Of a stretch of 64,000 bases of DNA, positions 1 to 64,000 are shown in pieces. The stretch is from positions 1,728,001-1,792,000 of the forward strand of contig CAWIGG010000002.1 of the NCBI GenBank assembly GCA_963835575.1. Direction: 5' to 3'. The translations under genes were made by a program, and so were the position numbers. Numbering within the stretch: position 1 is the first letter of the stretch; the number at the start of each line of letters is the position of its first letter. The notes below the pieces were generated by a model that had not been told where the DNA came from, did no database searches, and saw only the letters and a program-made list of their open reading frames with translations. The stretch comes from an uncultured Spirochaetota bacterium. GTDB lineage: Bacteria > Spirochaetota > Brevinematia > Brevinematales > JAOACQ01.

Positions 1-354
1 CTTGACAAAATCCTTTTTGGTTTCCTCTGTTAAAGGCGGGATATTGACATGAATCACTTTGCCGTCGTTTGCGGCCGTAAAACCCATGTTAGAATCGGAA
101 ATTCCCTTTTCAATACTTTTAAGAGCGCTTTTATCCCACGGATCTATTTTTATGGAATGCGGATCCGGAGTTGTTATTGAAGCGGCCTGCTTTAGAGGCG
201 TCATATTTCCGTAATAATCAAAACGGATATCCTCGACCATCGCCACATTGGCCCTCCCTGTACGCATCTTCTTGAATTCGTCCTTTAAAAACTGGATCGT
301 TTTGTCCATTCTTTCATTGGCTTCTCTTTTAACCTTGATGAATTCCTCAACCAT
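1..354 (-). CDS. frr: Ribosome recycling factor, 5' part (runs off the window edge)
   Basis: Hand translation: MVEEFIKVKREANERMDKTIQFLKDEFKKMRTGRANVAMVEDIRFDYYGNMTPLKQAASIT..IDPWDKS..NDGKVIHVNIPPLTEE. RBS GGAGG upstream. Not in the ORF track. Confidence 0.95.
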   Translation of the reverse strand, partial: MVEEFIKVKREANERMDKTIQFLKDEFKKMRTGRANVAMVEDIRFDYYGNMTPLKQAASITTPDPHSIKIDPWDKSALKSIEKGISDSNMGFTAANDGKVIHVNIPPLTEETKKDFVK

Positions 355-517
355 ATTATATTCCTCCCTTTATATAACACATGCCGGATATTTTTATTAT
401 TGAAAAATCAAATCACATTATTATAATCGCTCTTAATAAACATATCAAGGAATATTCTTGATCCCGCCATAATATTCCCGCATCGATTATTATTATTTAA
501 AGATTTATTTATTTTCT

Positions 518-2656
518 TCAGGTGCTCAGACAGATCATGCAGACATCGTCATCAAAGTTGTCCGCGCCCCTGAATTGAACCAGCTGTTCATAAATCCCTT
601 TAATAAACAAGCTGGAAGGCATGTCCTTTAATTCCAGCATAATATTGCTCATTACAGAGCTTTCAAAATCGGAGGCATATTTATTATCTTCCTTATTCAT
701 GATATTTACAGCTTCAGTCAATCCGTCTGTATAAAATAAAATCTTGCTCCTCTTTTTTAAAGTAAAAGATTCATCTGTATAAAGTTTATGCTGCTGTTTT
801 AATTCTTCATTATTTATTAATGCCAGCGGATAACCCTTTTTCATTGTCGGCAGGTATTCGATTTTATCATCATTGATCAGATAAGGCTGGTTATGCCCTG
901 CATTTGAAAACAGAAGTTTATTGGTTTTAGAATCAAAAATACCGTAAAAAGCGGTCACAAAATTACCGCCGGTTTGATTATAGAGAATACTGTTCAGGTA
1001 TTTGAGCAAAATAGAAGGTTTTTCATTCTGACTGGCGATCTGCAGAATCGCGGTTTTTATCATAGATGTGATGAACGCCGCCGACACGCCATGACCGGAA
1101 ACATCGCTTAAAAAAATCCCCACATGATCGGGTTCGCGGAATACAATAAAATCAAAAAAGTCGCCGCCGATTTTATCCATTGGTTTATAAAAGCTCGCGA
1201 TGTTCGGGGCCGGGCTTTTTGACGGGATTAATTTCATCTGTATTTTACGCGCTAAAGCAAGATCTGCCTCAATTACCTCATTGCGGACATGAAGCTTATT
1301 ATATGTTTCCGTCAGTTCCTGGGTCCTTTCTTTTACTTTGGTTTCCAGATTTTCATTCAGCGTTTTAAGATTATTTGTCAGTGTTTCTATCCTGTTATAA
1401 GCCAGCGAAAATCTGGTCGACAGCAGAACAGATTGAGACAAAATCATGACAAAAAAACCGAAAGGCACTATTGTACCGGTATAAATAATCTGATTTGAAT
1501 AGAGTATATCATTGATGGTTGTAATAAAGAAAATTATAAATCCGGCAATCAGTATGGCCGATTCGCGGAATTTTGACTTAAAACCTATAATTAACTGATA
1601 GATGATAAAGCACCCGACGAAAATTGTGATCACTTCATAAGGAAGCAGAAAGCTGTCATAAAAAGGGTTTTTAAAAAACAATATAAAAAAGCTGAAAGCA
1701 AAAGCAATGTATTTTACAATTTTCGCGATTAATTTTGAAATGTTTGTCTGATAAATCTCATGGATAAAATATAAAAAAACCGGGACGGCAAAAACATAAG
1801 AAAGAAAAGACATCTTGACATGAAGCTCCCAGTCCAGCATCGGATAAATCATAATGATAATGCGGGAGCCGTCCAGAAATGTCCTGAGGGCGATTAAAAG
1901 CGTGAATATGCTGAAATACAGCGGCGATTTATCCGTTCGTCTGAGGAAAAAGAGGACCAGATGATAAAGCCCCATAATAAAAAGACTTCCTGAAAGAAAC
2001 AGCTCAAATCCTAATGTCCTGTCCCGGTCAGATTGGATCTGGCTCTGTCTGCCTATACGAACGCTGTCCCAGAACCCTCCTTTAAAATGGTTGAAGTTTG
2101 CTACCTGTAATATCAATTCGATATTCGACTGAATGGTATAGAAATAAACAACTTGAGGCAGATACTGGGCTCTATATAATTTACTATCGTCTGAAACATT
2201 TCCGTTGGAACAGGCCAATCTGCCGTTGATATAAAGTTTATAAGAAGTCGCTAAAGCGGGAATATTTAATCCGAAATAGGCATTGGTTTGTCCCGTATGA
2301 ATAATGAGCTTGTATGACGCATAACCTTTGCCGTCAAGCTTTTTGCCGTTAAAAATAAGACCATTCCAGATGGAGGGAACATTCAAGTATATAATTGGCT
2401 CATGATTTGTATTTGAAATAAAATCCTGAGGAGTTAAAAGCTTGTTCCAGTAAAATTCCCATTCCCCATCCAGTCTTACTGTTCCGCTCCGGTCAAAATC
2501 CCAGGCGGAAAGGTCCATAAAACCTTTTATTACCGATGGGGATTTATCTGAGTAAATTATATTATTACAGCTGGTTATTGAGAAGGCCGAATAAATTAAA
2601 AGAAAAAATAAAAAAAATGAAATGGAATGGGCAATTTTCCGAATTGTAAGCATCAA
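518..2656 (-). CDS. Membrane sensor phosphatase: extracellular domain + 7TM-DISM + SpoIIE/PP2C phosphatase
   Basis: LDGEWEFYW sensor motif, about 7 hydrophobic helices, coiled coil, PP2C motifs IGGDFFD, DVSGHG, YTDGLTE, DDVC. Confidence 0.9.
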   Translation of the reverse strand: MMLTIRKIAHSISFFLFFLLIYSAFSITSCNNIIYSDKSPSVIKGFMDLSAWDFDRSGTVRLDGEWEFYWNKLLTPQDFISNTNHEPIIYLNVPSIWNGLIFNGKKLDGKGYASYKLIIHTGQTNAYFGLNIPALATSYKLYINGRLACSNGNVSDDSKLYRAQYLPQVVYFYTIQSNIELILQVANFNHFKGGFWDSVRIGRQSQIQSDRDRTLGFELFLSGSLFIMGLYHLVLFFLRRTDKSPLYFSIFTLLIALRTFLDGSRIIIMIYPMLDWELHVKMSFLSYVFAVPVFLYFIHEIYQTNISKLIAKIVKYIAFAFSFFILFFKNPFYDSFLLPYEVITIFVGCFIIYQLIIGFKSKFRESAILIAGFIIFFITTINDILYSNQIIYTGTIVPFGFFVMILSQSVLLSTRFSLAYNRIETLTNNLKTLNENLETKVKERTQELTETYNKLHVRNEVIEADLALARKIQMKLIPSKSPAPNIASFYKPMDKIGGDFFDFIVFREPDHVGIFLSDVSGHGVSAAFITSMIKTAILQIASQNEKPSILLKYLNSILYNQTGGNFVTAFYGIFDSKTNKLLFSNAGHNQPYLINDDKIEYLPTMKKGYPLALINNEELKQQHKLYTDESFTLKKRSKILFYTDGLTEAVNIMNKEDNKYASDFESSVMSNIMLELKDMPSSLFIKGIYEQLVQFRGADNFDDDVCMICLST

Positions 2657-3120
2657 TGCTCCTCAATTATCAATTCCTGTATTTTCCCATTTCTAGTTTT
2701 CTATTAGAAACAACTATTATTGATTTTTCCTTCAACCTTTAATATTAAATATTCTCTATTCAAACAATTTAAATACGGTATAACATTATCTCTATTTATA
2801 TAGTTTCATTTTCAAATAAAACTATTCTTTTCATACTTGAATTATAAAATAGGGTTATTTTAATATCAAAGTTTTTTAATAAATTTTATTTTTAATCACT
2901 GAATAATATAAAACTAATTTTTAAAAATATGTAGAATTTTAATTTTTTATTTTGAGAATTTATCAAACAATTTTTCTTGAATTACGGTCATTACTAAATT
3001 CATTTTTTTTAGACATGGCTCTAATAAATCTTTCACTTTTTTTATTGCATTTTATTTTTGATGCCTTAAGATAATTCCAGACGGGATAATTCCCCGTCAA
3101 AAAAATCATGAGGAGAATGT

Positions 3121-4224
3121 ATGAAAGTAGCGCATATTAACCCGGGGGGAAGAGGAATAGCCAGTTATGCCCTCAATATGTACAATTATTTTACACCCAG
3201 GGGAGTTGAAACGCTCATTGTCAGTTCCCAGAAGTGGACTAAAGCTAAAATACCGGTTTATGAACCGAAATCCTGGTTTATCGGCGGCGTTCTACCCTGG
3301 CCTCTGCATCCTAAGGAAGTGGGAAAAAAATTAATAGAGTTTGCTCCGGACATTCTTCATCACCATCACCCTTGCGGAAGACTGGATTTCCATCTCGCTG
3401 AATATAAAAGGAAGTTGAATGTTCCCACGCTCGTGACGATCCATATATCGATCGACTCCAAGAAATATTTTATCGACCGGATCTTTAACACGTTTTTCCT
3501 TCTCTCCCGCAAAAATATGATGCATGCCGATTGCTATGTGGCCATCAGTAAGTTCATAAAAAAACAGATAGAAGAAATCGGCGGGCTGCCCAGGGAAAAA
3601 ATTGTTCTATTATACGCCGGAGTCGATCAATCAATTTACAAACCTATAAAAAGGGAAAAGAGCGACACATTGAAAATCTGCTTTATCGGCCAGATCATGC
3701 CCGAAAAAGGCGTCGATATTTTGACGAATGTCGCCCTGCGCCTGGCCGATGAAAGAAAGATCAAACTGACCATTGTCGGGAACGGGCATCTGGAGAATAT
3801 TCTCAGGAGACAGACGGCAAAAAAGCCGGAAATAGAATGGGCCGGATTTGTAGGCTCGCCCCAGAAAATCGCGGAATATTACGCGAAAGCCGATGTGGTC
3901 GTATTGCCCACCAGGTGGGAAGAGGCTTTTTCATATATTCCGATAGAAGCCATGTCCTGCGGAACGCCTGTCATCGCTTCACGGTGCGGCGGTAATACGG
4001 AAATTGTCTTTGAAGGAAAAACAGGTTATTTGTTCGATCCCGGAAACGGAAACCAGCTCTTCGACTTATTAAAAAAAGCGGACATCAATAAGCTGCATGA
4101 AATGGGCGAAACGGGCAGACAGCATGTAATTAAAAATCATACGCTGGACTCCTTCGGGAAGAAATATGAGTCTCTTTATCAAAACCTTTTGAAAGATCCC
4201 GGACATCTCAAGCAGATTGATTAG
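3121..4224 (+). CDS. Glycosyltransferase family 4
   Basis: EKG motif and WEEAFSYIPIEAMSCGTPVIAS..GG..E (GT4 EX7E). Confidence 0.9.
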   Translation: MKVAHINPGGRGIASYALNMYNYFTPRGVETLIVSSQKWTKAKIPVYEPKSWFIGGVLPWPLHPKEVGKKLIEFAPDILHHHHPCGRLDFHLAEYKRKLNVPTLVTIHISIDSKKYFIDRIFNTFFLLSRKNMMHADCYVAISKFIKKQIEEIGGLPREKIVLLYAGVDQSIYKPIKREKSDTLKICFIGQIMPEKGVDILTNVALRLADERKIKLTIVGNGHLENILRRQTAKKPEIEWAGFVGSPQKIAEYYAKADVVVLPTRWEEAFSYIPIEAMSCGTPVIASRCGGNTEIVFEGKTGYLFDPGNGNQLFDLLKKADINKLHEMGETGRQHVIKNHTLDSFGKKYESLYQNLLKDPGHLKQID

Positions 4225-4296
4225 AAAGATATCGGATTTATAATGCAATAAAGCCTCTGCTGATTTTGGAAGGAGTTTCATAACGGCAGGGGTTTT

Positions 4297-5304
4297 TTAT
4301 GGAGCGGTTTTTTTCTTGTTTTTTTTATTTTTGTAAAGTGCCTGATCCGCTTTTATCATTAATTCCTCGACCGTTTCGCCGGTATTGAAATCAAAAATAG
4401 TTGTGCCGGTGCTTATGGACAGTTCATAGGATTTCGATGAAGCGGCATTATATTCCTTTATTTTCCAGTAAAGCCGTTCTTTTATTCTTTCAAAACAATC
4501 CGGGTTAACATCCATGGCGAAGACGACAAACTCATCCCCACCCATTCGCCCGACAATATCGGTTTCCCTGAAAATGCCCAGCAGAATATTGGAAGTTTCC
4601 CTGATGGCAATGTCCCCTTCATTATGCCCGTATGTGTCATTGATCTTTTTCAATCCGTCCAGATCGGCAAACATCAGTATGCCGTCCTTCCGCATTCTTC
4701 TGACCAGATTCAGGTTTTGTTCGGCAATCTGCAGGAAACCCCTCCTGTTATACAAACCCGTCATTTCATCTCTTTCAGAAAGGACCGTCAATTTCCGGTT
4801 GGATATTTCCAATTCCTTTAAAACTCTGACCAGCTTCTTTTCCGATTTTTTCCGTTCCGTAAACAGGAGAGAGCTCCTCAGTGCGCTGCCCACCTGATAG
4901 TTCAGAAATGCGTAGATGCTCTTGTCCTTCATACCCAGTTCAAACAAGACCGTCCCCAGCAGAAATTCCCGCGAAAAGAGCGCCGAGGCCACCAGTGTAT
5001 ACCGCTTCCCTTCCGGAAGCAGCCTGGGAGGGACCAGATATCTGGAGGAGAACCTCTTCTTGTTTCCAGATGTATTATTGACGCTGTTCTCAAGATCATA
5101 AGCCAGAAGCAGTCTTGAATAATCCGGCATGACCCAGGGTTCGTTCCTGAAATGGACCATTTCCTTCTCATAAACCGACAAATAAAACTTTTTAATATCA
5201 AGTTTCGGCAGATAGTTATTCAAAGTGGCCGTCAATTCTTCCAGATCAAGAGCGGCGGCCAGGGCCAGCTGAAAATCCCGGAATATAATGTTATTTAAAT
5301 ATAA
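4297..5304 (-). pseudogene. C-terminal GGDEF part of a LacI-type sensor/diguanylate cyclase split by IS1380
   Basis: DEMTGLYNRRG, DLDGLKKIND, RMGGDEF. The frame stays open up to the TSD at 5300-5304. Confidence 0.88.
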
Positions 5305-6880
5305 CCTAAATTCCCAGAGTTCCGCGATTTCCGCTTGAAATCAGCCTTGCGCGGCACTGCTTGGCATCGGTTTATCATCCCAGTCTCGCGGCTGCTGCAA
5401 TTACAAGCCTTGGCGATGCCTGAATACTCGTAAATCCACAAATTCCGCTGCTCCGGGCGCAACACACCCTTGTGGCGGCCTTCACATCATCCGGTTGGGA
5501 ACTCGCTATATCTGCAGCTCACATAAGTGGCAGTAAAATTTCCGCCACCGGTCCTTATCCGCAAAATAACGGCTCAACACCAGTTTTACCTGATGGCCCT
5601 GTCTCACGATTTTCCCCGCAACCCGAATAAACCACGCCCGGAATGTTTCCGGTTCTTCCCGGTGACTTTTCCGGTCAACCAGATACCGCATCCAGATTCC
5701 AACGTTATACGCCAGCACGCTGCAGCTCCACAGAAAATCATTCACCCAGAAATCTTGCGTCAGAAGCATCCCGGCGAACATCTGCTGCTTCACGGCTTCG
5801 ATCCAGTTTTCACACGTACCCCGGTCACCGTAAAATTTATGGCCCTGCCAAGGTTTCAAACGCATATTCGTACAATAGCAAAAATAGTCATAAACCGCTT
5901 TCGGGAATACCAGCCCTTCCGTTTCTATCCGGATCAGCTTTCTGACAGCTATGAACCGCCTCGCATGTTTCCATCCATGCGCCCGGTACTCAAATTCCGC
6001 CTGTTCCCAGCCGCTTCGATCCGGAACCGCTGTCCAACCCCTGTTTTCCAGAAACGCCGCGAGGTTTTTCATTTTGGCTTTGACCAGAAAAAAAGCCCCT
6101 TTCATTTCTTCGATGACATCGAAAATCCTTCCGTCGAAAAATCCGCTGTCCATCCGGAACACAAGTTTTTTCCAGCCGGTATGGAGTATTCCGTAAATGT
6201 GCCGGATAAATTCAGGCGCGTTATTCGCTGTGTAAGCGTCGCCCGGCCTGAAATAGGAGAGAATACATTCCCTTGTGCTGTTCAGGAATGCCAGAAGCGG
6301 ATGATAGCTCTTCGCTCCCTTTTTATGCGGATTGTAGCCTGCCGCCGCTCCTTCCTGGCTTCCGTAAACCGTCTTGACGGTCGAATCGCAGTCCACGATT
6401 TTCGTTTTTACCCGGAACTTCGCGTGGACTTTGCGGGAAAGCTTTCCGTTCAACTCATTCATCGCGTAAGATTCTTTCATACCAACGTTTTCAATCCGCT
6501 TGATGATCGTAGAATCACTGATCGGCCCTTTCAAGCCCAGAGCTGCCCGGAACAATGGATCTTCAGTAAAATTCTCGACCTTCTTGATCCGGTTATACCC
6601 TGCCATCAGCGCGCACACGATTCCCGTAATAATTTGCTCGAACGAGAATTTCTGGTTACAATATTCCCGCGCTGGAATAAATTTTTTGAGCAACTGATTG
6701 AACCCAATCTTTTTCAAAAATACCAGCACGGGATAAATCCCGCTCACGCTGCTCAAATCCTGCGCCGTAAAACCAACTTTGATATTTTTCACCATTTGGG
6801 TGCTCCTTCTGTTGTTTTGTATCGCAATATATTATAACAGATTGGGGCCCCATTTGGTACTTTTACTTTGGGAATTTAGG
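5305..6880 (-). mobile_element. IS1380-family insertion sequence
   Basis: Terminal IRs CCTAAATTCCCAGAGT / ACTTTGGGAATTTAGG (15/16). 5-bp TSD TATAA at 5300-5304 and 6881-6885. Confidence 0.93.
5506..6795 (-). CDS. IS1380-family DDE transposase
   Basis: DCDST..YGSQEGA..GYN..SYHPLL, RMDSGFF, Y.DRGTCENWIE..K, characteristic of IS1380. Confidence 0.92.
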   Translation of the reverse strand: MVKNIKVGFTAQDLSSVSGIYPVLVFLKKIGFNQLLKKFIPAREYCNQKFSFEQIITGIVCALMAGYNRIKKVENFTEDPLFRAALGLKGPISDSTIIKRIENVGMKESYAMNELNGKLSRKVHAKFRVKTKIVDCDSTVKTVYGSQEGAAAGYNPHKKGAKSYHPLLAFLNSTRECILSYFRPGDAYTANNAPEFIRHIYGILHTGWKKLVFRMDSGFFDGRIFDVIEEMKGAFFLVKAKMKNLAAFLENRGWTAVPDRSGWEQAEFEYRAHGWKHARRFIAVRKLIRIETEGLVFPKAVYDYFCYCTNMRLKPWQGHKFYGDRGTCENWIEAVKQQMFAGMLLTQDFWVNDFLWSCSVLAYNVGIWMRYLVDRKSHREEPETFRAWFIRVAGKIVRQGHQVKLVLSRYFADKDRWRKFYCHLCELQI

Positions 6881-8194
6881 TATAATTCTATTCTGCGGTT
6901 GGACTGCCGGCTTTCCATGACTCTCCGAAATCAAAATTCTGGCTTTATGGAACAATGGAGAAATGTACATGTCACCCTGAAAGAACGGACTTACCATATG
7001 TAGATTATCAATTATTATGGAAAGGATATCCTGCCAGATCCGGATATCATCTATAGAAGCGTTTTCATCATACAATATCCGGGTCAAATGCCTTAAAAAT
7101 TTGTCTGACACTTCCTCATTGACTATTCCGTCTTCAAATATATCGAAAATACCCTGGAGACCGGTCATAATACCGCGGCTTTCAATTTCCCTGGCATCCA
7201 ATAACTTTCCGACCTCAGCCAGGATATTATGTCTGCATTCTTCCCACAAAACAGCGGAAGAATTCTCCGGCTGTCCTGTGCTCAGGACATTAATTGTCTT
7301 AACCATTCCTATCGATTCGGAAAAACAGCCGCAGGACGACCGGATGATCAGCTTGGTCGGCAGGACGGTTTCCATGGGGACTTTCTTTCCTTCCAGCATA
7401 TCTATGGCTGCCATGCCTGCCAGCCTTGCCTGCTGGTAAAGCGGCTGATGCACCGTGGTCAGCGGAGGTGAACTGAAATGCGCCAACTCGATATCATCAA
7501 AACCGGTGACGGCAACATTATCGGGAATTTTAATCTTTCTTTCTTTTAATGCTTCCATGAGGCTGAGCGCCATATCATCATTGGCCGACACAATGGCCTC
7601 GACACGGCATTTTCTTTCATCGATGAGCTGTTTGACAGCCTCGCTCCCCGACGAGGGCAGAAAATTCCCCTGAACGATCAGCCGTTCGTCCGCTTCTATG
7701 CCGTTCTCCTTTAAAACTTCCAGGTATGCCTCATAGCGGGCCGCGGCTTCTGGATTCGCGGCCGGTCCCCTGATAAACGCGATGCGTCTGAAGCCATGGA
7801 CTTTAATCAAATGAGCAACAGCCTCCTTCATTCCGGATTTATTATCGATTATGATGCTCGGGATGTTATCCAGCCTGACATTGATGCTGACCAGTGGTAT
7901 GGGCAAAAGCCTTTTATAGAATTTATCGAAAACATCTCTTTCCACATAATTGCACAATGTCCCAGTCGTCATGATCAACGCATCGGCGTTGTAATGATTA
8001 ATGTATTCATAAATCATATTCTGCTGGTAATTATACCCGGTGGGAGAATTCAAGCCGCTGCCGTGAAATATGATCAGATTCGCGTCCCTTTCCCGTGCTA
8101 TATCGACAACCCCCGGCCACAGCAGACTGATATAATTATCTCCCAGATTGGTGATCTGGAAGGCAAGCGTTTTACGCCTTTTTCCTCTTTTCAA
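6881..8194 (-). pseudogene. N-terminal LacI/periplasmic-binding-protein-like sensor part of the IS-split diguanylate cyclase
   Basis: HLIKVHGFRRIAFI, ANDDMA, VTGFDDI, PPLTTVHQP, LIIRSSCGC. No HTH. Extra +1 frameshift near 6922. Confidence 0.88.
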
Positions 8195-8318
8195 TTTTCA
8201 ACCGCCCTCAAAATTTATTTTCAGTGATTTTTATATTATAGTATCAAATGAATTATTTAACAATGCCAATTTGGATTATGGCATTTCTTCAGAATCCAAT
8301 AGATTTCAGGATATGATA

Positions 8319-10240
8319 ATCGAGTAGGAGGCGGGTTCACACCCGCCGACCTCTCACACCACCGTACGTACGGTTCCGTATACGGCGGTTCCAAAATTTA
8401 ATTTCTGATAATTACAAATCGTATCCAGCATTGATACAAGACCCATACTATCAAAGTATTTCTTCGGAAAGACAAGATTCATATGTTTTGCCCCGGAATT
8501 CCACCACGAGCCTCTCTGGTTGAAAGCATTTGCCACTGCTTGCTCTTCTTTTAGCCCAGCTTCAATCAGCCGCTTTCTTCTTGTCCAGGGTCTTTTCCAT
8601 TGTTTCCATAGCGCACATCGTAGTTTCCTTCGAATCCATCCATATCGTCAGTAAAATCTTTTACATTCGCAATGATAAAATAATTTATCCATCCGCGAAT
8701 TTTTGGGTTTAATTCTTTCCTGATGAATTCTTTCAGATTTCGTCCCTGTACTTTCCTGAACACTTCTTTCAGATTCTTCTTGAGTTTTTCTTTCGATTCC
8801 ATTGCTACCCGAATCCTTGTTTTCTTCTCACTTGTAAATGAGTAACCGAGAAATTTTCTTTCCCACGGCCTTGCTGCGGCGCTTTTATCACGATTCACTT
8901 TCAGCTTCAACTTTTCCTCAACAAATCTGGATATCGAGTCCATCACTCTTTCTCCGGCTTTCCTGCTTTTAACGTATATATTGCAGTCATCAGCATACCG
9001 GCAAAAGCTATGTCCTCTTTGTTCTAATTCCTTGTCAAGGTCATCCAGTATAATATTCGCTAATAATGGAGACAGATTTCCACCTTGTGGTGTTCCCTTT
9101 TTCCTCGCCGTGATTTTATTATCCGTCATCATTCCGGCTTTGAGAAACGAGGCAATCAGTTTCAGGATTTTCTTATCCCTGACTTTTCGCTTTATCCTCG
9201 CTATTAGGATATCGTGGTCAACTTCATCGAAAAATTTCGCTAAATCCATATCTACAACCCATCGTTTCCCGGTCTCCTGATATTCTCTTGACTTCGCTAT
9301 GGCTTGTTGTGCCCTTTTTCCGGGACGAAAGCCATAACTCAATTCCGAAAATCCCGGTTCGAAGATTGGACTCAGCACCTGATAAAATGCTTGCTGTATC
9401 AGTCGATCCATTACCGTCGGGATTCCCAATTGACGAACCCCGCCATTCGTTTGCGGAATTTGCACTCCTTTTACCGCCTTCGGTTTGTATCTTCCTTCCA
9501 GCAATTTGACTTTGATTTCAGCCCACCGGTTATTAACGTCATCTTTCATTCTTTCGACCGTTACTCCGTCAATTCCCGCCGAGCCTTTGCTGCTTACCAC
9601 TCTGTGATAGGCTTCCAGCATGTTCTCGCGTTTGACCAGATGCTCGATTAGATTGTTTTCATCCGGTGTACTCCTTCTTTGCCTCTCTGTACGGATACAC
9701 GCACTTTGACTCTTCTTCGGGATTCCGTCCCTATTTTCTGTCAAAGCCAAATGGTCTTCATTCGCTTCTGCGCAAATTACCGTATCAGGATTCATAGCGG
9801 TACTCCTACATTTTGGTTCTGCCCTTCACTTCCGGTCAAGAAGCTACTATGGCTTCTGCCGACTTCTGAAAATCCCTCTCATCACCTTTCAATGACAATA
9901 GCTAATATGTAGCGGATTTCCAGATCTCCCCGGGTAATACGCTCGTTCCTTCCCGCTTATACCTGCCGCATTTACGCCTACGTTTTCCGTGTAAGTATCG
10001 GACTTTAACGATATTGGCCGTCTTATCCAACATAAACGCCTTATTTGCGGTTTCTGTTCGTCAGGCCAGCGTTTTGCCTCCGGCTTCCTTCAGATTCCGC
10101 CTCACGGCGGACACCCTTGCCGTCTGTCCCTCACCAGTTTGTCCGGCTGCCCGGAGAAGTTCACAAACTGGTGAGGGATTCCCCTTACCGGGTGCATAGA
10201 GGACTTTAACCTCCAAGAACGTGCGCCCTGCCGGGCGCAC
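8319..10240 (-). mobile_element. Group II intron, class IIC
   Basis: 5' end GTGCGCCCGGC at 10240. Domain V ACCGCCGTATACGGAACCGTACGTACGGTGGT (CGC triad), domain VI, and 3' end CCTACTCGAT at 8319. Inserted immediately after a Rho-independent terminator. Confidence 0.93.
8354..9795 (-). pseudogene. ltrA: Group II intron reverse transcriptase/maturase, frameshifted in domain X near 8635
   Basis: RQLGIPTVMDRLIQQA, GTPQGG, RYADD. The C-terminus (WIRRKLRCALWKQWK..GSWWNS..) continues in another frame. No endonuclease domain. Confidence 0.9.
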
Positions 10241-10241
10241 T

Positions 10242-10270
10242 AAAAAAAGGCGGCCTGATCAGCCGCCTTT
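10242..10270 (-). terminator. Rho-independent terminator of the etf/acyl-CoA dehydrogenase operon; intron target site
   Basis: AAAGGCGGC-TGATCAG-GCCGCCTTT followed by a T run, then A and the intron GTGCG. Confidence 0.9.
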
Positions 10271-10292
10271 ATATTTTTTATCGAAGTACAAT

Positions 10293-12014
10293 CTAATTTT
10301 TCCCGTCCAGGATTTCCTGCTTCTTTTCCAGAAGATGGGCCGTGTTATTCAGGATCATTTCACAGCGGGCTTTGACTTCCGGCAAAGAGAATTCCAGGAA
10401 ATACTTAAGAACATCCTTCTTTCTTTCGGAATGGCTAGCGTCGCGGAGCATCAGATAAGCTATTGTTGTGGACATGACCATTTCCACCAGCCTTCTGGAA
10501 TGATAATCCTGATAGAGAGGGTCGTTTTTATCGCGGACATAGGCTATGGCTTTTTCCGTCAGGTCCTTTATCTCCCGGACCGGTTTTCTGAGATACTCAA
10601 GGCCGGAAAAATCAAATTTCTTATCATAAGTATTAAGTCTGTCCATCGCCACGCCTTTCACGATGCCGCCGATGGCCGCCACAACCTGGAGCTGTGTCGT
10701 GCCTTCATATATATTGGTGATCCTGGCGTCGCGGTAGTGCCTTTCGGCGTTGAATTCCTTCATAAACCCGGTCCCGCCGTGGATCTGAATGTTATCATAA
10801 GCCGCCTGGTTGGCCAGTTCCGTATTATAAAACTTCGCCATCGGTGTAAAGAGCGCCGCAAGCGCCGTGTATTTTTTCATCTCGTCCCGGAGCTCTTTCG
10901 CCTTTTCATCGCTATGCCCGCTCTGTTCTTCCAGGCCGTTTTTGATGTCGACGATCCGGGCCGTTTCATAGAGAAGCGTTCTTCCGGCCTCGATTTTTAC
11001 CCGCATATTGACCAGAATCTCGCTCACCGGGATCATATCGCGGATGGCTTTCTTGAATTGAACGCGGTCTTTTGCGTACTGGTCGGCTTCGGCATACGCT
11101 GCTTCGGCGATACCGAGCCCCTGTGCCGCGATGGCCAGACGCGCGCCGTTCATCAGCGACATCACGTATTTGATGAGGCCCATTCTTCTTTTGCCGCAGA
11201 GTTCCGCCCGCGCGTCATTGAACTGCAGTTCGCAGGTCGGGGAACCGTGAATACCGAGCTTGTTCTCGATACGGCGGATCTTCATATTCTTATCGCGTTC
11301 ATAGATAAACATCGAAAGGCCTCTGCCGTCAGTCGTGCCTTCCTCGCTCCGGGCCAATACAAGGGAAATCTGGCCGCAGCCGTTGGTAATAAAACGCTTC
11401 ACGCCTTTCAGGCGCCACTGTCCTTTTTCATCCTCATAAGCCTTGAGCATCACCGCCTGCAGGTCGCTTCCGGCGTCAGGCTCAGTCAGGGCCATCGAGC
11501 CCGTCACTTCGCCCGAACAGAAGCGGGGAAGATAACGCATCCTTTGATCTTCATCGCCGAAGAGATTGATCGTATCGGCAATGTCCTGAAGCCCGAATAA
11601 ATTCATCAGCGCCGCGTCTGCTCTTGATACCATCTCAGTCGCTATCGCATAAATAGTAACGGGACAGTTCAGCCCGCCGTATTTTCTCGGAAGGGTGAAG
11701 CCCATCATATCCGCTTTTTTCAGCACATCAAGGGCTTCTTCAGTACCTTTCGCGTATTGTACTTCGCCGTTCTCAAAATGAGCTCCCTCTTCATCCACCT
11801 TCGGAGCGCGGGGAGCGATGAAATCGCCGGCTATGCCGCCGATCACATCCAGTACTTTATCATAGGAATCGCGGGCGTCGTTGGTATTGACAGGGGCATA
11901 ATCAAACTTGCCTTTATCTGCGAAATAGTTTTCCTTGAGTTCAATTTCCCTGTCCAGGTCCATATGCTTCATATGAAACCGGATATCGTCATTTTCTTTA
12001 TAAAAATTCGGCAT
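10293..12014 (-). CDS. Acyl-CoA dehydrogenase (long, ETF-associated type)
   Basis: MALTEPDAGSDL, KLGIHGSPT, QIHGG.G, IYEGTTQLQ. Confidence 0.95.
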   Translation of the reverse strand: MPNFYKENDDIRFHMKHMDLDREIELKENYFADKGKFDYAPVNTNDARDSYDKVLDVIGGIAGDFIAPRAPKVDEEGAHFENGEVQYAKGTEEALDVLKKADMMGFTLPRKYGGLNCPVTIYAIATEMVSRADAALMNLFGLQDIADTINLFGDEDQRMRYLPRFCSGEVTGSMALTEPDAGSDLQAVMLKAYEDEKGQWRLKGVKRFITNGCGQISLVLARSEEGTTDGRGLSMFIYERDKNMKIRRIENKLGIHGSPTCELQFNDARAELCGKRRMGLIKYVMSLMNGARLAIAAQGLGIAEAAYAEADQYAKDRVQFKKAIRDMIPVSEILVNMRVKIEAGRTLLYETARIVDIKNGLEEQSGHSDEKAKELRDEMKKYTALAALFTPMAKFYNTELANQAAYDNIQIHGGTGFMKEFNAERHYRDARITNIYEGTTQLQVVAAIGGIVKGVAMDRLNTYDKKFDFSGLEYLRKPVREIKDLTEKAIAYVRDKNDPLYQDYHSRRLVEMVMSTTIAYLMLRDASHSERKKDVLKYFLEFSLPEVKARCEMILNNTAHLLEKKQEILDGKN

Positions 12015-12024
12015 TTTCCGCTCC

Positions 12025-13053
12025 TTATTTCATTAATGATTTATAAACTTCGATAAGCTTCGGAAGCACATCGTTCAAATCGCCGACAATCCCGTAATGC
12101 GCGATCTGAAATATCGGCGCGTTGGGATCGCTGTTGATGGCGATGATGCGGTTCGATTCCTTCATGCCGGCCATATGCTGGATTTGCCCCGAAATACCGA
12201 CCGCGATGTAGAGCTTCGGACGCACTGTTGTTCCCGTCTGGCCGACCTGATGATCCTTGCCGATAAAGCCCGCGTCCACGGCCGCGCGTGAACCGCCGAC
12301 CTGCGCACCGATTGTATGCGCCAGGTCATGGACCATTTTAAAATTATCCTTTGAGCCGACGCCCATGCCGCCTGAAACGATAATACCGGCGGATTTCAGA
12401 TCGACCGTTTTTTCGCGCTGAATTTTCTTGACGATTTCCGTGATGAACAAATCTTTTGAAAGATCAATTTTCGCTTCGATCACTTCGCCTTTCCGCGCTT
12501 TATCCGGAGAATTCATTTTCATCACGCCTTCGCGGACCGTGGCCATCTGCGGCCTGTGGTCGGGGCTGACAATCGTCGCGATGATATTGCCTCCGAAAGC
12601 GGGGCGTATTTGATAGAGAATATCCTTATAGAGAACATCTCCTTCTTTTGAAGAAGGCTTTGTGTAATCGCCGATCTGCAGGTTCGTGCAGTCCGCTGTC
12701 AGGCCCACTCTTAACTCCGAAGCGATGCGCGGCGCGATGTCCCTTCCTGTCGTTGACGCACCGTAAAGGACAATCTGCGGCTGGTGTTCCGTGACCAGGT
12801 TCACAACAATATGCGCGTACGGCAGCGTCAGATAATTCTTGAGCACAGGCATATCAACCATGTAAACCTTATCGGCGCCGTATTGGATAAGCGTGTCCGT
12901 TAATCCCTTCACATTATCCCCGATCAGAATGGCACCGGTTTTTACCTTGAGCTTGCGGGCAAGTTCGCTGCCTTTACCCAGGAGCTCCAGGCTTACTTCG
13001 GCTATTTTTCCGTTGTTCTGTTCTATATAAACCCAAACTTCATTCGTTTTCAT
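12025..13053 (-). CDS. etfA: Electron transfer flavoprotein alpha subunit
   Basis: [39 protein letters not shown]. Confidence 0.96.
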
Positions 13054-13065
13054 ATCTATACCTCA

Positions 13066-13938
13066 TCAACCTAATATATGTTCTTTCATGAGTTCGCCGA
13101 TCAGACTTTCCAGGCCGGGCTTTGTGTTTTCGATCTTCTTGAATTCCTGCGCGCCCAGAACAACACTTTCGATCTGCTTGACCTTTGTGGGAGAACCGGG
13201 AAGCCCGCACTGCTCGGGACTCGCGCCGATCTCTTTATGGTCCCAGAGTTTGATGACCGCATGAGAATCGCTGATTTCATTATTATTGATATATGCCTCG
13301 TCAAGATTATCCAGTTCCATCGGGGTCATCGCATGTTTATAAGCGAGGAGTTTTTTCGCCGAGGGCGGCCTGGGAGTATTGGCCTCATTTGTGATTGTCA
13401 GTAAAACGGGAAGCTTTGACCTGACAACTTCATATCCGCCTTCGATCGCCCGTTCCACTGTAATGGAATCTTTTTTAATCTCAGTTATTTTGTTGACGCA
13501 TGAGAGTTGATTCATCTTCAGTTTTTCAGCTGTCTGGGGACCGACCTGGGCCGTATCCCCGTCGATAGCCTGCCTGCCGCAGAGGACCAGGTCAATCTTG
13601 CCCAGCTTTTTAACCGCAAGGGCCAGAACATAAGAAGTCGCCAGGGTATCGGCACCCGCGAACGCGCGGTCAGTTATAAGAATAACATCATCGGCACCGC
13701 GGAATAACGAATCACGCAGGACCTGGGCCGCGTTGGGCGGTCCCATTGTGATGACGGTCACTTTTGCCCCCTGGCTTTCCTTGATCTTGATCGCTTCTTC
13801 CAATGCATTCAAATCCTCAGGATTGAAAATGGCGGGGAGGGCCTGGCGGTTCACTGTCCCGTCGTCCTTCATCGCCTTTCCCGTGATATTATGCGTATCG
13901 GGCACTTGTTTTACTAAAACAGCAATGTTATAACTCAC
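13066..13938 (-). CDS. etfB: Electron transfer flavoprotein beta subunit
   Basis: KQVPDT, NPEDLNALE, GADTLAT, GRQAIDGDTAQVGP. Confidence 0.96.
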   Translation of the reverse strand: MSYNIAVLVKQVPDTHNITGKAMKDDGTVNRQALPAIFNPEDLNALEEAIKIKESQGAKVTVITMGPPNAAQVLRDSLFRGADDVILITDRAFAGADTLATSYVLALAVKKLGKIDLVLCGRQAIDGDTAQVGPQTAEKLKMNQLSCVNKITEIKKDSITVERAIEGGYEVVRSKLPVLLTITNEANTPRPPSAKKLLAYKHAMTPMELDNLDEAYINNNEISDSHAVIKLWDHKEIGASPEQCGLPGSPTKVKQIESVVLGAQEFKKIENTKPGLESLIGELMKEHILG

Positions 13939-14003
13939 GCATATCCTCCTCTATTTATAATTATAAAAAAATATAGAGACGCTATGCGTCTCTATAATAA
14001 AAA

Positions 14004-15023
14004 TTACATATTACACATGGCTGATTTCACGCTTTGCAGTTCCTTTTCAGTATCATCAACCAATTCCTGGATCATTTCCCTCATCGGCTGTATCTTTTCC
14101 ACCAGACCGACACTCTGTCCTGCCATCAGCGAACCGTTTTCAATATCGCCGTCAACCACTCCTTTTCGGAGGCCGCCGACCCAGTAACGCTCTACTTCAA
14201 ACTGGGCTTCCTCGCGTGTGATTTCGCCCTTTTCAAGTTTTTTCAAAAGCTCAAGCTGAAGCTTCCCGAAATTTTCCGTTCCCTTATTTTTTAAAGCCCG
14301 GACGGCCACAACCGGAAGTCTGGAATCATATTGAGGGGTTGATATCGCATGGCGGGCTTTAGCTTTGATAAAAACTTCCTTGAATTTAGGATGCGCCGTG
14401 CATTCCTCGCTTACCACAAAACGCGTTCCCAGCTGCACGCCGGAAGCGCCCATCAATAGCATATGCGCTATCATTTTGCCGGTGCCTATACCGCCGGCTA
14501 TAAAAACCGGTACTTCAGTCGTATGAAAGAGTATCTGCTGAAGCAGGATCATTGTCGATACATAACCGATATGCCCGCCGGCCTCGCTTCCTTCCAGGAT
14601 CAGGGCATCGATGCCGAACCGGATCATCTGGTCGGAAATCTGGCCGCTGGAAGCGAAGGCCATTGTTCTTTTACCTTTCGGCTTCATTCCGTCCACATCA
14701 TGTTTTTTAGGGAAATTACCAGCGAATATCACTATCGGAACATTTTTACTCTGAACGATTTCATACTGTTTTTTATAATTAGGGGCTATGGTTATCATAT
14801 TGACGGCAAAAGGCGTCTTTAAATTCTGTACGCATTTATCAATTTCTTTTTCAAACAGATCGGGGTCCATATTTCCGCCCGCCAGAACAGGAAAAGCGCC
14901 GTTATCGCTGACGGCTTTGGCAAGCTCAAAATTACTGATCCAGGTCATCGCTCCCGCCATAATGGGATACCTGACGCCCAGAAATTCCTGGCCTCTTTTC
15001 CAGAACTTATCAACCAATCTCAT
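14004..15023 (-). CDS. Nitronate monooxygenase / FabK-like FMN oxidoreductase
   Basis: EGSEAGGH, AGGIG, GASGVQLGTRF, MAGQSVGL. Confidence 0.88.
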   Translation of the reverse strand: MRLVDKFWKRGQEFLGVRYPIMAGAMTWISNFELAKAVSDNGAFPVLAGGNMDPDLFEKEIDKCVQNLKTPFAVNMITIAPNYKKQYEIVQSKNVPIVIFAGNFPKKHDVDGMKPKGKRTMAFASSGQISDQMIRFGIDALILEGSEAGGHIGYVSTMILLQQILFHTTEVPVFIAGGIGTGKMIAHMLLMGASGVQLGTRFVVSEECTAHPKFKEVFIKAKARHAISTPQYDSRLPVVAVRALKNKGTENFGKLQLELLKKLEKGEITREEAQFEVERYWVGGLRKGVVDGDIENGSLMAGQSVGLVEKIQPMREMIQELVDDTEKELQSVKSAMCNM

Positions 15024-15235
15024 TTCGTTTCTCCGAAAAATTAATTACAAACAAAACCCGGCTTTCAGGCGCATGATTTAACTCATCCGTTTTTTTGAAT
15101 CATGATTTTATAAAACAATACCGTTTTTGTCAATTTAATTCCCGGCAATTTATAACTTGAGTACAGCCATATATTTGACATATTCCACACTTTTTTCTAT
15201 AATTAATATCGCCTGATTATCTAAGGGAGGAATAA

Positions 15236-15460
15236 ATGCCTTTGCAGATTGATAAAATCCTGTCATTTCATGGCAATAAGTATGAAATAGCTAGCGCCAT
15301 GTCCAAGTACGCGCGCTATCTCTCTCAGAAAAACGATGAAGACCTCGAAATACCCATTAATAGAACCCAGAAGGAAAAAGTAACCATCAGCGCCATTAAT
15401 GATATATTGAACGAAAAAGTCACCTATCAGGTTGATATTCTTCCAGATGATAAACAATAA
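15236..15460 (+). CDS. rpoZ: RNA polymerase omega subunit
   Basis: 74 aa, GNKYE..AMSKYAR.L and K...AINDIL motifs, strong RBS. Confidence 0.72.
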   Translation: MPLQIDKILSFHGNKYEIASAMSKYARYLSQKNDEDLEIPINRTQKEKVTISAINDILNEKVTYQVDILPDDKQ

Positions 15461-15462
15461 AT

Positions 15463-17228
15463 GGCCCTACTGCAAAAACAATCCTACCGATTCATGTACA
15501 AAAGTTGCATAACTCGTTATAATATATGCACATGAATCAGAGAGAGGTCAAAATGTTCAAGCTGAATCAGAGACATATAGAACAGGATTTATATCCGGTA
15601 AGATATGAAATGAACCAGGAAATGAGAGAAAGTTTAAATGAAAGCTGGGCCGGGCTTTTTTACCAGAAAGTTTTCTCAAAAATAAATGAGCGGAAGTTTG
15701 CTCCACTATATGACCCAAAACTTGGTAGGAGTAATTTCCCGGTCAACATATTAGCCGGGCTGGAAATCATGAAAGAGCTATTCTCTCTGACCGATGAACA
15801 GTTGTTTGAGCGGTATCGATATGATTTATCGTTTCGATACGCGCTGGGATTGGAAGACATCAACGCGCAGCAGATGTCGATCAGGACGTTATACTATTTT
15901 CGTGCCGCTGTGGCGGAGAATCAGGACGGGCTTTTTGACGTTATATTTGATGAGTTTCGGGATCTTTTAATTGGAGAGGTCGGGATCAAAACCGGACTGC
16001 AGAGGACAGATTCTGTAATGATTGGGGCCAATATCAAGCGGCTGAATCGGGTTATGCTGTTTCATAAAGTGTTGTCCAATATGGCGGAAGATGTTTCCAA
16101 TGCTGGATTTTCCTTAAGTGAAAGATGTAAGGATTTTCTAAAACAAAATGAGGACGGATTCAGTTATCGACTGAAAAAGGAGAATTACGAATCGAAAACG
16201 GTGGAAATTGGCGAGGAAATATTCGGGCTGATTACAGAGAACGTGTTTCACAATAAAGTCAGGAAACAAAAGAGTTTCCGGCAGGCAATGAGACTTTTGC
16301 GGGAACAATGCCGGATAGAAAAAGAAGGCAAGGTGACGCTGAAGCTGCCGCGGGAAATCAAAGCCTCATCGATGCAGTCGCCGGTGGACGAAGACGCGAC
16401 CTACCGGGAGAAGCGGGGAAAACAGTATGTCGGGTATAAGGTGAACGCGGTTGAAACCTGTGACCCTCAAAATCCGATGCAGGTGATTACCAGCATAGAA
16501 ACCGCATCGAATAATGCTGACGATGGGGATTTATTCCGCAGGCAACTATCTAATTTAAAAAAGGAAACGAATATTGAAACAGCGATAAGCGATGGCGGTT
16601 ATAATTCTGAAGACCTTCGGAATGAGAGCGGCGAAGACGTTCAACTGGTAATGAGCGCGATACGCGGCGTCGATCTGGAAGGGATAAAAAACAAAGCGAA
16701 ACTTTCTGAGTATACAGACCCAAAAACCGGCAAATATGGGATGTGTCCGGCGGGAGAAATCCCGAATAGCATTATTGAAAATGAAGATGGTTCCGTGGTA
16801 TTGAATTTTGATGTAAAAAAATGTGCCGCCTGCGATAAGAAAGAAAATTGTCTGGCCTGTGTCGGCAAGAAGCAAAGTCGGCTGGTAATAGACGCCAAAA
16901 GGGAATGGATGGATGAATTTTTGGAATTGATATGTATGGATGCAGGAAAATTTCTGATGGGACTACGCCCTGCCGTAGAAGGATTGATGAGTTTATTGAA
17001 ACCAAAGTATTTGAGCGGCAGGATTTTGTTCCGTGGTCTGGTAAAAGTCAAAACCCGCATGCTTTTAAGGGGAATCGGGATTAATTTCAAGAGATATCGG
17101 GGCTATTTGGCTGATAAATCGAAGGCTGCCGCCGACATGGCCTTTGATTTCTTAATCTTTTTCCTTGTGCGGTTGAAAATTTGCCGGAATATCCCCTATG
17201 CTTGTGTTTGAATTTTTTCAGCAGGGCC
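15463..17228 (+). mobile_element. Insertion sequence (IS5/IS1182-like DDE family)
   Basis: IRs GGCCCTACTGCAAAAA / TTTTTTCAGCAGGGCC. 6-bp TSD ATAAAT at 15457-15462 and 17229-17234. Confidence 0.9.
15526..17211 (+). CDS. DDE transposase
   Basis: GR.NFP, LTDEQL, RTDS, SPVDEDATYR.K, GYK, DGGY, C-terminal Zn motif, RPAVEG. Confidence 0.9.
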   Translation: MHMNQREVKMFKLNQRHIEQDLYPVRYEMNQEMRESLNESWAGLFYQKVFSKINERKFAPLYDPKLGRSNFPVNILAGLEIMKELFSLTDEQLFERYRYDLSFRYALGLEDINAQQMSIRTLYYFRAAVAENQDGLFDVIFDEFRDLLIGEVGIKTGLQRTDSVMIGANIKRLNRVMLFHKVLSNMAEDVSNAGFSLSERCKDFLKQNEDGFSYRLKKENYESKTVEIGEEIFGLITENVFHNKVRKQKSFRQAMRLLREQCRIEKEGKVTLKLPREIKASSMQSPVDEDATYREKRGKQYVGYKVNAVETCDPQNPMQVITSIETASNNADDGDLFRRQLSNLKKETNIETAISDGGYNSEDLRNESGEDVQLVMSAIRGVDLEGIKNKAKLSEYTDPKTGKYGMCPAGEIPNSIIENEDGSVVLNFDVKKCAACDKKENCLACVGKKQSRLVIDAKREWMDEFLELICMDAGKFLMGLRPAVEGLMSLLKPKYLSGRILFRGLVKVKTRMLLRGIGINFKRYRGYLADKSKAAADMAFDFLIFFLVRLKICRNIPYACV

Positions 17229-17242
17229 ATAAATTATATAAA

Positions 17243-17270
17243 GGCGGCGTGTATTAACGCCGCTTTTTTT
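17243..17270 (+). terminator. Rho-independent terminator (originally of rpoZ)
   Basis: GCGGCGT..ACGCCGC stem followed by T7, just past the right TSD. Confidence 0.8.
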
Positions 17271-17459
17271 ATCATATCAAGGCAGTTCCAAAAACCAGCT
17301 TTATTGGCGCTTCCGTAATCATAAACAAAATTATTTTCCATTATAATATATAATCAAGTGCGTCATAATTACACGTGTAGGTCATATAAGTCCATTTGTT
17401 CTTGACAAACATTTTGTGAATTATTATATTTTATTGAAATGTTATAATGGAGAGTTAAT

Positions 17460-20054
17460 ATGAACCTGAATAAAGCGACAGTCAAAGCAAGAGAAGCTCT
17501 TGAAAAATCGGGAGCGCTTGCCAATTCTCTCAATCATCAAAGCGTTGATGTCGAGCATCTTTTTCTGGCTCTTCTGGAACAGGAAGAAGGGCTTATTAAG
17601 CCGATACTGCAGAATATTGAAATCAATTTATCAAAACTGACTTCGCTTCTCAATGACAGAATACAAACAAAGCCGAAAATCTACGGCGTCGGCCAGACAT
17701 TTATGTCCAGAGAGCTTAATGAGGCGCTTGAAAACGCGGCCAAGGAAGCTTCCCGCCTTCATGACGAATATATCAGCACGGAGCATCTGCTCCTGGGAAT
17801 ACTGGATACCAGCGACCAATCTCTCCAGGAGTTATACAGACAGGTTAATCTGAATTATGACAGTGTCCTGCTTGCAATAAAGAATCTGAGGGGCACCCAG
17901 AGGGTAACTGATGAAAGCCCCGAAGCAAAATACAATGCCCTGGCCAAGTACAGCCGGGACCTCACTGAAATGGCGCGCCAGGGGAAGCTGGATCCGGTCA
18001 TCGGAAGGGATATGGAAATCCGCCGCGCCATGCAGGTCCTCTCAAGGCGAACAAAAAATAATCCCGTACTGATCGGCGAAGCTGGCGTCGGCAAAACCGC
18101 CATTGTTGAAGGGATAGCCCGCCGCATCTCTTCAGGCGACGTGCCGGAAAGCCTTAAGAATAAAAGAATCCTGACACTCGATCTGGGATTGATGATAGCC
18201 GGGACAAAATTCCGCGGTGAATTTGAGGAACGCCTCAAAGCTCTTCTTAAAGAAGTGACAGACTCAAACGGAGAGGCCATACTTTTTATTGACGAGCTTC
18301 ATACGGTTGTCGGGGCTGGAAATGCCGAAGGCGCTGTTGACGCGGGAAATATGTTGAAGCCGGCCCTGGCGCGCGGCGATATCAAGATGATCGGCGCGAC
18401 GACCATAGATGAATACAGGCGTTATATTGAAAAAGATAAAGCTCTGGAGAGACGTTTCCAGCCTGTTAACGTAAATGAGCCTTCTGTTGAAGACACCATC
18501 GCTATTTTAAGGGGCCTCAAAGAAAAATACGAAGCCCATCATGGCATCCGCATCGCGGATTCCGCGCTAATAGCAGCGACTAAATTTTCAGTGCGGTATA
18601 TAACGGAAAGGCGCCTGCCAGATAAGGCTATCGATCTGGTTGATGAAGCGGGTTCAAAAATACGGCTTGAGATTGAAAGCCAGCCGCAGCAGCTGGATGA
18701 CCTGGACAGGAAAGTTATGCGTTTGACTATAGAAAAGCAGGCTCTATCCAAGGAAAATGATAAAGAGAGCAAGGAAAGGCTTGGCCATCTTGATGAAGAA
18801 TTATCCGAACTGCAGGAAAAGTCAAAGACCCTTAAAGCAAGATGGGACAATGAAAAAAGCATTATCAGGCGTATTAAGGAAATCACACAGGAAATAGACC
18901 GCCTGCATCAGGAAGAGGAGCAGATGGAAAGAAGCGGTAATTTGAATAAAGTCGCGGAGATCCGTTACGGCCTGATCCCCAATAATGAAAAAGAACTGAA
19001 AGAACTGCAGACCAAGCTTCGGGATAAACAGGGCAATACTCCGCTTCTCAGGGAAGAAATAACGGAAGAGGATATAGCAAGGACTGTTTCAGATTGGACC
19101 GGCATACCTGTGGCAAGAATGCTCGAGTCGGAAAAACAAAAGCTCATACACCTGGAGGAAGTCCTTAAAAAACGCGTGGTCGGCCAGGAAAAAGCCATCA
19201 CTTCCGTGTCAAATGCCGTACGGCGCTCAAGGGCCGGCGTTCAGGAAGAAAACAGGCCTATCGGCAGTTTTATGTTCCTCGGCCCGACAGGCGTGGGGAA
19301 AACAGAGCTTTCAAAGGCATTGGCCGAATTTCTTTTTGATACGGAAAAAGCCCTCGTGCGGATGGATATGAGCGAATATATGGAGAAATTCAGCGTACAG
19401 AGGCTTATCGGAGCTCCTCCCGGATATGTCGGTTATGAAGAGGGCGGCCAGCTGACCGAAATTGTCAGAAGAAGGCCGTATACAGTCATCCTTTTTGATG
19501 AAATAGAAAAAGCTCATCCGGATGTCTTTAATATCCTCCTGCAGATTATGGATGACGGCCGGCTGACCGACGGGCAGGGACGCACAGTCAATTTCACAAA
19601 TACGATCATCATCATGACATCAAACATCGGCTCCAACGAACTGAAAATAAAAGGTTTCACAGATGAAAGGAATAAAAGCGGCGAAAATAAGGTTGAGGAA
19701 AAAGTAATGGGACTTTTAAAGTCCCAGTTCCGGCCTGAATTTCTCAATAGAATTGACGAGATCATAACTTTTAACAGCCTTTCTGAAACCGATATCCTTC
19801 AGATTGTAGATATTCAGCTATCCTATGTCCAGAAAAGAATCGAAGCGGGTAAAATGAAATTTTCCATCACTCCCGCTGCCAAAAAACTTCTCGCGGAGCT
19901 TGGTTATGATGAGAATTTCGGGGCCCGTCCGCTAAAAAGAGCCATTCAAAAGAAAATCCTTGATAAGCTGTCTCTTGAAATATTATCAGGGAAATATTCT
20001 GAAGGAAGCATAATCAAAGCGAGTGAAAAGAATGGGCAGATAGTATTAGAATAA
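17460..20054 (+). CDS. clpB: ATP-dependent chaperone ClpB
   Basis: Two AAA+ domains ([16 protein letters not shown]), long M-domain coiled coil, [13 protein letters not shown]. Confidence 0.97.
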
Positions 20055-20061
20055 TAAAAAC

Positions 20062-20095
20062 AAAAAGGCGGCAACATGAATTACCGCCTTTTTTT
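20062..20095. terminator. Bidirectional terminator between convergent genes
   Basis: AAAAAGGCGG..CCGCCTTTTTTT. Confidence 0.8.
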
Positions 20096-20107
20096 ATAAT
20101 TATTATG

Positions 20108-20809
20108 CTATTTATTTGTAGCGGGAGGCAGTGTCAGAATTTGGTTGTTCTGCTGCTGCAGTGAAATTCCTTCCTGCTGAAGGAGATCATTATTTCTTAG
20201 TACTTTGAAGTTTTCTTTCATCTGAGCTACAAAACCCTGCACCCATAACTGCATCTTTTGCTGAGACAATTCCTGCGTCGCATACTGTTTAATCTGGTCC
20301 GTTTTTAATCCCATTCTGTCGAACTGCGCTTTATTTTTCAAATAATAGTCATCAATCTCAATTTTTGAAGGATAAAAAGCGCTTTTATCAGCCGGCAGGT
20401 TCTTTGAAATGTAAATTTGATATACTGCCTGTCTGATAGCGGTTTTTAAGAGAAGCTGACCTTCTTTTGATTTAGCCAGACCTTCATTCAGCGCCTTGAT
20501 GGTTATGATATACTGGCTGAGAAGGTTATCAAAATACAGCTTCTTTGTATCAGGCGGCAAATTTGCCCTCTGAGCCTCAGGAATCTGATTCAGGAAATAC
20601 TTAAATCCTTCTTCATATTCTGATTTTGTAATAACATAATCGTCAATTTTTATAAGCCAATCAGAGCCTGATTTCGGAGGGTAAAGACTGACACTGTCAG
20701 CGCCGGTTGAGCCGCCTTTAAGAATAAAAACCAGCCCTCCTCCTATCACAATACCGACGATAAACGAGATTACTAAAAACATCCATAGATTTAATTTCTT
20801 TTCATCCAT
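20108..20809 (-). CDS. Membrane-anchored protein, SurA/PrsA N-terminal-like
   Basis: Single N-terminal TM helix; KIDDYVITKSE, KALNEGL and EIDDYYLKNKAQF resemble a chaperone N-domain. Confidence 0.55.
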   Translation of the reverse strand: MDEKKLNLWMFLVISFIVGIVIGGGLVFILKGGSTGADSVSLYPPKSGSDWLIKIDDYVITKSEYEEGFKYFLNQIPEAQRANLPPDTKKLYFDNLLSQYIITIKALNEGLAKSKEGQLLLKTAIRQAVYQIYISKNLPADKSAFYPSKIEIDDYYLKNKAQFDRMGLKTDQIKQYATQELSQQKMQLWVQGFVAQMKENFKVLRNNDLLQQEGISLQQQNNQILTLPPATNK

Positions 20810-20932
20810 TTTCTTACTCCATATTTAAAAATATCAAATACTTTAGCATTTATTTATCAAAAAATCAAGTTTTTTGTCTATTTTACGATATTATTGTATA
20901 ATACATCCTTGGATAATTAGAAGGAGCCCCGA

Positions 20933-21433
20933 ATGCGTAAATTGTTCTGCTTTTTCCTTATTACTTTCTTATTACTTACATTTCTTATAACCCCTTTTTT
21001 CAGTGAAAGCCGTAAATATTCATATGATTATTCAAATCCTCAATCCATTGTCAATTCCGCCTGTTTGATGCTCATGTATGCCGATTATCCGGAAATGCTG
21101 AATTTAACGGAAATGATGGAGAAGAAAAGGACATTAGCTACAATAGAAGAAACAACAAATGCCAAAATCAAGGAATTACTGATAAAAGAATCTGAAAAAA
21201 TCATCAAATTCGAAATAATCGGAACTGAAGATTTTACAAACAATAGTACCAATCAGCTTATGGTAATAACAGTTAAATGGGCTATGAAGATTGATCCTTC
21301 CCGTTATGTTGAGAATAATCCGCGTAAAGCTATTGACCTCAAGGAATCTAAATCAGAATCTGTGATATATACAGATTATCTGCTGAAAAAATTTGAAGAC
21401 AAATGGAAAATCATATCCAAGAAATCAAAGTAA
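20933..21433 (+). CDS. Exported hypothetical protein
   Basis: Signal-peptide-like N-terminus, RBS AAGGAG. Confidence 0.75.
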   Translation: MRKLFCFFLITFLLLTFLITPFFSESRKYSYDYSNPQSIVNSACLMLMYADYPEMLNLTEMMEKKRTLATIEETTNAKIKELLIKESEKIIKFEIIGTEDFTNNSTNQLMVITVKWAMKIDPSRYVENNPRKAIDLKESKSESVIYTDYLLKKFEDKWKIISKKSK

Positions 21434-21626
21434 ATTTAATTAGTGCTTGAATGGAAATTCAAAATTTACTACAGAGACCATACTTCGATAAACTCAGTAT
21501 AAACGCCGAACACTGAGGTTTTATTAAATTAAAGTGGAAAATTATTTAATAAATTATTTGAAGAATTATCGTAAAATTGTATTATTAAATAATTAAAAGT
21601 TCATAATATAAAACTCCGTGTTCTCA

Positions 21627-23327
21627 CAGACTGTGTGAAAAAGGCGGTGTAAGACAATAAAGGCGGAGAAAAATCCTCAAATTTATTTTAATAAGGTATA
21701 ATATGTAATCAAATTTGAGGTGTGTAAGATGAACCATATAACAGGAGAGCCAAGAGACCAGATAGTACTTTACGCGGAAACTATTGATGGTTTGATAGAA
21801 GAGAAGAACCCTGTAAGAATTATAGACGCATATGTGAGCAGACTAAACATCAGGAGGTTGGGATTCAAAATTAAAGAGGCGAAAAAAGGGCGTCCATCCT
21901 ACACAGCGGATGTATTGTTGAAAATATATATTTACGGATATTTGAACAAAGTCAGGACCACGAGGAAATTAGAAAACGAATGTAAAAGGAATACGGAACT
22001 GATATGGCTGACCTGCCGCTTAGCGCCTGATTTTAAGACCATAGCGGATTTCAGAAGGGATAATATTAAGGGCATAAAAAACATTTTCAAAGAGTTTTTG
22101 AAAGTATGCCGCAAATTAGAACTGCTGACATTTAAATTAACAGCGACAGATGGAACGAAAATAAGTGGGCAAAACAGTCTGGGTAATATTTATAGGCGGG
22201 AAAGCATTGAAGGAGTTGAGAAAAAGATTAATGAAAAAATAGACAAATATCTTTTGGAATTGGATAAAAATGATAAATCGGAAGAAAACGAGTTTGAGTT
22301 TTTATCCAGCAACATTGAAAAAAAGCTGGACAGCCTCAAGACAAGAAAAGAAAAAGTAGAAGCGATAAAAAAAATGTTTGAGGCCGATCCGGAACTTGAA
22401 ATCGTTTACGGGAATGATCCCGACGGCAGAATTGGGAAAGATAAAGGGAAAACGGATGTTTTGTACAACGCGCAGATAGCAGTGGACGAAAAGAATAAAT
22501 TGATTGTCGCGGTGGATGTAACCAATGAAAGTAATGATGTTCATCAAGCGGGAAATATGGTTAATAAAGTTGAAGAAATAAAGAAAGAACTTGAAGCCGA
22601 ACCGGGATTAAAAACCATACATGTCCTGGATGCCGGATATTATTGCGAAAGTGAGATATTACCGCTTACAGACGGGGGTCATGAAATCTATATTCCAAGC
22701 CCGCGCGATGAAAAAGAAAAAAAGTCCAGGTACAAAGAGCAGCAGAAAGAAAGTATCCCGGCAAAAGGATATCTGGCAGAAGATTTCAAGATTGATAAAG
22801 AGAAGAACCAGTTGATTTGTCCGCAAGGATTACGATTAAATAATCAAAGTGTATATCAGGATAAAAACACGGGGATTACTGTAGCGGAATTCAAGTGCAG
22901 GAACGAGAATTGTGAGAAGAAGCATTTATGCACAAAAAGCAAAGAAGGCAGGACGGTAAAGTTATCGGTGCGAAAGGAAGATATGGATAAATTCGATGAG
23001 AAGGTCCGAAGTGAATTGGGGCAAAAGATTGTTGCAATCAGAAAAGAGTTGGCAGAACATCCATTTGGAACAATAAAAGGAAATTTTGGTTATAATAATT
23101 TCTTGCTGAAGGGGATTGATAAAGTAAAAAGCGAGTTTAATTTCACGGCATTTATCTATAATTTTAAAAGAGTTCTGAATATTGCTGGTTTTGATAAGTT
23201 ATTAGCCGCAATATAGTCTGAATTTCAATGATTATCAGTAATTTTTTATTCAGGCTCTTCTTTAAAGTAAGCAGGAACCTTTAGATGGCTGATCTTATAA
23301 ATGTATTCTCTTTTTTCACACAGTCTG
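21627..23327 (+). mobile_element. IS1182-family insertion sequence
   Basis: IRs CAGACTGTGTGAAAAA / TTTTTCACACAGTCTG, with TCA repeated on both flanks. Confidence 0.92.
21729..23216 (+). CDS. IS1182-family transposase
   Basis: GRPSY, LLKIYIYGY, PDFKTIADFR, DGTK, YNAQIAVD, DAGY, EHPFGTIK. Confidence 0.94.
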   Translation: MNHITGEPRDQIVLYAETIDGLIEEKNPVRIIDAYVSRLNIRRLGFKIKEAKKGRPSYTADVLLKIYIYGYLNKVRTTRKLENECKRNTELIWLTCRLAPDFKTIADFRRDNIKGIKNIFKEFLKVCRKLELLTFKLTATDGTKISGQNSLGNIYRRESIEGVEKKINEKIDKYLLELDKNDKSEENEFEFLSSNIEKKLDSLKTRKEKVEAIKKMFEADPELEIVYGNDPDGRIGKDKGKTDVLYNAQIAVDEKNKLIVAVDVTNESNDVHQAGNMVNKVEEIKKELEAEPGLKTIHVLDAGYYCESEILPLTDGGHEIYIPSPRDEKEKKSRYKEQQKESIPAKGYLAEDFKIDKEKNQLICPQGLRLNNQSVYQDKNTGITVAEFKCRNENCEKKHLCTKSKEGRTVKLSVRKEDMDKFDEKVRSELGQKIVAIRKELAEHPFGTIKGNFGYNNFLLKGIDKVKSEFNFTAFIYNFKRVLNIAGFDKLLAAI

Positions 23328-23466
23328 TCAGTGCGCTCTGTGGTGAAAAAAACAATTAATAATCTTCAACATGAATATTTAATAATAATTACTTGTTTAA
23401 TATCAAATTAACTTATTTTAGCTCAGACACTAATTAATAATATCGAATTATTTAAGGAAGCCATTT

Positions 23467-24801
23467 ATGCCTCAATTTTATTCATTAATAATTGGATTTA
23501 CAAAAAGAACCTCATATTCGCTGGCCAAAGCGCTGCTGGAAAAGGGTGAAAATATCATTATATCCGATACCGCTTTTGATGAAGAAAAAAAGTCACTGCT
23601 TAAAGACCTGAAAATTAAAGGAACTTTAATTGACCTCCTGGGAAATCAAAGCCCCGGGATTCTCGATCAATATCCCGTGAATTTAGTTCTGCCGAGCCCG
23701 GGAGTGCCCTTATCCATACCTCTGATAAAAGAAGCAAAAAAAAGAGGCATACCAGTCCTGGGAGATATAGAATTATTTTACGAATCTTATCCGCATAACA
23801 CTTATATCGGGATAACAGGGACTGACGGAAAAACAACCACCACAACTCTGACGCATGAAATGATAAAAAAGGAAAAAAACGCATTAATCGGAGGAAATGT
23901 TGGAATTCCGATATTTGAATATTATCAAACAATCAAAAATGATTCCATCCTGGTATTGGAACTGTCCAGCTTCCAGCTGGAAGCCATCCGGGAATTCCGG
24001 CCGAAAATAGCCGCTCTCCTGAATATAGCCGAGGACCATCTCGACCGTTATGATTCTCTCAAGTCCTATATAAAAGCGAAAAAGAATATTTTTATGAATC
24101 AGAATAAGGATGATTTTGCCGTACTCAACCTCGATTCTCCTTTCTATAAAACAATAAAAAAGGGATTAAAATCAAACATTCTGACTTTCAGCATCAGCAG
24201 CGCAAAAGCGGATATCTATTTTAAGAATAAATGTATCTATCTGCATGGAAATAAATTTATAGACCGGGATGATATAAAGCTGAAAGGCATCCATAATGTG
24301 GAAAACGCCATGGCTTCAATATTGACGGCTTCTTATTCCGGAGTTTCAGACAGCGCTATAATCACAACACTCAGGGAATTTTCCGGCCTGGAACACCGCC
24401 TTGAATTTGTCCGGGAATTGTCCGGTGTGGAATTTTATAACGATTCCAAATCCACGACAGTCAATGCGCTGGAAAAGGCTTTGCTGAGTTTTGACAGGCC
24501 TGTTATCCTCATCGCCGGAGGCCGGGACAAAGGGCTTGACTTTACAAAAATACGGAAACTCGCGCATCAGAAATTAAAAGAGCTTGTTCTCATCGGGGAA
24601 GCATCGGAAAAAATAAAAAAAGAGCTGGATTTTGAGCCTTGTTATGAAGCCCGCGATTTGTCCGACGCTGTACACCATTCAATCAAAGCTTCCCGGGCAG
24701 GTGATATCATAATAGTTTCACCAGGCTGCGCCAGTTTTGATATGTTTAAAAATTATGAAGAGAGGGGAAAGAAGTTTAAAGAAATTGTAATGTCACTATA
24801 A
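23467..24801 (+). CDS. murD: UDP-N-acetylmuramoyl-L-alanine--D-glutamate ligase
   Basis: SPG, GITGTDGKTTT, ELSSFQL, EHRLE, NDSK.T, SPGCASFD. Confidence 0.96.
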   Translation: MPQFYSLIIGFTKRTSYSLAKALLEKGENIIISDTAFDEEKKSLLKDLKIKGTLIDLLGNQSPGILDQYPVNLVLPSPGVPLSIPLIKEAKKRGIPVLGDIELFYESYPHNTYIGITGTDGKTTTTTLTHEMIKKEKNALIGGNVGIPIFEYYQTIKNDSILVLELSSFQLEAIREFRPKIAALLNIAEDHLDRYDSLKSYIKAKKNIFMNQNKDDFAVLNLDSPFYKTIKKGLKSNILTFSISSAKADIYFKNKCIYLHGNKFIDRDDIKLKGIHNVENAMASILTASYSGVSDSAIITTLREFSGLEHRLEFVRELSGVEFYNDSKSTTVNALEKALLSFDRPVILIAGGRDKGLDFTKIRKLAHQKLKELVLIGEASEKIKKELDFEPCYEARDLSDAVHHSIKASRAGDIIIVSPGCASFDMFKNYEERGKKFKEIVMSL

Positions 24802-24914
24802 GACAGTCATCAGTTAAAAGCCTTCAGCATCATCTAAGACTGATTGTAACTTTAATGTCGTTTATTTTTATTCAATTAAAATAATGATTTAGATGTGAAC
24901 TTTCTTTAAGCCGG

Positions 24915-25208
24915 CTATTCCTTTATTACTTCGATTTGCTTTCTGATGTTTTTGAACCTTCTATCAACACTGCCCAATGCTTCGGCCACTTTTTTCCGCA
25001 GATAATAGAGACCGCCGGCGTATTTAACCAGCACTCCATTATACATTATCTTGGTCCTGTCTGAAATATAATCGACAACACCGACTATATCCACTCTGGA
25101 CCAATCATTACAGGCCACAAGTTCCGGCAATTTAGTTAATGTAGTAGAAGTTATACTTTCATTTTTAACAGCATCAATATACATTTTAGCGATAGAACTG
25201 TGATCCAT
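24915..25208 (-). CDS. Hypothetical protein
   Basis: 97-aa ORF with RBS GGAGG. Confidence 0.75.
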   Translation of the reverse strand: MDHSSIAKMYIDAVKNESITSTTLTKLPELVACNDWSRVDIVGVVDYISDRTKIMYNGVLVKYAGGLYYLRKKVAEALGSVDRRFKNIRKQIEVIKE

Positions 25209-25231
25209 AATGCCTCCGCTTTTATATAAAA

Positions 25232-25415
25232 CCCAGGGTACCGTAAGAAACCTTTTTGGTCCCTTATTAAAAAGTGGAATTCTTACCTATACTTCCAGTT
25301 TCCCTGCGGACAATACAAAAGTACTGAAGGAGAGAGGCAATTCCATATAGAGTTCGGAATTCCAAAGAATGGATATAGAACCCAAAAATATCCTATTCTA
25401 CACGAGTACCCCAGG
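25232..25415 (-). ncRNA. ssrS: Probable 6S RNA
   Basis: 184-nt intergenic rod. Closing helix CCTGGGGTAC/GTACCCTGGG, nested helices TTTTTGG/CCAAAAA and TGGAATT/AATTCCA, central unpaired region, TAGAAT -10-like hexamer just upstream. Confidence 0.65.
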
Positions 25416-25422
25416 CATTATT

Positions 25423-25887
25423 CTATATTTTAATAAAACTTAAAAATAAAACCCAATGGACCGGAGTGACAATGGCATTAATTAATGAACCAGGCACCGT
25501 ATTAGGAATTAATTTAAAATAATCCAGATAAAGTACAATGAATCCTGAAATCAGCCAGCCCTGAATAACACCGACCAGAAAACCAAGAAAATAATTCAAT
25601 ACATTCTGATTCGTGTCCGCCGCCGGTTTCTTTAAAACGCTTCTAAACACAAGATAAAAAATAACCGTGCCGATAAAGCCTATGATTAAAGAAATCAAAA
25701 GAGAGGATTGCGGTTTCTGCATCAGCTCCGCTATCTTAACAATGATACCGGACAGAAGCATGGGCAGTGCTATGCGCAATAAAGAATTCAACGCGGGAAA
25801 GAAACCCGCTCTTGTCGACATATAAGCGCAGATCCCGATAATTATTATAAATATTATCAGAAATATAATATAAGAAACGCTCATCAT
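25423..25887 (-). CDS. CvpA (colicin V production)-like membrane protein
   Basis: Four TM helices; N..LGFLVGVIQG motif. Confidence 0.65.
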   Translation of the reverse strand: MMSVSYIIFLIIFIIIIGICAYMSTRAGFFPALNSLLRIALPMLLSGIIVKIAELMQKPQSSLLISLIIGFIGTVIFYLVFRSVLKKPAADTNQNVLNYFLGFLVGVIQGWLISGFIVLYLDYFKLIPNTVPGSLINAIVTPVHWVLFLSFIKI

Positions 25888-26012
25888 TTCCTCCTTATTT
25901 ACTTACTATAGTAATAATAAAATTATTAAGGCAAAATGTCAAGCGGCCGTATTGACTAATTTAAATCAAGCCCTTATAATTGGTCAAATTTTATTAAAAA
26001 GACAAATCTATT

Positions 26013-26933
26013 ATGAATAACAAATTGAAAAAGAAAGCGCTTGGTATTTTAGGGCCGACTGCCGCCGGTAAAACTCAAACCGCGGTCTCTCTGGCCCAGC
26101 TTTTCAGCGGCGAAGTTGTTTCCTGCGATTCGGTCCAGATCTATAAACGCCTTAACATCGGGTCCGCCAAGCCGGCGCCGGAAGAAATAAAAAACATTCC
26201 CTATCATCTCATAGATATATTCGACCCGGATTTTCAGATTGACGCCGGAATATATAAAAAAATGGCGGAAGAAGCTATTTTAAATATCATTGATTCCGGA
26301 AAGCTGCCAATTATTACGGGCGGAACCGGAATGTACTTTAACTCCCTTTACTATGGTTTTTTTGAAGGCCCGGGCCGGGATAATGAGTTCCGGAAAGAAC
26401 TGGAAAAAAGAGCTTCTTTAGAAGGGCTAGGATCACTTTATGCGGAAATGAAAAAAAATGACGCGGAATACTCGGTAAAAGTCCAGCCGAATGACAAAAG
26501 GCGGATCATCCGAGCGCTGGAAGTTTATCATAAAACAGGCATTCCCTTCTCAAAAATCCGCAGTTGCAATCAGAAACTTGATCTGGAATGGTTCATCATC
26601 GGTCTGGAATGTGATAGAAAAATCCTCTATGAAAAAATCGAGGAACGGGTCGATCAAATGGTCCAAAGCGGACTTGTTGAGGAGACAGAAGGCATTATTA
26701 AGGACTTCGGCGCCGGCGCTTTCGCTCTTGGATGCATCGGCTACCGTCATGCCTTGAATTATATTGAAGGTAAATGGAACTTTGAACAGTTTGTTTATAA
26801 TTTAAAACTGGACACCCGGCATTATGCCAAGCGCCAGATGACATGGTTTAAGAAGATCAAAGAAATCCATTGGCACCGAATAGAAGATTGGGAAGAAATC
26901 GTAAAGGCTGTTAAATTATTCTTGTCTGAATAA
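26013..26933 (+). CDS. miaA: tRNA dimethylallyltransferase
   Basis: GPTAAGKT, DSVQIYK.L.IGSAKP, GGTG.Y, RIIRALEV, TRHYAKRQ.TW. Confidence 0.97.
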   Translation: MNNKLKKKALGILGPTAAGKTQTAVSLAQLFSGEVVSCDSVQIYKRLNIGSAKPAPEEIKNIPYHLIDIFDPDFQIDAGIYKKMAEEAILNIIDSGKLPIITGGTGMYFNSLYYGFFEGPGRDNEFRKELEKRASLEGLGSLYAEMKKNDAEYSVKVQPNDKRRIIRALEVYHKTGIPFSKIRSCNQKLDLEWFIIGLECDRKILYEKIEERVDQMVQSGLVEETEGIIKDFGAGAFALGCIGYRHALNYIEGKWNFEQFVYNLKLDTRHYAKRQMTWFKKIKEIHWHRIEDWEEIVKAVKLFLSE

Positions 26934-26951
26934 AATCATTAAGGAAATTTT

Positions 26952-27938
26952 ATGAATATTGTTTTATGCCTTTCCAGACCTCTTGATTTGTCTCCTATCT
27001 ATAAAAGTCCTGTTCCGCTGGAGCTTCTTAATACCGGCAATTCATCCCTCTATGACAGTAATTATTCTCTCTGGCGCAAATTTTTTCCAGACGCTTCTTT
27101 TTATGTAATCGACTGCGGGCCCAGGCCGGTTTTTTCTGAACTGTCAGGCAATGCTGATAGTCTGAATATTCCCTCAGCCAGTCTTTTTTCGAAAACCTTC
27201 CTGTTTTCAACATTTTCGGGAGCTTTTTCATTATCTCCGGTAACCCTCTTCGTTCCTGCAAATCTTCAATCTAAAATTCTGGATAAGCTCTGTTTAAAGA
27301 TCCGTAAAGTTTTAAAAAACCCGGTTTCTTCAGACTCTTTTACATTCTTTTCATCCAGAGAGGGTAATCATTCTCATTCAATAGAGAAAGGGGACCAGCT
27401 CTTTCTGGAAAAAGAATTTGAGCTTTATTCCATTAAAAAATTCACACCCCTGACTACAACACTCCTCTGGAAGGAAAAGCACCCGGATGCGAAAGAGAGC
27501 CCGTATTTGTCCGGCAATTCCGTTTTTCTCATGAACACATTCCGTTTTAAAGATTTCCTTTCCTCTGCGGATGAAGAGCTTTATGAACTTTTCCATCTTA
27601 TCGAAAACAGCTGGAAAGACCGCTCATCCCTCCAAAACATCCTGGCTGATGCTGTTCAGCTTCTGGATTCATTTTCTTTTGAGGAAATGATCGTAAAAAT
27701 GGAAGACAGATTTGTAACTCCTTTTGAAGGCGGTTTTGAGGAAATCAATACATTTTCAAGACTTCTAAAGACACTGCCCCGCAATGATCATGGAAATTTT
27801 ATTTCCGGCAGCGCGGAAGTGTCTGATGTAACCGATTCCCTTATTCTGAATTACAGCAACAAAAGAATAGTTTTAAACCGCCTGAAGAATATACTGGCGC
27901 TTTCTTCGAATAATGGAACAAGAATAGAAAGCTTATAA
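26952..27938 (+). CDS. Hypothetical protein, remote mannose-1-phosphate guanylyltransferase (ManC)-like
   Basis: C-terminal third resembles the ManC C-terminus. The N-terminal GGxGxR motif is absent. Confidence 0.5.
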   Translation: MNIVLCLSRPLDLSPIYKSPVPLELLNTGNSSLYDSNYSLWRKFFPDASFYVIDCGPRPVFSELSGNADSLNIPSASLFSKTFLFSTFSGAFSLSPVTLFVPANLQSKILDKLCLKIRKVLKNPVSSDSFTFFSSREGNHSHSIEKGDQLFLEKEFELYSIKKFTPLTTTLLWKEKHPDAKESPYLSGNSVFLMNTFRFKDFLSSADEELYELFHLIENSWKDRSSLQNILADAVQLLDSFSFEEMIVKMEDRFVTPFEGGFEEINTFSRLLKTLPRNDHGNFISGSAEVSDVTDSLILNYSNKRIVLNRLKNILALSSNNGTRIESL

Positions 27939-28652
27939 TTTTATCCGGGATTTAACAACGGCGCCGGGCGCGATCTCCAGCGTATCCATATATTCCACCT
28001 GGTCGATCTCGCATTTATCGCCGATGATGATTTTATTTCCGCGGACGGTTTTCGCAACCGTATACTCCAATGTAATATTCGTTCCTTCAATCTGCTCCGT
28101 TACCAGCCGGTCTTTCCTGCCGAATAGTGAAAGAAACAGGCTGAAATCCATAAACTTTCCATGTTTTATCACGATCTCTTCGCCGCCTATTTCACGGGCA
28201 TAACAGTTCCAGCCGAATTTAATATCGATATTATTTGCGTTGAGAAGCCCGTTGACTTTAAAACCGCCTCTGGAACGGAACTCTTCCGCTTCGAGCCCTT
28301 CCCCGCTTGAAATAAAGCCGCTGGAATCAATTAATTGGGCTTTGATCCCTCCCCCGACTTTAAAGCTGCCGTTCACTGTCATTTCCCCGGCTTTAAGATT
28401 TCCGTCAATCGTCAACGCTCCGCTGTCCCTGATCACTTTACTTTCAACATTCCCTGTAATTGTTGCTGTCCCGCTCACTTTCATTTTCTGTAAATCAGCG
28501 TTTCCTTTGATTTTACCCATTCCGGAAATACTCAAAGTTTCGGCTTTAATATCACCGTTAATGTCCCCCATACCCGAAATGCTGATATCCCGGTATGTTC
28601 CTCCGGCGAACTTGCCGAACCCCGAGATTTTAATATCAGAAATATTCTCCAT
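27933..28652 (-). CDS. Polymer-forming cytoskeletal (bactofilin-like, YhbE/YhbF-like) protein
   Basis: Repeated ISG.G.I.G beta-helix motifs; EGFKVNGLLNA, EIGG. Confidence 0.85.
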   Translation of the reverse strand: MENISDIKISGFGKFAGGTYRDISISGMGDINGDIKAETLSISGMGKIKGNADLQKMKVSGTATITGNVESKVIRDSGALTIDGNLKAGEMTVNGSFKVGGGIKAQLIDSSGFISSGEGLEAEEFRSRGGFKVNGLLNANNIDIKFGWNCYAREIGGEEIVIKHGKFMDFSLFLSLFGRKDRLVTEQIEGTNITLEYTVAKTVRGNKIIIGDKCEIDQVEYMDTLEIAPGAVVKSRIKL

Positions 28653-28697
28653 AATTATTCCTCCTTGGAGTTTCTATATCATTTAACAGTCAGCCCA

Positions 28698-29333
28698 TTA
28701 TTTGATCTTCTCTTTTAAATTCATATTAAGTTCCTTTGAAATTTCATCCAGATCATATACCTTCAATTCCTGTGTATTTTTGTCATAAAACAGCCTGGCG
28801 TCCTGTTTCGCCATCAAATAATAATTTTCCGTATTCTTTTTACAGACGATGAACCGGTAAGCAGTATCTTTTAAAACCGGCAGCCAGTTATCCATGCTGT
28901 CTATGATTTCCATCATTTTATCCCCTGAAAACCCCAGGTCGCTTTTCAATTTCCCCAGGAGGGAAATAAAGATCAATTCAATAAAATTAAATCGGTCTTT
29001 TTGAAGAGCCTTTTCAAATAACGCCAGAATTTCCGGGTCCAGGCCTGCCGCCTCATTCAGGTCGCCGGCATTAAAAGTCAGTTTAGTCAACTCAGGCGAG
29101 ATCATATTAGCCAGCTCTTCCAGGGAATAGCGGTCTTTCAATTCAAGAATACCGGAAATTCTATTGAGTATTTTTTTCCTCGGAAAAAAGGTTTCCTGTC
29201 CTGTGAAAGAAGCTTTTTTAATAAACCAAGCTTCCGGCAGAAGATTTTCCCGCTTCCAGCGGTAGAGCTGGCCGTAGGATATTTTTGTCAATTGCAGTAA
29301 ATCCTTTTTTGAAATCAGATCATTTTCTTCCAT
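28698..29333 (-). CDS. YhbD-like (DUF4004) HTH regulator
   Basis: LISKKDLLQLTKISYGQLYRWKR.NLLPE.WFIKK.SFTGQETFFP. Confidence 0.88.
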   Translation of the reverse strand: MEENDLISKKDLLQLTKISYGQLYRWKRENLLPEAWFIKKASFTGQETFFPRKKILNRISGILELKDRYSLEELANMISPELTKLTFNAGDLNEAAGLDPEILALFEKALQKDRFNFIELIFISLLGKLKSDLGFSGDKMMEIIDSMDNWLPVLKDTAYRFIVCKKNTENYYLMAKQDARLFYDKNTQELKVYDLDEISKELNMNLKEKIK

Positions 29334-29343
29334 GTATATCCCC

Positions 29344-29429
29344 TAACATAACATTTGTTCTGCAAATTTAATCACATTAACGCAACAATGTTTTGTTACG
29401 TTAATAATATAACATAACATTGTTACGTT
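29344..29429. promoter_or_regulatory. Candidate autoregulatory operators upstream of the yhbD-like gene
   Basis: Repeated AACRYAACA half-sites, including IR TAACGCAACA-N6-TGTTACGTTA. Confidence 0.5.
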
Positions 29430-29564
29430 GTCAAGATTTTTAAAATAATTTTTTATAATGCATCATTTTTATAGAAAATTAAGTTTATAAATTAACTAAT
29501 AGCTTTGAAATTTTTATTTTGTCGGGTTTGATCTTTAGCGGGCGTTAAAAGCAGATGTTTAACA

Positions 29565-29581
29565 CTGCCAGTATTTGACAG
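29565..29581. promoter_or_regulatory. Candidate WYL-regulator operator 1
   Basis: CTGCC-N7-GACAG palindrome upstream of the WYL gene; matches the site at 30562. Confidence 0.6.
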
Positions 29582-29628
29582 TGATCAATATTATGATTTA
29601 TTATAAACATTATCAGGAGGATATATTT

Positions 29629-30540
29629 ATGAAAACATCCACACCGAAATTTTCCAATTTTCTGAGAATTTTTGAAATACTGTCTGAGACCAGATGGACA
29701 AAAGCTTTTGAAATCGCCATGGAATTGGATGTCTCAGAAAGGACTATCTGGCGGTATATCGCACAGATCAATGATGGATTCCCTGATTACCCTGTTATTG
29801 AAAGTTCGAAAGAGGGATATCGGCTGGTTAAAAACGATTTTTTAACTTTTCTCAGGAAACGGGAAGATGATTCCTTTGCATTAGAAGCCGTACTTAGTCA
29901 ATCACCGCTTGGCACGATTATTTCCAGAAAATCAGGGGGACAGGAAGTATTTTTATCCAAGCTGGCCGGCCGGCTGGAATTGAAAACCAGTATTCCGGCT
30001 GATAAACTTCGCCCGATATTTAATGCGCTCATGAAGTCAAGGTGCCTGATAACGCAATACCATAAGAACAAAGAAATTAATTCTATAGAATTCGTTCCAT
30101 TACGTCTGGTTATGGAACACAATATTCCCTATCTTAATATACTGGATTTAGATGACGTAATAATTAAACTCATTGCCATCGACAAAATGGAAGAAATCCG
30201 GATTTCCGAAAAGATCGTCGATCCGAAAGAAATTGAAAAACACCGGCTTTTCCTGCAAAGCGCCTGGGGAATAATGATAACAGAAAATATTCATAACGTC
30301 AGGTTTCAGGTGATCAGTGATATTTTACCCTATTTCAAAAATACGTCTATTCATTCTTCTCAAAAGTTTATTACAGTTGATAACCCGTTTTCGGTGATCA
30401 GTGTGGATGTACATAATCTGAGAGAATTTGTCCGTTTTACGCTCCGTTTCGGAAGAGCGATAAAGATCATTGATCCAGAGGAAGCGATAGAGGAAGTACA
30501 TGAATTTCTGGAAGATATGCTGAATTATTATAAAAAATAA
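29629..30540 (+). CDS. WYL-domain transcriptional regulator (HTH-WYL-WCX)
   Basis: EIAMELDVSERTIWRYI HTH, P.RL..YL..AIDKM WYL core, IH.SQ and FG..IKIIDP WCX; RBS AGGAGG. Confidence 0.9.
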   Translation: MKTSTPKFSNFLRIFEILSETRWTKAFEIAMELDVSERTIWRYIAQINDGFPDYPVIESSKEGYRLVKNDFLTFLRKREDDSFALEAVLSQSPLGTIISRKSGGQEVFLSKLAGRLELKTSIPADKLRPIFNALMKSRCLITQYHKNKEINSIEFVPLRLVMEHNIPYLNILDLDDVIIKLIAIDKMEEIRISEKIVDPKEIEKHRLFLQSAWGIMITENIHNVRFQVISDILPYFKNTSIHSSQKFITVDNPFSVISVDVHNLREFVRFTLRFGRAIKIIDPEEAIEEVHEFLEDMLNYYKK

Positions 30541-30561
30541 ATTCCACTTAAATTATTATCC

Positions 30562-30578
30562 CTGACTAAATATGACAG
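30562..30578. promoter_or_regulatory. Candidate WYL-regulator operator 2
   Basis: CTGAC-N7-GACAG upstream of the downstream gene cluster. Confidence 0.6.
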
Positions 30579-30681
30579 GATGATAAAGTACCATTTCATA
30601 TCAGATAATTTTAAAGAATTAAAATACAGATTTGTATTTTAATGGACTATAAAATAATTTAAGAAAATAAGGAGTAAATTT

Positions 30682-31227
30682 ATGAAGAACATCAACAAAT
30701 ATTCCTTACTGTTAATTCTCACTTTTATACCAATGATTGTATTCGCACAGCAGAAAAGTAGAAATTACTTAGACTATCCTATTGAATATACCCAGATATC
30801 AGGTGTTTTTAAAGGAAAACCGACACCAAGAATGTTATTCTATACACCAGGCAACCTTGTTAATATTACAAATGAAAATGGTATAACTTTAATCTGCAGA
30901 ATAGATAAAAAGACAAGAAAAAACAACGGTGAAACTTATTATCTCTCATTAAATCAGGGTAAAAAGAAAATATTGTTATTTCAAATATCACTTCAAATAA
31001 ATGATGATGAAGAATGCAGCTACATGACCTATTTTAAAGTAAAAAATGTTGAATCCGGTTTAATTTCAGAGTTTAGTTATGACGCTGATGATACAGTGAC
31101 ATCTTTTGGCCGCATAATGGGCGGATTCTCTGGAACAGCTCAATATATGTTTAATATTGATCAATTGAATAAAAGTTTTGAGGATAAAAGTGATTCGAAT
31201 ACAACAAACAAATCTTTATCGGAATAG
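30682..31227 (+). CDS. Exported hypothetical protein
   Basis: Signal peptide ending VFA-Q; RBS AAGGAG. Confidence 0.75.
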   Translation: MKNINKYSLLLILTFIPMIVFAQQKSRNYLDYPIEYTQISGVFKGKPTPRMLFYTPGNLVNITNENGITLICRIDKKTRKNNGETYYLSLNQGKKKILLFQISLQINDDEECSYMTYFKVKNVESGLISEFSYDADDTVTSFGRIMGGFSGTAQYMFNIDQLNKSFEDKSDSNTTNKSLSE

Positions 31228-31315
31228 CTATTTTAAGTAGTACAAATATATTTGTACTTAATTATGTCTAGATCTATAATGGGATTACTTCCTATTGGGA
31301 GATGGAGGTTTTAGA

Positions 31316-31924
31316 ATGAGCCATATTAAAATTCTACCTTGGAAAGGTAAAGATTATGACACTTCTTCATTTGGCAAAAAAATCCTAATAGTTGGTGAGT
31401 CCCATTACAATGGTGAAAATCAATTACTACGAGATGATGAAATTCGAAATTTTACTATCAATACAATAGGAGAGATTAGTAATAGCGTTTGGACTCATGC
31501 TTACTTCACAAAAATTGCCGCTTCCTTTATTGGAAATAATCCTGATCAAGATATGAAAAAGAAATTTTGGAATTCGATATCATTTTGTAATTTTGTTCAG
31601 GTTATATTTTCAGGACCTAGAATCCAACCTTCAGAGGATGAATACAATAATTCGTTATCTGCTTTTTCCGAAATACTGACTGACTTAAAACCACAACTGT
31701 TAGTTATCTTGAGTTATGGAACTTGGAATCATATACAAAATATTACTGAAATTAAAATATCTAAGAAAGAAAAGGTTTTTATAGAAGGAAAATATGTTGA
31801 ACCGTTTTCAATAAAGTTTGAAAATTTAACTTGTCTTGTTCTAGTATTGCCACATCCATCAACGAAGGAATGGGGCTCTGTATCCTGGTATTCATTTATT
31901 AAAAAGCTGATTGAAATGGCTTAA
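31316..31924 (+). CDS. Uracil-DNA glycosylase superfamily protein
   Basis: ILIVGESHY (motif A-like), F.NFVQ, LKP.LLVIL, LPHPS (motif B). Confidence 0.72.
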   Translation: MSHIKILPWKGKDYDTSSFGKKILIVGESHYNGENQLLRDDEIRNFTINTIGEISNSVWTHAYFTKIAASFIGNNPDQDMKKKFWNSISFCNFVQVIFSGPRIQPSEDEYNNSLSAFSEILTDLKPQLLVILSYGTWNHIQNITEIKISKKEKVFIEGKYVEPFSIKFENLTCLVLVLPHPSTKEWGSVSWYSFIKKLIEMA

Positions 31925-31947
31925 TTAAAATAAAAAGGGACGCCAAT

Positions 31948-32127
31948 ATGGTTCAAACATTCCTTAGCACTGTTATTAATAACGATATCGAATACATAAA
32001 ACATTACCAGGTTGATGTCAACGTTTCTGATGAAGACGGAATAACGGCTTTAATATTTGCGATAAGGGATGAGAATGTTTTTTTGGAATGGCCGTGTCGT
32101 CCTACCGTGGAAATGGTCATATTTTGA
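31948..32127 (+). pseudogene. Truncated duplicate of the ankyrin gene 5' end
   Basis: MVQTFLSTVINNDIEYIKHYQVDVNVSDEDGITALIFAIR matches the N-terminus of 32996..33757, then diverges and stops. Confidence 0.8.
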
Positions 32128-32186
32128 TACTAACTAACTCTTAAAAAAGAAAAATAACAAATTATTATATTATAGAAGGTGCAAAT

Positions 32187-32924
32187 ATGAAAGATGCTTT
32201 AAAAAATCTATATAGCGAATTGTTGATTCACATTAAAGAAAATAAAGATAATTTTCCAGAGTCAAACCTCTGTGTCTTCACTCCTGCAAAGGGTGTGGAA
32301 TATAATAATGATTTATTATTTATAGGAAGAGCAGTAAATGGTTGGGGCAACTATATTGAAAAGGATAAAAATGAATTCTTTATAAATAAATTTAATGATG
32401 TCTGTAAAAGTTATGATGATGAAAACTTGAATTGGATTATAGAAAAGTGGGGAGCTTCAATAGGATACAATACAAAAAAATCAGCTTTTTGGCGATTAAT
32501 AAAAACCATCTCTGATGAATTTTATAAAGATGATATTAATTCAGTAAACAAAGTATCATGGAATAATTTATATAAGATTTCTAATGACAAGGGCGGAAAT
32601 CCATCTTCATCATTAATGAATATTCAATTTGAACTATGTAGAAAGATTTTAAAGCTTGAAATTGAAACATTTAATCCAAAATTCACGATTTTTTTAACAG
32701 GACTTGGCTGGGCTGGAGATTTTATACAACAAGATGATTTTACTGGTTTAGAAACAGATGGCTTAACGTTTGTTGAATTCATTGGTTTGAATAAAAAAGA
32801 CAAGAATGTGTTTATAGTAAGTAAACATCCACAAGGAAAACCAGAAAAAAAACATGCGGAAGAAATAATCAAAGTAATGAAGGATGCCGCAGAAAACAGT
32901 CAGTCAAAAACAAAAATATTATAA
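32187..32924 (+). CDS. Uracil-DNA glycosylase superfamily protein (second type)
   Basis: LLFIGRAVNGW, SAFW, WNNLYKI, EI...NPK..IFLTG, KHPQ. Confidence 0.68.
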   Translation: MKDALKNLYSELLIHIKENKDNFPESNLCVFTPAKGVEYNNDLLFIGRAVNGWGNYIEKDKNEFFINKFNDVCKSYDDENLNWIIEKWGASIGYNTKKSAFWRLIKTISDEFYKDDINSVNKVSWNNLYKISNDKGGNPSSSLMNIQFELCRKILKLEIETFNPKFTIFLTGLGWAGDFIQQDDFTGLETDGLTFVEFIGLNKKDKNVFIVSKHPQGKPEKKHAEEIIKVMKDAAENSQSKTKIL

Positions 32925-32995
32925 AATAAAAAACGTCATCTGTGGCTTTTATTAAATATTTATTCGAAAAACAGCAATAAGAAAAGGATGTCAAA

Positions 32996-33757
32996 ATGAT
33001 TCAAACATTTCTAAGCGCCGTTACAAATAACAATATCGAATTCATAAGGCATTACCAGGGTGATGTCAATGTTTCTGATGAACAAGGATTGACGGCTTTA
33101 ATGGTTGCGATAAGGTATGGTCATTCCGGAATTAAGAAAGTTTTGATTGAGGAAGGCGCTAATGTCAATATGAAGGATAAAGACGGCTGGACAGCCCTGT
33201 TTTATTCAGCCATTAAAGAACATTCTGACGATATAAAGATATTAATTGAGGCCGGGGCAGTAATCAACTCTGTTGATAAATACGGACAGACAGCATTAAT
33301 GCTGGCGGCAAGTGATGGTTATACCGAAACTCTAAAGACTTTGATTGGTTCCGGCGCAGATGTTCATGCGGTTTCAAAACAGGGCTATACAGCTTTATCG
33401 CTGGCGGCATTTTGGGGGAAAACTGAAAACGTTAAAGTCTTGATAGAGGCTGGGGCTAAAAGCGAAGAAGATAAAAGTGGTTTTACGGCATTGATGTTAG
33501 CTTCTGCTATAGGCAATATCGAGTCCATCAAAAGACTGATTGCTGAAAAGGCGGATGTCAATGCGGCAGATTCGCATAATTGGACAGCTTTGAGATATGC
33601 GACAGCTAACTGTCAAACAGAGAGTATTAAGGCATTGATCGAAGCTGGCGCCGATGTTAATGTTAAGGATAAAAACGGCGATTCACTTTTATCTATTGCT
33701 TATAAAACAAAATATGTCGCTATCATCAATATTTTGAAAAAGGCAGGAGCGAAATAG
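32996..33757 (+). CDS. Ankyrin repeat protein
   Basis: About 7 G.TAL..A...G......LI..GADVN repeats. Confidence 0.95.
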   Translation: MIQTFLSAVTNNNIEFIRHYQGDVNVSDEQGLTALMVAIRYGHSGIKKVLIEEGANVNMKDKDGWTALFYSAIKEHSDDIKILIEAGAVINSVDKYGQTALMLAASDGYTETLKTLIGSGADVHAVSKQGYTALSLAAFWGKTENVKVLIEAGAKSEEDKSGFTALMLASAIGNIESIKRLIAEKADVNAADSHNWTALRYATANCQTESIKALIEAGADVNVKDKNGDSLLSIAYKTKYVAIINILKKAGAK

Positions 33758-33763
33758 TCTTGT

Positions 33764-34261
33764 ATGAATAAAACATTTACAGCCATTGATTTTGAAACAG
33801 CTAATTATGAACGCTCCAGTATTTGTCAGGTCGGTCTTGTCAGGGTAGAGAATGGTATAGTGGTTCATAAGATAAATAAGCTAGTCAGACCTCAGCCAAA
33901 TTATTATCTTGAATGGTTTACAAATGATGTACATGGCATATCAACTGAAGATACTGATGATGCACCTGTTTTTTCAGATATTTGGGAAGAAATTTTTTCG
34001 TATATAGAAGGACAGGATGTCGTTGCTCATAATGGTTTTGCCTTTGATTTTGTTTGCTTATCAAAAACATTAGAATACTATAATATTCCAGTGCCAGAAT
34101 ACAAAAAACATTGTACATATAAAATCTTCGGAGAAAATCTCGAAGTTCTATGTGATAGGTATAATATACAACTTAATCATCATAATGCATTGTCTGATGC
34201 TGAGGCATGCGCCGTTCTGTTTCTAAAACATTTAAAAAATGAATTTAGGAATAAGCAATGA
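33764..34261 (+). CDS. DEDDh 3'-5' exonuclease (DnaQ-like)
   Basis: IDFET, AHN..FD, HHNALSDA. Confidence 0.92.
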   Translation: MNKTFTAIDFETANYERSSICQVGLVRVENGIVVHKINKLVRPQPNYYLEWFTNDVHGISTEDTDDAPVFSDIWEEIFSYIEGQDVVAHNGFAFDFVCLSKTLEYYNIPVPEYKKHCTYKIFGENLEVLCDRYNIQLNHHNALSDAEACAVLFLKHLKNEFRNKQ

Positions 34262-34650
34262 TACAAATTGATTTATGTAAGGACGGTTATTTATACATCA
34301 TTTATGCAAGAAATGCAAAAATCGGAATATTTGACGCTCAAAGTAAAGGATTCAGGATTAGTCGATTTAAGTTCGATAGAAATTACAAATTCGTTGAATA
34401 TCATTGGGATAAAAGCTGGGATTCAGGTTGGGATACAGAGTCGAAAGGGACAGTCAGGCCCTATAAAGAATTGTTTAGACCCAGGAAATTGAATTCCGAA
34501 GTGGAATTCCTGGAATTCATGAATGATTACAATAATAAAAATGAAGAAGAAATATTAAATGTATTAAAGGAATTTATTAAGGATGATAATGGACTGGATA
34601 TCGATAGCCGCATGTTATATCTGGATTGTTTGAAGGAAAGGGGAAAGTGA
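34258..34650 (+). CDS. Hypothetical protein
   Basis: 130-aa ORF overlapping the exonuclease stop region. Confidence 0.7.
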   Translation: MIQIDLCKDGYLYIIYARNAKIGIFDAQSKGFRISRFKFDRNYKFVEYHWDKSWDSGWDTESKGTVRPYKELFRPRKLNSEVEFLEFMNDYNNKNEEEILNVLKEFIKDDNGLDIDSRMLYLDCLKERGK

Positions 34651-34722
34651 TGCTATATAATATTTCAAGCGACTCTTCAGTAGAACTTGAACTTAATACT
34701 GAATTTCGAAATGGGGAAATTT

Positions 34723-36027
34723 ATGATTTTTGAGAATATAAGTATAGAAAAGCAATTTATCAATGGGTTGCTGCATAATCAGGATATTTTTCCAATTATC
34801 ATAAATCGTCTAAAGGAAAATGATTTTTTTGACAAGGATTGCGGCCTTGCATATAAATTAATGCGGGAAGATTATTGCACAAAACGAAAAATTGACCTGT
34901 CAAAATTATTGTCTGTTATGGAAGCCCCATCTTATTATTGGCTGTTTTATGATTATGCGGTTAATGAACAATACAATTATATCAGCAAAAATGAACTGCT
35001 GGTAATGACCAATCAAATTTTAGAAATGTCGAGTAATAGGCAAATAAGAGAAAATATAAATATATTAAACCGGAAAGATAGCTTTGAAGCAATCTCAAGG
35101 CATGTGTTAATTCAATGGCTGGACAAACAGATGATGATTTTAAATAAAAATTGTCATCTTCCTGAAATTACAAGTATTAACCAGCTATTCAGTCCTAATT
35201 TTAAAGATACAACCAATTACCATACCGGTTACCAAAATTTTGACAACATGTCGGGAGGAATCCATAATGGCGAACTCTGGGTTATATGCGGCGATAGATG
35301 TATTGGTAAAACTGCTTTTATAATCCCCCCTATATTTGAATTCGTAAAAAAAGGTTTCGAGACGCTTTTTATTTCCGCCGGTTTATCAGAATCAGAAATG
35401 GCAATAAGATTATTATCTTTTCTAACAGGAATCAATATTAAATCCTGTTCATCATTATATAAACATCACCCGCTATCTCAGGATATGGAAAAGGTCATAA
35501 AAGAAATGCAAAATATTCCTCTTCATTTTTTCTTTGATAAAGGCTTGACTGTGAACAAAGTCCGTGATTATCTTAAACAGGAACCAGTCAAAATTTTAGC
35601 AATTGATGGAACCGAATATTTAAGGGCAAACAAGTTAAGATGGAAAGGCCGTAGTTATCTGGATGAAATAGAAGATCCTTTAGAAGTTGAGTTGACCGAC
35701 CGTCAGAACATTTTATGGGAAGAAACATTTTTTGCATTAAAAAATATCGCTAAAGATTATAATATTCCTGTAATTGTTACATGCATGATCAATACGGTTA
35801 AACAGGATCATGAATTTGATAAAGAATGCAAATTAATCTCCCGGATGCCCCCTGGATTAATTGAATATTCAGATTTAGCGGCAGTTATTAATCGCTTGGG
35901 TTATTTTTCAAAGGATGATCCGGAATATACTTTATTGGAAGTTATACATAATAAAAATGGCTCCTCTGGTGATATTAATTTGTCTTTCAATAAAGAATCA
36001 TGGATTTATCAGGAATCAATTTATTGA
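34723..36027 (+). CDS. Degenerate DnaB-like helicase
   Basis: DnaB N-domain (EK..I..LL, L..NDF), TGY.NFD..SGG...GEL, GKT. Later catalytic motifs are altered. Confidence 0.8.
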   Translation: MIFENISIEKQFINGLLHNQDIFPIIINRLKENDFFDKDCGLAYKLMREDYCTKRKIDLSKLLSVMEAPSYYWLFYDYAVNEQYNYISKNELLVMTNQILEMSSNRQIRENINILNRKDSFEAISRHVLIQWLDKQMMILNKNCHLPEITSINQLFSPNFKDTTNYHTGYQNFDNMSGGIHNGELWVICGDRCIGKTAFIIPPIFEFVKKGFETLFISAGLSESEMAIRLLSFLTGINIKSCSSLYKHHPLSQDMEKVIKEMQNIPLHFFFDKGLTVNKVRDYLKQEPVKILAIDGTEYLRANKLRWKGRSYLDEIEDPLEVELTDRQNILWEETFFALKNIAKDYNIPVIVTCMINTVKQDHEFDKECKLISRMPPGLIEYSDLAAVINRLGYFSKDDPEYTLLEVIHNKNGSSGDINLSFNKESWIYQESIY

Positions 36028-36041
36028 ATGGCTTTAGTGTT

Positions 36042-36181
36042 GACCCCAATACTTTGACAGGCTCAGTACAAGTTTTACAGGATTACTCAGGATTTATCAT
36101 GATCATTTTTTAGAATCTTCGATTTTATTTTTTGATCCTGTGCATCCTGTGGTATCAAGTAAATCCTGTTGAATTGGGGTC
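36042..36181. repeat. Long imperfect inverted repeat at the right edge of the WYL island
   Basis: GACCCCAAT...ATTGGGGTC with CAGGAT/ATCCTG periodic arms and a nested CTTTGACAGGCTCAGT unit. Confidence 0.75.
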
Positions 36182-36458
36182 GGAATAATTAAGATATTTC
36201 TAATTTTAACTTTCCGTTCAGACACTATTTAAGCTATTAAAATCGCTCAATTTATATTAACTTGTTATATAGATTTTAATTGCAAAAAAATAAAACCCAA
36301 ACTACAATATCGAATAGTGTGAATAAAGTTCTCCATACTATATAAAATAAATATTTATTATTCTAAATGACAGGCCTGATTATAAAAATTTCATAATACC
36401 GGTCTCGACTATATCGCGGTATTTTTTGATAAAAAATATTTTATAGAAGGAGATAATT

Positions 36459-37640
36459 ATGAGGAAAAAAGAGAAAATCAGCAGGGTCTCTAAACTGATT
36501 GTAATGTTTATTGCTTTTACTTTATTCATTTGTTTTATGCCGGGAACGGCCGGAGCTGCGGGAAATACCGTTAAAATAGGCGCCATCTTTTCTGTAACCG
36601 GGCCGGCTGCCTATTTAGGCGCTCCCGAAGAAAAGACAGCCGTAATGCTGGTGGAAGAAATCAATAAAAACGGCGGGATTAACGGCGCGCAGATTGAGCT
36701 CATCATTAAAGATTCCGGCGGAAGCCCTGAAAAGGCCATTTCCTTCGCGAAACAGCTTATTGAAGAAGACAAAGTTGCCGCCATCATCGGGCCGACAACA
36801 AGCGGCGAATCGATGGCCATAAAAGACCTCTGTGAAAAATCAAAAATGCCCCTTATTTCCTGCGCAGCTGCGGAAACCATAGTCGATCCGATAGCGCATT
36901 ATGTCTTTAAAACCCCCCAGAATGACAGCTATGTCGTGAAATGGATTTACGGAACAATGAAGAAGAAAGGCATAAAAAAGATCGCCGTAGTCTCTTCAAA
37001 CACCGGCTTCGGCGCCGGCGGAAAAGCCCAGCTTGAGAAATACGCCGCCGAATATGGAATTACCATAGTCATCTCGGAAGTTTATGATAAAGCCGCCACA
37101 GATCTTTCCGCTCTTCTGACCAAGGTTAAATCGACCGACGCGCAGGCTTTAGTCAACTGGTCCATTGAACCGGCGCAGTCCATTATCGCTAAAAACATGA
37201 AGCAGATCAATATGACCATACCCCTTTTCCAGAGCCATGGTTTCGGCAACATCAAATATGTTGAAGCGGCAGGCGAAGCCGCCGAAGGTATTATATTCCC
37301 CTGCGGAAGGCTTTTAATCGCCGAAGAACTGCCGGACACCAATCCCCAGAAGAAGCTCCTGATGGCTTATAAAACCGATTATGAAACAAAGTATAAGGAA
37401 CAGACCAGCACTTTCGGCGGCCATGCATATGACGCGATCCTTGTCCTGAAAACAGCTATTGAAATGTCAAAAAGCACAGACAGCGATAAGATCGTCGAAG
37501 CGATTGAGAAGATCACAAATCTACCCGGTACGGCCGGCATATTTAATTTTTCATCCAAAGACCATAACGGTCTAGGTATGGATTCGATTGAAATGCTGAC
37601 AGTAAAGAACGGCAAATTCACTCTGTATAAAGGCAAATAG
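36459..37640 (+). CDS. Liv-family ABC transporter substrate-binding protein
   Basis: KIGA.FS.TGP, IN..GGING, AIIGP..S, AYDA. Confidence 0.92.
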   Translation: MRKKEKISRVSKLIVMFIAFTLFICFMPGTAGAAGNTVKIGAIFSVTGPAAYLGAPEEKTAVMLVEEINKNGGINGAQIELIIKDSGGSPEKAISFAKQLIEEDKVAAIIGPTTSGESMAIKDLCEKSKMPLISCAAAETIVDPIAHYVFKTPQNDSYVVKWIYGTMKKKGIKKIAVVSSNTGFGAGGKAQLEKYAAEYGITIVISEVYDKAATDLSALLTKVKSTDAQALVNWSIEPAQSIIAKNMKQINMTIPLFQSHGFGNIKYVEAAGEAAEGIIFPCGRLLIAEELPDTNPQKKLLMAYKTDYETKYKEQTSTFGGHAYDAILVLKTAIEMSKSTDSDKIVEAIEKITNLPGTAGIFNFSSKDHNGLGMDSIEMLTVKNGKFTLYKGK

Positions 37641-37703
37641 AGAACGGTTATACTAAGAAACAAATTATGAGATCATAATTAAAATCAGTACAAATATATT
37701 AGG

Positions 37704-37728
37704 GAGGCGGCGTTTTAGCCGCCTCTTT
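37704..37728 (+). terminator. Stem-loop after the binding-protein gene (terminator or mRNA stabiliser)
   Basis: GAGGCGGC-GTTTTA-GCCGCCTC-TTT. Confidence 0.6.
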
Positions 37729-37781
37729 ATATTAAAATACGCCGGGAGTGGTTAAAATAATTTAAAGGCAACGGGATCATC

Positions 37782-38870
37782 ATGAATTTTGAATTATTTA
37801 TGCAGTACCTTTTCTCCGGATTGACCTACGGAAGCATCTACGCGATTGTAGCGATCGGCTTTAATATTATTTATAATTCAACCGGCATCATCAATTTTGC
37901 CCAGGGCGAGTTTGTGATGCTGGGCGGGATGATGGCGTATTCCTTTTCGCAGTTTATGCCTCTCTATCTCGCGATCATTCTGGCGGTGCTCATAACAGCG
38001 GGCATCGGTTCACTCATCGAACTGATCTTCATCCGGAGTCTTTATAAATCCACTATCACGCACCTGAATATCATCTTCGGAGGACTGACATTACTGGCCG
38101 TGTCCATTATATACCGCGGCTCTGAAAGTTCCCCGTTTTCTTATATTATGATCACTTTAATTTCCATCATCATTATTCTGGCGGTACTGAACTGCCTCTG
38201 GTATTTATTCAAGCCCTTTCAAAAAATGTTTCAGAAAATCCGGAAGCCGGCTGTTCTGCAGATGATTGTTATTACCATCGGTCTGTCCATTATTTTAAGG
38301 GAGATCGCCCTGCATATCTGGGGAGAACAGGTTAAAACGGTCCCCTATTTTACAGGCAATGAAATATCATCCATCAGCATCCTGGGGGCCCATTTTTCAC
38401 CGCAGATCCTCTGGGTCATCGGCGTTACAATCCTGATCGTCTCCGGCCTGACGCTCTTTTTTAAATTCACTTTAACAGGACAGGCGATGCGCGGATGCTC
38501 GGCTGACAGGGAAGGCGCCAGCCTCTGCGGGATCAACACACAGCTTATGGTCAATCTTTCTTTCGCACTGAGCGCCGGGATCGGCGCGCTGGCCGGATGC
38601 GTTGTCGCGCCGCTGACGCAGACCCATTACGCCATCGGGGCGGACCTGGCCATAAAAGGCTTTACTGTGGCCATCTTCGGCGGCCTGGGGAACAGCATGG
38701 CGGCGGTTTTCGCCGGCCTTATACTGGGTCTTATCGAGTCATTTATCATAACCATATATCCTGAAGCTTATAAGGATGTTGCCGCGATCGTGATACTTTT
38801 ACTGGTCCTTTTCATCAAGCCGAGCGGACTGTTCGGCTCAAAGGAAGCCGGCGCGCTAAAGGAATTTTAA
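37782..38870 (+). CDS. livH: Branched-chain amino acid type ABC permease (LivH-like)
   Basis: GSIYAIVAIGF.IIY..GIINFAQGE, G.AMR, KP.GLFG. Confidence 0.9.
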   Translation: MNFELFMQYLFSGLTYGSIYAIVAIGFNIIYNSTGIINFAQGEFVMLGGMMAYSFSQFMPLYLAIILAVLITAGIGSLIELIFIRSLYKSTITHLNIIFGGLTLLAVSIIYRGSESSPFSYIMITLISIIIILAVLNCLWYLFKPFQKMFQKIRKPAVLQMIVITIGLSIILREIALHIWGEQVKTVPYFTGNEISSISILGAHFSPQILWVIGVTILIVSGLTLFFKFTLTGQAMRGCSADREGASLCGINTQLMVNLSFALSAGIGALAGCVVAPLTQTHYAIGADLAIKGFTVAIFGGLGNSMAAVFAGLILGLIESFIITIYPEAYKDVAAIVILLLVLFIKPSGLFGSKEAGALKEF

Positions 38871-38871
38871 T

Positions 38872-39957
38872 ATGGATTTAAAACGCTATAAACCGGTCGG
38901 CTTACTGGCTGTTTTTATTATTGTCATTCCATTATTGACATCCCTTCTCGGGGTTAATTTTTATCTGACCCAGCTTACCATGTCGGCTTATTATCTTCTG
39001 GTTGCCCTGGGACTCTGCATGCTGATGGGTTATGCCGGTCAGATTTCACTGGGACAGGCCGCTTTTTTCGCTATCGGCGGTTATACATCGGCTTTTCTGA
39101 CAACCTTAAATTTTATGCCGTTTGCCGGATCACCTTTTATTAAATTCTGCGGCGTCATCGGAATAATACTCCAGGGTCAGAATGTCTACGGTGATAAAAT
39201 ACTTTATTTATCTCCCTGGATCGGATTTGCCGCCGCTGTCATTCTGACAGCGGGTATCGCCTTCCTTATTGGCATACCGGTTTTAAAACTTAAAGGACAT
39301 TACCTGGCCATGGCCACGCTCGGCTTCGGGATCATCATCGAAAAAATTGTCCGGGGAACAAAACTTTTCGGCGGAGCTGACGGTATAACAAACGTGCCGG
39401 CTTTCAGCCTTCTTCCCGGGATCAACGTCAGCGGCGAAGTTCAGGACAGGGTCATGAATTATTTTATCGCCTGGTTCTTGATAATCATCGGACTTGTACT
39501 GCTGATCAACCTTATCAATTCCAGGAACGGCCGGGCGCTCCGCGCGCTCCATGGAAGCGAGGAAGCGGCCGATTCCATGGGGATCAATACAGCCCTTTAT
39601 AAGCTTTATGTTTTTGTCATCGGGGCGGTTTTCGCGTCTGTCGCCGGAATATTCATGACCCATTACAACGGCAGCATCGGGCCGGGAGAAGCCAATATCA
39701 TAAAGTCCATCCGTTATGTCGCCATCGTCGCAGTCGGCGGCATGGCGAATCTCTGGGGCACCCTGATTATGGGCCTCATCCTCAATTTTTTATCCCTGCG
39801 CGGCGTGTTCGGCACCTACGATGACGCCGTCTTCGGAGCTATTCTCATTTTTGTCATGATCTTTTCGCCTGAAGGCTTTATCCGCAGGGATGTCCTGAAA
39901 AGCATATTACAATTTTTTAATAATAGAAAGAGTAAAAACAATGAATCTGGAAATTAA
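38872..39957 (+). CDS. livM: ABC permease (LivM-like)
   Basis: GYAGQISLGQAAFFAIG, LKGHYLAMATLGF, GRALRA. Confidence 0.9.
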   Translation: MDLKRYKPVGLLAVFIIVIPLLTSLLGVNFYLTQLTMSAYYLLVALGLCMLMGYAGQISLGQAAFFAIGGYTSAFLTTLNFMPFAGSPFIKFCGVIGIILQGQNVYGDKILYLSPWIGFAAAVILTAGIAFLIGIPVLKLKGHYLAMATLGFGIIIEKIVRGTKLFGGADGITNVPAFSLLPGINVSGEVQDRVMNYFIAWFLIIIGLVLLINLINSRNGRALRALHGSEEAADSMGINTALYKLYVFVIGAVFASVAGIFMTHYNGSIGPGEANIIKSIRYVAIVAVGGMANLWGTLIMGLILNFLSLRGVFGTYDDAVFGAILIFVMIFSPEGFIRRDVLKSILQFFNNRKSKNNESGN

Positions 39958-40702
39958 AGAGCTGGACAAATTCTTCGGCGGGCTGCATGCTGTCAATCAG
40001 GTCAGCTTCGGCGTAAAAGCCGGTTTAATCAAGGCTGTTATCGGGCCGAACGGCGCCGGTAAAACCACCCTGTTTAACCTCATATCAGGATCAATAAAGC
40101 CCAGTTCGGGGCATGTCAGATTCAGGGGCGAAGACATCACAAACCTCAAGCCCTATCAAATCGCCCGCAAAGGTATCATCAGGACTTTTCAGAACCTGAA
40201 GCTGTTCAGGCATATGACAGTCCTGGAGAATGTCATGATCGGCAGGCACACCCGGAGCAAAGCCGGTTTTATTTCAGCCTTCCTCAATCTGCCATGGACA
40301 TGGAAGGAAGAGAGATCGATAAAAGAAGAGGCCCTGAAGGCTATCGAGCTTACGGGAATTAAGGACGTCTGTCATAAGGAAGCCGGGAGCCTCCCCTTCG
40401 GGAAGCAGAGGGCTGTGGAGCTCGCGCGCGCTCTGGCCTCCGAACCGACCTTATTGCTTCTGGACGAACCGGCGTCCGGCCTTAATATCCACGAAACAAA
40501 AGAGCTGTCGCGGCTCATTCTGGAAATCAGGGACAGAGGTATTACCATTTTAATCGTGGAGCATGATATGTCTCTGGTTATGGATATATCGGATGAAATA
40601 ACCGTCCTGAACTTCGGCCGTAAAATAGCCGAAGGTAAGCCGCATGAAATCCAGAAGAATAAAAAAGTAATTAATATTTATCTGGGTGATGAAAATGCTT
40701 AA
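39941..40702 (+). CDS. livG: ABC ATPase (LivG-like)
   Basis: GPNGAGKTT, RTFQ, LDEP, VEHDM. Confidence 0.92.
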   Translation: MNLEIKELDKFFGGLHAVNQVSFGVKAGLIKAVIGPNGAGKTTLFNLISGSIKPSSGHVRFRGEDITNLKPYQIARKGIIRTFQNLKLFRHMTVLENVMIGRHTRSKAGFISAFLNLPWTWKEERSIKEEALKAIELTGIKDVCHKEAGSLPFGKQRAVELARALASEPTLLLLDEPASGLNIHETKELSRLILEIRDRGITILIVEHDMSLVMDISDEITVLNFGRKIAEGKPHEIQKNKKVINIYLGDENA

Positions 40703-41429
40703 AATAAGAAATCTTGAATCGGGATACGGCGGCCTGAGGGTTTTAAAAGGGATTTCCCTGCATGTTGTACCCGGAGAAATAGTGGCCATTATCGGAGCGA
40801 ACGGGGCGGGAAAATCGACATTATTGAATACCATATCCGGCCTGGTCAGGTCCTGGGCGGGCGATATTAATTTTAAAGAAAAGGAAATAACCAAGCTTCC
40901 TCCGGAGAAAATTGTAGCGCTCGGCTGTTCCATGGTGGCCGAAGGCAGAAAATTATTCGCTCCGATGACAGTCAGGGAAAATTTGATGCTGGGCAGTTAT
41001 ATACTATATAATAGAAGGGAGAAACAAAAAATCAAGGAAGAGCTCGCGTTTATTTATTCCATGTTCCCGGTGCTCAAGGAAAGGGAAAGCCAGCTCTCAG
41101 GTACGCTTTCGGGCGGGGAACAGCAGATGCTGGCGATCGGCAGAGCGCTGATGAGCTGTCCGGACCTGATCATGATGGACGAGCCGTCGATGGGGCTCGC
41201 GCCTCTGATCATTAAGAATATTTTCGGCGTCATCGCCAGGCTCAGGGACGAGGGAAAAACAATCCTGGTCGTGGAACAGAACGCGAAGGCTATTTTAAAA
41301 ATCGCCGATAGGGGCTATGTCATGGAAACGGGAAGCCTGATCCTGGAAGGTTCGAGCGGGGAACTTCTGAATAACCGCGATGTACAGAGAGCGTATCTCG
41401 GCAAGGATTATAAATCCATTGCCGGGTAA
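40686..41429 (+). CDS. livF: ABC ATPase (LivF-like)
   Basis: GANGAGKST, LSGGEQQM, DEPSMGLAP, VEQN. Confidence 0.92.
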   Translation: MMKMLKIRNLESGYGGLRVLKGISLHVVPGEIVAIIGANGAGKSTLLNTISGLVRSWAGDINFKEKEITKLPPEKIVALGCSMVAEGRKLFAPMTVRENLMLGSYILYNRREKQKIKEELAFIYSMFPVLKERESQLSGTLSGGEQQMLAIGRALMSCPDLIMMDEPSMGLAPLIIKNIFGVIARLRDEGKTILVVEQNAKAILKIADRGYVMETGSLILEGSSGELLNNRDVQRAYLGKDYKSIAG

Positions 41430-41439
41430 TAATAAAATA

Positions 41440-41600
41440 GCCACGGAATTGCACGGAAAACCACGGAATATTACAGTTGTAATCTCGGAAGTTCGGATAA
41501 TCCGCTAATGCACGCGAATGGACGCTAAAGAAATATCTTTTTAAAATATATTCTCACTTATCATTTCTTCGCGTGACTTTGCGTGGCTTAGCGGAAGACC
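41440..41600. repeat. Intergenic periodic/palindromic repeat
   Basis: CACGGAA three times at 9-10 nt spacing, then inward-facing arms CCGCTAATGCACGCGAATGGACGC / GCGTGACTTTGCGTGGCTTAGCGG. Confidence 0.75.
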
Positions 41601-41642
41601 AGTTGTTTATAGGAATAATCGGCACTGGAAAGGAGGCAATGT

Positions 41643-42935
41643 ATGATCTATGATAAAATTCATGAGTGCATGGCGCGGGAAGATCTGGAGCAGCTTCAGA
41701 TTGAAAGGCTCCAGGCGACATTAAACCGGGTCTATCAGAATGTCTCATTCTACAAAAATTCTTTCGATCAGAATAAGATCAATATTGAAAATATCAAATC
41801 CATAAAGGATTTGACCCGGCTTCCCTTTACCACCAGGGACGACCTCCGCCTGAGCTACCCCTATGATATGTTCGCTGTTCCGCTGCGGGACATCGTGAGG
41901 ATCCATTCCACATCCGGGACAACAGGAAAAGCTATTGTGGTCGGTTATACCAGTAATGACATCAGCATCTGGACTTCCCTCATCGCGCGGGTTTTGACCG
42001 CCGTCGAGATAACAGAGCATGATTTTGTCCAGATCGCCTTCAATTACAGCCTCGCGTCCGCCGGACTCGGGTTCCATTACGGCGCCGAAAAGATCGGCGC
42101 TTCCGTCATCCCTTCATCCAGCGAGAATATCCAGCGGCAGATAACGGTTATGAAGGATTATAAAACAACCGCCCTGATCAGTACTCCCGGCTATGCCCTG
42201 CATATCGGCAAAGTGCTGGAGGAGATGAACATTCATCCGGAAGAACTCAACCTCAAGACAGGCCTTTTTGGAGCGGAGCCCTGGAGCGAGAAACTCCGGA
42301 GCCAGATCGAAAAGAGCCTGCATATTAAAGCCTATGATAATTACGGCCTGACGGAACTGATCGGCCCGGGCATCTCATTTGAATGCCCCTATCGGAAAGG
42401 ACTTCATATCAATGAAGACCATTTTATCGCCGAAGTCATCGATCCGAAAACACTCAAGCGCCTGGATTTCGGACAGGAGGGCGAGCTGGTTTTCACAACA
42501 ATTACAAAACAGGGTTTTCCGCTCATCAGGTACAGGACAGGCGACATATCATCGCTATTAGAAGGCAAATGCGAATGCGGAAGGACGCTGGTAAGGATGA
42601 ACCGGCTGGCCGGAAGAACAGACGATATGATCATCATCGACGGCATCAATATTTTCCCGTCGCAGATTGAAGAGGCAATCCTGCAGATTGAAGGAGTGGA
42701 ACCTCATTATCTCATCATACTGGACAGGAAAGACGGCCTTGAAACAATGGAAATCCAGGTCGAGGCGTCCGCTTTCGATGAAATGAGGGAACTCGAGAAG
42801 CTGAAGACAAAACTTATCAACCATCTGGAGGCGACACTCGGCATCATGCCGAAAATAACCCTTGTCGAGCCTAAAACGATCAAGCGCTCGGAAGGAAAGA
42901 AGCTCAAGAGGATCATCGATAAGAGGGAGAAGTAG
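41643..42935 (+). CDS. paaK: Phenylacetate-CoA ligase family protein
   Basis: RIHSTSGTTGK, GAEPW, YGLTE, RYRTGD, GRTDDM. Confidence 0.92.
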   Translation: MIYDKIHECMAREDLEQLQIERLQATLNRVYQNVSFYKNSFDQNKINIENIKSIKDLTRLPFTTRDDLRLSYPYDMFAVPLRDIVRIHSTSGTTGKAIVVGYTSNDISIWTSLIARVLTAVEITEHDFVQIAFNYSLASAGLGFHYGAEKIGASVIPSSSENIQRQITVMKDYKTTALISTPGYALHIGKVLEEMNIHPEELNLKTGLFGAEPWSEKLRSQIEKSLHIKAYDNYGLTELIGPGISFECPYRKGLHINEDHFIAEVIDPKTLKRLDFGQEGELVFTTITKQGFPLIRYRTGDISSLLEGKCECGRTLVRMNRLAGRTDDMIIIDGINIFPSQIEEAILQIEGVEPHYLIILDRKDGLETMEIQVEASAFDEMRELEKLKTKLINHLEATLGIMPKITLVEPKTIKRSEGKKLKRIIDKREK

Positions 42936-42970
42936 GATAACGGGGATGCCTCAGGCACAGAGGGATATTG

Positions 42971-43326
42971 TTTTAATTTGCCTTTATATATTTTGAACAT
43001 GGCTGGGATTGGTTCAACGCCCGGGTAATTTACCACGAAGACCACGAAGAGGACACTAAGAGCACGAAGATTTGTTGTTGCTTCATACTTCGTTTTTATC
43101 AACCACCCTTTATAGTTTAAAATTCCTTTTTTTTTTACCACAGAGATCACAGAGCTATTAATTGAATAAAAGCATTTGTGTGAGATTCTCTTTATTTGAG
43201 GGCCGCAGAGGGCACTGAGAGATGATGGGTTTAGTTTGCCTTTATATATTTTGAAGGATATCTTGGATTGTGTTAACACCTGTGGGTTAAACACGAAGAC
43301 CACGAAGAGGATACTAAGAACACGAA
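42971..43326. repeat. Diverged direct repeat, period 258 bp
   Basis: TTTGCCTTTATATATTTTGAA at 42977 and 43235; CACGAAGACCACGAAGAGGA at 43034 and 43292. Confidence 0.8.
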
Positions 43327-43349
43327 TCAAGAATGGGACATGGGATAAG

Positions 43350-43427
43350 GTAGGGCGAGTGCTGAGTTCTGCAGGCCGTAGCGACTGAATGTAAGACAAG
43401 GAGCGGAGTGCAAACGCCGTGTTGGAC
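43350..43427 (-). other. Truncated attC-like site (R'' half only)
   Basis: GTCCAAC-ACGGC-GTTTGC.. resembles the first half of the site at 44062-44234. No R' half found. Confidence 0.65.
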
Positions 43428-43473
43428 GATACGCGCGGACCTCTAAATAAAAAAGCGCCACGGATAGCGCTAA

Positions 43474-43743
43474 TTAATAAATTTCATCATGTTTCCCAAT
43501 ATCGACTAGTATTGCTTTTTTATCATCATCAGTAAAATAAAATACTATTCTTAGATCATATTCTACTGTAAAACCCCATAAGTCTTTTAACTTTCCTTGA
43601 AGTTTATGAGTCTTTAATCTATTATCAAAAGGATTATCAATAAAAATTTCAATAATATCCCAAAATTCCTTTTCAATCTGCTTTCTACCAGATATTTGTT
43701 TTTTAAAGGCTCTTTTAAAAGATGAACTGAATGAAATTTCCAT
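43474..43743 (-). CDS. RelE/YafQ-family type II toxin
   Basis: FSSSFKRAFKK, LKTHKLQGKL, DLRIVF, DIGKHDEIY. Confidence 0.9.
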   Translation of the reverse strand: MEISFSSSFKRAFKKQISGRKQIEKEFWDIIEIFIDNPFDNRLKTHKLQGKLKDLWGFTVEYDLRIVFYFTDDDKKAILVDIGKHDEIY

Positions 43744-43746
43744 AAA

Positions 43747-43956
43747 TTATCCAATTGATTTTTTTAAATCATTAATGTTTTTACTGAATTTTAAGTTTTG
43801 TTCTTTTTCTTCTTGCTTTGTTTTTAAATAATTTTTATAAATTTCCTCTCTTCTTTCTTCAATAATTGATTTTTCAATGATAAATTTAATTTCTTCTCTT
43901 TCATCTGTTGGTAAATCCCGAACAATTTCTACAACTTCTTCAAATGTTTTATTCAT
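43747..43956 (-). CDS. Putative antitoxin
   Basis: 69-aa charged ORF directly upstream of the toxin, with its own TTGACT-17-TAAAAT promoter (44011-43983). Confidence 0.8.
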   Translation of the reverse strand: MNKTFEEVVEIVRDLPTDEREEIKFIIEKSIIEERREEIYKNYLKTKQEEKEQNLKFSKNINDLKKSIG

Positions 43957-44061
43957 AAAAGCCTCTTATTTAATATAGTATTATTTTATATATGATAAAT
44001 AATAAAGTCAATCGTTTTTCGCCACGGATGGTGAATGAAATAGTAAAATTCCGCGCGTTTC

Positions 44062-44234
44062 GCCCAATGTCAGGCGTTTGCGAAGCCGCTGAGAGCCGTA
44101 CCAGCTCCGCTGTAGGCGAAGCGGTTTGGTGAGCCCTGCGTTGCGCTTCTTCCGGCCTACTTACGGCAGGGCGAACCCGAGCACCGGAGCCGCCGTTAGC
44201 GGCGAGGAGCAGAGCGCTAAACGCCGGGTTGTAC
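44062..44234 (-). other. attC-like integron recombination site
   Basis: R'' GTACAAC, 5-nt spacer, L'' GTTTAGCG ... L' CGCAAAC, R' ATTGGGC. GC-rich element between AT-rich genes, starting 13 nt after the stop codon. Confidence 0.75.
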
Positions 44235-44246
44235 GCCGTGTCGTTT

Positions 44247-45140
44247 TCATTTAGGTATTAAAGCTATTAATGCAGGAATCTGTTGATATAAACCATTAGC
44301 AATCATACTAATAGTAACTTTTTCTAATATACTATAAATTACTTTTAGACTTTCTGAAATAAAGCTATTTTTTGGTCTTTTTGTTCCTGCTAAAGCTTTT
44401 ATTGTTTCAATTTCTTGTTTTAGTGAATCAATTTCTTCTTGCTTCAATTCTTTAATTTCATTAATTTTACTTTCGAGTTCATTTATAAATTCAATTATTG
44501 ATTTCAAATCATTGTTATTATAAGAATATGTTTGTGTCGATTGATTACTACCTTGTTGCAATTGTGAATAATTCATTGAACCTATAATATTGATAATAGT
44601 ACTTTTTGAAAAATGTTCTGTATCTTCATTAGGAAATTTATTAGCGTGTTCATATTCTTTTATTCCAGGATGAGTAATACTTACCATACCCCCAAGAGTT
44701 TCTCTCTTAACAAGACCTTCACTTTCAAGATATTGAAAAATTAATAGGCCAACATCTTCAGATATTTTTAAATCTTTTGATATATTTCTGAAATCAACAG
44801 AATAAATTTCATCAGCATTTGAAAGATTGTATAACCTTTCAAGAAACAAAAATCGTAATCTTTGATTTTCTTCAATTGTCATAGAACTAATTTCCCCCTT
44901 TAATTTTTTAGAAGGTTCTAATAAAAATAGTCCTTCTTCAGTAAATATAACACTCGATTTATTAACACTTATTATTCCATATTTTTCTAACGACTTTAAG
45001 GCAATTCCTAAATCTTCATTTCTCATTTTTACAGTATGTATTAAATTTGTTATCAAACATCCATTGCCAGTTTGTTCAGTATATTTTGATAATAATTTAA
45101 TTATGGCAGTTTCATTTTGTGTAAATTTGATAATATCCAT
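44247..45140 (-). CDS. Cassette-borne hypothetical protein (winged-HTH-like N-terminus, helical C-terminus)
   Basis: AT-rich 297-aa ORF; L..LEKYGII and YLESEGLV..IT..G resemble two wHTH ends. Confidence 0.75.
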   Translation of the reverse strand: MDIIKFTQNETAIIKLLSKYTEQTGNGCLITNLIHTVKMRNEDLGIALKSLEKYGIISVNKSSVIFTEEGLFLLEPSKKLKGEISSMTIEENQRLRFLFLERLYNLSNADEIYSVDFRNISKDLKISEDVGLLIFQYLESEGLVKRETLGGMVSITHPGIKEYEHANKFPNEDTEHFSKSTIINIIGSMNYSQLQQGSNQSTQTYSYNNNDLKSIIEFINELESKINEIKELKQEEIDSLKQEIETIKALAGTKRPKNSFISESLKVIYSILEKVTISMIANGLYQQIPALIALIPK

Positions 45141-45165
45141 AAAATCCTTTTAATATCATAAAGCT

Positions 45166-45205
45166 GAAAACGGCATGGCGTCCAACTTATTATATATGAA
45201 AAAAG
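45166..45205 (-). other. attI-like site
   Basis: AT-rich CATATATAATAA then GTTGGAC. The following bases are complementary (18/21) to those ending at R'' of the same cassette. Confidence 0.6.
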
Positions 45206-45321
45206 GCATGCTTCCGCATGCCCCAAAGTTTTCCCTGAATCAATAAGCAGGCACTAAACAGCCCGGCTTTCTTCGCGAAATCCTGAGAACTTAATCCCCA
45301 TCCCTTAACACCAACCGGTTC

Positions 45322-45351
45322 AGTGTAGCACATTAACAGGGCGTTTGTCAA
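45322..45351 (-). promoter_or_regulatory. Pc-like sigma70 promoter facing the cassettes
   Basis: TTGACA-18-TACACT with an extended -10 TG. Confidence 0.65.
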
Positions 45352-45546
45352 ATCAAAGAATCTCCGTGTTCTCCGCCCCCCGACGCCTGTCCCGAGCATA
45401 GCCGAGAGATGCCCCTTGTGTTAAAACCCCCGAAACGCACTATTAAAAGCCAGGCATTGATTAGTTTTAGAAGGCAACATAAAGTGTACTAAATCCTCAA
45501 AAATCCACCTAATCCGTGAAAATCTGTATGAAAAATCGGATATAAT

Positions 45547-45575
45547 AAAAAAGGGCAGTCTGACAGACTGCCCTT
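45547..45575 (-). terminator. Rho-independent terminator of the GH12 gene
   Basis: GGGCAGTC..GACTGCCC stem followed by T6 on the minus strand. Confidence 0.85.
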
Positions 45576-45600
45576 CTCTTTAAATTAGCTTATATCAAAC

Positions 45601-47337
45601 TTAGTTCGCTGTCATTGAAAAATTGTTGCAGGTAAATGTCAAAGGAACGCCGCCTGTTCCGCTGATTTCAAATCCGAATTGCATTGCGCCGCATGTGCCG
45701 CCGGCGCTGACCCAGCCCTGGGCCACAATCCAGTTAAGAACGGCTTTGATATCCACGGTGCCCTTGGTTATCTTCATCGGGGCCCAGGATCCGTCGGTCG
45801 AACTGACTGCAACAAGAGAAACCACGTTGTTGCCACCATGGTATACGTTCCAGGTGTATCCTCCGACATTGACGTTGGTCGCGCTCGGTATGGGATTTCC
45901 TGTGGAATCCCAACCGGCGGCTATGGGGCTGACATTACCGTTCTGATACATCCAGATCATGACTTCCGTCGGAACCCATAAATCGTAAGCGACTTCCCAA
46001 TTGCCGGTGGAAGGCACAGTGACATCAAAAGTGCTGGTAAAAGAACTGAGCGAGCTTATTGCCTTACCCACGTTGCTCAGGCCTGAGTTCGGATAGGACT
46101 TGACTCCGCTGGTGTCAGGCTGGGTGGAAACAACGTACCAGTTGCTGTAGGAGTAGGCTGTTAAAGTCTGGGAATTGGTGGCGCTTGTTCCCCAGACATC
46201 ATTATAGATAATGTATGCACCCAAAACGTATTTATCGTAGTTTCCGCTTCCGATAAAAGGCCCTTCGCCCATCGGGCCATTGGGAACGGTTCCGACTAAA
46301 AGCCAGGCCATGTATTGTCCGTTATTCAGTTCGGGATTAAGGTCATAAGCATAGCCCTGATCTTCATACATTTTTTGATTGTACTGGACCAGCATGCCGG
46401 GTGTGTTATAAACAATCTGGGAATTCCATATAGGATAATTAGTACCATAAACAGCAAGCGAACTGCCGGAACTGCTGCTGGCAGCTGTACTGGAAGCAAC
46501 GCTTGAACTGACAGCCACGCTGCTGGCGACCGAGCTCCTGCTGGAACTGGCGGCTATACTGCTGGCTACCGAGCTCCTGCTGGAACTGGCGGCTATACTG
46601 CTGGCTACCGAGCTCCTGCTGGAACTGGCGGCTATACTGCTGGCTACCGAACTTCTGCTGGAACTGGCGGCTATGCTGCTGGCGATCGAACTGATGCTGG
46701 AGACGGCTATCGATGAAACAACAGACGCAGCCGAACTGGTCGTGACGGTCCCGGGTTCAATACCCCAGGAAAGAGTCCCGCTGATGTAAAGAGTCACTTT
46801 GTTCCAATCAACATAAGTTGTTGAAGGATTATAGGAATAGTTCTTCGTATTGTCTATCGTCGACCAATCGCTCTTCCAGATCCTTCCCTGGATTTCCACC
46901 GATGCGCCCGCGGCCAGATTGCCCGCGCCGCTGGTGAATGAGATTTCCTGATACGCTTCTGCGCCCGCATTAGTTGGGCTCATGGCAGTGAAGACGTTCT
47001 GAACGTTGCCGTTTCCTACAGGGATATAATCGCATGCAAAGTTGTAGGAAGTACTACCCTGGTACGCTATATAATAGCGTATTTTTACGGTAGAAAGGGC
47101 TACCGCAGAGGTTCCCGTATTCACAATCGTAATTCTTTCATATATCTGGTTCTGTAGGGTCGCACCGCTCTGGAAGGTCTGAATTTTGACAGGCCCTGTA
47201 GCTTGTGCTTTAGAGACGCCGTTATCCGTGCTTTTCTGGCTATCAACAGCGGTCCGGTCCAGACTGCAGGCCACAAATACGAATAAAGAAACAATCAGAA
47301 ACAGAAAACAAAACCTCATACTTACTAAAATCTTCAT
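45601..47337 (-). CDS. Lipoprotein endoglucanase: CBM3 + Ser-rich linker + CBM5/12-like module + GH12
   Basis: Lipobox FVAC; CBM3 (NTG..V.LS.VKIRYY..YQEISF..GRI..WG.EP); GH12 (NDVWG, VKSYPN, AYDLW, EVMIW, GFEI). Confidence 0.88.
   Translation of the reverse strand: MKILVSMRFCFLFLIVSLFVFVACSLDRTAVDSQKSTDNGVSKAQATGPVKIQTFQSGATLQNQIYERITIVNTGTSAVALSTVKIRYYIAYQGSTSYNFACDYIPVGNGNVQNVFTAMSPTNAGAEAYQEISFTSGAGNLAAGASVEIQGRIWKSDWSTIDNTKNYSYNPSTTYVDWNKVTLYISGTLSWGIEPGTVTTSSAASVVSSIAVSSISSIASSIAASSSRSSVASSIAASSSRSSVASSIAASSSRSSVASSIAASSSRSSVASSVAVSSSVASSTAASSSSGSSLAVYGTNYPIWNSQIVYNTPGMLVQYNQKMYEDQGYAYDLNPELNNGQYMAWLLVGTVPNGPMGEGPFIGSGNYDKYVLGAYIIYNDVWGTSATNSQTLTAYSYSNWYVVSTQPDTSGVKSYPNSGLSNVGKAISSLSSFTSTFDVTVPSTGNWEVAYDLWVPTEVMIWMYQNGNVSPIAAGWDSTGNPIPSATNVNVGGYTWNVYHGGNNVVSLVAVSSTDGSWAPMKITKGTVDIKAVLNWIVAQGWVSAGGTCGAMQFGFEISGTGGVPLTFTCNNFSMTAN
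46520..46685. repeat. 39-bp coding tandem repeat, about 4 copies (SSIAASSSRSSVA linker)
   Basis: Unit CTGCTGGCTACCGAGCTCCTGCTGGAACTGGCGGCTATA. Confidence 0.92.
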
Positions 47338-47585
47338 TTTTTCCTCCTTTTTATTATTAATATTTAGAAAATAACAGCCGTAAACCTTCTAACGGGTATT
47401 CCAAGACAGCCGGATAAAATCTATTAATTGTACAATGAAATCCAGGATTTGATATAGTACCCAAGGTATGGATTTATACGTACTTATAGTATGGTATTTT
47501 AACAGTAATTCTTATCAAACCGTATTTCTATTGTTTTCATATTTCGGCTGGTGTAGATGAAGCGGGCGGACCTTAGAGCTTCGCT

Positions 47586-47775
47586 CCCTTCGACAAGCTT
47601 GGTTGGAGAGCTTTTCAAACCACGCCACAAGTTCGCGTGGATTCGCGGGTTACTCAGTTTTCCCCTGTTTGTGCTCTTCGAGCCCCTTCGCGTTGCTTCG
47701 TGCATCGCCCCAATTTCTGTGCCTTCTGTGCCTCCGTGACAAACCCTGTTTGTGTTCTTCGTGCTCTTCGAGGTA
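47586..47775. repeat. Cluster of intergenic periodic repeat half-arms
   Basis: CCCTTCGACAAGCT; TTCGCGTGGATTCGCG; TCTGTGCCTTCTGTGCCTCCGTG; TGTGTTCTTCGTGCTCTTCG. Confidence 0.7.
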
Positions 47776-47785
47776 ATTCCCAGCC

Positions 47786-48634
47786 TTATTTATTATATTT
47801 ATTAAGCAGCGTGTCCGCTTTGATCCAGTCCGGCTGAAAATTGTTGGTTTCCAGATACTGGTAGTATTCGCTGACAAGCTGGTAATATTGTGAATCCTTA
47901 TTTTCCTTCAGAAAATTCTCATAACTTTTTTTTAAAAGGTCTTTTTTGATACCTTCCTCTCCGCCGGTAATATAAGTCATCACTTGGTCCTTGAGAATAT
48001 CTTTCGCTTCTTCCGTCACGGAACTGCCGGGATAATCTTTAAGATAATTCTCCCATTCAACTATTTTATTACGTACCGCTTCCCAGTCCGGCGGAGTGTC
48101 CGATTGTTCATAATCAGCGGTAATTTCCTCATTCTCCATTTCAAGATATTTTTCCATTGCCTGGCTAAGATAACCAAAAAAGTTTTTCCGGATATAATCA
48201 AAACTCATATAAAACCCGATCCCGTCCTCGCCCGCGCTGACAAAAATTCCTTTTTTTTCCAGAAACAGCAGATATTCCTTAGTTTTCTTTTTCATTCCCG
48301 TCTCTGGTTTTATATGATACATATCTTTGCCGGCATTATCCAGAATATCTTCATCAACTCCGTTTCCGCTGATCCTGCCTCCCTCGCTGTTCAAAGCGTC
48401 ATCAACCAATAGCTGCCATTCTTTAAAAGCCGTATCGGCGGACGCAAAATCAGTTTTAGCCGAGAATATTTCTTTGAATATTTTTACCGCTTCATTAATG
48501 GAGTCCAGATTGTCTTCATCCAGATCCCCGACAGCATCTTTGTATTGTAACAGAAGGGTTTCAGAATAGTTCTGCGCATATAAACCAAAGAGAATAATAA
48601 ATTCAATAATAAAAATTTTTATAAGGTCTTTCAT
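47786..48634 (-). CDS. Exported hypothetical protein
   Basis: Signal peptide; acidic, helical protein. Confidence 0.75.
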   Translation of the reverse strand: MKDLIKIFIIEFIILFGLYAQNYSETLLLQYKDAVGDLDEDNLDSINEAVKIFKEIFSAKTDFASADTAFKEWQLLVDDALNSEGGRISGNGVDEDILDNAGKDMYHIKPETGMKKKTKEYLLFLEKKGIFVSAGEDGIGFYMSFDYIRKNFFGYLSQAMEKYLEMENEEITADYEQSDTPPDWEAVRNKIVEWENYLKDYPGSSVTEEAKDILKDQVMTYITGGEEGIKKDLLKKSYENFLKENKDSQYYQLVSEYYQYLETNNFQPDWIKADTLLNKYNK

Positions 48635-48674
48635 AGAATCCAGCCATTATTTTAATTATTTAAAAAAATCAGTA

Positions 48675-49181
48675 TTATTTTTTCTTTCTTTGTTTTTCTT
48701 CATAGAGTTTTTTATCCGCTATTCCGATCAATTCATTAAAGCTGTATTTATCATCGCTTTTGACAGATATATAACCGATACTTATGGATACCGGATACGC
48801 TTTTTTTGAAAGCGCATTATAATCGTTCAAAACAGTCTGCATCTATTTCTTGAGCAGTTCGGCATCACCTTCGGCCGTATCGACGGCCAGCACGGTAAAT
48901 TCATCTCCTCCGATGCGCGCGATGATATCAACGGACCGGAAACTATTTTTAAGCAGCTGGGCGGCTTTTTTCAGCGCAAAATCGCCCTCCTTATGTCCGT
49001 ACGAATCATTGATTTTTTTCAAACCATCCATATCACAGTAAAAAAGCATCAAGTTTTTATGGTTTCTATTAGCATAGAAAAGCTGCTGTTCACCGAGCGT
49101 CAGGAAACCCCTTCTGTTGTAAAAACCGGTCAATTCATCCTTCAGGGAAAGGTCATGGAGAATCTCATTATATCTCTCCAA
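48675..49181 (-). pseudogene. GGDEF domain of the second LacI-sensor diguanylate cyclase (out of frame with its N-part; internal TAG at 48843-48845)
   Basis: DELTGFYNRRG, RIGGDEF. After the TAG the same frame continues ..SISIG..ADKKLYEEK. Confidence 0.85.
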
Positions 49182-49182
49182 T

Positions 49183-51000
49183 TTATCCCATAGCCTGGCT
49201 TAATTTCTTTTCAGCGCTTTTTCTTTCTTTTATTTCATCTTTCAGATACTGCGCCTGCTGAGATATTTTTTCAATCAGCAGGATCAGTCTGATGGTGGAG
49301 CTGAGCTCAAGGCAGATTTTATCATAAGTATCGATATTCTTCAGATATTCATTCAAGTCCAGAATAATAAAACCCTGGCGTTCGTTTCTTTGATAGAGTG
49401 ATTGGACAACAAAGAAAAACCGTGAATTTTGCGGATAGAATTTATCGGGAATGAGATCGCAGGTTTTAAAAATGACCGCTTCTTCATTTAAATCCGCTCT
49501 GCCCTTTTCATTAAAACCGAGAATAAGGCGGGAAATATCCAGAGGTTTTTCCGGATTTTGATAGAGTGAAAGATGGCATGTATTTACTCCCAATTCTGTT
49601 AAAACATCATAAATTCTTATGACCAGATCATCAAGACCGTCCACATCCGTCAGTCTCCCGCTCATGGCTGTCAGTTTGCTGAATTGAAGGGCGGCGTTCA
49701 TTTCACGCCGGACTGTCTCTTTATGAATTCTTTCCTCGACAATAATCCTCATCTGGTGAAAGATATCCTCCAGAAAAAGACTGTTTTGCGGATCCATGCG
49801 GCAGCATAATGCGTTTCTTCTCAAGCATGATACAAATTTATAAAGAAGGGAAATGTCCAGATTTTTCGAAACCGCCCATAAAATCATTTTATTCCAGTAA
49901 TACAGGTATTTTTCCAGATTATGCCGCTTATACGATTCCACAAGAGCCGCGCAGAGCAGCTTGATCCAGTTTAACATTTCGGATTTAATACCGGAATATT
50001 TCTTCGCAGACAGGCAGTATTCCATGTCTTCAAGGATTCTGCCCCGGTTTTGAGTAAACATTTCCTCAAAAGATAACGGCTGAATCTCTTTTCCCCAGAC
50101 TGAAGCCTCGAGAACCCCCGGCAGCTGGCATCCGCATGATTCCCTGATGACAATTTCCGTCGGCAGATAAACATCTTTCGGGGGACTTTTATCAGTCAGA
50201 ACATCCAGAAGAATTTCCACGGCTTTTCTGCCCTGTTCATAAATGGGCTGACGGACTGTTGTCAATGAAGACAGCCGGCTGTTTTCTATATCATCAAAAC
50301 CGACAACAAAAGTGTCCCGGGGAACCTGTATGCCGCGCCTGGATAATTCCTCGATGGCGCCCATTGCCATATCATCATTGGACGCGACAATGCAGTCAAA
50401 CTCGACTTTCCGGTTATCCAGGAGCTCCTTAATGGCATTCCTTCCGGATAGACTCATAAAATTCCCTTCAATAATCAGCTTTTTATCCAGCGGAATATTC
50501 CGGGATTTCAAGAATTTATAATAAGTGTTCAGTCTGCAATTTGACGCGGCATTTTCTTTCGGGCCTGTAATAAAAGCGATCTTTTTATAATGATGGTTTG
50601 TTACAAGATGATCCAGAAGATCGGTTAATCCTTTTTCGCCACTTATCAAAATGCTGTAATAATCATCAAATTGAGCCGAGACGCTGACTATCTTCAGGCT
50701 TTCATACCGTTTGAGAAAAAGAGCGAATCCTTTATTGCCGATAAAACTCTGAAGAGAATCGGATAAGACGATCAGGCCGTCAATCCTGTTCTTGAATATA
50801 AAATCAAAGAGCAAATTTTTCTTTTCTTCCCACGGGTCCGGCGAATTGAGGCGGCCCGTGATAAAACAGACAAGATTTATCTGAGAGCTTTCGGCAAAAT
50901 CCATGATGCCGGCCAGAACGTTTTGATGATAACCGGAATAAGCCCAGTCGATCAAAATACCAAAAGTAAACTGAGTTTTGATTTCTTTTAAATTTTTCAT
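49183..51000 (-). pseudogene. LacI/PBP-like sensor part of the second diguanylate cyclase (frameshift near 49187)
   Basis: KKIAFITGP, SNDDMA, VVGFDDI, LTTVRQP, RESCGC. Removing one G from ATGGGATAAATTG joins it to the GGDEF domain. Confidence 0.85.
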
Positions 51001-51225
51001 ACCGTCTGCAACTTAATATTTTATTAACAATATTTTGACTTCCTGCGCTAAAAATGGCAATAAAAGAGAGTTGTTTTTTAATTTTGAATAAAATCATTTC
51101 AAAAACGATTTTATAAATTGTCTTTTTTTTAAGGAATAATTACTGTTTTTCTTTTATTATTGTTTTTTTTTCCTGGCAGTATTATAATTCACAGGGTATT
51201 ATGGTTATTGTATTTCAATCAAACA

Positions 51226-53619
51226 ATGAAATTTGATATTTTAATTTCTATTCTTGCAGCAATCTGGTTCAGCATGACAGCTCTTTATATAGTCTTTGCG
51301 CGCTCCCGTCTGCCGGCATGGAAAAGCAGTGTTGTACTGCTTCTCGCATGCGCCGAATTGACGCTGTCAAGGGCCATGCTGGGCATCAGCACGGATTATA
51401 CGGCCAGGCTCTTCTGGTATAAAATAAGCTGCGCCGGTTTAACGATCGCGCCGGCGGCCTTTTTGAGCCAGGCTTTTTTTTACAGCGGTATTTCCCGCAG
51501 GCTGCCTTTATTCATATTATTAGGCCTGTGCCTCTTCCCGGCCGCGACCATCGGGATTGTCTTTACCAATGAATTTCACGGCTGGGTCTGGAATCCGGCC
51601 AGTACGGCGCAAATCATTAACTCAATGAATTTGCCTCACCTTACGGATGTGGGATTCTGGTATTGGGTCCTGACTGCATATAACTTCCTGATGATAAGCG
51701 CCGGCTGCTTTATTTTAATCCGTTTAATGGCCCGTTCGCCGGGACTATACTTCCGGCAGGCCGGCAGTATGGTCGCTTCAGCCGTATTTGTCACATTCGG
51801 GATCAGCATGGATATTACCGGAATAAGCCCGCTGCCTCCTTTTACCGCCGCTATTACAGGACTGGCCGTCGGCGGTATAACTTCCGTCTTCGCATTAATT
51901 CCCCTCCGCCGGCAATACATACTTCCCGATGCCCAATACGCCGTTTTCAACAGCATCAGCGACGGCATAATTGTTCTCGACGGCGGCAACCGCATCGTGG
52001 AAATGAACCCGGCCGCCGAAAAACTGCTGGATCAATCGGCGCCGCACTATATATCCAAACCGGCGGAACATCTTCTGCCGGAAATAAAAAATTTCCTCAA
52101 TAGCAGTAAAGTTGAAGACCGGATGATGATTATCGAGCATGAAAGTACGCGGCGGACATTCAACCTGAGATTGACCGCGATCCAGGACTGGAAAAAATCC
52201 ATCGCCAATCAGGTTATAATCATGACCGATATCACCGACAGCAAGCGTGTGGAAGCGGAGCTGAAAGCAGAACGGGAAGCCGAAAAGAATTTTTCCGAAA
52301 AGCTGACCATCCTGGCCGCAGTAACCAACAAACTTTCCAAGACCCATACACTGGATGAATTCTGCCGGCGCGCGGTAGAAGCCGGCCGGGATGAACTGGG
52401 TTTTGACCGCCTGTCCATGTGGTTTGTCAGCGAAGACCGTTCCGACATGATCGGGACATACGGTACAGGCGCAGACGGCCGGACAACCGATGAAAGAAAT
52501 TCCCATTATACAATAGTCCAGACATCGCGATTATGGCCGATCATTCAGGGTAAGGCCGCTCTTCACCGCTTTGAAGAAGCGCCTTTATATCAGGACGGCC
52601 TGCAGATAGGATCCGGTATGCGCGTGGCGGCGGGACTCTGGGACGGCGAAACCGTCATCGGTTTTCTCAGCGTCGATAACCTGATCAACAAACGGCCTTT
52701 TACCGGCCATGACTGCGAGCTGCTGCGCCTTTACGCGCTGGCCTTGGGCCATCTCTGCACTCTCAAGCGCGCGCAGGAGAAGCTGACCAATCTGACCGAA
52801 GCGCTGGAACTGCGTGTGGAAGGGCGCACAGCCGAGCTGCAGCTTGCTAATGAGGACCTGGCGAGGGTCCTCCGCGCGAAAGATGAGTTTCTGGCCTGCA
52901 TTAGCCATGAATTGCGGACTCCCCTCACCAGCATACTCGGTTTGACAGAGATGCTGGCCGATCAAATTTACGGCCCTCTGAACGAAAGCCAGATACAGGC
53001 CCTCCTGACTGTGAACGACAGCAGTCAGCTTCTAATGACGCTTATCAATGATGTCCTCGACATAGCCAAAGCGGAGGCGGGAAAACTCGAGTTGAAAATA
53101 GAGCCGGTTTTCGTACCGGAGGTCTGCATGGCCGGCCAGCGGCTTATTTCCGTACAGGCCGGCATGAAAAAAATCAACCCTGCCCTGAAACTCGACCCGG
53201 CTGTCACAATTCTCTATGCGGATGAACGCCGCCTGAAACAGATACTGGTCAACCTCCTCAGTAACGCCGTCAAATTCACATCCGAAGGCGGCCAGATCGG
53301 CCTGGAAGTTACCGGCGACACTGATAAAAATGAAGTCTATTTTACAGTATGGGATACAGGCGTCGGCATCTCCGCCGATAATCAGACTCGCTTGTTCCAG
53401 CCGTTTGTTCAGGTGGATAACTCAATAGCGCCAACAGCCGGAAGTTCCGGACTGGGACTTTCGATTGTAAAGAGCATGACCGAACTGCATGGAGGCAGGG
53501 TTTCAGTGGAAAGCAAAGGCATTCCCGGACGCGGCAGCCGTTTTATCATTACCCTGCCCTGGAAAACCCGTCCGCAGGAGGAAATCGATCAAGGGCATTT
53601 CCATCCCTCACCAGTTTGA
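51226..53619 (+). CDS. Sensor histidine kinase (7TM N-domain, PAS, GAF, HisKA, HATPase)
   Basis: TM region, DGIIVLD..N..AE PAS, SHELRTPL, NLLSNAVKFT, DTGVG, GLGL. Start position uncertain. Confidence 0.92.
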   Translation: MKFDILISILAAIWFSMTALYIVFARSRLPAWKSSVVLLLACAELTLSRAMLGISTDYTARLFWYKISCAGLTIAPAAFLSQAFFYSGISRRLPLFILLGLCLFPAATIGIVFTNEFHGWVWNPASTAQIINSMNLPHLTDVGFWYWVLTAYNFLMISAGCFILIRLMARSPGLYFRQAGSMVASAVFVTFGISMDITGISPLPPFTAAITGLAVGGITSVFALIPLRRQYILPDAQYAVFNSISDGIIVLDGGNRIVEMNPAAEKLLDQSAPHYISKPAEHLLPEIKNFLNSSKVEDRMMIIEHESTRRTFNLRLTAIQDWKKSIANQVIIMTDITDSKRVEAELKAEREAEKNFSEKLTILAAVTNKLSKTHTLDEFCRRAVEAGRDELGFDRLSMWFVSEDRSDMIGTYGTGADGRTTDERNSHYTIVQTSRLWPIIQGKAALHRFEEAPLYQDGLQIGSGMRVAAGLWDGETVIGFLSVDNLINKRPFTGHDCELLRLYALALGHLCTLKRAQEKLTNLTEALELRVEGRTAELQLANEDLARVLRAKDEFLACISHELRTPLTSILGLTEMLADQIYGPLNESQIQALLTVNDSSQLLMTLINDVLDIAKAEAGKLELKIEPVFVPEVCMAGQRLISVQAGMKKINPALKLDPAVTILYADERRLKQILVNLLSNAVKFTSEGGQIGLEVTGDTDKNEVYFTVWDTGVGISADNQTRLFQPFVQVDNSIAPTAGSSGLGLSIVKSMTELHGGRVSVESKGIPGRGSRFIITLPWKTRPQEEIDQGHFHPSPV

Positions 53620-53666
53620 TTGCTCCTCAAGTTCAGCCTGACAAACTGGTGAGGGATGGAAATGCC
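53594..53666. repeat. Perfect 25-bp inverted repeat overlapping the kinase stop codon
   Basis: GGCATTTCCATCCCTCACCAGTTTG ... CAAACTGGTGAGGGATGGAAATGCC. Confidence 0.9.
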
Positions 53667-53762
53667 TAAAATCTTATACCTGAAGAATAAGATGTTCTAA
53701 ATTCCTTAATGTTTTGTTGGTTTTTAGAACTGCCCTCAATATAGAGTCGAGTGAGCAGACAA

Positions 53763-54158
53763 ATGATTAATATCTATCAATTCCTGAATATTTTCTTCCT
53801 TATTTTTCATACGGGCCTTGTCCTGTTTAATATCTTCGGCTGGATCCCCCGGAAAACCAGGCTTTATAATCTGATCACCCAGTCGCTGACCGCTTTTTCA
53901 TGGTTCATACTGGGCATATGGTACGGATGGGGGTACTGCTTCTGCACGGACTGGCACTGGCAGGTACGGGAAGCGCTGGGTTATAAAGATATCTCGAATT
54001 CATACATCCATTTTCTGCTTCTTCAATATACCGGAATAAATTTTCCGGAGAATCTCGTCATGGCCGCGACACTGGCCGTTTTTCTTTTAAGTTTCTCTAT
54101 GAGTATCATTTTAAATATCAGAAATTTTTTTAAAAGAAAAAATAAACAAAGCCAATAA
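53763..54158 (+). CDS. DUF2784-like membrane protein
   Basis: H..L.LFN.FGW, WYGWGYCFCTDWHW. Confidence 0.78.
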   Translation: MINIYQFLNIFFLIFHTGLVLFNIFGWIPRKTRLYNLITQSLTAFSWFILGIWYGWGYCFCTDWHWQVREALGYKDISNSYIHFLLLQYTGINFPENLVMAATLAVFLLSFSMSIILNIRNFFKRKNKQSQ

Positions 54159-54215
54159 CACTATTAATGTATTAACCTTTATTGAGCCGGTTTCATTTAT
54201 TAAATAAATTTTAAT

Positions 54216-54283
54216 CTTCGCGTTCATTCGCGTGCATTAGCGGACTATCCGGTCTTCCGCTAAGCCACGCGAAGACACGCTAA
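54216..54283. repeat. Back-to-back copy of the two arms seen at 41494-41600
   Basis: CATTCGCGTGCATTAGCGGA.TATCC joined to GGTCTTCCGCTAAGCCACGC.AAG.CACGC. Confidence 0.8.
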
Positions 54284-54436
54284 TATAAATTTTGAATTTC
54301 ACAATTCCGGCGGAAGCTTGCTCATGAATATTTGTTAGATCATTAACCAGTTTAATTTTTTCATGAATATTCATATAGATTTATAATTTTTACAAAAGAG
54401 TTGATTTTGCAGATATGAAATTCAATACTTCTATTA

Positions 54437-55396
54437 TCAATCGCCTTTCTCCACAAGAAAGGTCAATATCCCCGCCGGGAAACCGCCGTACTCTGCCTTA
54501 TAATAATTCATATGATTTTTAGAGTCGCGCTCTAACCTGAACTCAAGATTGCTGAGAAAATGCGGCAGATACCACATGTCAAATATAAGAAACTTATCAT
54601 GAAAATCCATTGTTTGAATTTTAATGTCCAGAATAAAATCAGGGGATAAATTCCATGTCAGAGCCGGATAAAACAAATAATCAAAACCGACCACGGCCTT
54701 ATTCATATCAATACCTCCGTACCGTGTCGATCTTTCATTGACAAACAGTCCCTGCCGATACCGGATGGAAAGGCTGTTCGTCCCTGGCTGTATATTAAGA
54801 TTAAAAGCCAGTGTTTTAAAACGGCTCTGAGCCGGATCGTTTGAATAATCGAAACGGGAAACAAATTTCTGGAGCCGGTAATCGCCGGGGTCCAGATTTT
54901 TTAAACTTTCAAGCCAGACATCGTTTTCAGGAAGAATATTACCTTGCAAGAAGATATTTTTCGCCGAATTGATAAACCAGTCGTACTCCTTTCCCTTCCA
55001 GGCAATTCGGTGTTCCGATAGTTTTATCAGAAATTCCTTTCCGGCCGCGTTATCCGTTTTATATTGCGCGGACAGGGCTGTTCCATTCAAATAAACATCC
55101 GCCTTTTCCACATTCACTCCCAGGAAAGCCGCCGGCATGTCGATTACCATTTTTGAACCGTTCAGAATAATATATTCAATATCGAAAGTCACTTTACCGT
55201 TTAAAGCGGATGCGCCGTTCATATCAAATTCAGGAAAAAGAGCCTTAATTTCTTCATGAATCAGATATATATTTGAAAGGCTGGGATTGACTTTGGCGAC
55301 GCCGCTGAAATATTGATCAATGTAATAGGGAGCCCGGACATTCGCGAATCCATAAAGAGAAAAAAAGACAAATAAAATACTAAAAATTCTACGCAT
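54437..55396 (-). CDS. Exported hypothetical protein
   Basis: Signal peptide ending GFA-N. Confidence 0.75.
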   Translation of the reverse strand: MRRIFSILFVFFSLYGFANVRAPYYIDQYFSGVAKVNPSLSNIYLIHEEIKALFPEFDMNGASALNGKVTFDIEYIILNGSKMVIDMPAAFLGVNVEKADVYLNGTALSAQYKTDNAAGKEFLIKLSEHRIAWKGKEYDWFINSAKNIFLQGNILPENDVWLESLKNLDPGDYRLQKFVSRFDYSNDPAQSRFKTLAFNLNIQPGTNSLSIRYRQGLFVNERSTRYGGIDMNKAVVGFDYLFYPALTWNLSPDFILDIKIQTMDFHDKFLIFDMWYLPHFLSNLEFRLERDSKNHMNYYKAEYGGFPAGILTFLVEKGD

Positions 55397-55445
55397 ATAC
55401 TTCTTTCCTTTATACTTTTTTATAAAGCGCGTAGCCTTGAGAAGT

Positions 55446-55694
55446 TTATCCTTTTACAGAGTGCCAGGCCGGAAGTCTGCTCATCATAGTCCTGGCCGCT
55501 TCCCTGGCCGCTTTTCTATCAAAGCCCTGGGTTTTAATAATAAATCCGGTCATACCTTCAAGTTTCTCATCGTAAGATTGCATACTTCCGTCCGGCCGGG
55601 CGCAATGGATGCAATAATCTTTCGAACCATCACCCATTGCAAAATCTTCCGTTTTAACCATCGGCATTCCGCATGCGATACAGATTTTCATCAT
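55446..55694 (-). CDS. Zinc-ribbon domain protein
   Basis: CIACGMPM..YCIHC..DG, LPAW. Confidence 0.85.
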   Translation of the reverse strand: MMKICIACGMPMVKTEDFAMGDGSKDYCIHCARPDGSMQSYDEKLEGMTGFIIKTQGFDRKAAREAARTMMSRLPAWHSVKG

Positions 55695-55715
55695 TCCCTC
55701 TCCTTTGATTTTTAT

Positions 55716-56075
55716 TTATTTGCTGGTAAAAGAATAATCCGTAATTCCCATTCTGTTGCCGAAAGGGTCTTCAAACTCAACAGCCATGCCGGTCCTTATC
55801 CGGAAAGGTTCCGATATAAATTTTACTCCTTTCTTCTTCATATTGAGATATTCCTGCACAACATTAAGAACGACAAACCAGATTGCCGGCTTGATATCTT
55901 GAAATTTGTTCCGGTCTTTCAATATAATCGCCGGTTCCTGTTCTCCCACCTTGAAAGCTATCATTCCCTGCGGCGAAAAATCGAACTTGACGGGCATTCC
56001 GAGGATATTTTTATAATATTCCTTTGCAACATTCAAATCATTAACCGGTAGGAAAAAGTTATCATAATTTTGCAT
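55716..56075 (-). CDS. VOC/glyoxalase family protein
   Basis: V.DL..A..YY..ILG, FEDPFGN. Confidence 0.88.
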   Translation of the reverse strand: MQNYDNFFLPVNDLNVAKEYYKNILGMPVKFDFSPQGMIAFKVGEQEPAIILKDRNKFQDIKPAIWFVVLNVVQEYLNMKKKGVKFISEPFRIRTGMAVEFEDPFGNRMGITDYSFTSK

Positions 56076-56103
56076 GAAATTCACCTCCTTTATTTTATTA
56101 TTT

Positions 56104-56811
56104 TTAATGATTTACAAAGTCCGCGAGCATCTTATCAACCCATTTTTTATCCATTACCTGTAAGCGATTCTTTTTTAAGTTTTCTTTGACTATCCATTTA
56201 ATATGTTTATTTTTATTTTCAGCTATTTCTTCAAAAGCAGCCTTTCCTTCTTCCGGCAGCGAAGTAATCGCCACACTCCAGCCATAACCCAGGGTTTTTC
56301 GTAAAGAATTCAGATCGCCGGAAATTTTTGCTTCATCTTTCCCGAACTCTAGTGTCAACCGGGTAAGAATTTTTAAAACTCTGACAATAACGGATTTCTC
56401 TTTTAATAATTTTGGTTCGCATAAGGCTGCAGCCACTGCGCGCTTTTCCAGATCATTTCCGTCCAACCATTTTTCAAGATTATCAATAATATTATCCATA
56501 TTTTTGTCCGCAATCTCCTGTATCCCGATCGCAACGGCTTCTCTTATTCTCCAGCTTTTATGAGAAGCATAACCCCTGATTTTTTTAATAGCAACTTCCA
56601 GGTTATTCCGTTTCAGGATACAATACCCGACTATTCCGCATACAGCCGCAAACTCTTCCGGAGAGTTTTCAAGATTGTCATTATAAAATGACAAGCATTC
56701 ATTTACTTCATTTTCGGCGGCGCTATGGGCAAATGAATACAGAAGCGTCAGATTCCCTCTTGGCCCGGGTAGTCCTGAGTTTTTTAAAAGATTTTCAATT
56801 GTTTTCGTCAT
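56104..56811 (-). CDS. HEAT-repeat protein
   Basis: SGLPGPRGNL, WRIREAVA, WIVKENLKKNRL. Confidence 0.75.
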   Translation of the reverse strand: MTKTIENLLKNSGLPGPRGNLTLLYSFAHSAAENEVNECLSFYNDNLENSPEEFAAVCGIVGYCILKRNNLEVAIKKIRGYASHKSWRIREAVAIGIQEIADKNMDNIIDNLEKWLDGNDLEKRAVAAALCEPKLLKEKSVIVRVLKILTRLTLEFGKDEAKISGDLNSLRKTLGYGWSVAITSLPEEGKAAFEEIAENKNKHIKWIVKENLKKNRLQVMDKKWVDKMLADFVNH

Positions 56812-56832
56812 CCGCCGGTACCTCACATTTAA

Positions 56833-57420
56833 TTATAGGCTTATCAGGCTAATATAATGATTGAGCAATTCTTCTCTATACTTTATCAGGACAGAACCTC
56901 CACCTGAAAACATCTCTCCATTTTCCAGATAGTAATGGATCAGACCAATCCAGGTATTAAAAAGCAAGTACAGGGGAATTCGGCGGATTTTTCCGGCCGC
57001 TATTTCCCGTTCAGCGGCCTGGCTTAAATGGAATGAAATGGCCGATTGGATCATTACTAGAGCATTCCGGGCTTCCGCCGGAAGTAAAGGTCCTTCAATT
57101 ACCAGTTTCGTATAAAAGGATTCATATTCAATCAAACCATTTAAATGTGCATCCAGAACTTCCCGGATTGTACTGCCCTTGGCGGCTAATTCATGAATAC
57201 GCCCGGTAATTCTTTGGCCGAACTCCTGGATGACCATGTTCAACAAAGCTTCCCTTGTCGGAAAATGGGCAAAAAGAGTCCCATGGGCAACCCCTGCTGC
57301 ATCTGCGATGTCATAAGTTTTGACAGTTGATATTCCATCCCGTGCGAATAGATCAAACGCTGTCTCAACAAGGCGTCTTTTGGTTTGTTCTTTTTGCTTC
57401 CGGCGTTTCGATTTAGCCAT
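56833..57420 (-). CDS. TetR/AcrR-family regulator
   Basis: A..LF..G......IA..AGVAHGTLFAHFPT.E.L. Confidence 0.93.
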   Translation of the reverse strand: MAKSKRRKQKEQTKRRLVETAFDLFARDGISTVKTYDIADAAGVAHGTLFAHFPTREALLNMVIQEFGQRITGRIHELAAKGSTIREVLDAHLNGLIEYESFYTKLVIEGPLLPAEARNALVMIQSAISFHLSQAAEREIAAGKIRRIPLYLLFNTWIGLIHYYLENGEMFSGGGSVLIKYREELLNHYISLISL

Positions 57421-57426
57421 TTTAAT

Positions 57427-57455
57427 TGACTCCATACTCATTGAGTTATTACTCA
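57427..57455. promoter_or_regulatory. Tandem TetR operators
   Basis: TGACT-N4-ACTCA and TGAGT-N4-ACTCA overlapping the RBS region. Confidence 0.6.
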
Positions 57456-57581
57456 TTATAATGAAAAACGCTTTTTCTGTCAACCATTTTTTATATTTTT
57501 TTTGTCCGTCTGTTTATCTCTGTCTTGACAAAAATAAGGCCGGTGTATAGAATATGCCTTAATATTATCAGGGGTTAAAAA

Positions 57582-57899
57582 TTGCTGATTTTAAAAATAG
57601 TCCGGCCCTTAATCATATCAGCCGGTTTTTTTATTCTTGTTTACTGCTTTTTGAGGCTTTTCTATTTTCCCGTCACATCAGCCATAGTCGCTTTTGTTCT
57701 TTTTATTCTTTCCTTTATTATTATTTTATTTTTCAATTCGAGAAAATCCGTCAAGGTCATGGTTGACAGACCGGTCCCCTGCCCCTACTGCGGTCATGAG
57801 ATCGAAGCCGCTTTTATTAACGGCAAGCTGGCCATGAGCCTGAAATGCCCAGGCTGCGGCAGGCAGATCAATGAAAACCGGATCAAGCCTGTTGTATAA
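57582..57899 (+). CDS. Small membrane protein with a C-terminal CxxC..CxxC zinc ribbon
   Basis: Two TM helices, CPYC and CPGC. Confidence 0.65.
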   Translation: MLILKIVRPLIISAGFFILVYCFLRLFYFPVTSAIVAFVLFILSFIIILFFNSRKSVKVMVDRPVPCPYCGHEIEAAFINGKLAMSLKCPGCGRQINENRIKPVV

Positions 57900-58076
57900 A
57901 ATCTATAATTTATACTTTTTTAAAGTTAATAAAATTCATCTTTTATTTTTAAAATTATGCCTTCGTATTTATTTGTTCAAAAAAAAACCTTTCTTTATAA
58001 TTAAGAAAACCAAATCTTATATTTAATATTTTTCTTAGATCATTCTTAATTTCCCAGAGACTGTGAGGTATTTTTT

Positions 58077-60503
58077 ATGTATATACCCGGCTGTTCATGG
58101 CAGATACCTGTGCATTATAAAAGGAAAAAGATCCCAAAGCCTATCCGTCTGCCCCTGAATCTTTTATTGAGTATTTCCGGATTGATCGTCAAATTCATCC
58201 GTTTTTCCATGCGTCAGCGTAAAAATCATGAAGGCGGAAGCTTTATCTTTTCCGCCGGCGGCGATAGTGCTGAACAGGGCGTTTCCATCGGCGGGCTCGG
58301 CGCCGGAACGATCGGCAGGACATACCGCGGGAATTTCGGCAGGTGGCAGCTTTATCCCGGAAAAAGGAATAACAAAACCGTTTTTGCCGATCAGTTTCAT
58401 ATCAGGATAAAAGCGCCCGGCCGAAAATATTGCGCCGTACTCAGTCCCGACAAACCGGAAAAAGGTCTGGAAAGCTGGAACTGGGGAATGAAAGATATCA
58501 AGGCCGTTTATTACGCGCTCTATCCCAGGGCCTGGACGGTTTATAAAATTCCGGGATTTGAATTAGATATTAACTGCGCCCAGATAACACCCTTTATCCC
58601 GGATAATTATAAAGAAAGTTCTTACCCATGCGGAGTCTTTCTCTGGGAATTGACCAGTCATGAAAAAGAAGATATAGAATTAAGCCTGATGCTGACCTGG
58701 GAAAACAACGACGGCGCCGGCGTGGAAAAATCGGGCGGGCATGAAAACCTGGCCTCTTCCATTTCGAAAAAAGGCCGCAAAGTCCGCGGTGTGACTCTGA
58801 AACAAAATACCGCCGGTACTGCTAAGGGACCTGCTGCATTCTTTATAGGCGCTGAGGAAAACAGGAGTGTTTCCATCAGCCTCCTGGACCGCTTTGATAC
58901 CGGCTCTGATGGAAATTCCGTCCTTAAAGATTTTAATAAAAACGGAAGGCTGACGGATTCTCATAAAGCCCGTCCTTCACTTAAAGGAGAAACCATCGGC
59001 GCCGCTGTCTGCGCTTCATTCAGAATACCGGCCGGAAAAACCGTCTCCGTGCCGTTCGTCATAGCCTGGGACATTCCGCTTACCGCGTTCGGGAGCGGCC
59101 GGCAATGGTACAGGCGGTACACAAAATTCTTCGGTAAAGACGGGAAGAATATTCTTAAAATCGCCCTCGAGGCCTTTGAAAAATACAGGGAATGGGAAAA
59201 GGCCATAGACGGATTCCAGAAACCAGTCATTGAAAATAAAATTATCCCGGCCTGGCTTAAAACAGCGCTTTTGAACGAGCTGTACTATCTCGCTGACGGC
59301 GGCACATTCTGGGACAACGGCGAAGTAAATCCGGATAAAACTTCCCTCGTGAAATATGAACTGGGCGATATCCGTCATTTCGGCTATCTGGAATGTTTCG
59401 ATTATGATATGGTCAATACGTTCGATGTTCATTTTTATTCCAGTTTCGCCCTGGCGCAGACTTTTCCAATGCTTCAGAAATCGCTCATCCGTGATTTCGC
59501 GAAAAGCGTCCTGGCGGAAGACGCGGAAATGCGTCCGACAGTGCTCGATAAAAAACCGGTCATGCGGAAGCCTGCCGGAGTTTGCCCGCATGATCTCGGG
59601 TCGCCGAGGTTCGACCCCTATTTCAAGATCAATCATTATGATTTTCATGACTCCAGCTACTGGAAGGATCTGAACACTAAATTTGTCATTCAGGTCTATT
59701 ATGAAATACTGCGTGAACCAAAAGATGCCGCCTTCCTGAAAACTTGCTGGCCTGCCGTAGAAGCTTCCCTCAGGCACATGGAGCAGTTTGACTTCGACAG
59801 CGACGGCATTCCTGAAAACACGGGCTATCCCGACCAGACATACGACAGCTGGACAATGAAAGGACTTTCTTCCTACTGCGGCGGGCTCTGGGTCACAGCC
59901 AACGCAGCGGCCGCCCGTATGGCCGGAATGATAAAAGATAAAACAAAAGCCCGCTTCTACAGCGAAAGAACTGAAAAAGCGAAAGAAGCATTTGAAAAAA
60001 AGCTTTTTAACGGCAAATATTATCTGTTCGATTCCGTTCCGTCAAACAGAAATATTATCTTTGCCGACCAGCTCTGCGGCGAATTCTGGGCAAGGGTCCT
60101 GGGGCTCTCCGAAGCCAGGCTCAACCCCGGCCATGTCAAGAGCTCCCTAAAAACCATCTACGAATATAACGTGAAGAAATTCGGAAAAGGAAAGCTCGGT
60201 GCCGTGAACGGTATGCTGATAAGCGGTAAAATCGATAACCGGAATATGCAGTCCAGGGAAGCCTGGACGGGGACTTCTTACGCCCTTGCCGCTCTGATGA
60301 TGACAGAGGGCATGTATGGGGAAGCATATCAGACAGCACAGGGCGTTTATGACACGACCTATAACTACGGCTACGCTTTCCGAACGCCCGAAGCCTGGGA
60401 CAGGCACAGGAATTACCGGGCCACGCAGTATATGCGCCCGCTTGCGGTATGGGCCATATGGGATGTTCTTTTTAATAAACGGTTGAAAAATAAAATAAGG
60501 TAA
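58077..60503 (+). CDS. GH116 beta-glucosidase (non-lysosomal glucosylceramidase family)
   Basis: GG.GAGTIGR, YALYPRAW, YLECFDY, PHDLG.P, WKDLN, PDQTYD.W, YMRPLA.W. Confidence 0.93.
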   Translation: MYIPGCSWQIPVHYKRKKIPKPIRLPLNLLLSISGLIVKFIRFSMRQRKNHEGGSFIFSAGGDSAEQGVSIGGLGAGTIGRTYRGNFGRWQLYPGKRNNKTVFADQFHIRIKAPGRKYCAVLSPDKPEKGLESWNWGMKDIKAVYYALYPRAWTVYKIPGFELDINCAQITPFIPDNYKESSYPCGVFLWELTSHEKEDIELSLMLTWENNDGAGVEKSGGHENLASSISKKGRKVRGVTLKQNTAGTAKGPAAFFIGAEENRSVSISLLDRFDTGSDGNSVLKDFNKNGRLTDSHKARPSLKGETIGAAVCASFRIPAGKTVSVPFVIAWDIPLTAFGSGRQWYRRYTKFFGKDGKNILKIALEAFEKYREWEKAIDGFQKPVIENKIIPAWLKTALLNELYYLADGGTFWDNGEVNPDKTSLVKYELGDIRHFGYLECFDYDMVNTFDVHFYSSFALAQTFPMLQKSLIRDFAKSVLAEDAEMRPTVLDKKPVMRKPAGVCPHDLGSPRFDPYFKINHYDFHDSSYWKDLNTKFVIQVYYEILREPKDAAFLKTCWPAVEASLRHMEQFDFDSDGIPENTGYPDQTYDSWTMKGLSSYCGGLWVTANAAAARMAGMIKDKTKARFYSERTEKAKEAFEKKLFNGKYYLFDSVPSNRNIIFADQLCGEFWARVLGLSEARLNPGHVKSSLKTIYEYNVKKFGKGKLGAVNGMLISGKIDNRNMQSREAWTGTSYALAALMMTEGMYGEAYQTAQGVYDTTYNYGYAFRTPEAWDRHRNYRATQYMRPLAVWAIWDVLFNKRLKNKIR

Positions 60504-60524
60504 TTAACCCGGGATTGGAATTTC

Positions 60525-60768
60525 ACCATAGAAGCACGGAGAACACGAAGTGGTATCTTTTTATTTATTGCCTTAGGTGAGTGAATATAAAACTAAAATT
60601 ATGCGGCCTGGTTATTCTGATCCGATTCTGCACATGGATGACGCGGATTTGACGGATTAACGCGGATATTTCAAGAAAGGTTAAACGGGAAAAGAAACGG
60701 AGAACGGAATAAAAACCATTATAAAAAGAATCCATGAAAATCTGAGTCATCCGTGTTATCCGCATGAT
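60525..60768. repeat. Intergenic periodic inverted repeat
   Basis: GGATGACGCGGATTTGACGGATTAACGCGGAT versus ATCCATGAAAATCTGAGTCATCCGTGTTATCCGC (9-nt period). Confidence 0.7.
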
Positions 60769-60904
60769 GAATCGGGTATTATAAAAAGGGATGTTTAATG
60801 ATATGTTATAATCTGAATATTAATAATTACTTTTTATTATTTAGAACCAAAAGTTTTCAATGAGGAATATTTTACATAACCAGTGATAATTTCAGGAGGA
60901 TATT

Positions 60905-63900
60905 ATGGAAAAGAAAATGTTCAAAGCCCCTTTTCAGCTTCTTCTCATCATTGCCGTTCTGCTCGCTTTTTTTGACGCAGTCATGATGGGGCTGTCGCGT
61001 TTTAATTTTCTGTTTATATTATATGCCATGCTGTTCATACCGGTTACAGGATTATTTCTTGGTCTTTTCGCGATGGTCCTCAACCGTCTGATCACAACCC
61101 GCTGGGGACGTTTTTTTGACGGATGGGTATTTTTAGGCATCACCGCCGGTATTCTCTTTCTGCCTTTTTCCGAAAGCCGGGACATCCTGCGGGCAATTGT
61201 CTTTACCCTGTCTTACGCGGCCGGCGTTTTTCTATTCATCATGCTCGGTAAATTCTGGGAAATTCAAAGGGGCCCCTGGAAATTCAGCGAAGCTGCCGGC
61301 GCGCTTTTAAAAGGAATAACCTCGCTACTCACCGGCCTTTTAAAAATAACAGGAAACGGAATTTTATTTTTAACCAATATTCCCGCTTTATTTTTTAAAA
61401 ACCTTTTTTCCGATGCCCGCCGGCGGACCGCGATTATTACTATTTCAACAGTGATAATAGCGGCGGCGGTGCTTTGTTTTATCCTTACAAATCTGTATCT
61501 GGTCACGGTCAAATATTATACCCCCATCGGCGAAGCGCCTCTTAAAAGCTCGATCTCCATAAAATTCTCCGAGCCTGTCGCGCTTCAGAAAGAAGATGTG
61601 GAAGAACTTCTAACCGAAGGGCAGACGGATTATACAAATGTCTCCTCAGTTCCAAACCTTATCCTGGTCAAGCCCGGCGTGGAATATTTTAAAATTTCCC
61701 CTCCTCTCAGCGGCTCCTACCGCCTGATGAATAATGAAACGCTTACTTTCCTTCCTTCCGGGCCGTTAAGCCCTTCGACGCGTTATACAGTCAATGTCAT
61801 CACCGGGAGGATAAAAAAGACGGGCAAGATAGTCCTGGGCAGGACTTTTATATTTAATACGCCGCAATTTAAAACGGCCGGCGTCAATATGTTTTACAAT
61901 TATGAACTCCTCAATAAAACTGAGAAAGAAGCTGTCGGGGAGATCGAATTTAACGCGCCGGTCGATATCAATGAATTAAGGAAATACACGGCGATGGAAA
62001 TTGACGGGAAAAACATGAACATCACCATCGAGCCTGCCAATGTCCCGACGCGCTTTTATGTCAAATCCGGCAAAGTGGAAAGGCAGGACAGAGCCTCCAC
62101 GATCAGGCTCATAATTAAAAAAGGCCTGAACTGCATCGGCGGTCAGGTCCCTCTTTCCGATGATTTTTCCAGCACAATTTTTCTGCCGGAAAAGCTTAAA
62201 CTGCAGGTTGTCAAAGCGGAAACATGGCCGGTCCGCGGCAACACTTATATAGCCGTATTATTCAACATGCCAATTACCGAAAGCGGCATCAGGGATTATG
62301 TCCGCATAGAAAAAGGCGGCAGTAAAGATAAAACCCTGCCCTTTTCCATAGAAACGGAATACTGCTACGCCGTATTGAAAGCGGATTTCAAGCCGAACCA
62401 GGATTACCGGGTTGTCGTGACGCCGGGACTGCCGGCAAAAAGCGGCGAACAGCTGCAGAAGCAGTTTGATTATCATGTCCGGATAAATGACCTTCCTTCC
62501 ATGGCAAGCTTTACATCGAAGGGGTCCATCCTGCCTTCGGCTGGAAATCTCGACATCGAGCTCTACACGGTCAATCTGGACGAGTTTGAGGTCAAGATCG
62601 ATAAGATATTCAGAAACAACCTTGTTTATTACCTGCGGCATAATTATAATCCTTCCTATTCAAAAACACTTCTTTATAAAAAGGTGGATGTCGGCGAAGG
62701 AGAGCTGAACAAGAAGATCCCGCAGTTTATCAATCTGAAAAAATTCCATTCCATGGAATATAAGGGTCTATACAATATTTCCCTCTATGATTCAAAGGGA
62801 AACGGGGGTAATTATAATAATGATAATGAAGGCGAGGAGGATGTTTCTTCAGACACCTCCTATGACAGTTATTCCGGCGAAAGGATCAATAATAAAATCG
62901 TCCTCTGTACCGATCTGGGAATTATGGCCAAAGAATCCGGCGGCGACCTTCTGGTCAGGGTCAACTCGATCATGAATCTATCGCCCCTGGCCGGGGTCCG
63001 CGTCAGCTTGGTCAGCTACGAGAACCAGGTTATCACGGAGGAAACAACAGGACCGGACGGAGAATGCGTTTTTAAAAACTGGAAGATCAATGATTATAAA
63101 TTCATGCCCTTTATCGTGATCGCCGAACAGGGCGAGGATTTTTCCTACCTTGAATTCAACCGGAACCGTCTGGACGAAGGCCGCTTCAGCATCGGCGGCA
63201 GAATGTACTCGCCCGACAAGCTGAACGCTTTTCTGACGCCGGAAATGGGCGTATACAGGCCGGGTGAAAAGGCTTATCTCACAGCCGTTGTCCGGAACGG
63301 GGACTTGAGCCTGCCTCCTGAAATCCCTGTTCTGCTTAAAGTATATGATCCAACCGGCCAGGCTTTCCTGACCTTGAAATCGAAAGTTCCCGCGAACGGG
63401 CTTCTCTCTTTTGAAGTGCCGTTCTCCGCCTACGCTAAAACAGGACAGTATGAAGCCTCTCTCAGCATCAATGACGATACGGTCATAGGCCGCTCGCCGC
63501 TGAAGGTCGAGGAATTCATTCCCCATAAAATCCAGGTCCAGATTCAAAGCCTTCAAGACAAAATACCGAGCGGGCAGGCGCTCTCATTTAAAGTAAAAGG
63601 TCTCCAGCTTTACGGCCCGCCGGCCGCTGACGCGAAGCTGATCTCCCAGGTTAAACTGACATCCCGGATTTTTTCCCATCCGGACTTTGCCGATTATACC
63701 TTCAGCGACAGCGAAAGAACATACAACGAGGAAATCGTCAACCTCGGGGAATCACAACTGGACGATAACGGCGAAAAACTCTATTCGGTGGACATTCCGC
63801 GCACCATTTTGCCTCCTTCCGCTTTGAACGCCGTCGTTTACACAGAAGTCTATGATTCAGGCGGCAGGCCCGTCAGCGATATGAAAGTCATACCTGTTGA

Positions 63901-64000
63901 TTTTTACAACATCTATTTAGGCCTGAAGGCTGAAAAAAGGGACGCTTATTTTAAGGGGGTTCCCATCCAGATTTCCTACGTCGCCATCGATCCCGACGGG
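60905..64000 (+). CDS. Alpha-2-macroglobulin family protein, 5' part (runs off the window edge)
   Basis: RBS AGGAGG; TDLGI..K, G...V.V..I....P..G, GVYRPGE, KVEEFIP MG-domain motifs. Not in the ORF track. Confidence 0.9.
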   Translation, partial: MEKKMFKAPFQLLLIIAVLLAFFDAVMMGLSRFNFLFILYAMLFIPVTGLFLGLFAMVLNRLITTRWGRFFDGWVFLGITAGILFLPFSESRDILRAIVFTLSYAAGVFLFIMLGKFWEIQRGPWKFSEAAGALLKGITSLLTGLLKITGNGILFLTNIPALFFKNLFSDARRRTAIITISTVIIAAAVLCFILTNLYLVTVKYYTPIGEAPLKSSISIKFSEPVALQKEDVEELLTEGQTDYTNVSSVPNLILVKPGVEYFKISPPLSGSYRLMNNETLTFLPSGPLSPSTRYTVNVITGRIKKTGKIVLGRTFIFNTPQFKTAGVNMFYNYELLNKTEKEAVGEIEFNAPVDINELRKYTAMEIDGKNMNITIEPANVPTRFYVKSGKVERQDRASTIRLIIKKGLNCIGGQVPLSDDFSSTIFLPEKLKLQVVKAETWPVRGNTYIAVLFNMPITESGIRDYVRIEKGGSKDKTLPFSIETEYCYAVLKADFKPNQDYRVVVTPGLPAKSGEQLQKQFDYHVRINDLPSMASFTSKGSILPSAGNLDIELYTVNLDEFEVKIDKIFRNNLVYYLRHNYNPSYSKTLLYKKVDVGEGELNKKIPQFINLKKFHSMEYKGLYNISLYDSKGNGGNYNNDNEGEEDVSSDTSYDSYSGERINNKIVLCTDLGIMAKESGGDLLVRVNSIMNLSPLAGVRVSLVSYENQVITEETTGPDGECVFKNWKINDYKFMPFIVIAEQGEDFSYLEFNRNRLDEGRFSIGGRMYSPDKLNAFLTPEMGVYRPGEKAYLTAVVRNGDLSLPPEIPVLLKVYDPTGQAFLTLKSKVPANGLLSFEVPFSAYAKTGQYEASLSINDDTVIGRSPLKVEEFIPHKIQVQIQSLQDKIPSGQALSFKVKGLQLYGPPAADAKLISQVKLTSRIFSHPDFADYTFSDSERTYNEEIVNLGESQLDDNGEKLYSVDIPRTILPPSALNAVVYTEVYDSGGRPVSDMKVIPVDFYNIYLGLKAEKRDAYFKGVPIQISYVAIDPDG

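Follow-up and report, generated by a model that had tools for sequence, protein, structure and literature searches.

The island occupies positions 29565-36181 of the window, i.e. of the stretch of 64,000 nucleotides that was analysed and to which all positions refer, and comprises eight + strand genes and one ankyrin remnant, all co-oriented. Its features are as follows.

29565..29597, + strand: predicted WYL box 1, CTGCCA-N5-TGACAG, with a 10 nt spacer and a -10-like TATGAT; overlaps a TTGACA hexamer
29629..30540, + strand: WYL regulator, wHTH-WYL-WCX, 303 aa; ATG start with ribosome site
30562..30594, + strand: predicted WYL box 2, CTGACT-N5-TGACAG, with a 10 nt spacer and a -10-like TACCAT
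30682..31227, + strand: g2, orphan, 181 aa; signal-peptide-like N-terminus, as read from the sequence
31316..31924, + strand: UDG1, likely UDG-superfamily protein, 202 aa; GESHY and HPS motifs conserved in the family
31948..32127, + strand: ankyrin remnant, 59 codons; 72.5% identity to the intact ankyrin over the 40 initial codons, the rest unrelated
32187..32924, + strand: UDG2, protein with the UDG fold from an unnamed, widespread family, 245 aa; GRAVN, GGNP and HPQGK motifs
32996..33757, + strand: ankyrin-repeat protein, 253 aa
33764..34261, + strand: DEDDh 3'-5' exonuclease as a stand-alone protein, 165 aa; catalytic residues D9/E11/D95/H140/D145 intact
34258..34650, + strand: g7, unnamed family, 130 aa; start overlaps the DEDDh stop
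34723..36027, + strand: DnaB-like protein, 434 aa; predicted pseudo-helicase with both DnaB domains and degenerate catalytic motifs
36042..36181, no strand: one of the copies of a dispersed hairpin repeat, ends GACCCCAAT...ATTGGGGTC; marks the right end of the island

All genes that the sequence-only reading had named, i.e. a wHTH-WYL-WCX regulator, two UDG-like proteins, an ankyrin, a DEDDh exonuclease and a DnaB-like protein, lie on the + strand where it had placed them, but it had overlooked the orphans g2 and g7 and the ankyrin remnant. The run is also AT-rich as claimed, with a GC content of 33.0% as compared to 42.0% for the window and 42% for the genome, and windows of island length with a GC content this low make up 2.0% of the genome. 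The closing inverted repeat is real (folding z -3.74; none of 200 shuffles fold as well), but it is a dispersed genomic repeat and not specific to the island, its end motif being present in 36 copies in the genome versus 1-4 in three shuffled genomes.

The regulator has the wHTH, WYL and WCX layout of WYL transcription factors (HTH_11, E 8e-9; WCX over the cut-off; PADLOC WYL, E 2e-16; Pfam WYL, E 0.002, just under the cut-off) and retains the arginine pair R38/R42 of the HTH. An alternative TTG start of its gene at 29575 falls within box 1. IPYL stands in place of the conserved W-Y-L, and the arginines of the WYL pocket are substituted by K180, A183 and K186 (K180-L-I-A-I-D-K186) at positions equated with R208/R211/R214 of PafB by spacing alone; the canonical ssDNA-sensing pocket (W-Y-L plus R-x-F-R/x-x-x-R) is thus not found in this protein. 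The pocket motif ends in K in all seven close relatives and in R in all other complete WYL rows. Since the pocket is devoid of the arginines required by PafBC and SiwR, sensing of ssDNA by this regulator is uncertain. Moreover, a single WYL gene is present at the locus and a second, adjacent one for a heterodimer of the PafBC type is absent.

Two boxes of the TG(A/T)CA-N5-TG(A/T)CA type flank the WYL gene, one on either side, and a -10 hexamer follows each of them after 10 bases. No other half-site/-10 pair with this N10-TAnnnT arrangement occurs between 29300 and 36500 on the + strand, and both boxes contain the PafBC-type element, a TGTC-type sequence 10 nt before TAnnnT. In a set of 43 non-coding boxes close to WYL genes in other genomes, TAnnnT occurs at offset 10 in 17 and at offset 11 in 12, as compared to at most 8 at any other offset from 4 to 19. 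Boxes lie near 11 of 28 WYL genes versus 5 of 163 control windows, and a matrix derived from nine sites in other genomes ranks the island boxes 7th and 40th across 4.39 Mb, with the reservation that the choice of sites in other genomes is in part circular because the box pattern was first noticed in the window. The proposed control by the WYL protein is therefore backed by predicted sites that are present at the locus and recur near WYL genes in other genomes.

The fixed N10 distance to the -10 hexamer and a box 2 lacking a -35 match point to activation, and the geometry, as read from the sequence, is that of activators of the PafBC/DriD type rather than that of BrxR/CapW repressors. Then again, box 1 overlaps a promoter match (TTGACA-18-TATTAT, 11/12) and a repressor mode therefore fits equally. 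On balance the predicted sites suggest that the WYL protein is probably an activator, a repressor being possible though less likely, and box 2 is predicted to be the promoter of the cargo operon.

The wHTH-WYL-WCX layout is shared with the activators PafBC (PMC8635444, PMC11804915), SiwR (PMC10693628), DriD (PMC13004042) and DdaA (PMC12392091), as is the HTH arginine pair at i,i+4. The N10 spacing is that of the PafBC motif, tGTCgg(N10)tA(N3)T (PMC8635444), and DriD sites too keep a constant distance from the -10 element (PMC13004042). The palindrome core is nearly equal to that of DdaA, which governs repair plus RM/CRISPR genes through CGWCA-N5-TGWCG (PMC12392091), in that both share GWCA-N5-TGWC and differ in the outer bases. 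Control of neighbouring genes, as by SiwR, is predicted for the island. However, the island has a single gene and a palindromic site whereas the PafBC heterodimer acts on a half site, the sites of DdaA are placed some 50 bp upstream of the start, the island subfamily has the WYL tryptophan and the pocket arginines replaced, and its cargo is local rather than a global regulon. The repressors BrxR and CapW (PMC13622015) resemble the island in that the WYL gene leads a defence-like operon and an inverted repeat lies in the promoter, where box 1 of the island overlaps TTGACA. The island differs from them in the N10 spacing and in a box 2 without a -35 match, and it lacks BREX or CBASS genes, models of which matched none of its eight cargo proteins.

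UDG2 has the UDG alpha/beta fold, as its designation as UDG-like had implied. For UDG1, sequence evidence makes membership of the UDG superfamily likely: its Atlas neighbour scores 0.93, and UDG is found on 23% of that neighbour's members. Matches to Pfam UDG models fall below the cut-off for both (E 0.016 for UDG1, E 0.0028 for UDG2). UDGs of family 4 are characterized by four Fe-S cysteines. These are lacking in UDG2, C151 alone being nearly invariant across 66 rows of its family, and TIGR00758 gives a weak match in 10 of these 66 rows (best E 0.003). A PDB sequence search gave no match, nor did any Brig-named model match in NCBIfam or PADLOC, which may not contain such models. From Brig1-3 the island differs by having two different UDG-like families in tandem under one regulator, and WYL is not mentioned in the accessible parts of the Brig1-3 papers (PMC11078745; bioRxiv 10.1101/2025.10.29.685425; PMC13160076).

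The DEDDh protein carries the complete catalytic set (D-E-D-D plus H-x4-D, with the position of D95 counted by hand; RNase_T, E 2e-17). The adjoining g7 is predicted to be a small SH3/PWWP-like barrel and occurs in only two of 401 genomes, that of the island and G013, a member of another family of the same order. For g2 neither Pfam, NCBIfam nor PADLOC gave a match, and relatives were found in none of five genomes. Compared with the ankyrins of G013, paralogues within its own genome are nearer to the island ankyrin. Terminator-like sites with a clear U-tract between the island genes do not exceed chance (4 found versus 3.1 expected).

Both domains of DnaB are present in the DnaB-like protein (DnaB, E 9e-7; DnaB_C, E 3e-18), i.e. 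the N-terminal and the RecA-like C-terminal domain, and like replicative DnaB it keeps the Walker A GKT and the aspartate of Walker B. In contrast, the catalytic glutamate and most motor residues are lost, among them the SQLSR, LRESG and K-x-R motifs, and only 30 of 76 columns invariant among 12 canonical DnaBs are retained, in agreement with the earlier description of a degenerate DnaB. Host residues E243/Q368/R371/R388/K425/R427 correspond to G220/M355/T358/M375/H409/K411 in an alignment which, at 21% identity to the host DnaB, may slip by one residue. Nevertheless the reading frame is intact and a comparison with a second pseudo-DnaB copy, which lies at an unrelated site of the same genome without WYL, indicates purifying selection (dN/dS 0.35). 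An intact dnaB is present elsewhere in the host genome. The family is confined to the island genome among 401 genomes, and a precedent for an intact, selected and yet catalytically degenerate DnaB family was not found in the literature searched.

In G013 a WYL gene, two UDG-like genes, ankyrins, DEDDh and g7 all lie within 9 kb, so that six of the nine island gene types share one cluster, in which the order of the DEDDh-g7 pair is kept behind a WYL box. G013 lacks the DnaB-like gene and g2, the identity of its UDG-like proteins to those of the island is no more than 22-25%, and the shared genes are spread over three transcription units, with a 10-N gap inside the cluster. Of the 80 UDG2 loci, 11 have WYL at a distance of up to about 5.5 kb (four of these within 127 nt), where about 1 would be expected by chance at the WYL density of this genome and 3.5 if 3 per Mb are assumed; no WYL occurs in the sequence examined of the other 69 loci, some of which are on short contigs. 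The four UDG2 loci with a strong DEDDh match all contain WYL as well, and WYL, DEDDh and UDG2 come together in three loci labelled Bacteroidota (L042, L072, L114). WYL is adjacent in one of four viral UDG2 loci and lies within 1 kb in two of eight further UDG1 loci. The links between WYL, UDG and DEDDh, which repeat in other genomes, are thus real but loose, and the notion that these families might never co-occur elsewhere is refuted.

What did not hold is the proposal of a fixed module coupling base excision, an exonuclease and a replisome mimic. None of the 80 UDG2 loci contains ankyrin, g2 or the DnaB-like gene, the DnaB-like family was found in one of 401 genomes, close WYL relatives in G072, G180 and G143 carry different cargo, and the closing repeat is generic. 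PADLOC component models gave single-domain matches only (WYL; the ankyrin part of PDC-M72A; the DEDDh part of PDC-S48) and no complete component set of any system when compared with the island proteins. The island would be a loosely built accessory operon with defence-leaning cargo, plausibly a stress or anti-phage module rather than a fixed system.

We favour, with a probability of about 0.5, a horizontally acquired, WYL-activated operon in which independent defence-leaning enzymes have gathered over time and do not form one coupled pathway. A WYL homodimer would bind the palindromes via R38/R42 and recruit RNA polymerase upon a nucleic-acid signal. UDG1 and UDG2 may differ in the abnormal base that they excise, most likely from incoming modified phage DNA, like Brig1/Brig2, and DEDDh would trim 3' ends, be it those resulting from excision or others. 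Ankyrin, g2 and the pseudo-DnaB would be later, lineage-specific additions captured by the same promoter, the pseudo-DnaB presumably working by binding, as a decoy or ring poison, and not by unwinding. Signs of accretion are the duplicated ankyrin start, the ankyrin with its nearest paralogues in its own genome, and the second pseudo-DnaB outside any WYL context. It should be kept in mind that only one of seven tested integron UDG-like proteins of Getz et al. gave protection.

But might the same WYL-activated operon serve the host's own DNA? As a DriD/SiwR-like mini-regulon for repair or damage tolerance, its UDG-fold proteins would clear damaged bases, DEDDh would clean 3' ends and the pseudo-DnaB would slow forks. 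We regard this as somewhat unlikely, even though the promoter geometry matches the DNA-damage activators PafBC, SiwR and DriD, the cargo is DnaQ- and DnaB-like, and a DnaE-like gene lies behind the box at the related WYL locus of G072. The distribution is patchy, with the UDG1 family in 10 of 301 genomes and the close WYL absent from 11 family members, and the island is AT-rich. Moreover, toxin-antitoxin, RM and mobile genes often adjoin UDG2, which is the pattern of Getz et al. for defence and not for housekeeping glycosylases: of 146 nearest neighbours scanned, 59 carry a Pfam label, and about 23 of these fall into toxin-antitoxin, RM, nuclease, WYL or mobile-element families when sorted by hand and without a control set.

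Random accretion at an AT-rich insertion hotspot, with WYL controlling the first gene or two only, is unlikely. It would account for the ankyrin remnant and the own-genome-like ankyrin, for the cargo genes missing from the UDG2 loci, for the varied cargo of the close WYL relatives, and for 14 metagenome loci in which g7 relatives have neither WYL nor DEDDh; some intergenic gaps of 60-260 nt also leave room for other promoters. However, a WYL box precedes DEDDh and g7, in unchanged order, in the only other g7 genome, WYL is enriched near both UDG families, and the intergenic terminators remain at chance level. More speculative still is the idea that a new WYL activator subfamily responds to something other than plain ssDNA and releases a two-glycosylase sweep against modified phage bases along with a dead-DnaB effector, acting as a decoy for phage helicase loaders and inhibitors or as a poison of hijacked helicase rings; if true, this reading of the rebuilt pocket and the dead DnaB would make a pseudo-helicase an immune effector. 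Least probable is a fixed anti-phage system in which the exonuclease degrades modified phage DNA nicked by the glycosylases and replication is halted by the dead DnaB, all parts being needed: the cluster in G013 and the three Bacteroidota-labelled loci speak for it, but gene order, strand and content vary at every locus, G013 does without the DnaB-like gene and g2, no PADLOC set was complete, and Brig-type glycosylases protect as single genes (PMC11078745).

With the gathered operon as the preferred reading, the two unnamed UDG-fold families are direct candidates for new base-specific anti-phage glycosylases and come with a testable promoter model. The DnaB family, catalytically degenerate yet intact and under selection, is of interest in its own right. 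Finally, the predicted box-N10/-10 activator geometry would extend to a WYL subfamily in which the customary ssDNA-binding residues are missing, and one may ask which other signals WYL domains recognize.

The island lies on the + strand and contains eight genes in a single orientation and one remnant, in the order WYL regulator, g2, UDG1, a 59-codon ankyrin remnant, UDG2, ankyrin, DEDDh exonuclease, g7 and DnaB-like. Its GC content of 33.0% as compared to 42.0% for the window (matched or undercut in 2.0% of windows of this length across the 4.39-Mb genome) bears out the sequence-only reading of a co-oriented, AT-rich gene run behind a WYL gene.

29565-36181, + strand, island
29565, predicted WYL box 1
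29629-30540, + strand, WYL regulator gene
30562, predicted WYL box 2
36042-36181, hairpin repeat

The WYL gene product carries HTH_11, WYL and WCX domains (Pfam), and the ankyrin, DEDDh and DnaB-like genes match Ank_2, RNase_T and DnaB plus DnaB_C, respectively. The UDG-like proteins match the Pfam UDG family below cut-off (E 0.016 for UDG1 and 0.0028 for UDG2), and the orphans g2 and g7 have no credible Pfam match. The PADLOC models, proposed earlier as a check, recovered the WYL protein and others of the island as single-domain matches only, and a limited literature search found no paper on a WYL-UDG module. Host genes adjoin the island on both sides, with a divergent DUF4004-bactofilin operon at one end and a branched-chain transporter operon at the other; because these are not adjacent to each other in the five relatives, no empty site can be defined for the island. 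The palindrome at the DUF4004-bactofilin promoter, made of TAACAT/ATGTTA repeats that overlap it (window 29379-29429), is kept in 5/5 relatives and is likely the autoregulatory site of this host operon. The WYL gene has no match in the 11 other genomes of the host's family.

The two boxes, predicted palindromes of the TG(A/T)CA-N5-TG(A/T)CA type, lie one on each side of the WYL gene. Both end in TGACAG, followed after 10 bases by TATGAT or TACCAT, and they form the only TGACAG-type half-site/-10 pairs on the + strand between 29300 and 36500. Similar boxes stand immediately up- and downstream of the 38% identical WYL gene of G013, a genome of the same order but another family, where a further box precedes a UDG-DEDDh-g7 operon. 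With a matrix from nine sites of other genomes the window boxes rank 7th and 40th genome-wide, and in the phylum sample a box lies near 11/28 WYL genes as opposed to 5/163 control windows, statistics that are partly circular for the motif, which was first noticed in the window; the spacing escapes this circularity. In other genomes, 43 non-coding boxes near WYL genes show the -10 pattern TAnnnT at offset 10 in 17 cases and at offset 11 in 12, while no other offset between 4 and 19 exceeds 8. The 11-base boxes mark a second group of WYL loci (L121-L144), which suggests a clade-specific promoter spacing.

In the published descriptions, the PafBC motif is tGTCgg(N10)tA(N3)T (PMC8635444), DriD sites keep a single fixed distance to the -10 (PMC13004042), DdaA activates restriction-modification, CRISPR and repair genes from a CGWCA-N5-TGWCG site about 50 bp upstream (PMC12392091), and for SiwR the activation of adjacent genes runs via the -26 region (PMC10693628). 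We infer that the window WYL protein is probably an activator. One counter-argument is the overlap of box 1 with a TTGACA-18-TATTAT promoter match, as would be expected from what is described for BrxR/CapW-type repressor sites (PMC13622015). The HTH retains R38 and R42, an i,i+4 arginine pair like that described as DNA-reading in PafB and SiwR. The WYL-domain tryptophan is lost in the window protein and its seven closest relatives, in which the R-x-F-x-x-x-R motif also ends in lysine (window K180-L-I-A-I-D-K186); in the remaining complete WYL rows this motif closes with arginine. Since the corresponding arginines, mapped by spacing only, are described as required for ssDNA binding by PafBC (PMC11804915), ssDNA sensing by this subfamily is uncertain.

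Within 8.7 kb, G013 holds WYL, a UDG1 relative (22% identity), two ankyrins (25-31%), a second UDG-like gene (25% to UDG2, the UDG2 model matching only at E 3e-4), DEDDh (36%) and g7 (42%), the DEDDh-g7 order being common to both genomes. This cluster forms three transcription units, contains an extra AAA ATPase, a metallo-beta-lactamase and a 10-N gap, and is without g2 and the DnaB-like gene. The larger WYL island there (L017:1-16014) has at least five boxes, with the AAA ATPase, the metallo-beta-lactamase, a PD-(D/E)XK nuclease and a DEAD-box helicase near the shared genes. Among the best 80 of 134 UDG2 loci, WYL occurs in 11, in four of them within 127 nt. Against these 11, about 1 would be expected at host-genome WYL density, or 3.5 if 3 per Mb is assumed, kin loci not being independent. 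DEDDh occurs in six of these 80, and its four strong matches (L042, L065, L072, L114) all come with WYL; ankyrin, DnaB-like, g2, g7 and UDG1 occur in none. UDG1 relatives are found in 10/301 genomes, the two model-source genomes included; at two of the eight other UDG1 loci a WYL gene lies within 1 kb, and ankyrin, DEDDh, g7 and DnaB are matched at none of the eight. These counts point to a recurrent core of WYL and a UDG-fold gene, often with DEDDh, around which the remaining genes vary. Recurrence in other genomes, named beforehand as a check, is seen for these three families; a fixed module is not supported.

Of 146 nearest neighbours of UDG2 relatives 59 are Pfam-labelled, about 23 of them as toxin-antitoxin, restriction-modification, nuclease, WYL or mobile families, by a hand sorting that had no control set. 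At L041 and L086 UDG2 relatives sit within type I restriction-modification operons, between specificity and restriction genes. Other close WYL relatives (genomes G072, G180, G143) have different cargo. In G072 (L147:3767-9104) a box with N10/-10 spacing is followed by a DnaE-like gene, behind which come a related WYL gene, one unknown gene and a metallo-beta-lactamase; the 776-aa DnaE-like protein has PHP, NTPase and finger domains only, and the locus is another case of a replisome paralogue beside WYL.

Among 401 genomes g7 was found only in the host and G013. It also occurs at 14 or more metagenome loci (L155-L168), which on inspection look mostly phage-like; among those listed none has a WYL or DEDDh match and one has a weak UDG1-model match upstream. 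L156, on a phage-like contig, carries a CRISPR array and, by inspection, presumably cas-like genes. The nearest predicted viral structures to g7 are unnamed large-phage proteins (E about 1e-3). Elsewhere in the host genome, a short WYL-like HTH fragment (C2:819162-819479) directly precedes genes that by inspection we take to be cas3-like and cas-like.

A duplicate of the 138 nt spanning the ankyrin start lies at 31934 with 83% identity and accounts for the remnant ahead of UDG2, and the island ankyrin is closer to a paralogue in its own genome (42% identity over 231 residues) than to the G013 ankyrins. The host has an intact dnaB at C4:272324, next to what we take by inspection to be ssb and ribosomal genes. 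The island protein is 21% identical to host DnaB and is degenerate, as had been read from the sequence: of the 76 columns at which 12 canonical DnaBs all agree it retains 30, and although GKT and the Walker B aspartate are present, host E243, Q368, R371, R388, K425 and R427 align with G220, M355, T358, M375, H409 and K411. A second copy, 63% identical and without WYL (C5:58363-59679, L169), occupies an AT-rich patch, with a 242-aa unknown gene on one side and a transposase gene on the other. As both frames are intact and dN/dS is 0.35 (dS 0.67, 428 codons, both domains similar), the DnaB-like gene is maintained as a protein, whose retained fold may indicate a binding role. A profile of the pair matched 1/401 genomes at E 1e-22 and no viral contig; a protein search gave one 24% match among 4665 candidates, and the 10 phage records listed of 62 are ordinary DnaBs, 23-25% identical.

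We give a probability of about one half to the reading that a WYL dimer would activate its own gene and the cargo operon upon a nucleic-acid stress signal, that the two UDG-fold proteins would each remove a different abnormal base, with phage DNA a likelier substrate than host DNA, that DEDDh would trim ends, and that ankyrin, g2 and pseudo-DnaB would be later passengers. A host repair cassette, against which the restriction-modification and mobile families among the UDG2 neighbours count, is a weaker possibility. Unregulated accretion would accommodate the duplicated ankyrin start and the varying cargo, and seems improbable. A fixed coupled system, for which the G013 cluster speaks, is the most doubtful given the 80 UDG2 loci.

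The island had also been described as closed by a long inverted repeat. The hairpin is real, folding better than 200/200 shuffles (z -3.74), but the element is dispersed, this being one of its copies, and is not what delimits the island. At C2:1615106 stands a copy with 86% identity, and the end motif has 36 copies in the genome versus 4, 3 and 1 in shuffled genomes, four of the 36 with a matching other end within 200 nt. The repeat has no terminator or Rfam match; here and at about 30 other host sites it is an imperfect hairpin of ATCCTG units ending in AATTGGGGTC. Dispersed hairpin repeats of this kind may be associated with GxxExxY genes, and the host genome has five GxxExxY-motif ORFs.

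Follow-up and report, generated by a model that had tools for sequence, protein, structure and literature searches.

Two long-attC gene cassettes at a minimal docking site in a Spirochaetota genome, most likely inserted in trans

Where gene cassettes form small clusters with no integrase alongside, the usual view takes them for debris or for off-target insertions that are close to random. The origins described for such clusters (CALINs) include secondary-site insertion by an integron located elsewhere (Cury et al., 2016, PMC4889954), and insertion of this kind has been shown experimentally, in work that counts 1362 of 2961 CALINs holding only two cassettes (Loot et al., 10.1101/2022.09.11.507474). 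As far as the accessible text of that work goes, attG sites differ broadly from attI and have little in common beyond a GWT and a short right-hand motif (10.1101/2022.09.11.507474). Canonical attC sites measure 57–141 bp, and attI1 sites of the simple or delta-attI type, which retain both an L and an R box but no upstream direct repeats, are recombined at a low rate, according to the accessible portion of PMC12901181. The chromosomal integrons of Treponema are co-oriented ("reverse"), and the available sections of their description give attC sites of 63–132 bp with R and L boxes and one attI per integron (Wu et al., 2013, PMC3607928). The rAID-1 elements of Bacteroidales combine a XerD-like enzyme with integron-like repeats, and the mechanism by which they acquire genes is called unresolved in the portions available (Ross et al., 10.1101/471110; PMC12247911).

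A full-text literature search, covering few subscription journals and no supplements, returned nothing on attI-like satellite sites served by a recombinase that lacks the IntI-specific insertion, and nothing on a terminated leader module placed before such sites. The supplements may bear on the rAID-1 motifs and on the attG consensus.

Layout and cargo of the locus

The window, that is, the whole 64,000-nt stretch analysed here, is C2:1728001-1792000 of assembly GCA_963835575.1 (4.39 Mb in seven contigs, C1–C7). The locus lies on the minus strand, with a CBM3-domain gene (45601-47337) on one side and a convergent AMP-binding ligase gene (41643-42935) on the other. Read along that strand, it presents a promoter-like site, a leader of ~117 nt, a GC hairpin with six Ts, a G/TT crossover, cassette 1, attC1, a toxin–antitoxin cassette and half of attC2:

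45322..45351, minus strand: sigma-70-type promoter, TTGACA-18-TACACT with an extended -10 TG (10/12; -35 box 45351-45346, -10 box 45327-45322)
45199..45315, minus strand: predicted leader or small RNA of ~117 nt with a terminator at its end (start assumed 7 nt past the -10 box)
45199..45222, minus strand: intrinsic-terminator-like hairpin with six Ts (7-bp stem GGCATGC/GCATGCC, 4-nt loop, -14.4 kcal/mol)
45186..45200, minus strand: minimal docking site (9-bp left arm TTCATATAT, 5-bp spacer AATAA, G/TT at 45186, no accessory boxes)
44247..45140, minus strand: cassette 1 ORF, 297 aa, 25% GC, C-terminal third matching PADLOC AbiTi
44062..44234, minus strand: attC1, 173 nt, decayed member of a long-attC family (right core ATT; basal stem not predicted)
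43983..44011, minus strand: promoter-like site of cassette 2, TTGACT-17-TAAAAT (10/12)
43747..43956, minus strand: 69-aa ORF, putative antitoxin by position only
43474..43743, minus strand: 89-aa RelE/YafQ-family type II toxin (PF15738, E 1e-10; TIGR02385 over cut-off)
43454..43471, minus strand: terminator-like hairpin closing the toxin–antitoxin pair (terminator scan)
43349..43427, minus strand: attC2, 5′ half only (family model positions 1-68 of about 160)

Much of this layout had been proposed in an earlier, sequence-only reading of the same DNA, and several of its elements hold. The promoter at 45351-45322 scores 10/12 and carries the extended -10 TG. The interval 45360-45600, described there as only short repeats and a terminator, holds a genome-wide repeat, with most of the 63 similarity matches on 45553-45488, and a hairpin with a T-run 3′ of the CBM3 gene, which we read directly from the sequence and which the terminator scan did not list. 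A 69-aa ORF that spans the promoter (45190-45399) looked by eye like a helix-turn-helix protein, a likeness that was dropped; it has no Pfam match at E <= 1.

Each cassette was also said to have mutually complementary ends, and the measurement bears this out: the ends of cassette 1 are complementary at 17/20 positions and those of cassette 2 at 16/20. Of 3000 random AAC sites, 2 found a partner with at least 17 matches within 1.1 kb and 9 one with at least 16, so the observation is not a matter of chance. Residues 180-290 of the cassette 1 protein match the PADLOC profile AbiTi (profile positions 2-112 of 114, E 1.3e-10), which makes its gene a candidate anti-phage gene; one relative of the protein was found, at 37% identity, and the ESM Atlas returned unnamed clusters only. 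The second cassette has the makings of a type II toxin–antitoxin pair, as had been proposed, namely a toxin of RelE/YafQ type preceded by a small partner gene, and the cassette brings along a promoter-like and a terminator-like site; the partner is putative by its position, and its 69-aa ORF has no match in Pfam, NCBIfam or PADLOC. A sequence search of the genome found no second copy of either window cassette. The cassette at another site, C3:170856, matches PDC-S15 and FRG, which like AbiTi are defence-library labels obtained from profile matches and denote predicted functions only.

The two attC sites belong to a family of unusual length. An iterated HMM gave 59 family matches genome-wide, 41 of them full length, of which one was left out for want of a placeable left core, leaving 40. 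Family members measure 138-220 nt and consist of AAC, 0-2 bases, a ~10-bp stem, a long interior, 2-5 bases and GTT. Against a model built from 35 distinct sites, the window's own excluded, attC1 matches over its full length (E 5.1e-24) and attC2 at positions 1-68 only (E 2.4e-4), which agrees with the half attC reported at this end; the right side of the original target has been lost along with the 3′ half of attC2. The claim of a full attC-like hairpin fares less evenly. Family membership of 44062-44234 at full length stands, yet the bottom strand folds no better than its shuffles (z -0.56; 57/200 shuffles as good), and the right core ATT is the only non-GTT among the 40 full-length sites. 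The basal stem of attC1 has a pairing probability of 0.17 (bottom strand, DNA folding), as against at least 0.5 in 27/36 distinct family sites; the family-wide fold z-scores, from 12 shuffles each, are rough. A low stem probability marks 5/7 sites at isolated loci vs 4/29 in large arrays, as raw counts in a grouping of our own. Since attC1 has lost both fold and core, and sites at isolated loci tend to the same low stem probability, the locus appears decayed and its cassettes are probably no longer excised; with attC1 decayed and attC2 halved, the idea of a still excisable cassette 1 does not find support.

The docking site and its leader

Tracing attC tails back to cassette heads gave ten junctions that do not lie behind another attC: two are integrase-linked, one heads an orphan array, and seven are isolated, the window's included. 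T-(T/G)-C occupies -14 to -12 in every one of them, and 9/10 have TAT at -8 to -6. At the full attI sites, the cassette head is the inverted counterpart of the left arm, with a short spacer separating the two, which is what the core site of a tyrosine recombinase should look like. The 14 bases before the window's crossover rank 10 of 120,724 GTT contexts by a leave-one-out matrix of the ten junctions (training sites counted in the ranking), and 13 of 120,724 when the sister site is also left out. The rank depends on the training set. When the matrix is drawn from 9 attI sites in other genomes, hand-picked for the same spacer class and mostly the closest enzymes with 15/24 left out, the window arm ranks 527 (top 0.44%); with all 24 other-genome sites unselected, a set picked automatically that mixes two spacer classes, includes some probably mis-picked sites and discriminated poorly, it reaches only the top 4.3%. 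The matrix has predictive value as well: among the 19 best-scoring sites, 10 are non-training sites, of which 5 have a cassette-type head (at least 9/11) and 4 a complementary tail (at least 14/20), and four others of these ten are copies of one C3 repeat.

The 86 nt upstream of the window site contain a single accessory half-site word, inside the terminator loop, vs 4, 3 and 4 at the three full attI sites and a random mean of 0.45. Given one such word in place of three or four, the window site, judged by its sequence, is an attI core without accessory boxes. The attI-like site that had been recognised here, with its crossover at 45186, is thus upheld by a measurable arm match, and a complete attI is not. 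A second satellite class exists in the genome, in which the chromosomal attI recurs together with the promoter belonging to it (six exact-pattern matches, home copy included), and the window falls outside it. We do not treat as significant an A for G at arm position -11 (7/7 of the core-only sites found first, 9/10 once the later ones are added), against a background of 200:77 in AT-rich contexts.

Between the promoter and the docking site lies the hairpin at 45222-45199, absent from the sequence-only reading, and the last two Ts of this predicted terminator double as the start of the docking arm. With a terminator so placed, the role of cassette promoter proposed for TTGACA-18-TACACT is not supported. 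A genome-wide search for other copies of 45186-45351, suggested at the time, was productive: the promoter–leader–terminator module occurs in three copies, in the window, at C2:1415594 (copy 2, 85%) and at C2:248196 (copy 3, 70%), with the hairpin stem invariant in all three and the promoter and terminator the best-conserved parts. An HMM of the three copies found no fourth in the genome. Copy 2, the nearer of the two to the window, still has part of the spacer and runs into a DUF3800-like gene with a ribosome-binding site, 22 nt separating its terminator from the start codon; it shows no signs of a cassette, and its promoter may well read through the terminator. Copy 3 is followed, after 45 nt, by a 781-bp cassette unrelated to those of the window, and the window has the look of a copy 3 from which ~31 nt separating two T-runs have gone. 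Only two places in the genome have the motif TTTCA-NN-TATAATAA-G, the window and copy 3, in each case behind the leader and before unrelated cassettes.

Because these two leader copies share the docking motif yet carry unrelated cassettes, the simplest history that their sequences suggest is that the module, arm included, was duplicated and then filled independently with different cassettes. This argument from shared ancestry draws on two sites and ~15 bases, some of which the enzyme would select in any case.

A different promoter–leader–terminator arrangement precedes the site at C3:170856; since the three-copy HMM found no fourth copy, homology between that leader and the window's is not established. 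Terminator-like hairpins lie upstream of 3/10 core-only sites vs 11/1200 intergenic GTT positions, and of 0/3 full attI sites, an association that is suggestive only, because two of the three hairpin-preceded sites are related. The leader appears confined to this genome as far as the searches reached: neither the window stretch nor the sister loci reached the gathering score of an Rfam family, BLAST found it in 0/40 relatives, exact patterns had 0 matches in metagenome or viral contigs, and there was no plasmid match. Three weak covariance-model matches in 60 genomes of relatives (25-27 bits) proved on inspection to be generic terminators. Copies 2 and 3 contain an equal-length frame of 20 codons that ends ~45 nt before the terminator and is broken in the window copy; a leader-peptide reading was rejected, as the frame is not conserved across the three copies.

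Recombinases elsewhere and the origin of the locus

The locus was said to have no integrase, and none is to be found: the 64 kb hold no integrase remnant (best tblastn E 0.014), and none of the 23 PF00589 matches in the genome falls in the window. A local intI deleted in place, with no other attI-like copies in the genome, had been named as a state of affairs that would speak against a satellite site; the 64 kb bear no sign of such a deletion, and other integrase-free sites exist. Elsewhere, two candidate tyrosine recombinases, 47% identical to each other, head cassette arrays and point toward them. One, of 351 aa, is present in three near-identical copies (C1, C6 and C7), the C1 copy with an internal stop; the other, of 353 aa, lies at C2:46684-47745. 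Both score 212-214 bits against TIGR02249, whose cut-off is 265 and which no protein of the genome exceeds. The 351-aa enzyme has 24 residues where IntI4 (PDB 2a3v) has 66, so that ~42 residues of the IntI insertion are absent, and the 353-aa enzyme shows the same profile break. The integrase that had been postulated elsewhere in the genome therefore has two candidates, neither of them a standard IntI.

C6 and C7 share one attI followed by different first cassettes, and the end of C1 coincides with the crossover G. Three cassettes, of 395, 428 and 955 bp, recur at 99.9-100% identity in the recombinase-linked arrays and in a large integrase-free array at C2:2028353, and such shared cassettes, compared by sequence, are the best sign of exchange in trans, with the reservation that the three contigs C1, C6 and C7 may represent strain variants or forks of the assembly. 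In the phylum, 76/401 sampled genomes encode a protein related to the 351-aa enzyme at E <= 1e-65, with array inspection confined to the fetched loci, and a related-locus search with the 353-aa enzyme gave one locus. One DNA run, covering 7% of the locus words, held no cassette joints. BLAST against 40 relatives found no empty site, nor did two genomes of the same genus, in which synteny breaks right after the ligase gene.

We propose that two long-attC cassettes sit at a minimal docking site and were most likely inserted in trans by a recombinase without the IntI insertion, a reading drawn from sequence comparison that we hold as probable. Weighing against it are the lower rank of the arm with the unselected training set, the single occurrence of each window cassette in the genome, the blank outcome for joints and empty sites in the run and relatives covered, and copy 2, whose leader has no cassette behind it and may well be read through. 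In this scheme, the module of promoter, leader, terminator and arm would have been duplicated, and ~31 nt from T-run to arm would have been lost at the window, so that the parts now abut. The recombinase would bind two arms separated by the short spacer, the left one of 9 bp, and cut at G/TT. The toxin–antitoxin cassette may have entered first, its head offering a good right arm, so that cassette 1 could be added in front. Both attC sites would have decayed later, locking the cassettes in place, and the front junction could still accept a new one. The promoter would mostly yield a short terminated RNA, with cassette 1 expressed by read-through or from a weak promoter of its own, and the toxin–antitoxin pair would be transcribed from its own promoter.

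Three other explanations deserve consideration. The one that survives best, although we regard it as unlikely, is an attG-like insertion at a secondary site, in which the cassettes landed by chance in arm-like, AT-rich DNA, here next to a small-RNA gene with no connection to them, and the two leader-linked sites resemble each other by convergence. The accessible texts do propose secondary-site insertion as the source of small CALINs and SALINs (10.1101/2022.09.11.507474; PMC4889954), a loosely defined arm pattern has 82 matches genome-wide, and 7/10 core-only sites stand in unrelated contexts with no terminator-like hairpin in the 90 nt upstream. Chance landing sits poorly, however, with two of the three leader copies having a site within 50 nt and the same 5-nt spacer, which differs at other sites, and with the excess of hairpins before core-only sites over GTT positions, tempered as this is by the kinship of two of the three. 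Loading in trans is common to this explanation and to insertion at a dedicated dock; taking the two together, and because the window arm matches the left arm of the recombinases' attI, we consider it likely with good confidence.

Rather improbable is a functioning satellite platform for expression, with cassette 1 transcribed from the promoter past a terminator that leaks or is regulated and that acts as an attenuator, damping toxic defence genes or switching them on. That promoter and terminator are the best-conserved parts of three copies at 70-85% identity would fit such a role, as would the ribosome-binding site and DUF3800-like gene that come straight after the leader in copy 2, the defence-library matches of cargo behind such leaders (AbiTi here, PDC-S15 at C3), and the equal 20-codon frames of copies 2 and 3. 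No anti-terminator pairing is conserved across the three leader copies, however, the window copy has a broken frame, and of its attC sites one is decayed and the other halved; the platform role is doubtful. The satellite expression platform loaded in trans, as envisaged in the sequence-only reading, thus keeps its loading in trans, by virtue of the arm match and the recombinases elsewhere, and finds no support for the promoter's role, a complete attI, excision or a standard IntI. Finally, a remnant of an integron-like element that was once complete, or a piece relocated from such an element, minus recombinase gene and accessory boxes, is very improbable: intI loss and rearrangement are recognised CALIN routes in the available texts (PMC4889954; PMC3607928), and the locus shows decay and belongs to a region that varies among relatives, but the 64 kb hold no recombinase fragment, the upstream DNA is unlike either integrase-linked attI beyond the arm, and the same leader stands at two other loci with no recombinase beside it.

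About ten isolated sites with a shared left arm in one genome amount to a natural footprint of recognition by a recombinase without the insertion. If such enzymes do move cassettes, genes can be captured without the IntI-defining insertion, and such systems would escape any tool that insists on it. This is open to direct testing, since both enzymes, the site of 15 bp and undamaged attC sites are available. The window locus is a decayed example, and the regulatory role of its leader is an unproven prediction. A bolder generalization, which we offer as an outside chance, is that insertion-less recombinases serve distributed minimal docks, some of which belong to the duplicated leader module and act as attenuated slots, where toxic defence cassettes are taken up in trans behind the terminator and expressed only weakly or upon a signal such as phage infection.

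Comparison with known systems

The locus is not a canonical integron, since the tests of insertion, accessory boxes, attC size and attC fold all failed. Neither candidate enzyme has the IntI-specific insertion. An attI core with left box, spacer and G/TT is present (rank 10, top 0.44% or top 4.3%, depending on the training set), accessory boxes upstream are not, and in the position of Pc there is a promoter-like site with a terminator-like hairpin between it and the crossover. At 173 nt, attC1 lies outside the 57–141 bp of canonical attC sites and does not form their R/L-box bottom-strand hairpin (z -0.56, stem probability 0.17).

With the Treponema integrons, as far as their available descriptions go, the system shares a recombinase that points toward attI, AAC...GTT attC cores and integrase-less arrays in some species (PMC3607928), as well as toxin–antitoxin cassettes with their own promoters (PMC6557892). 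It differs from them in its attC sites of 138-220 nt vs 63–132 bp and in its many docking sites vs one attI (PMC3607928). The likeness to rAID-1 is one of layout, a XerD-like recombinase upstream of co-oriented low-GC genes with repeated intergenic motifs; it fits the recombinase-linked arrays at C2:46684 and C6/C7 and is absent at the window locus, which unlike rAID-1 has no recombinase and carries AbiTi-like and toxin–antitoxin cargo. Further marks of rAID-1 are a recombinase over 44% identical to B. fragilis BF9343_RS08045 and a cargo of orphan T6SS immunity genes. No satellite sites are described for rAID-1 in the portions of the reports available. The simple sites of class 1 integrons appear in the accessible part of their source as remnants in mobile-integron arrays (PMC12901181), whereas the minimal site here heads an isolated chromosomal cassette pair.

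The closest known systems are the small CALINs and SALINs together with attG insertions and, by analogy, a small CALIN that arose at a secondary site is what the locus behaves like. As described in the accessible texts, these have one or two attC-ended cassettes, no integrase nearby, a GWT crossover, an enzyme elsewhere and, often, a resident promoter close by. Here, correspondingly, no integron integrase lies within the 64 kb and the crossover is G/TT at 45186; of the two or more attC sites expected in a CALIN, the locus offers one full-length decayed site and one 5′ half that match the genome's own family model. Unlike the attG sites of those accounts, about ten sites in this genome share a 9-bp left arm at a fixed spacing that matches the enzyme's attI; and unlike CALINs and attG insertions as there described, two of the docks lie within copies of one promoter–leader–terminator module and the candidate enzymes are not IntI.

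Leader modules and the docking sites behind them

The promoter-leader-terminator module of the window locus has two further copies in the source assembly (G000), at C2:1415594 and C2:248196, each of which holds a 20-codon frame of equal length that begins with TTG near the predicted transcription start. The two frames share 8 of 20 residues, and the frame is shifted in the window copy. Behind the copy at C2:248196 lies a cassette (C2:248393-249173, locus L026) whose head reads GAT and whose tail reads ATC, such that both cores have been altered complementarily. A different promoter and terminator stand directly 5′ of a docking arm elsewhere; the cassette behind that arm has an FRG domain, matches PADLOC PDC-S15 and bears half an attC:

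C3:170800-171000 (L083:2300-2500), minus strand, promoter, short leader and terminator

Across the genome, arm position -11 is A in 9 of 10 core-only docking sites, those with an attI-like left arm and crossover without accessory boxes, and G in most integrase-linked attI sites; given an A-to-G background of 200:77, the A in core-only sites is not significant.

Cassette tails without an attC and the flanks of the window locus

In several cassette tails, insertion-sequence-like ends take the place of an attC from the left core or just past it:

C2:1660085, cassette tail
C6:171585, cassette tail
C2:1248084, cassette tail
C5:160017, cassette tail
C3:4347, cassette tail

The window locus is flanked by two families of short intergenic repeats, both with many copies across the genome, the second of which starts at the point where attC2 breaks off:

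window 45488-45553, short intergenic repeat
window 43030-43330, short intergenic repeat

Window 45601-47337 encodes a 578-aa protein that has a CBM3, a long linker of serine-rich repeats and a C-terminal domain that, judging by eye from its motif, we take to resemble GH12 glycoside hydrolases; Pfam did not report GH12 there. Just upstream of this CBM3 gene, window 47544-47637 matches the 3′ half of the model of the genome's long-attC family (E 1.6e-5), and similar 3′-half matches occur in several further places in the genome.

Arrays with and without a recombinase

At the head of a large cassette array on contig C2 (C2:2028100-2045547) lie a promoter-like site and a full attI-like site, accessory boxes included. 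No recombinase gene is present in this array, and it shares cassettes at 99.9-100% identity with both integrase-linked arrays. The chromosomal attI recurs together with its promoter, with cassette-type heads after some copies:

C2:1055516, attI and promoter
C4:596766, attI and promoter
C4:599122, attI and promoter
C4:629889, attI and promoter
C6:171667, attI and promoter

The element with the 351-aa tyrosine recombinase, whose further ORFs appear by eye to be relaxase-like, ParA-like and split methyltransferase-like, is present in three copies:

C1:11157, at the contig end
C6:427058
C7:4636

The C1 contig stops exactly at the crossover G, and the first cassettes of the C6 and C7 copies differ, which together suggest either ongoing shuffling or a mixture of strains.
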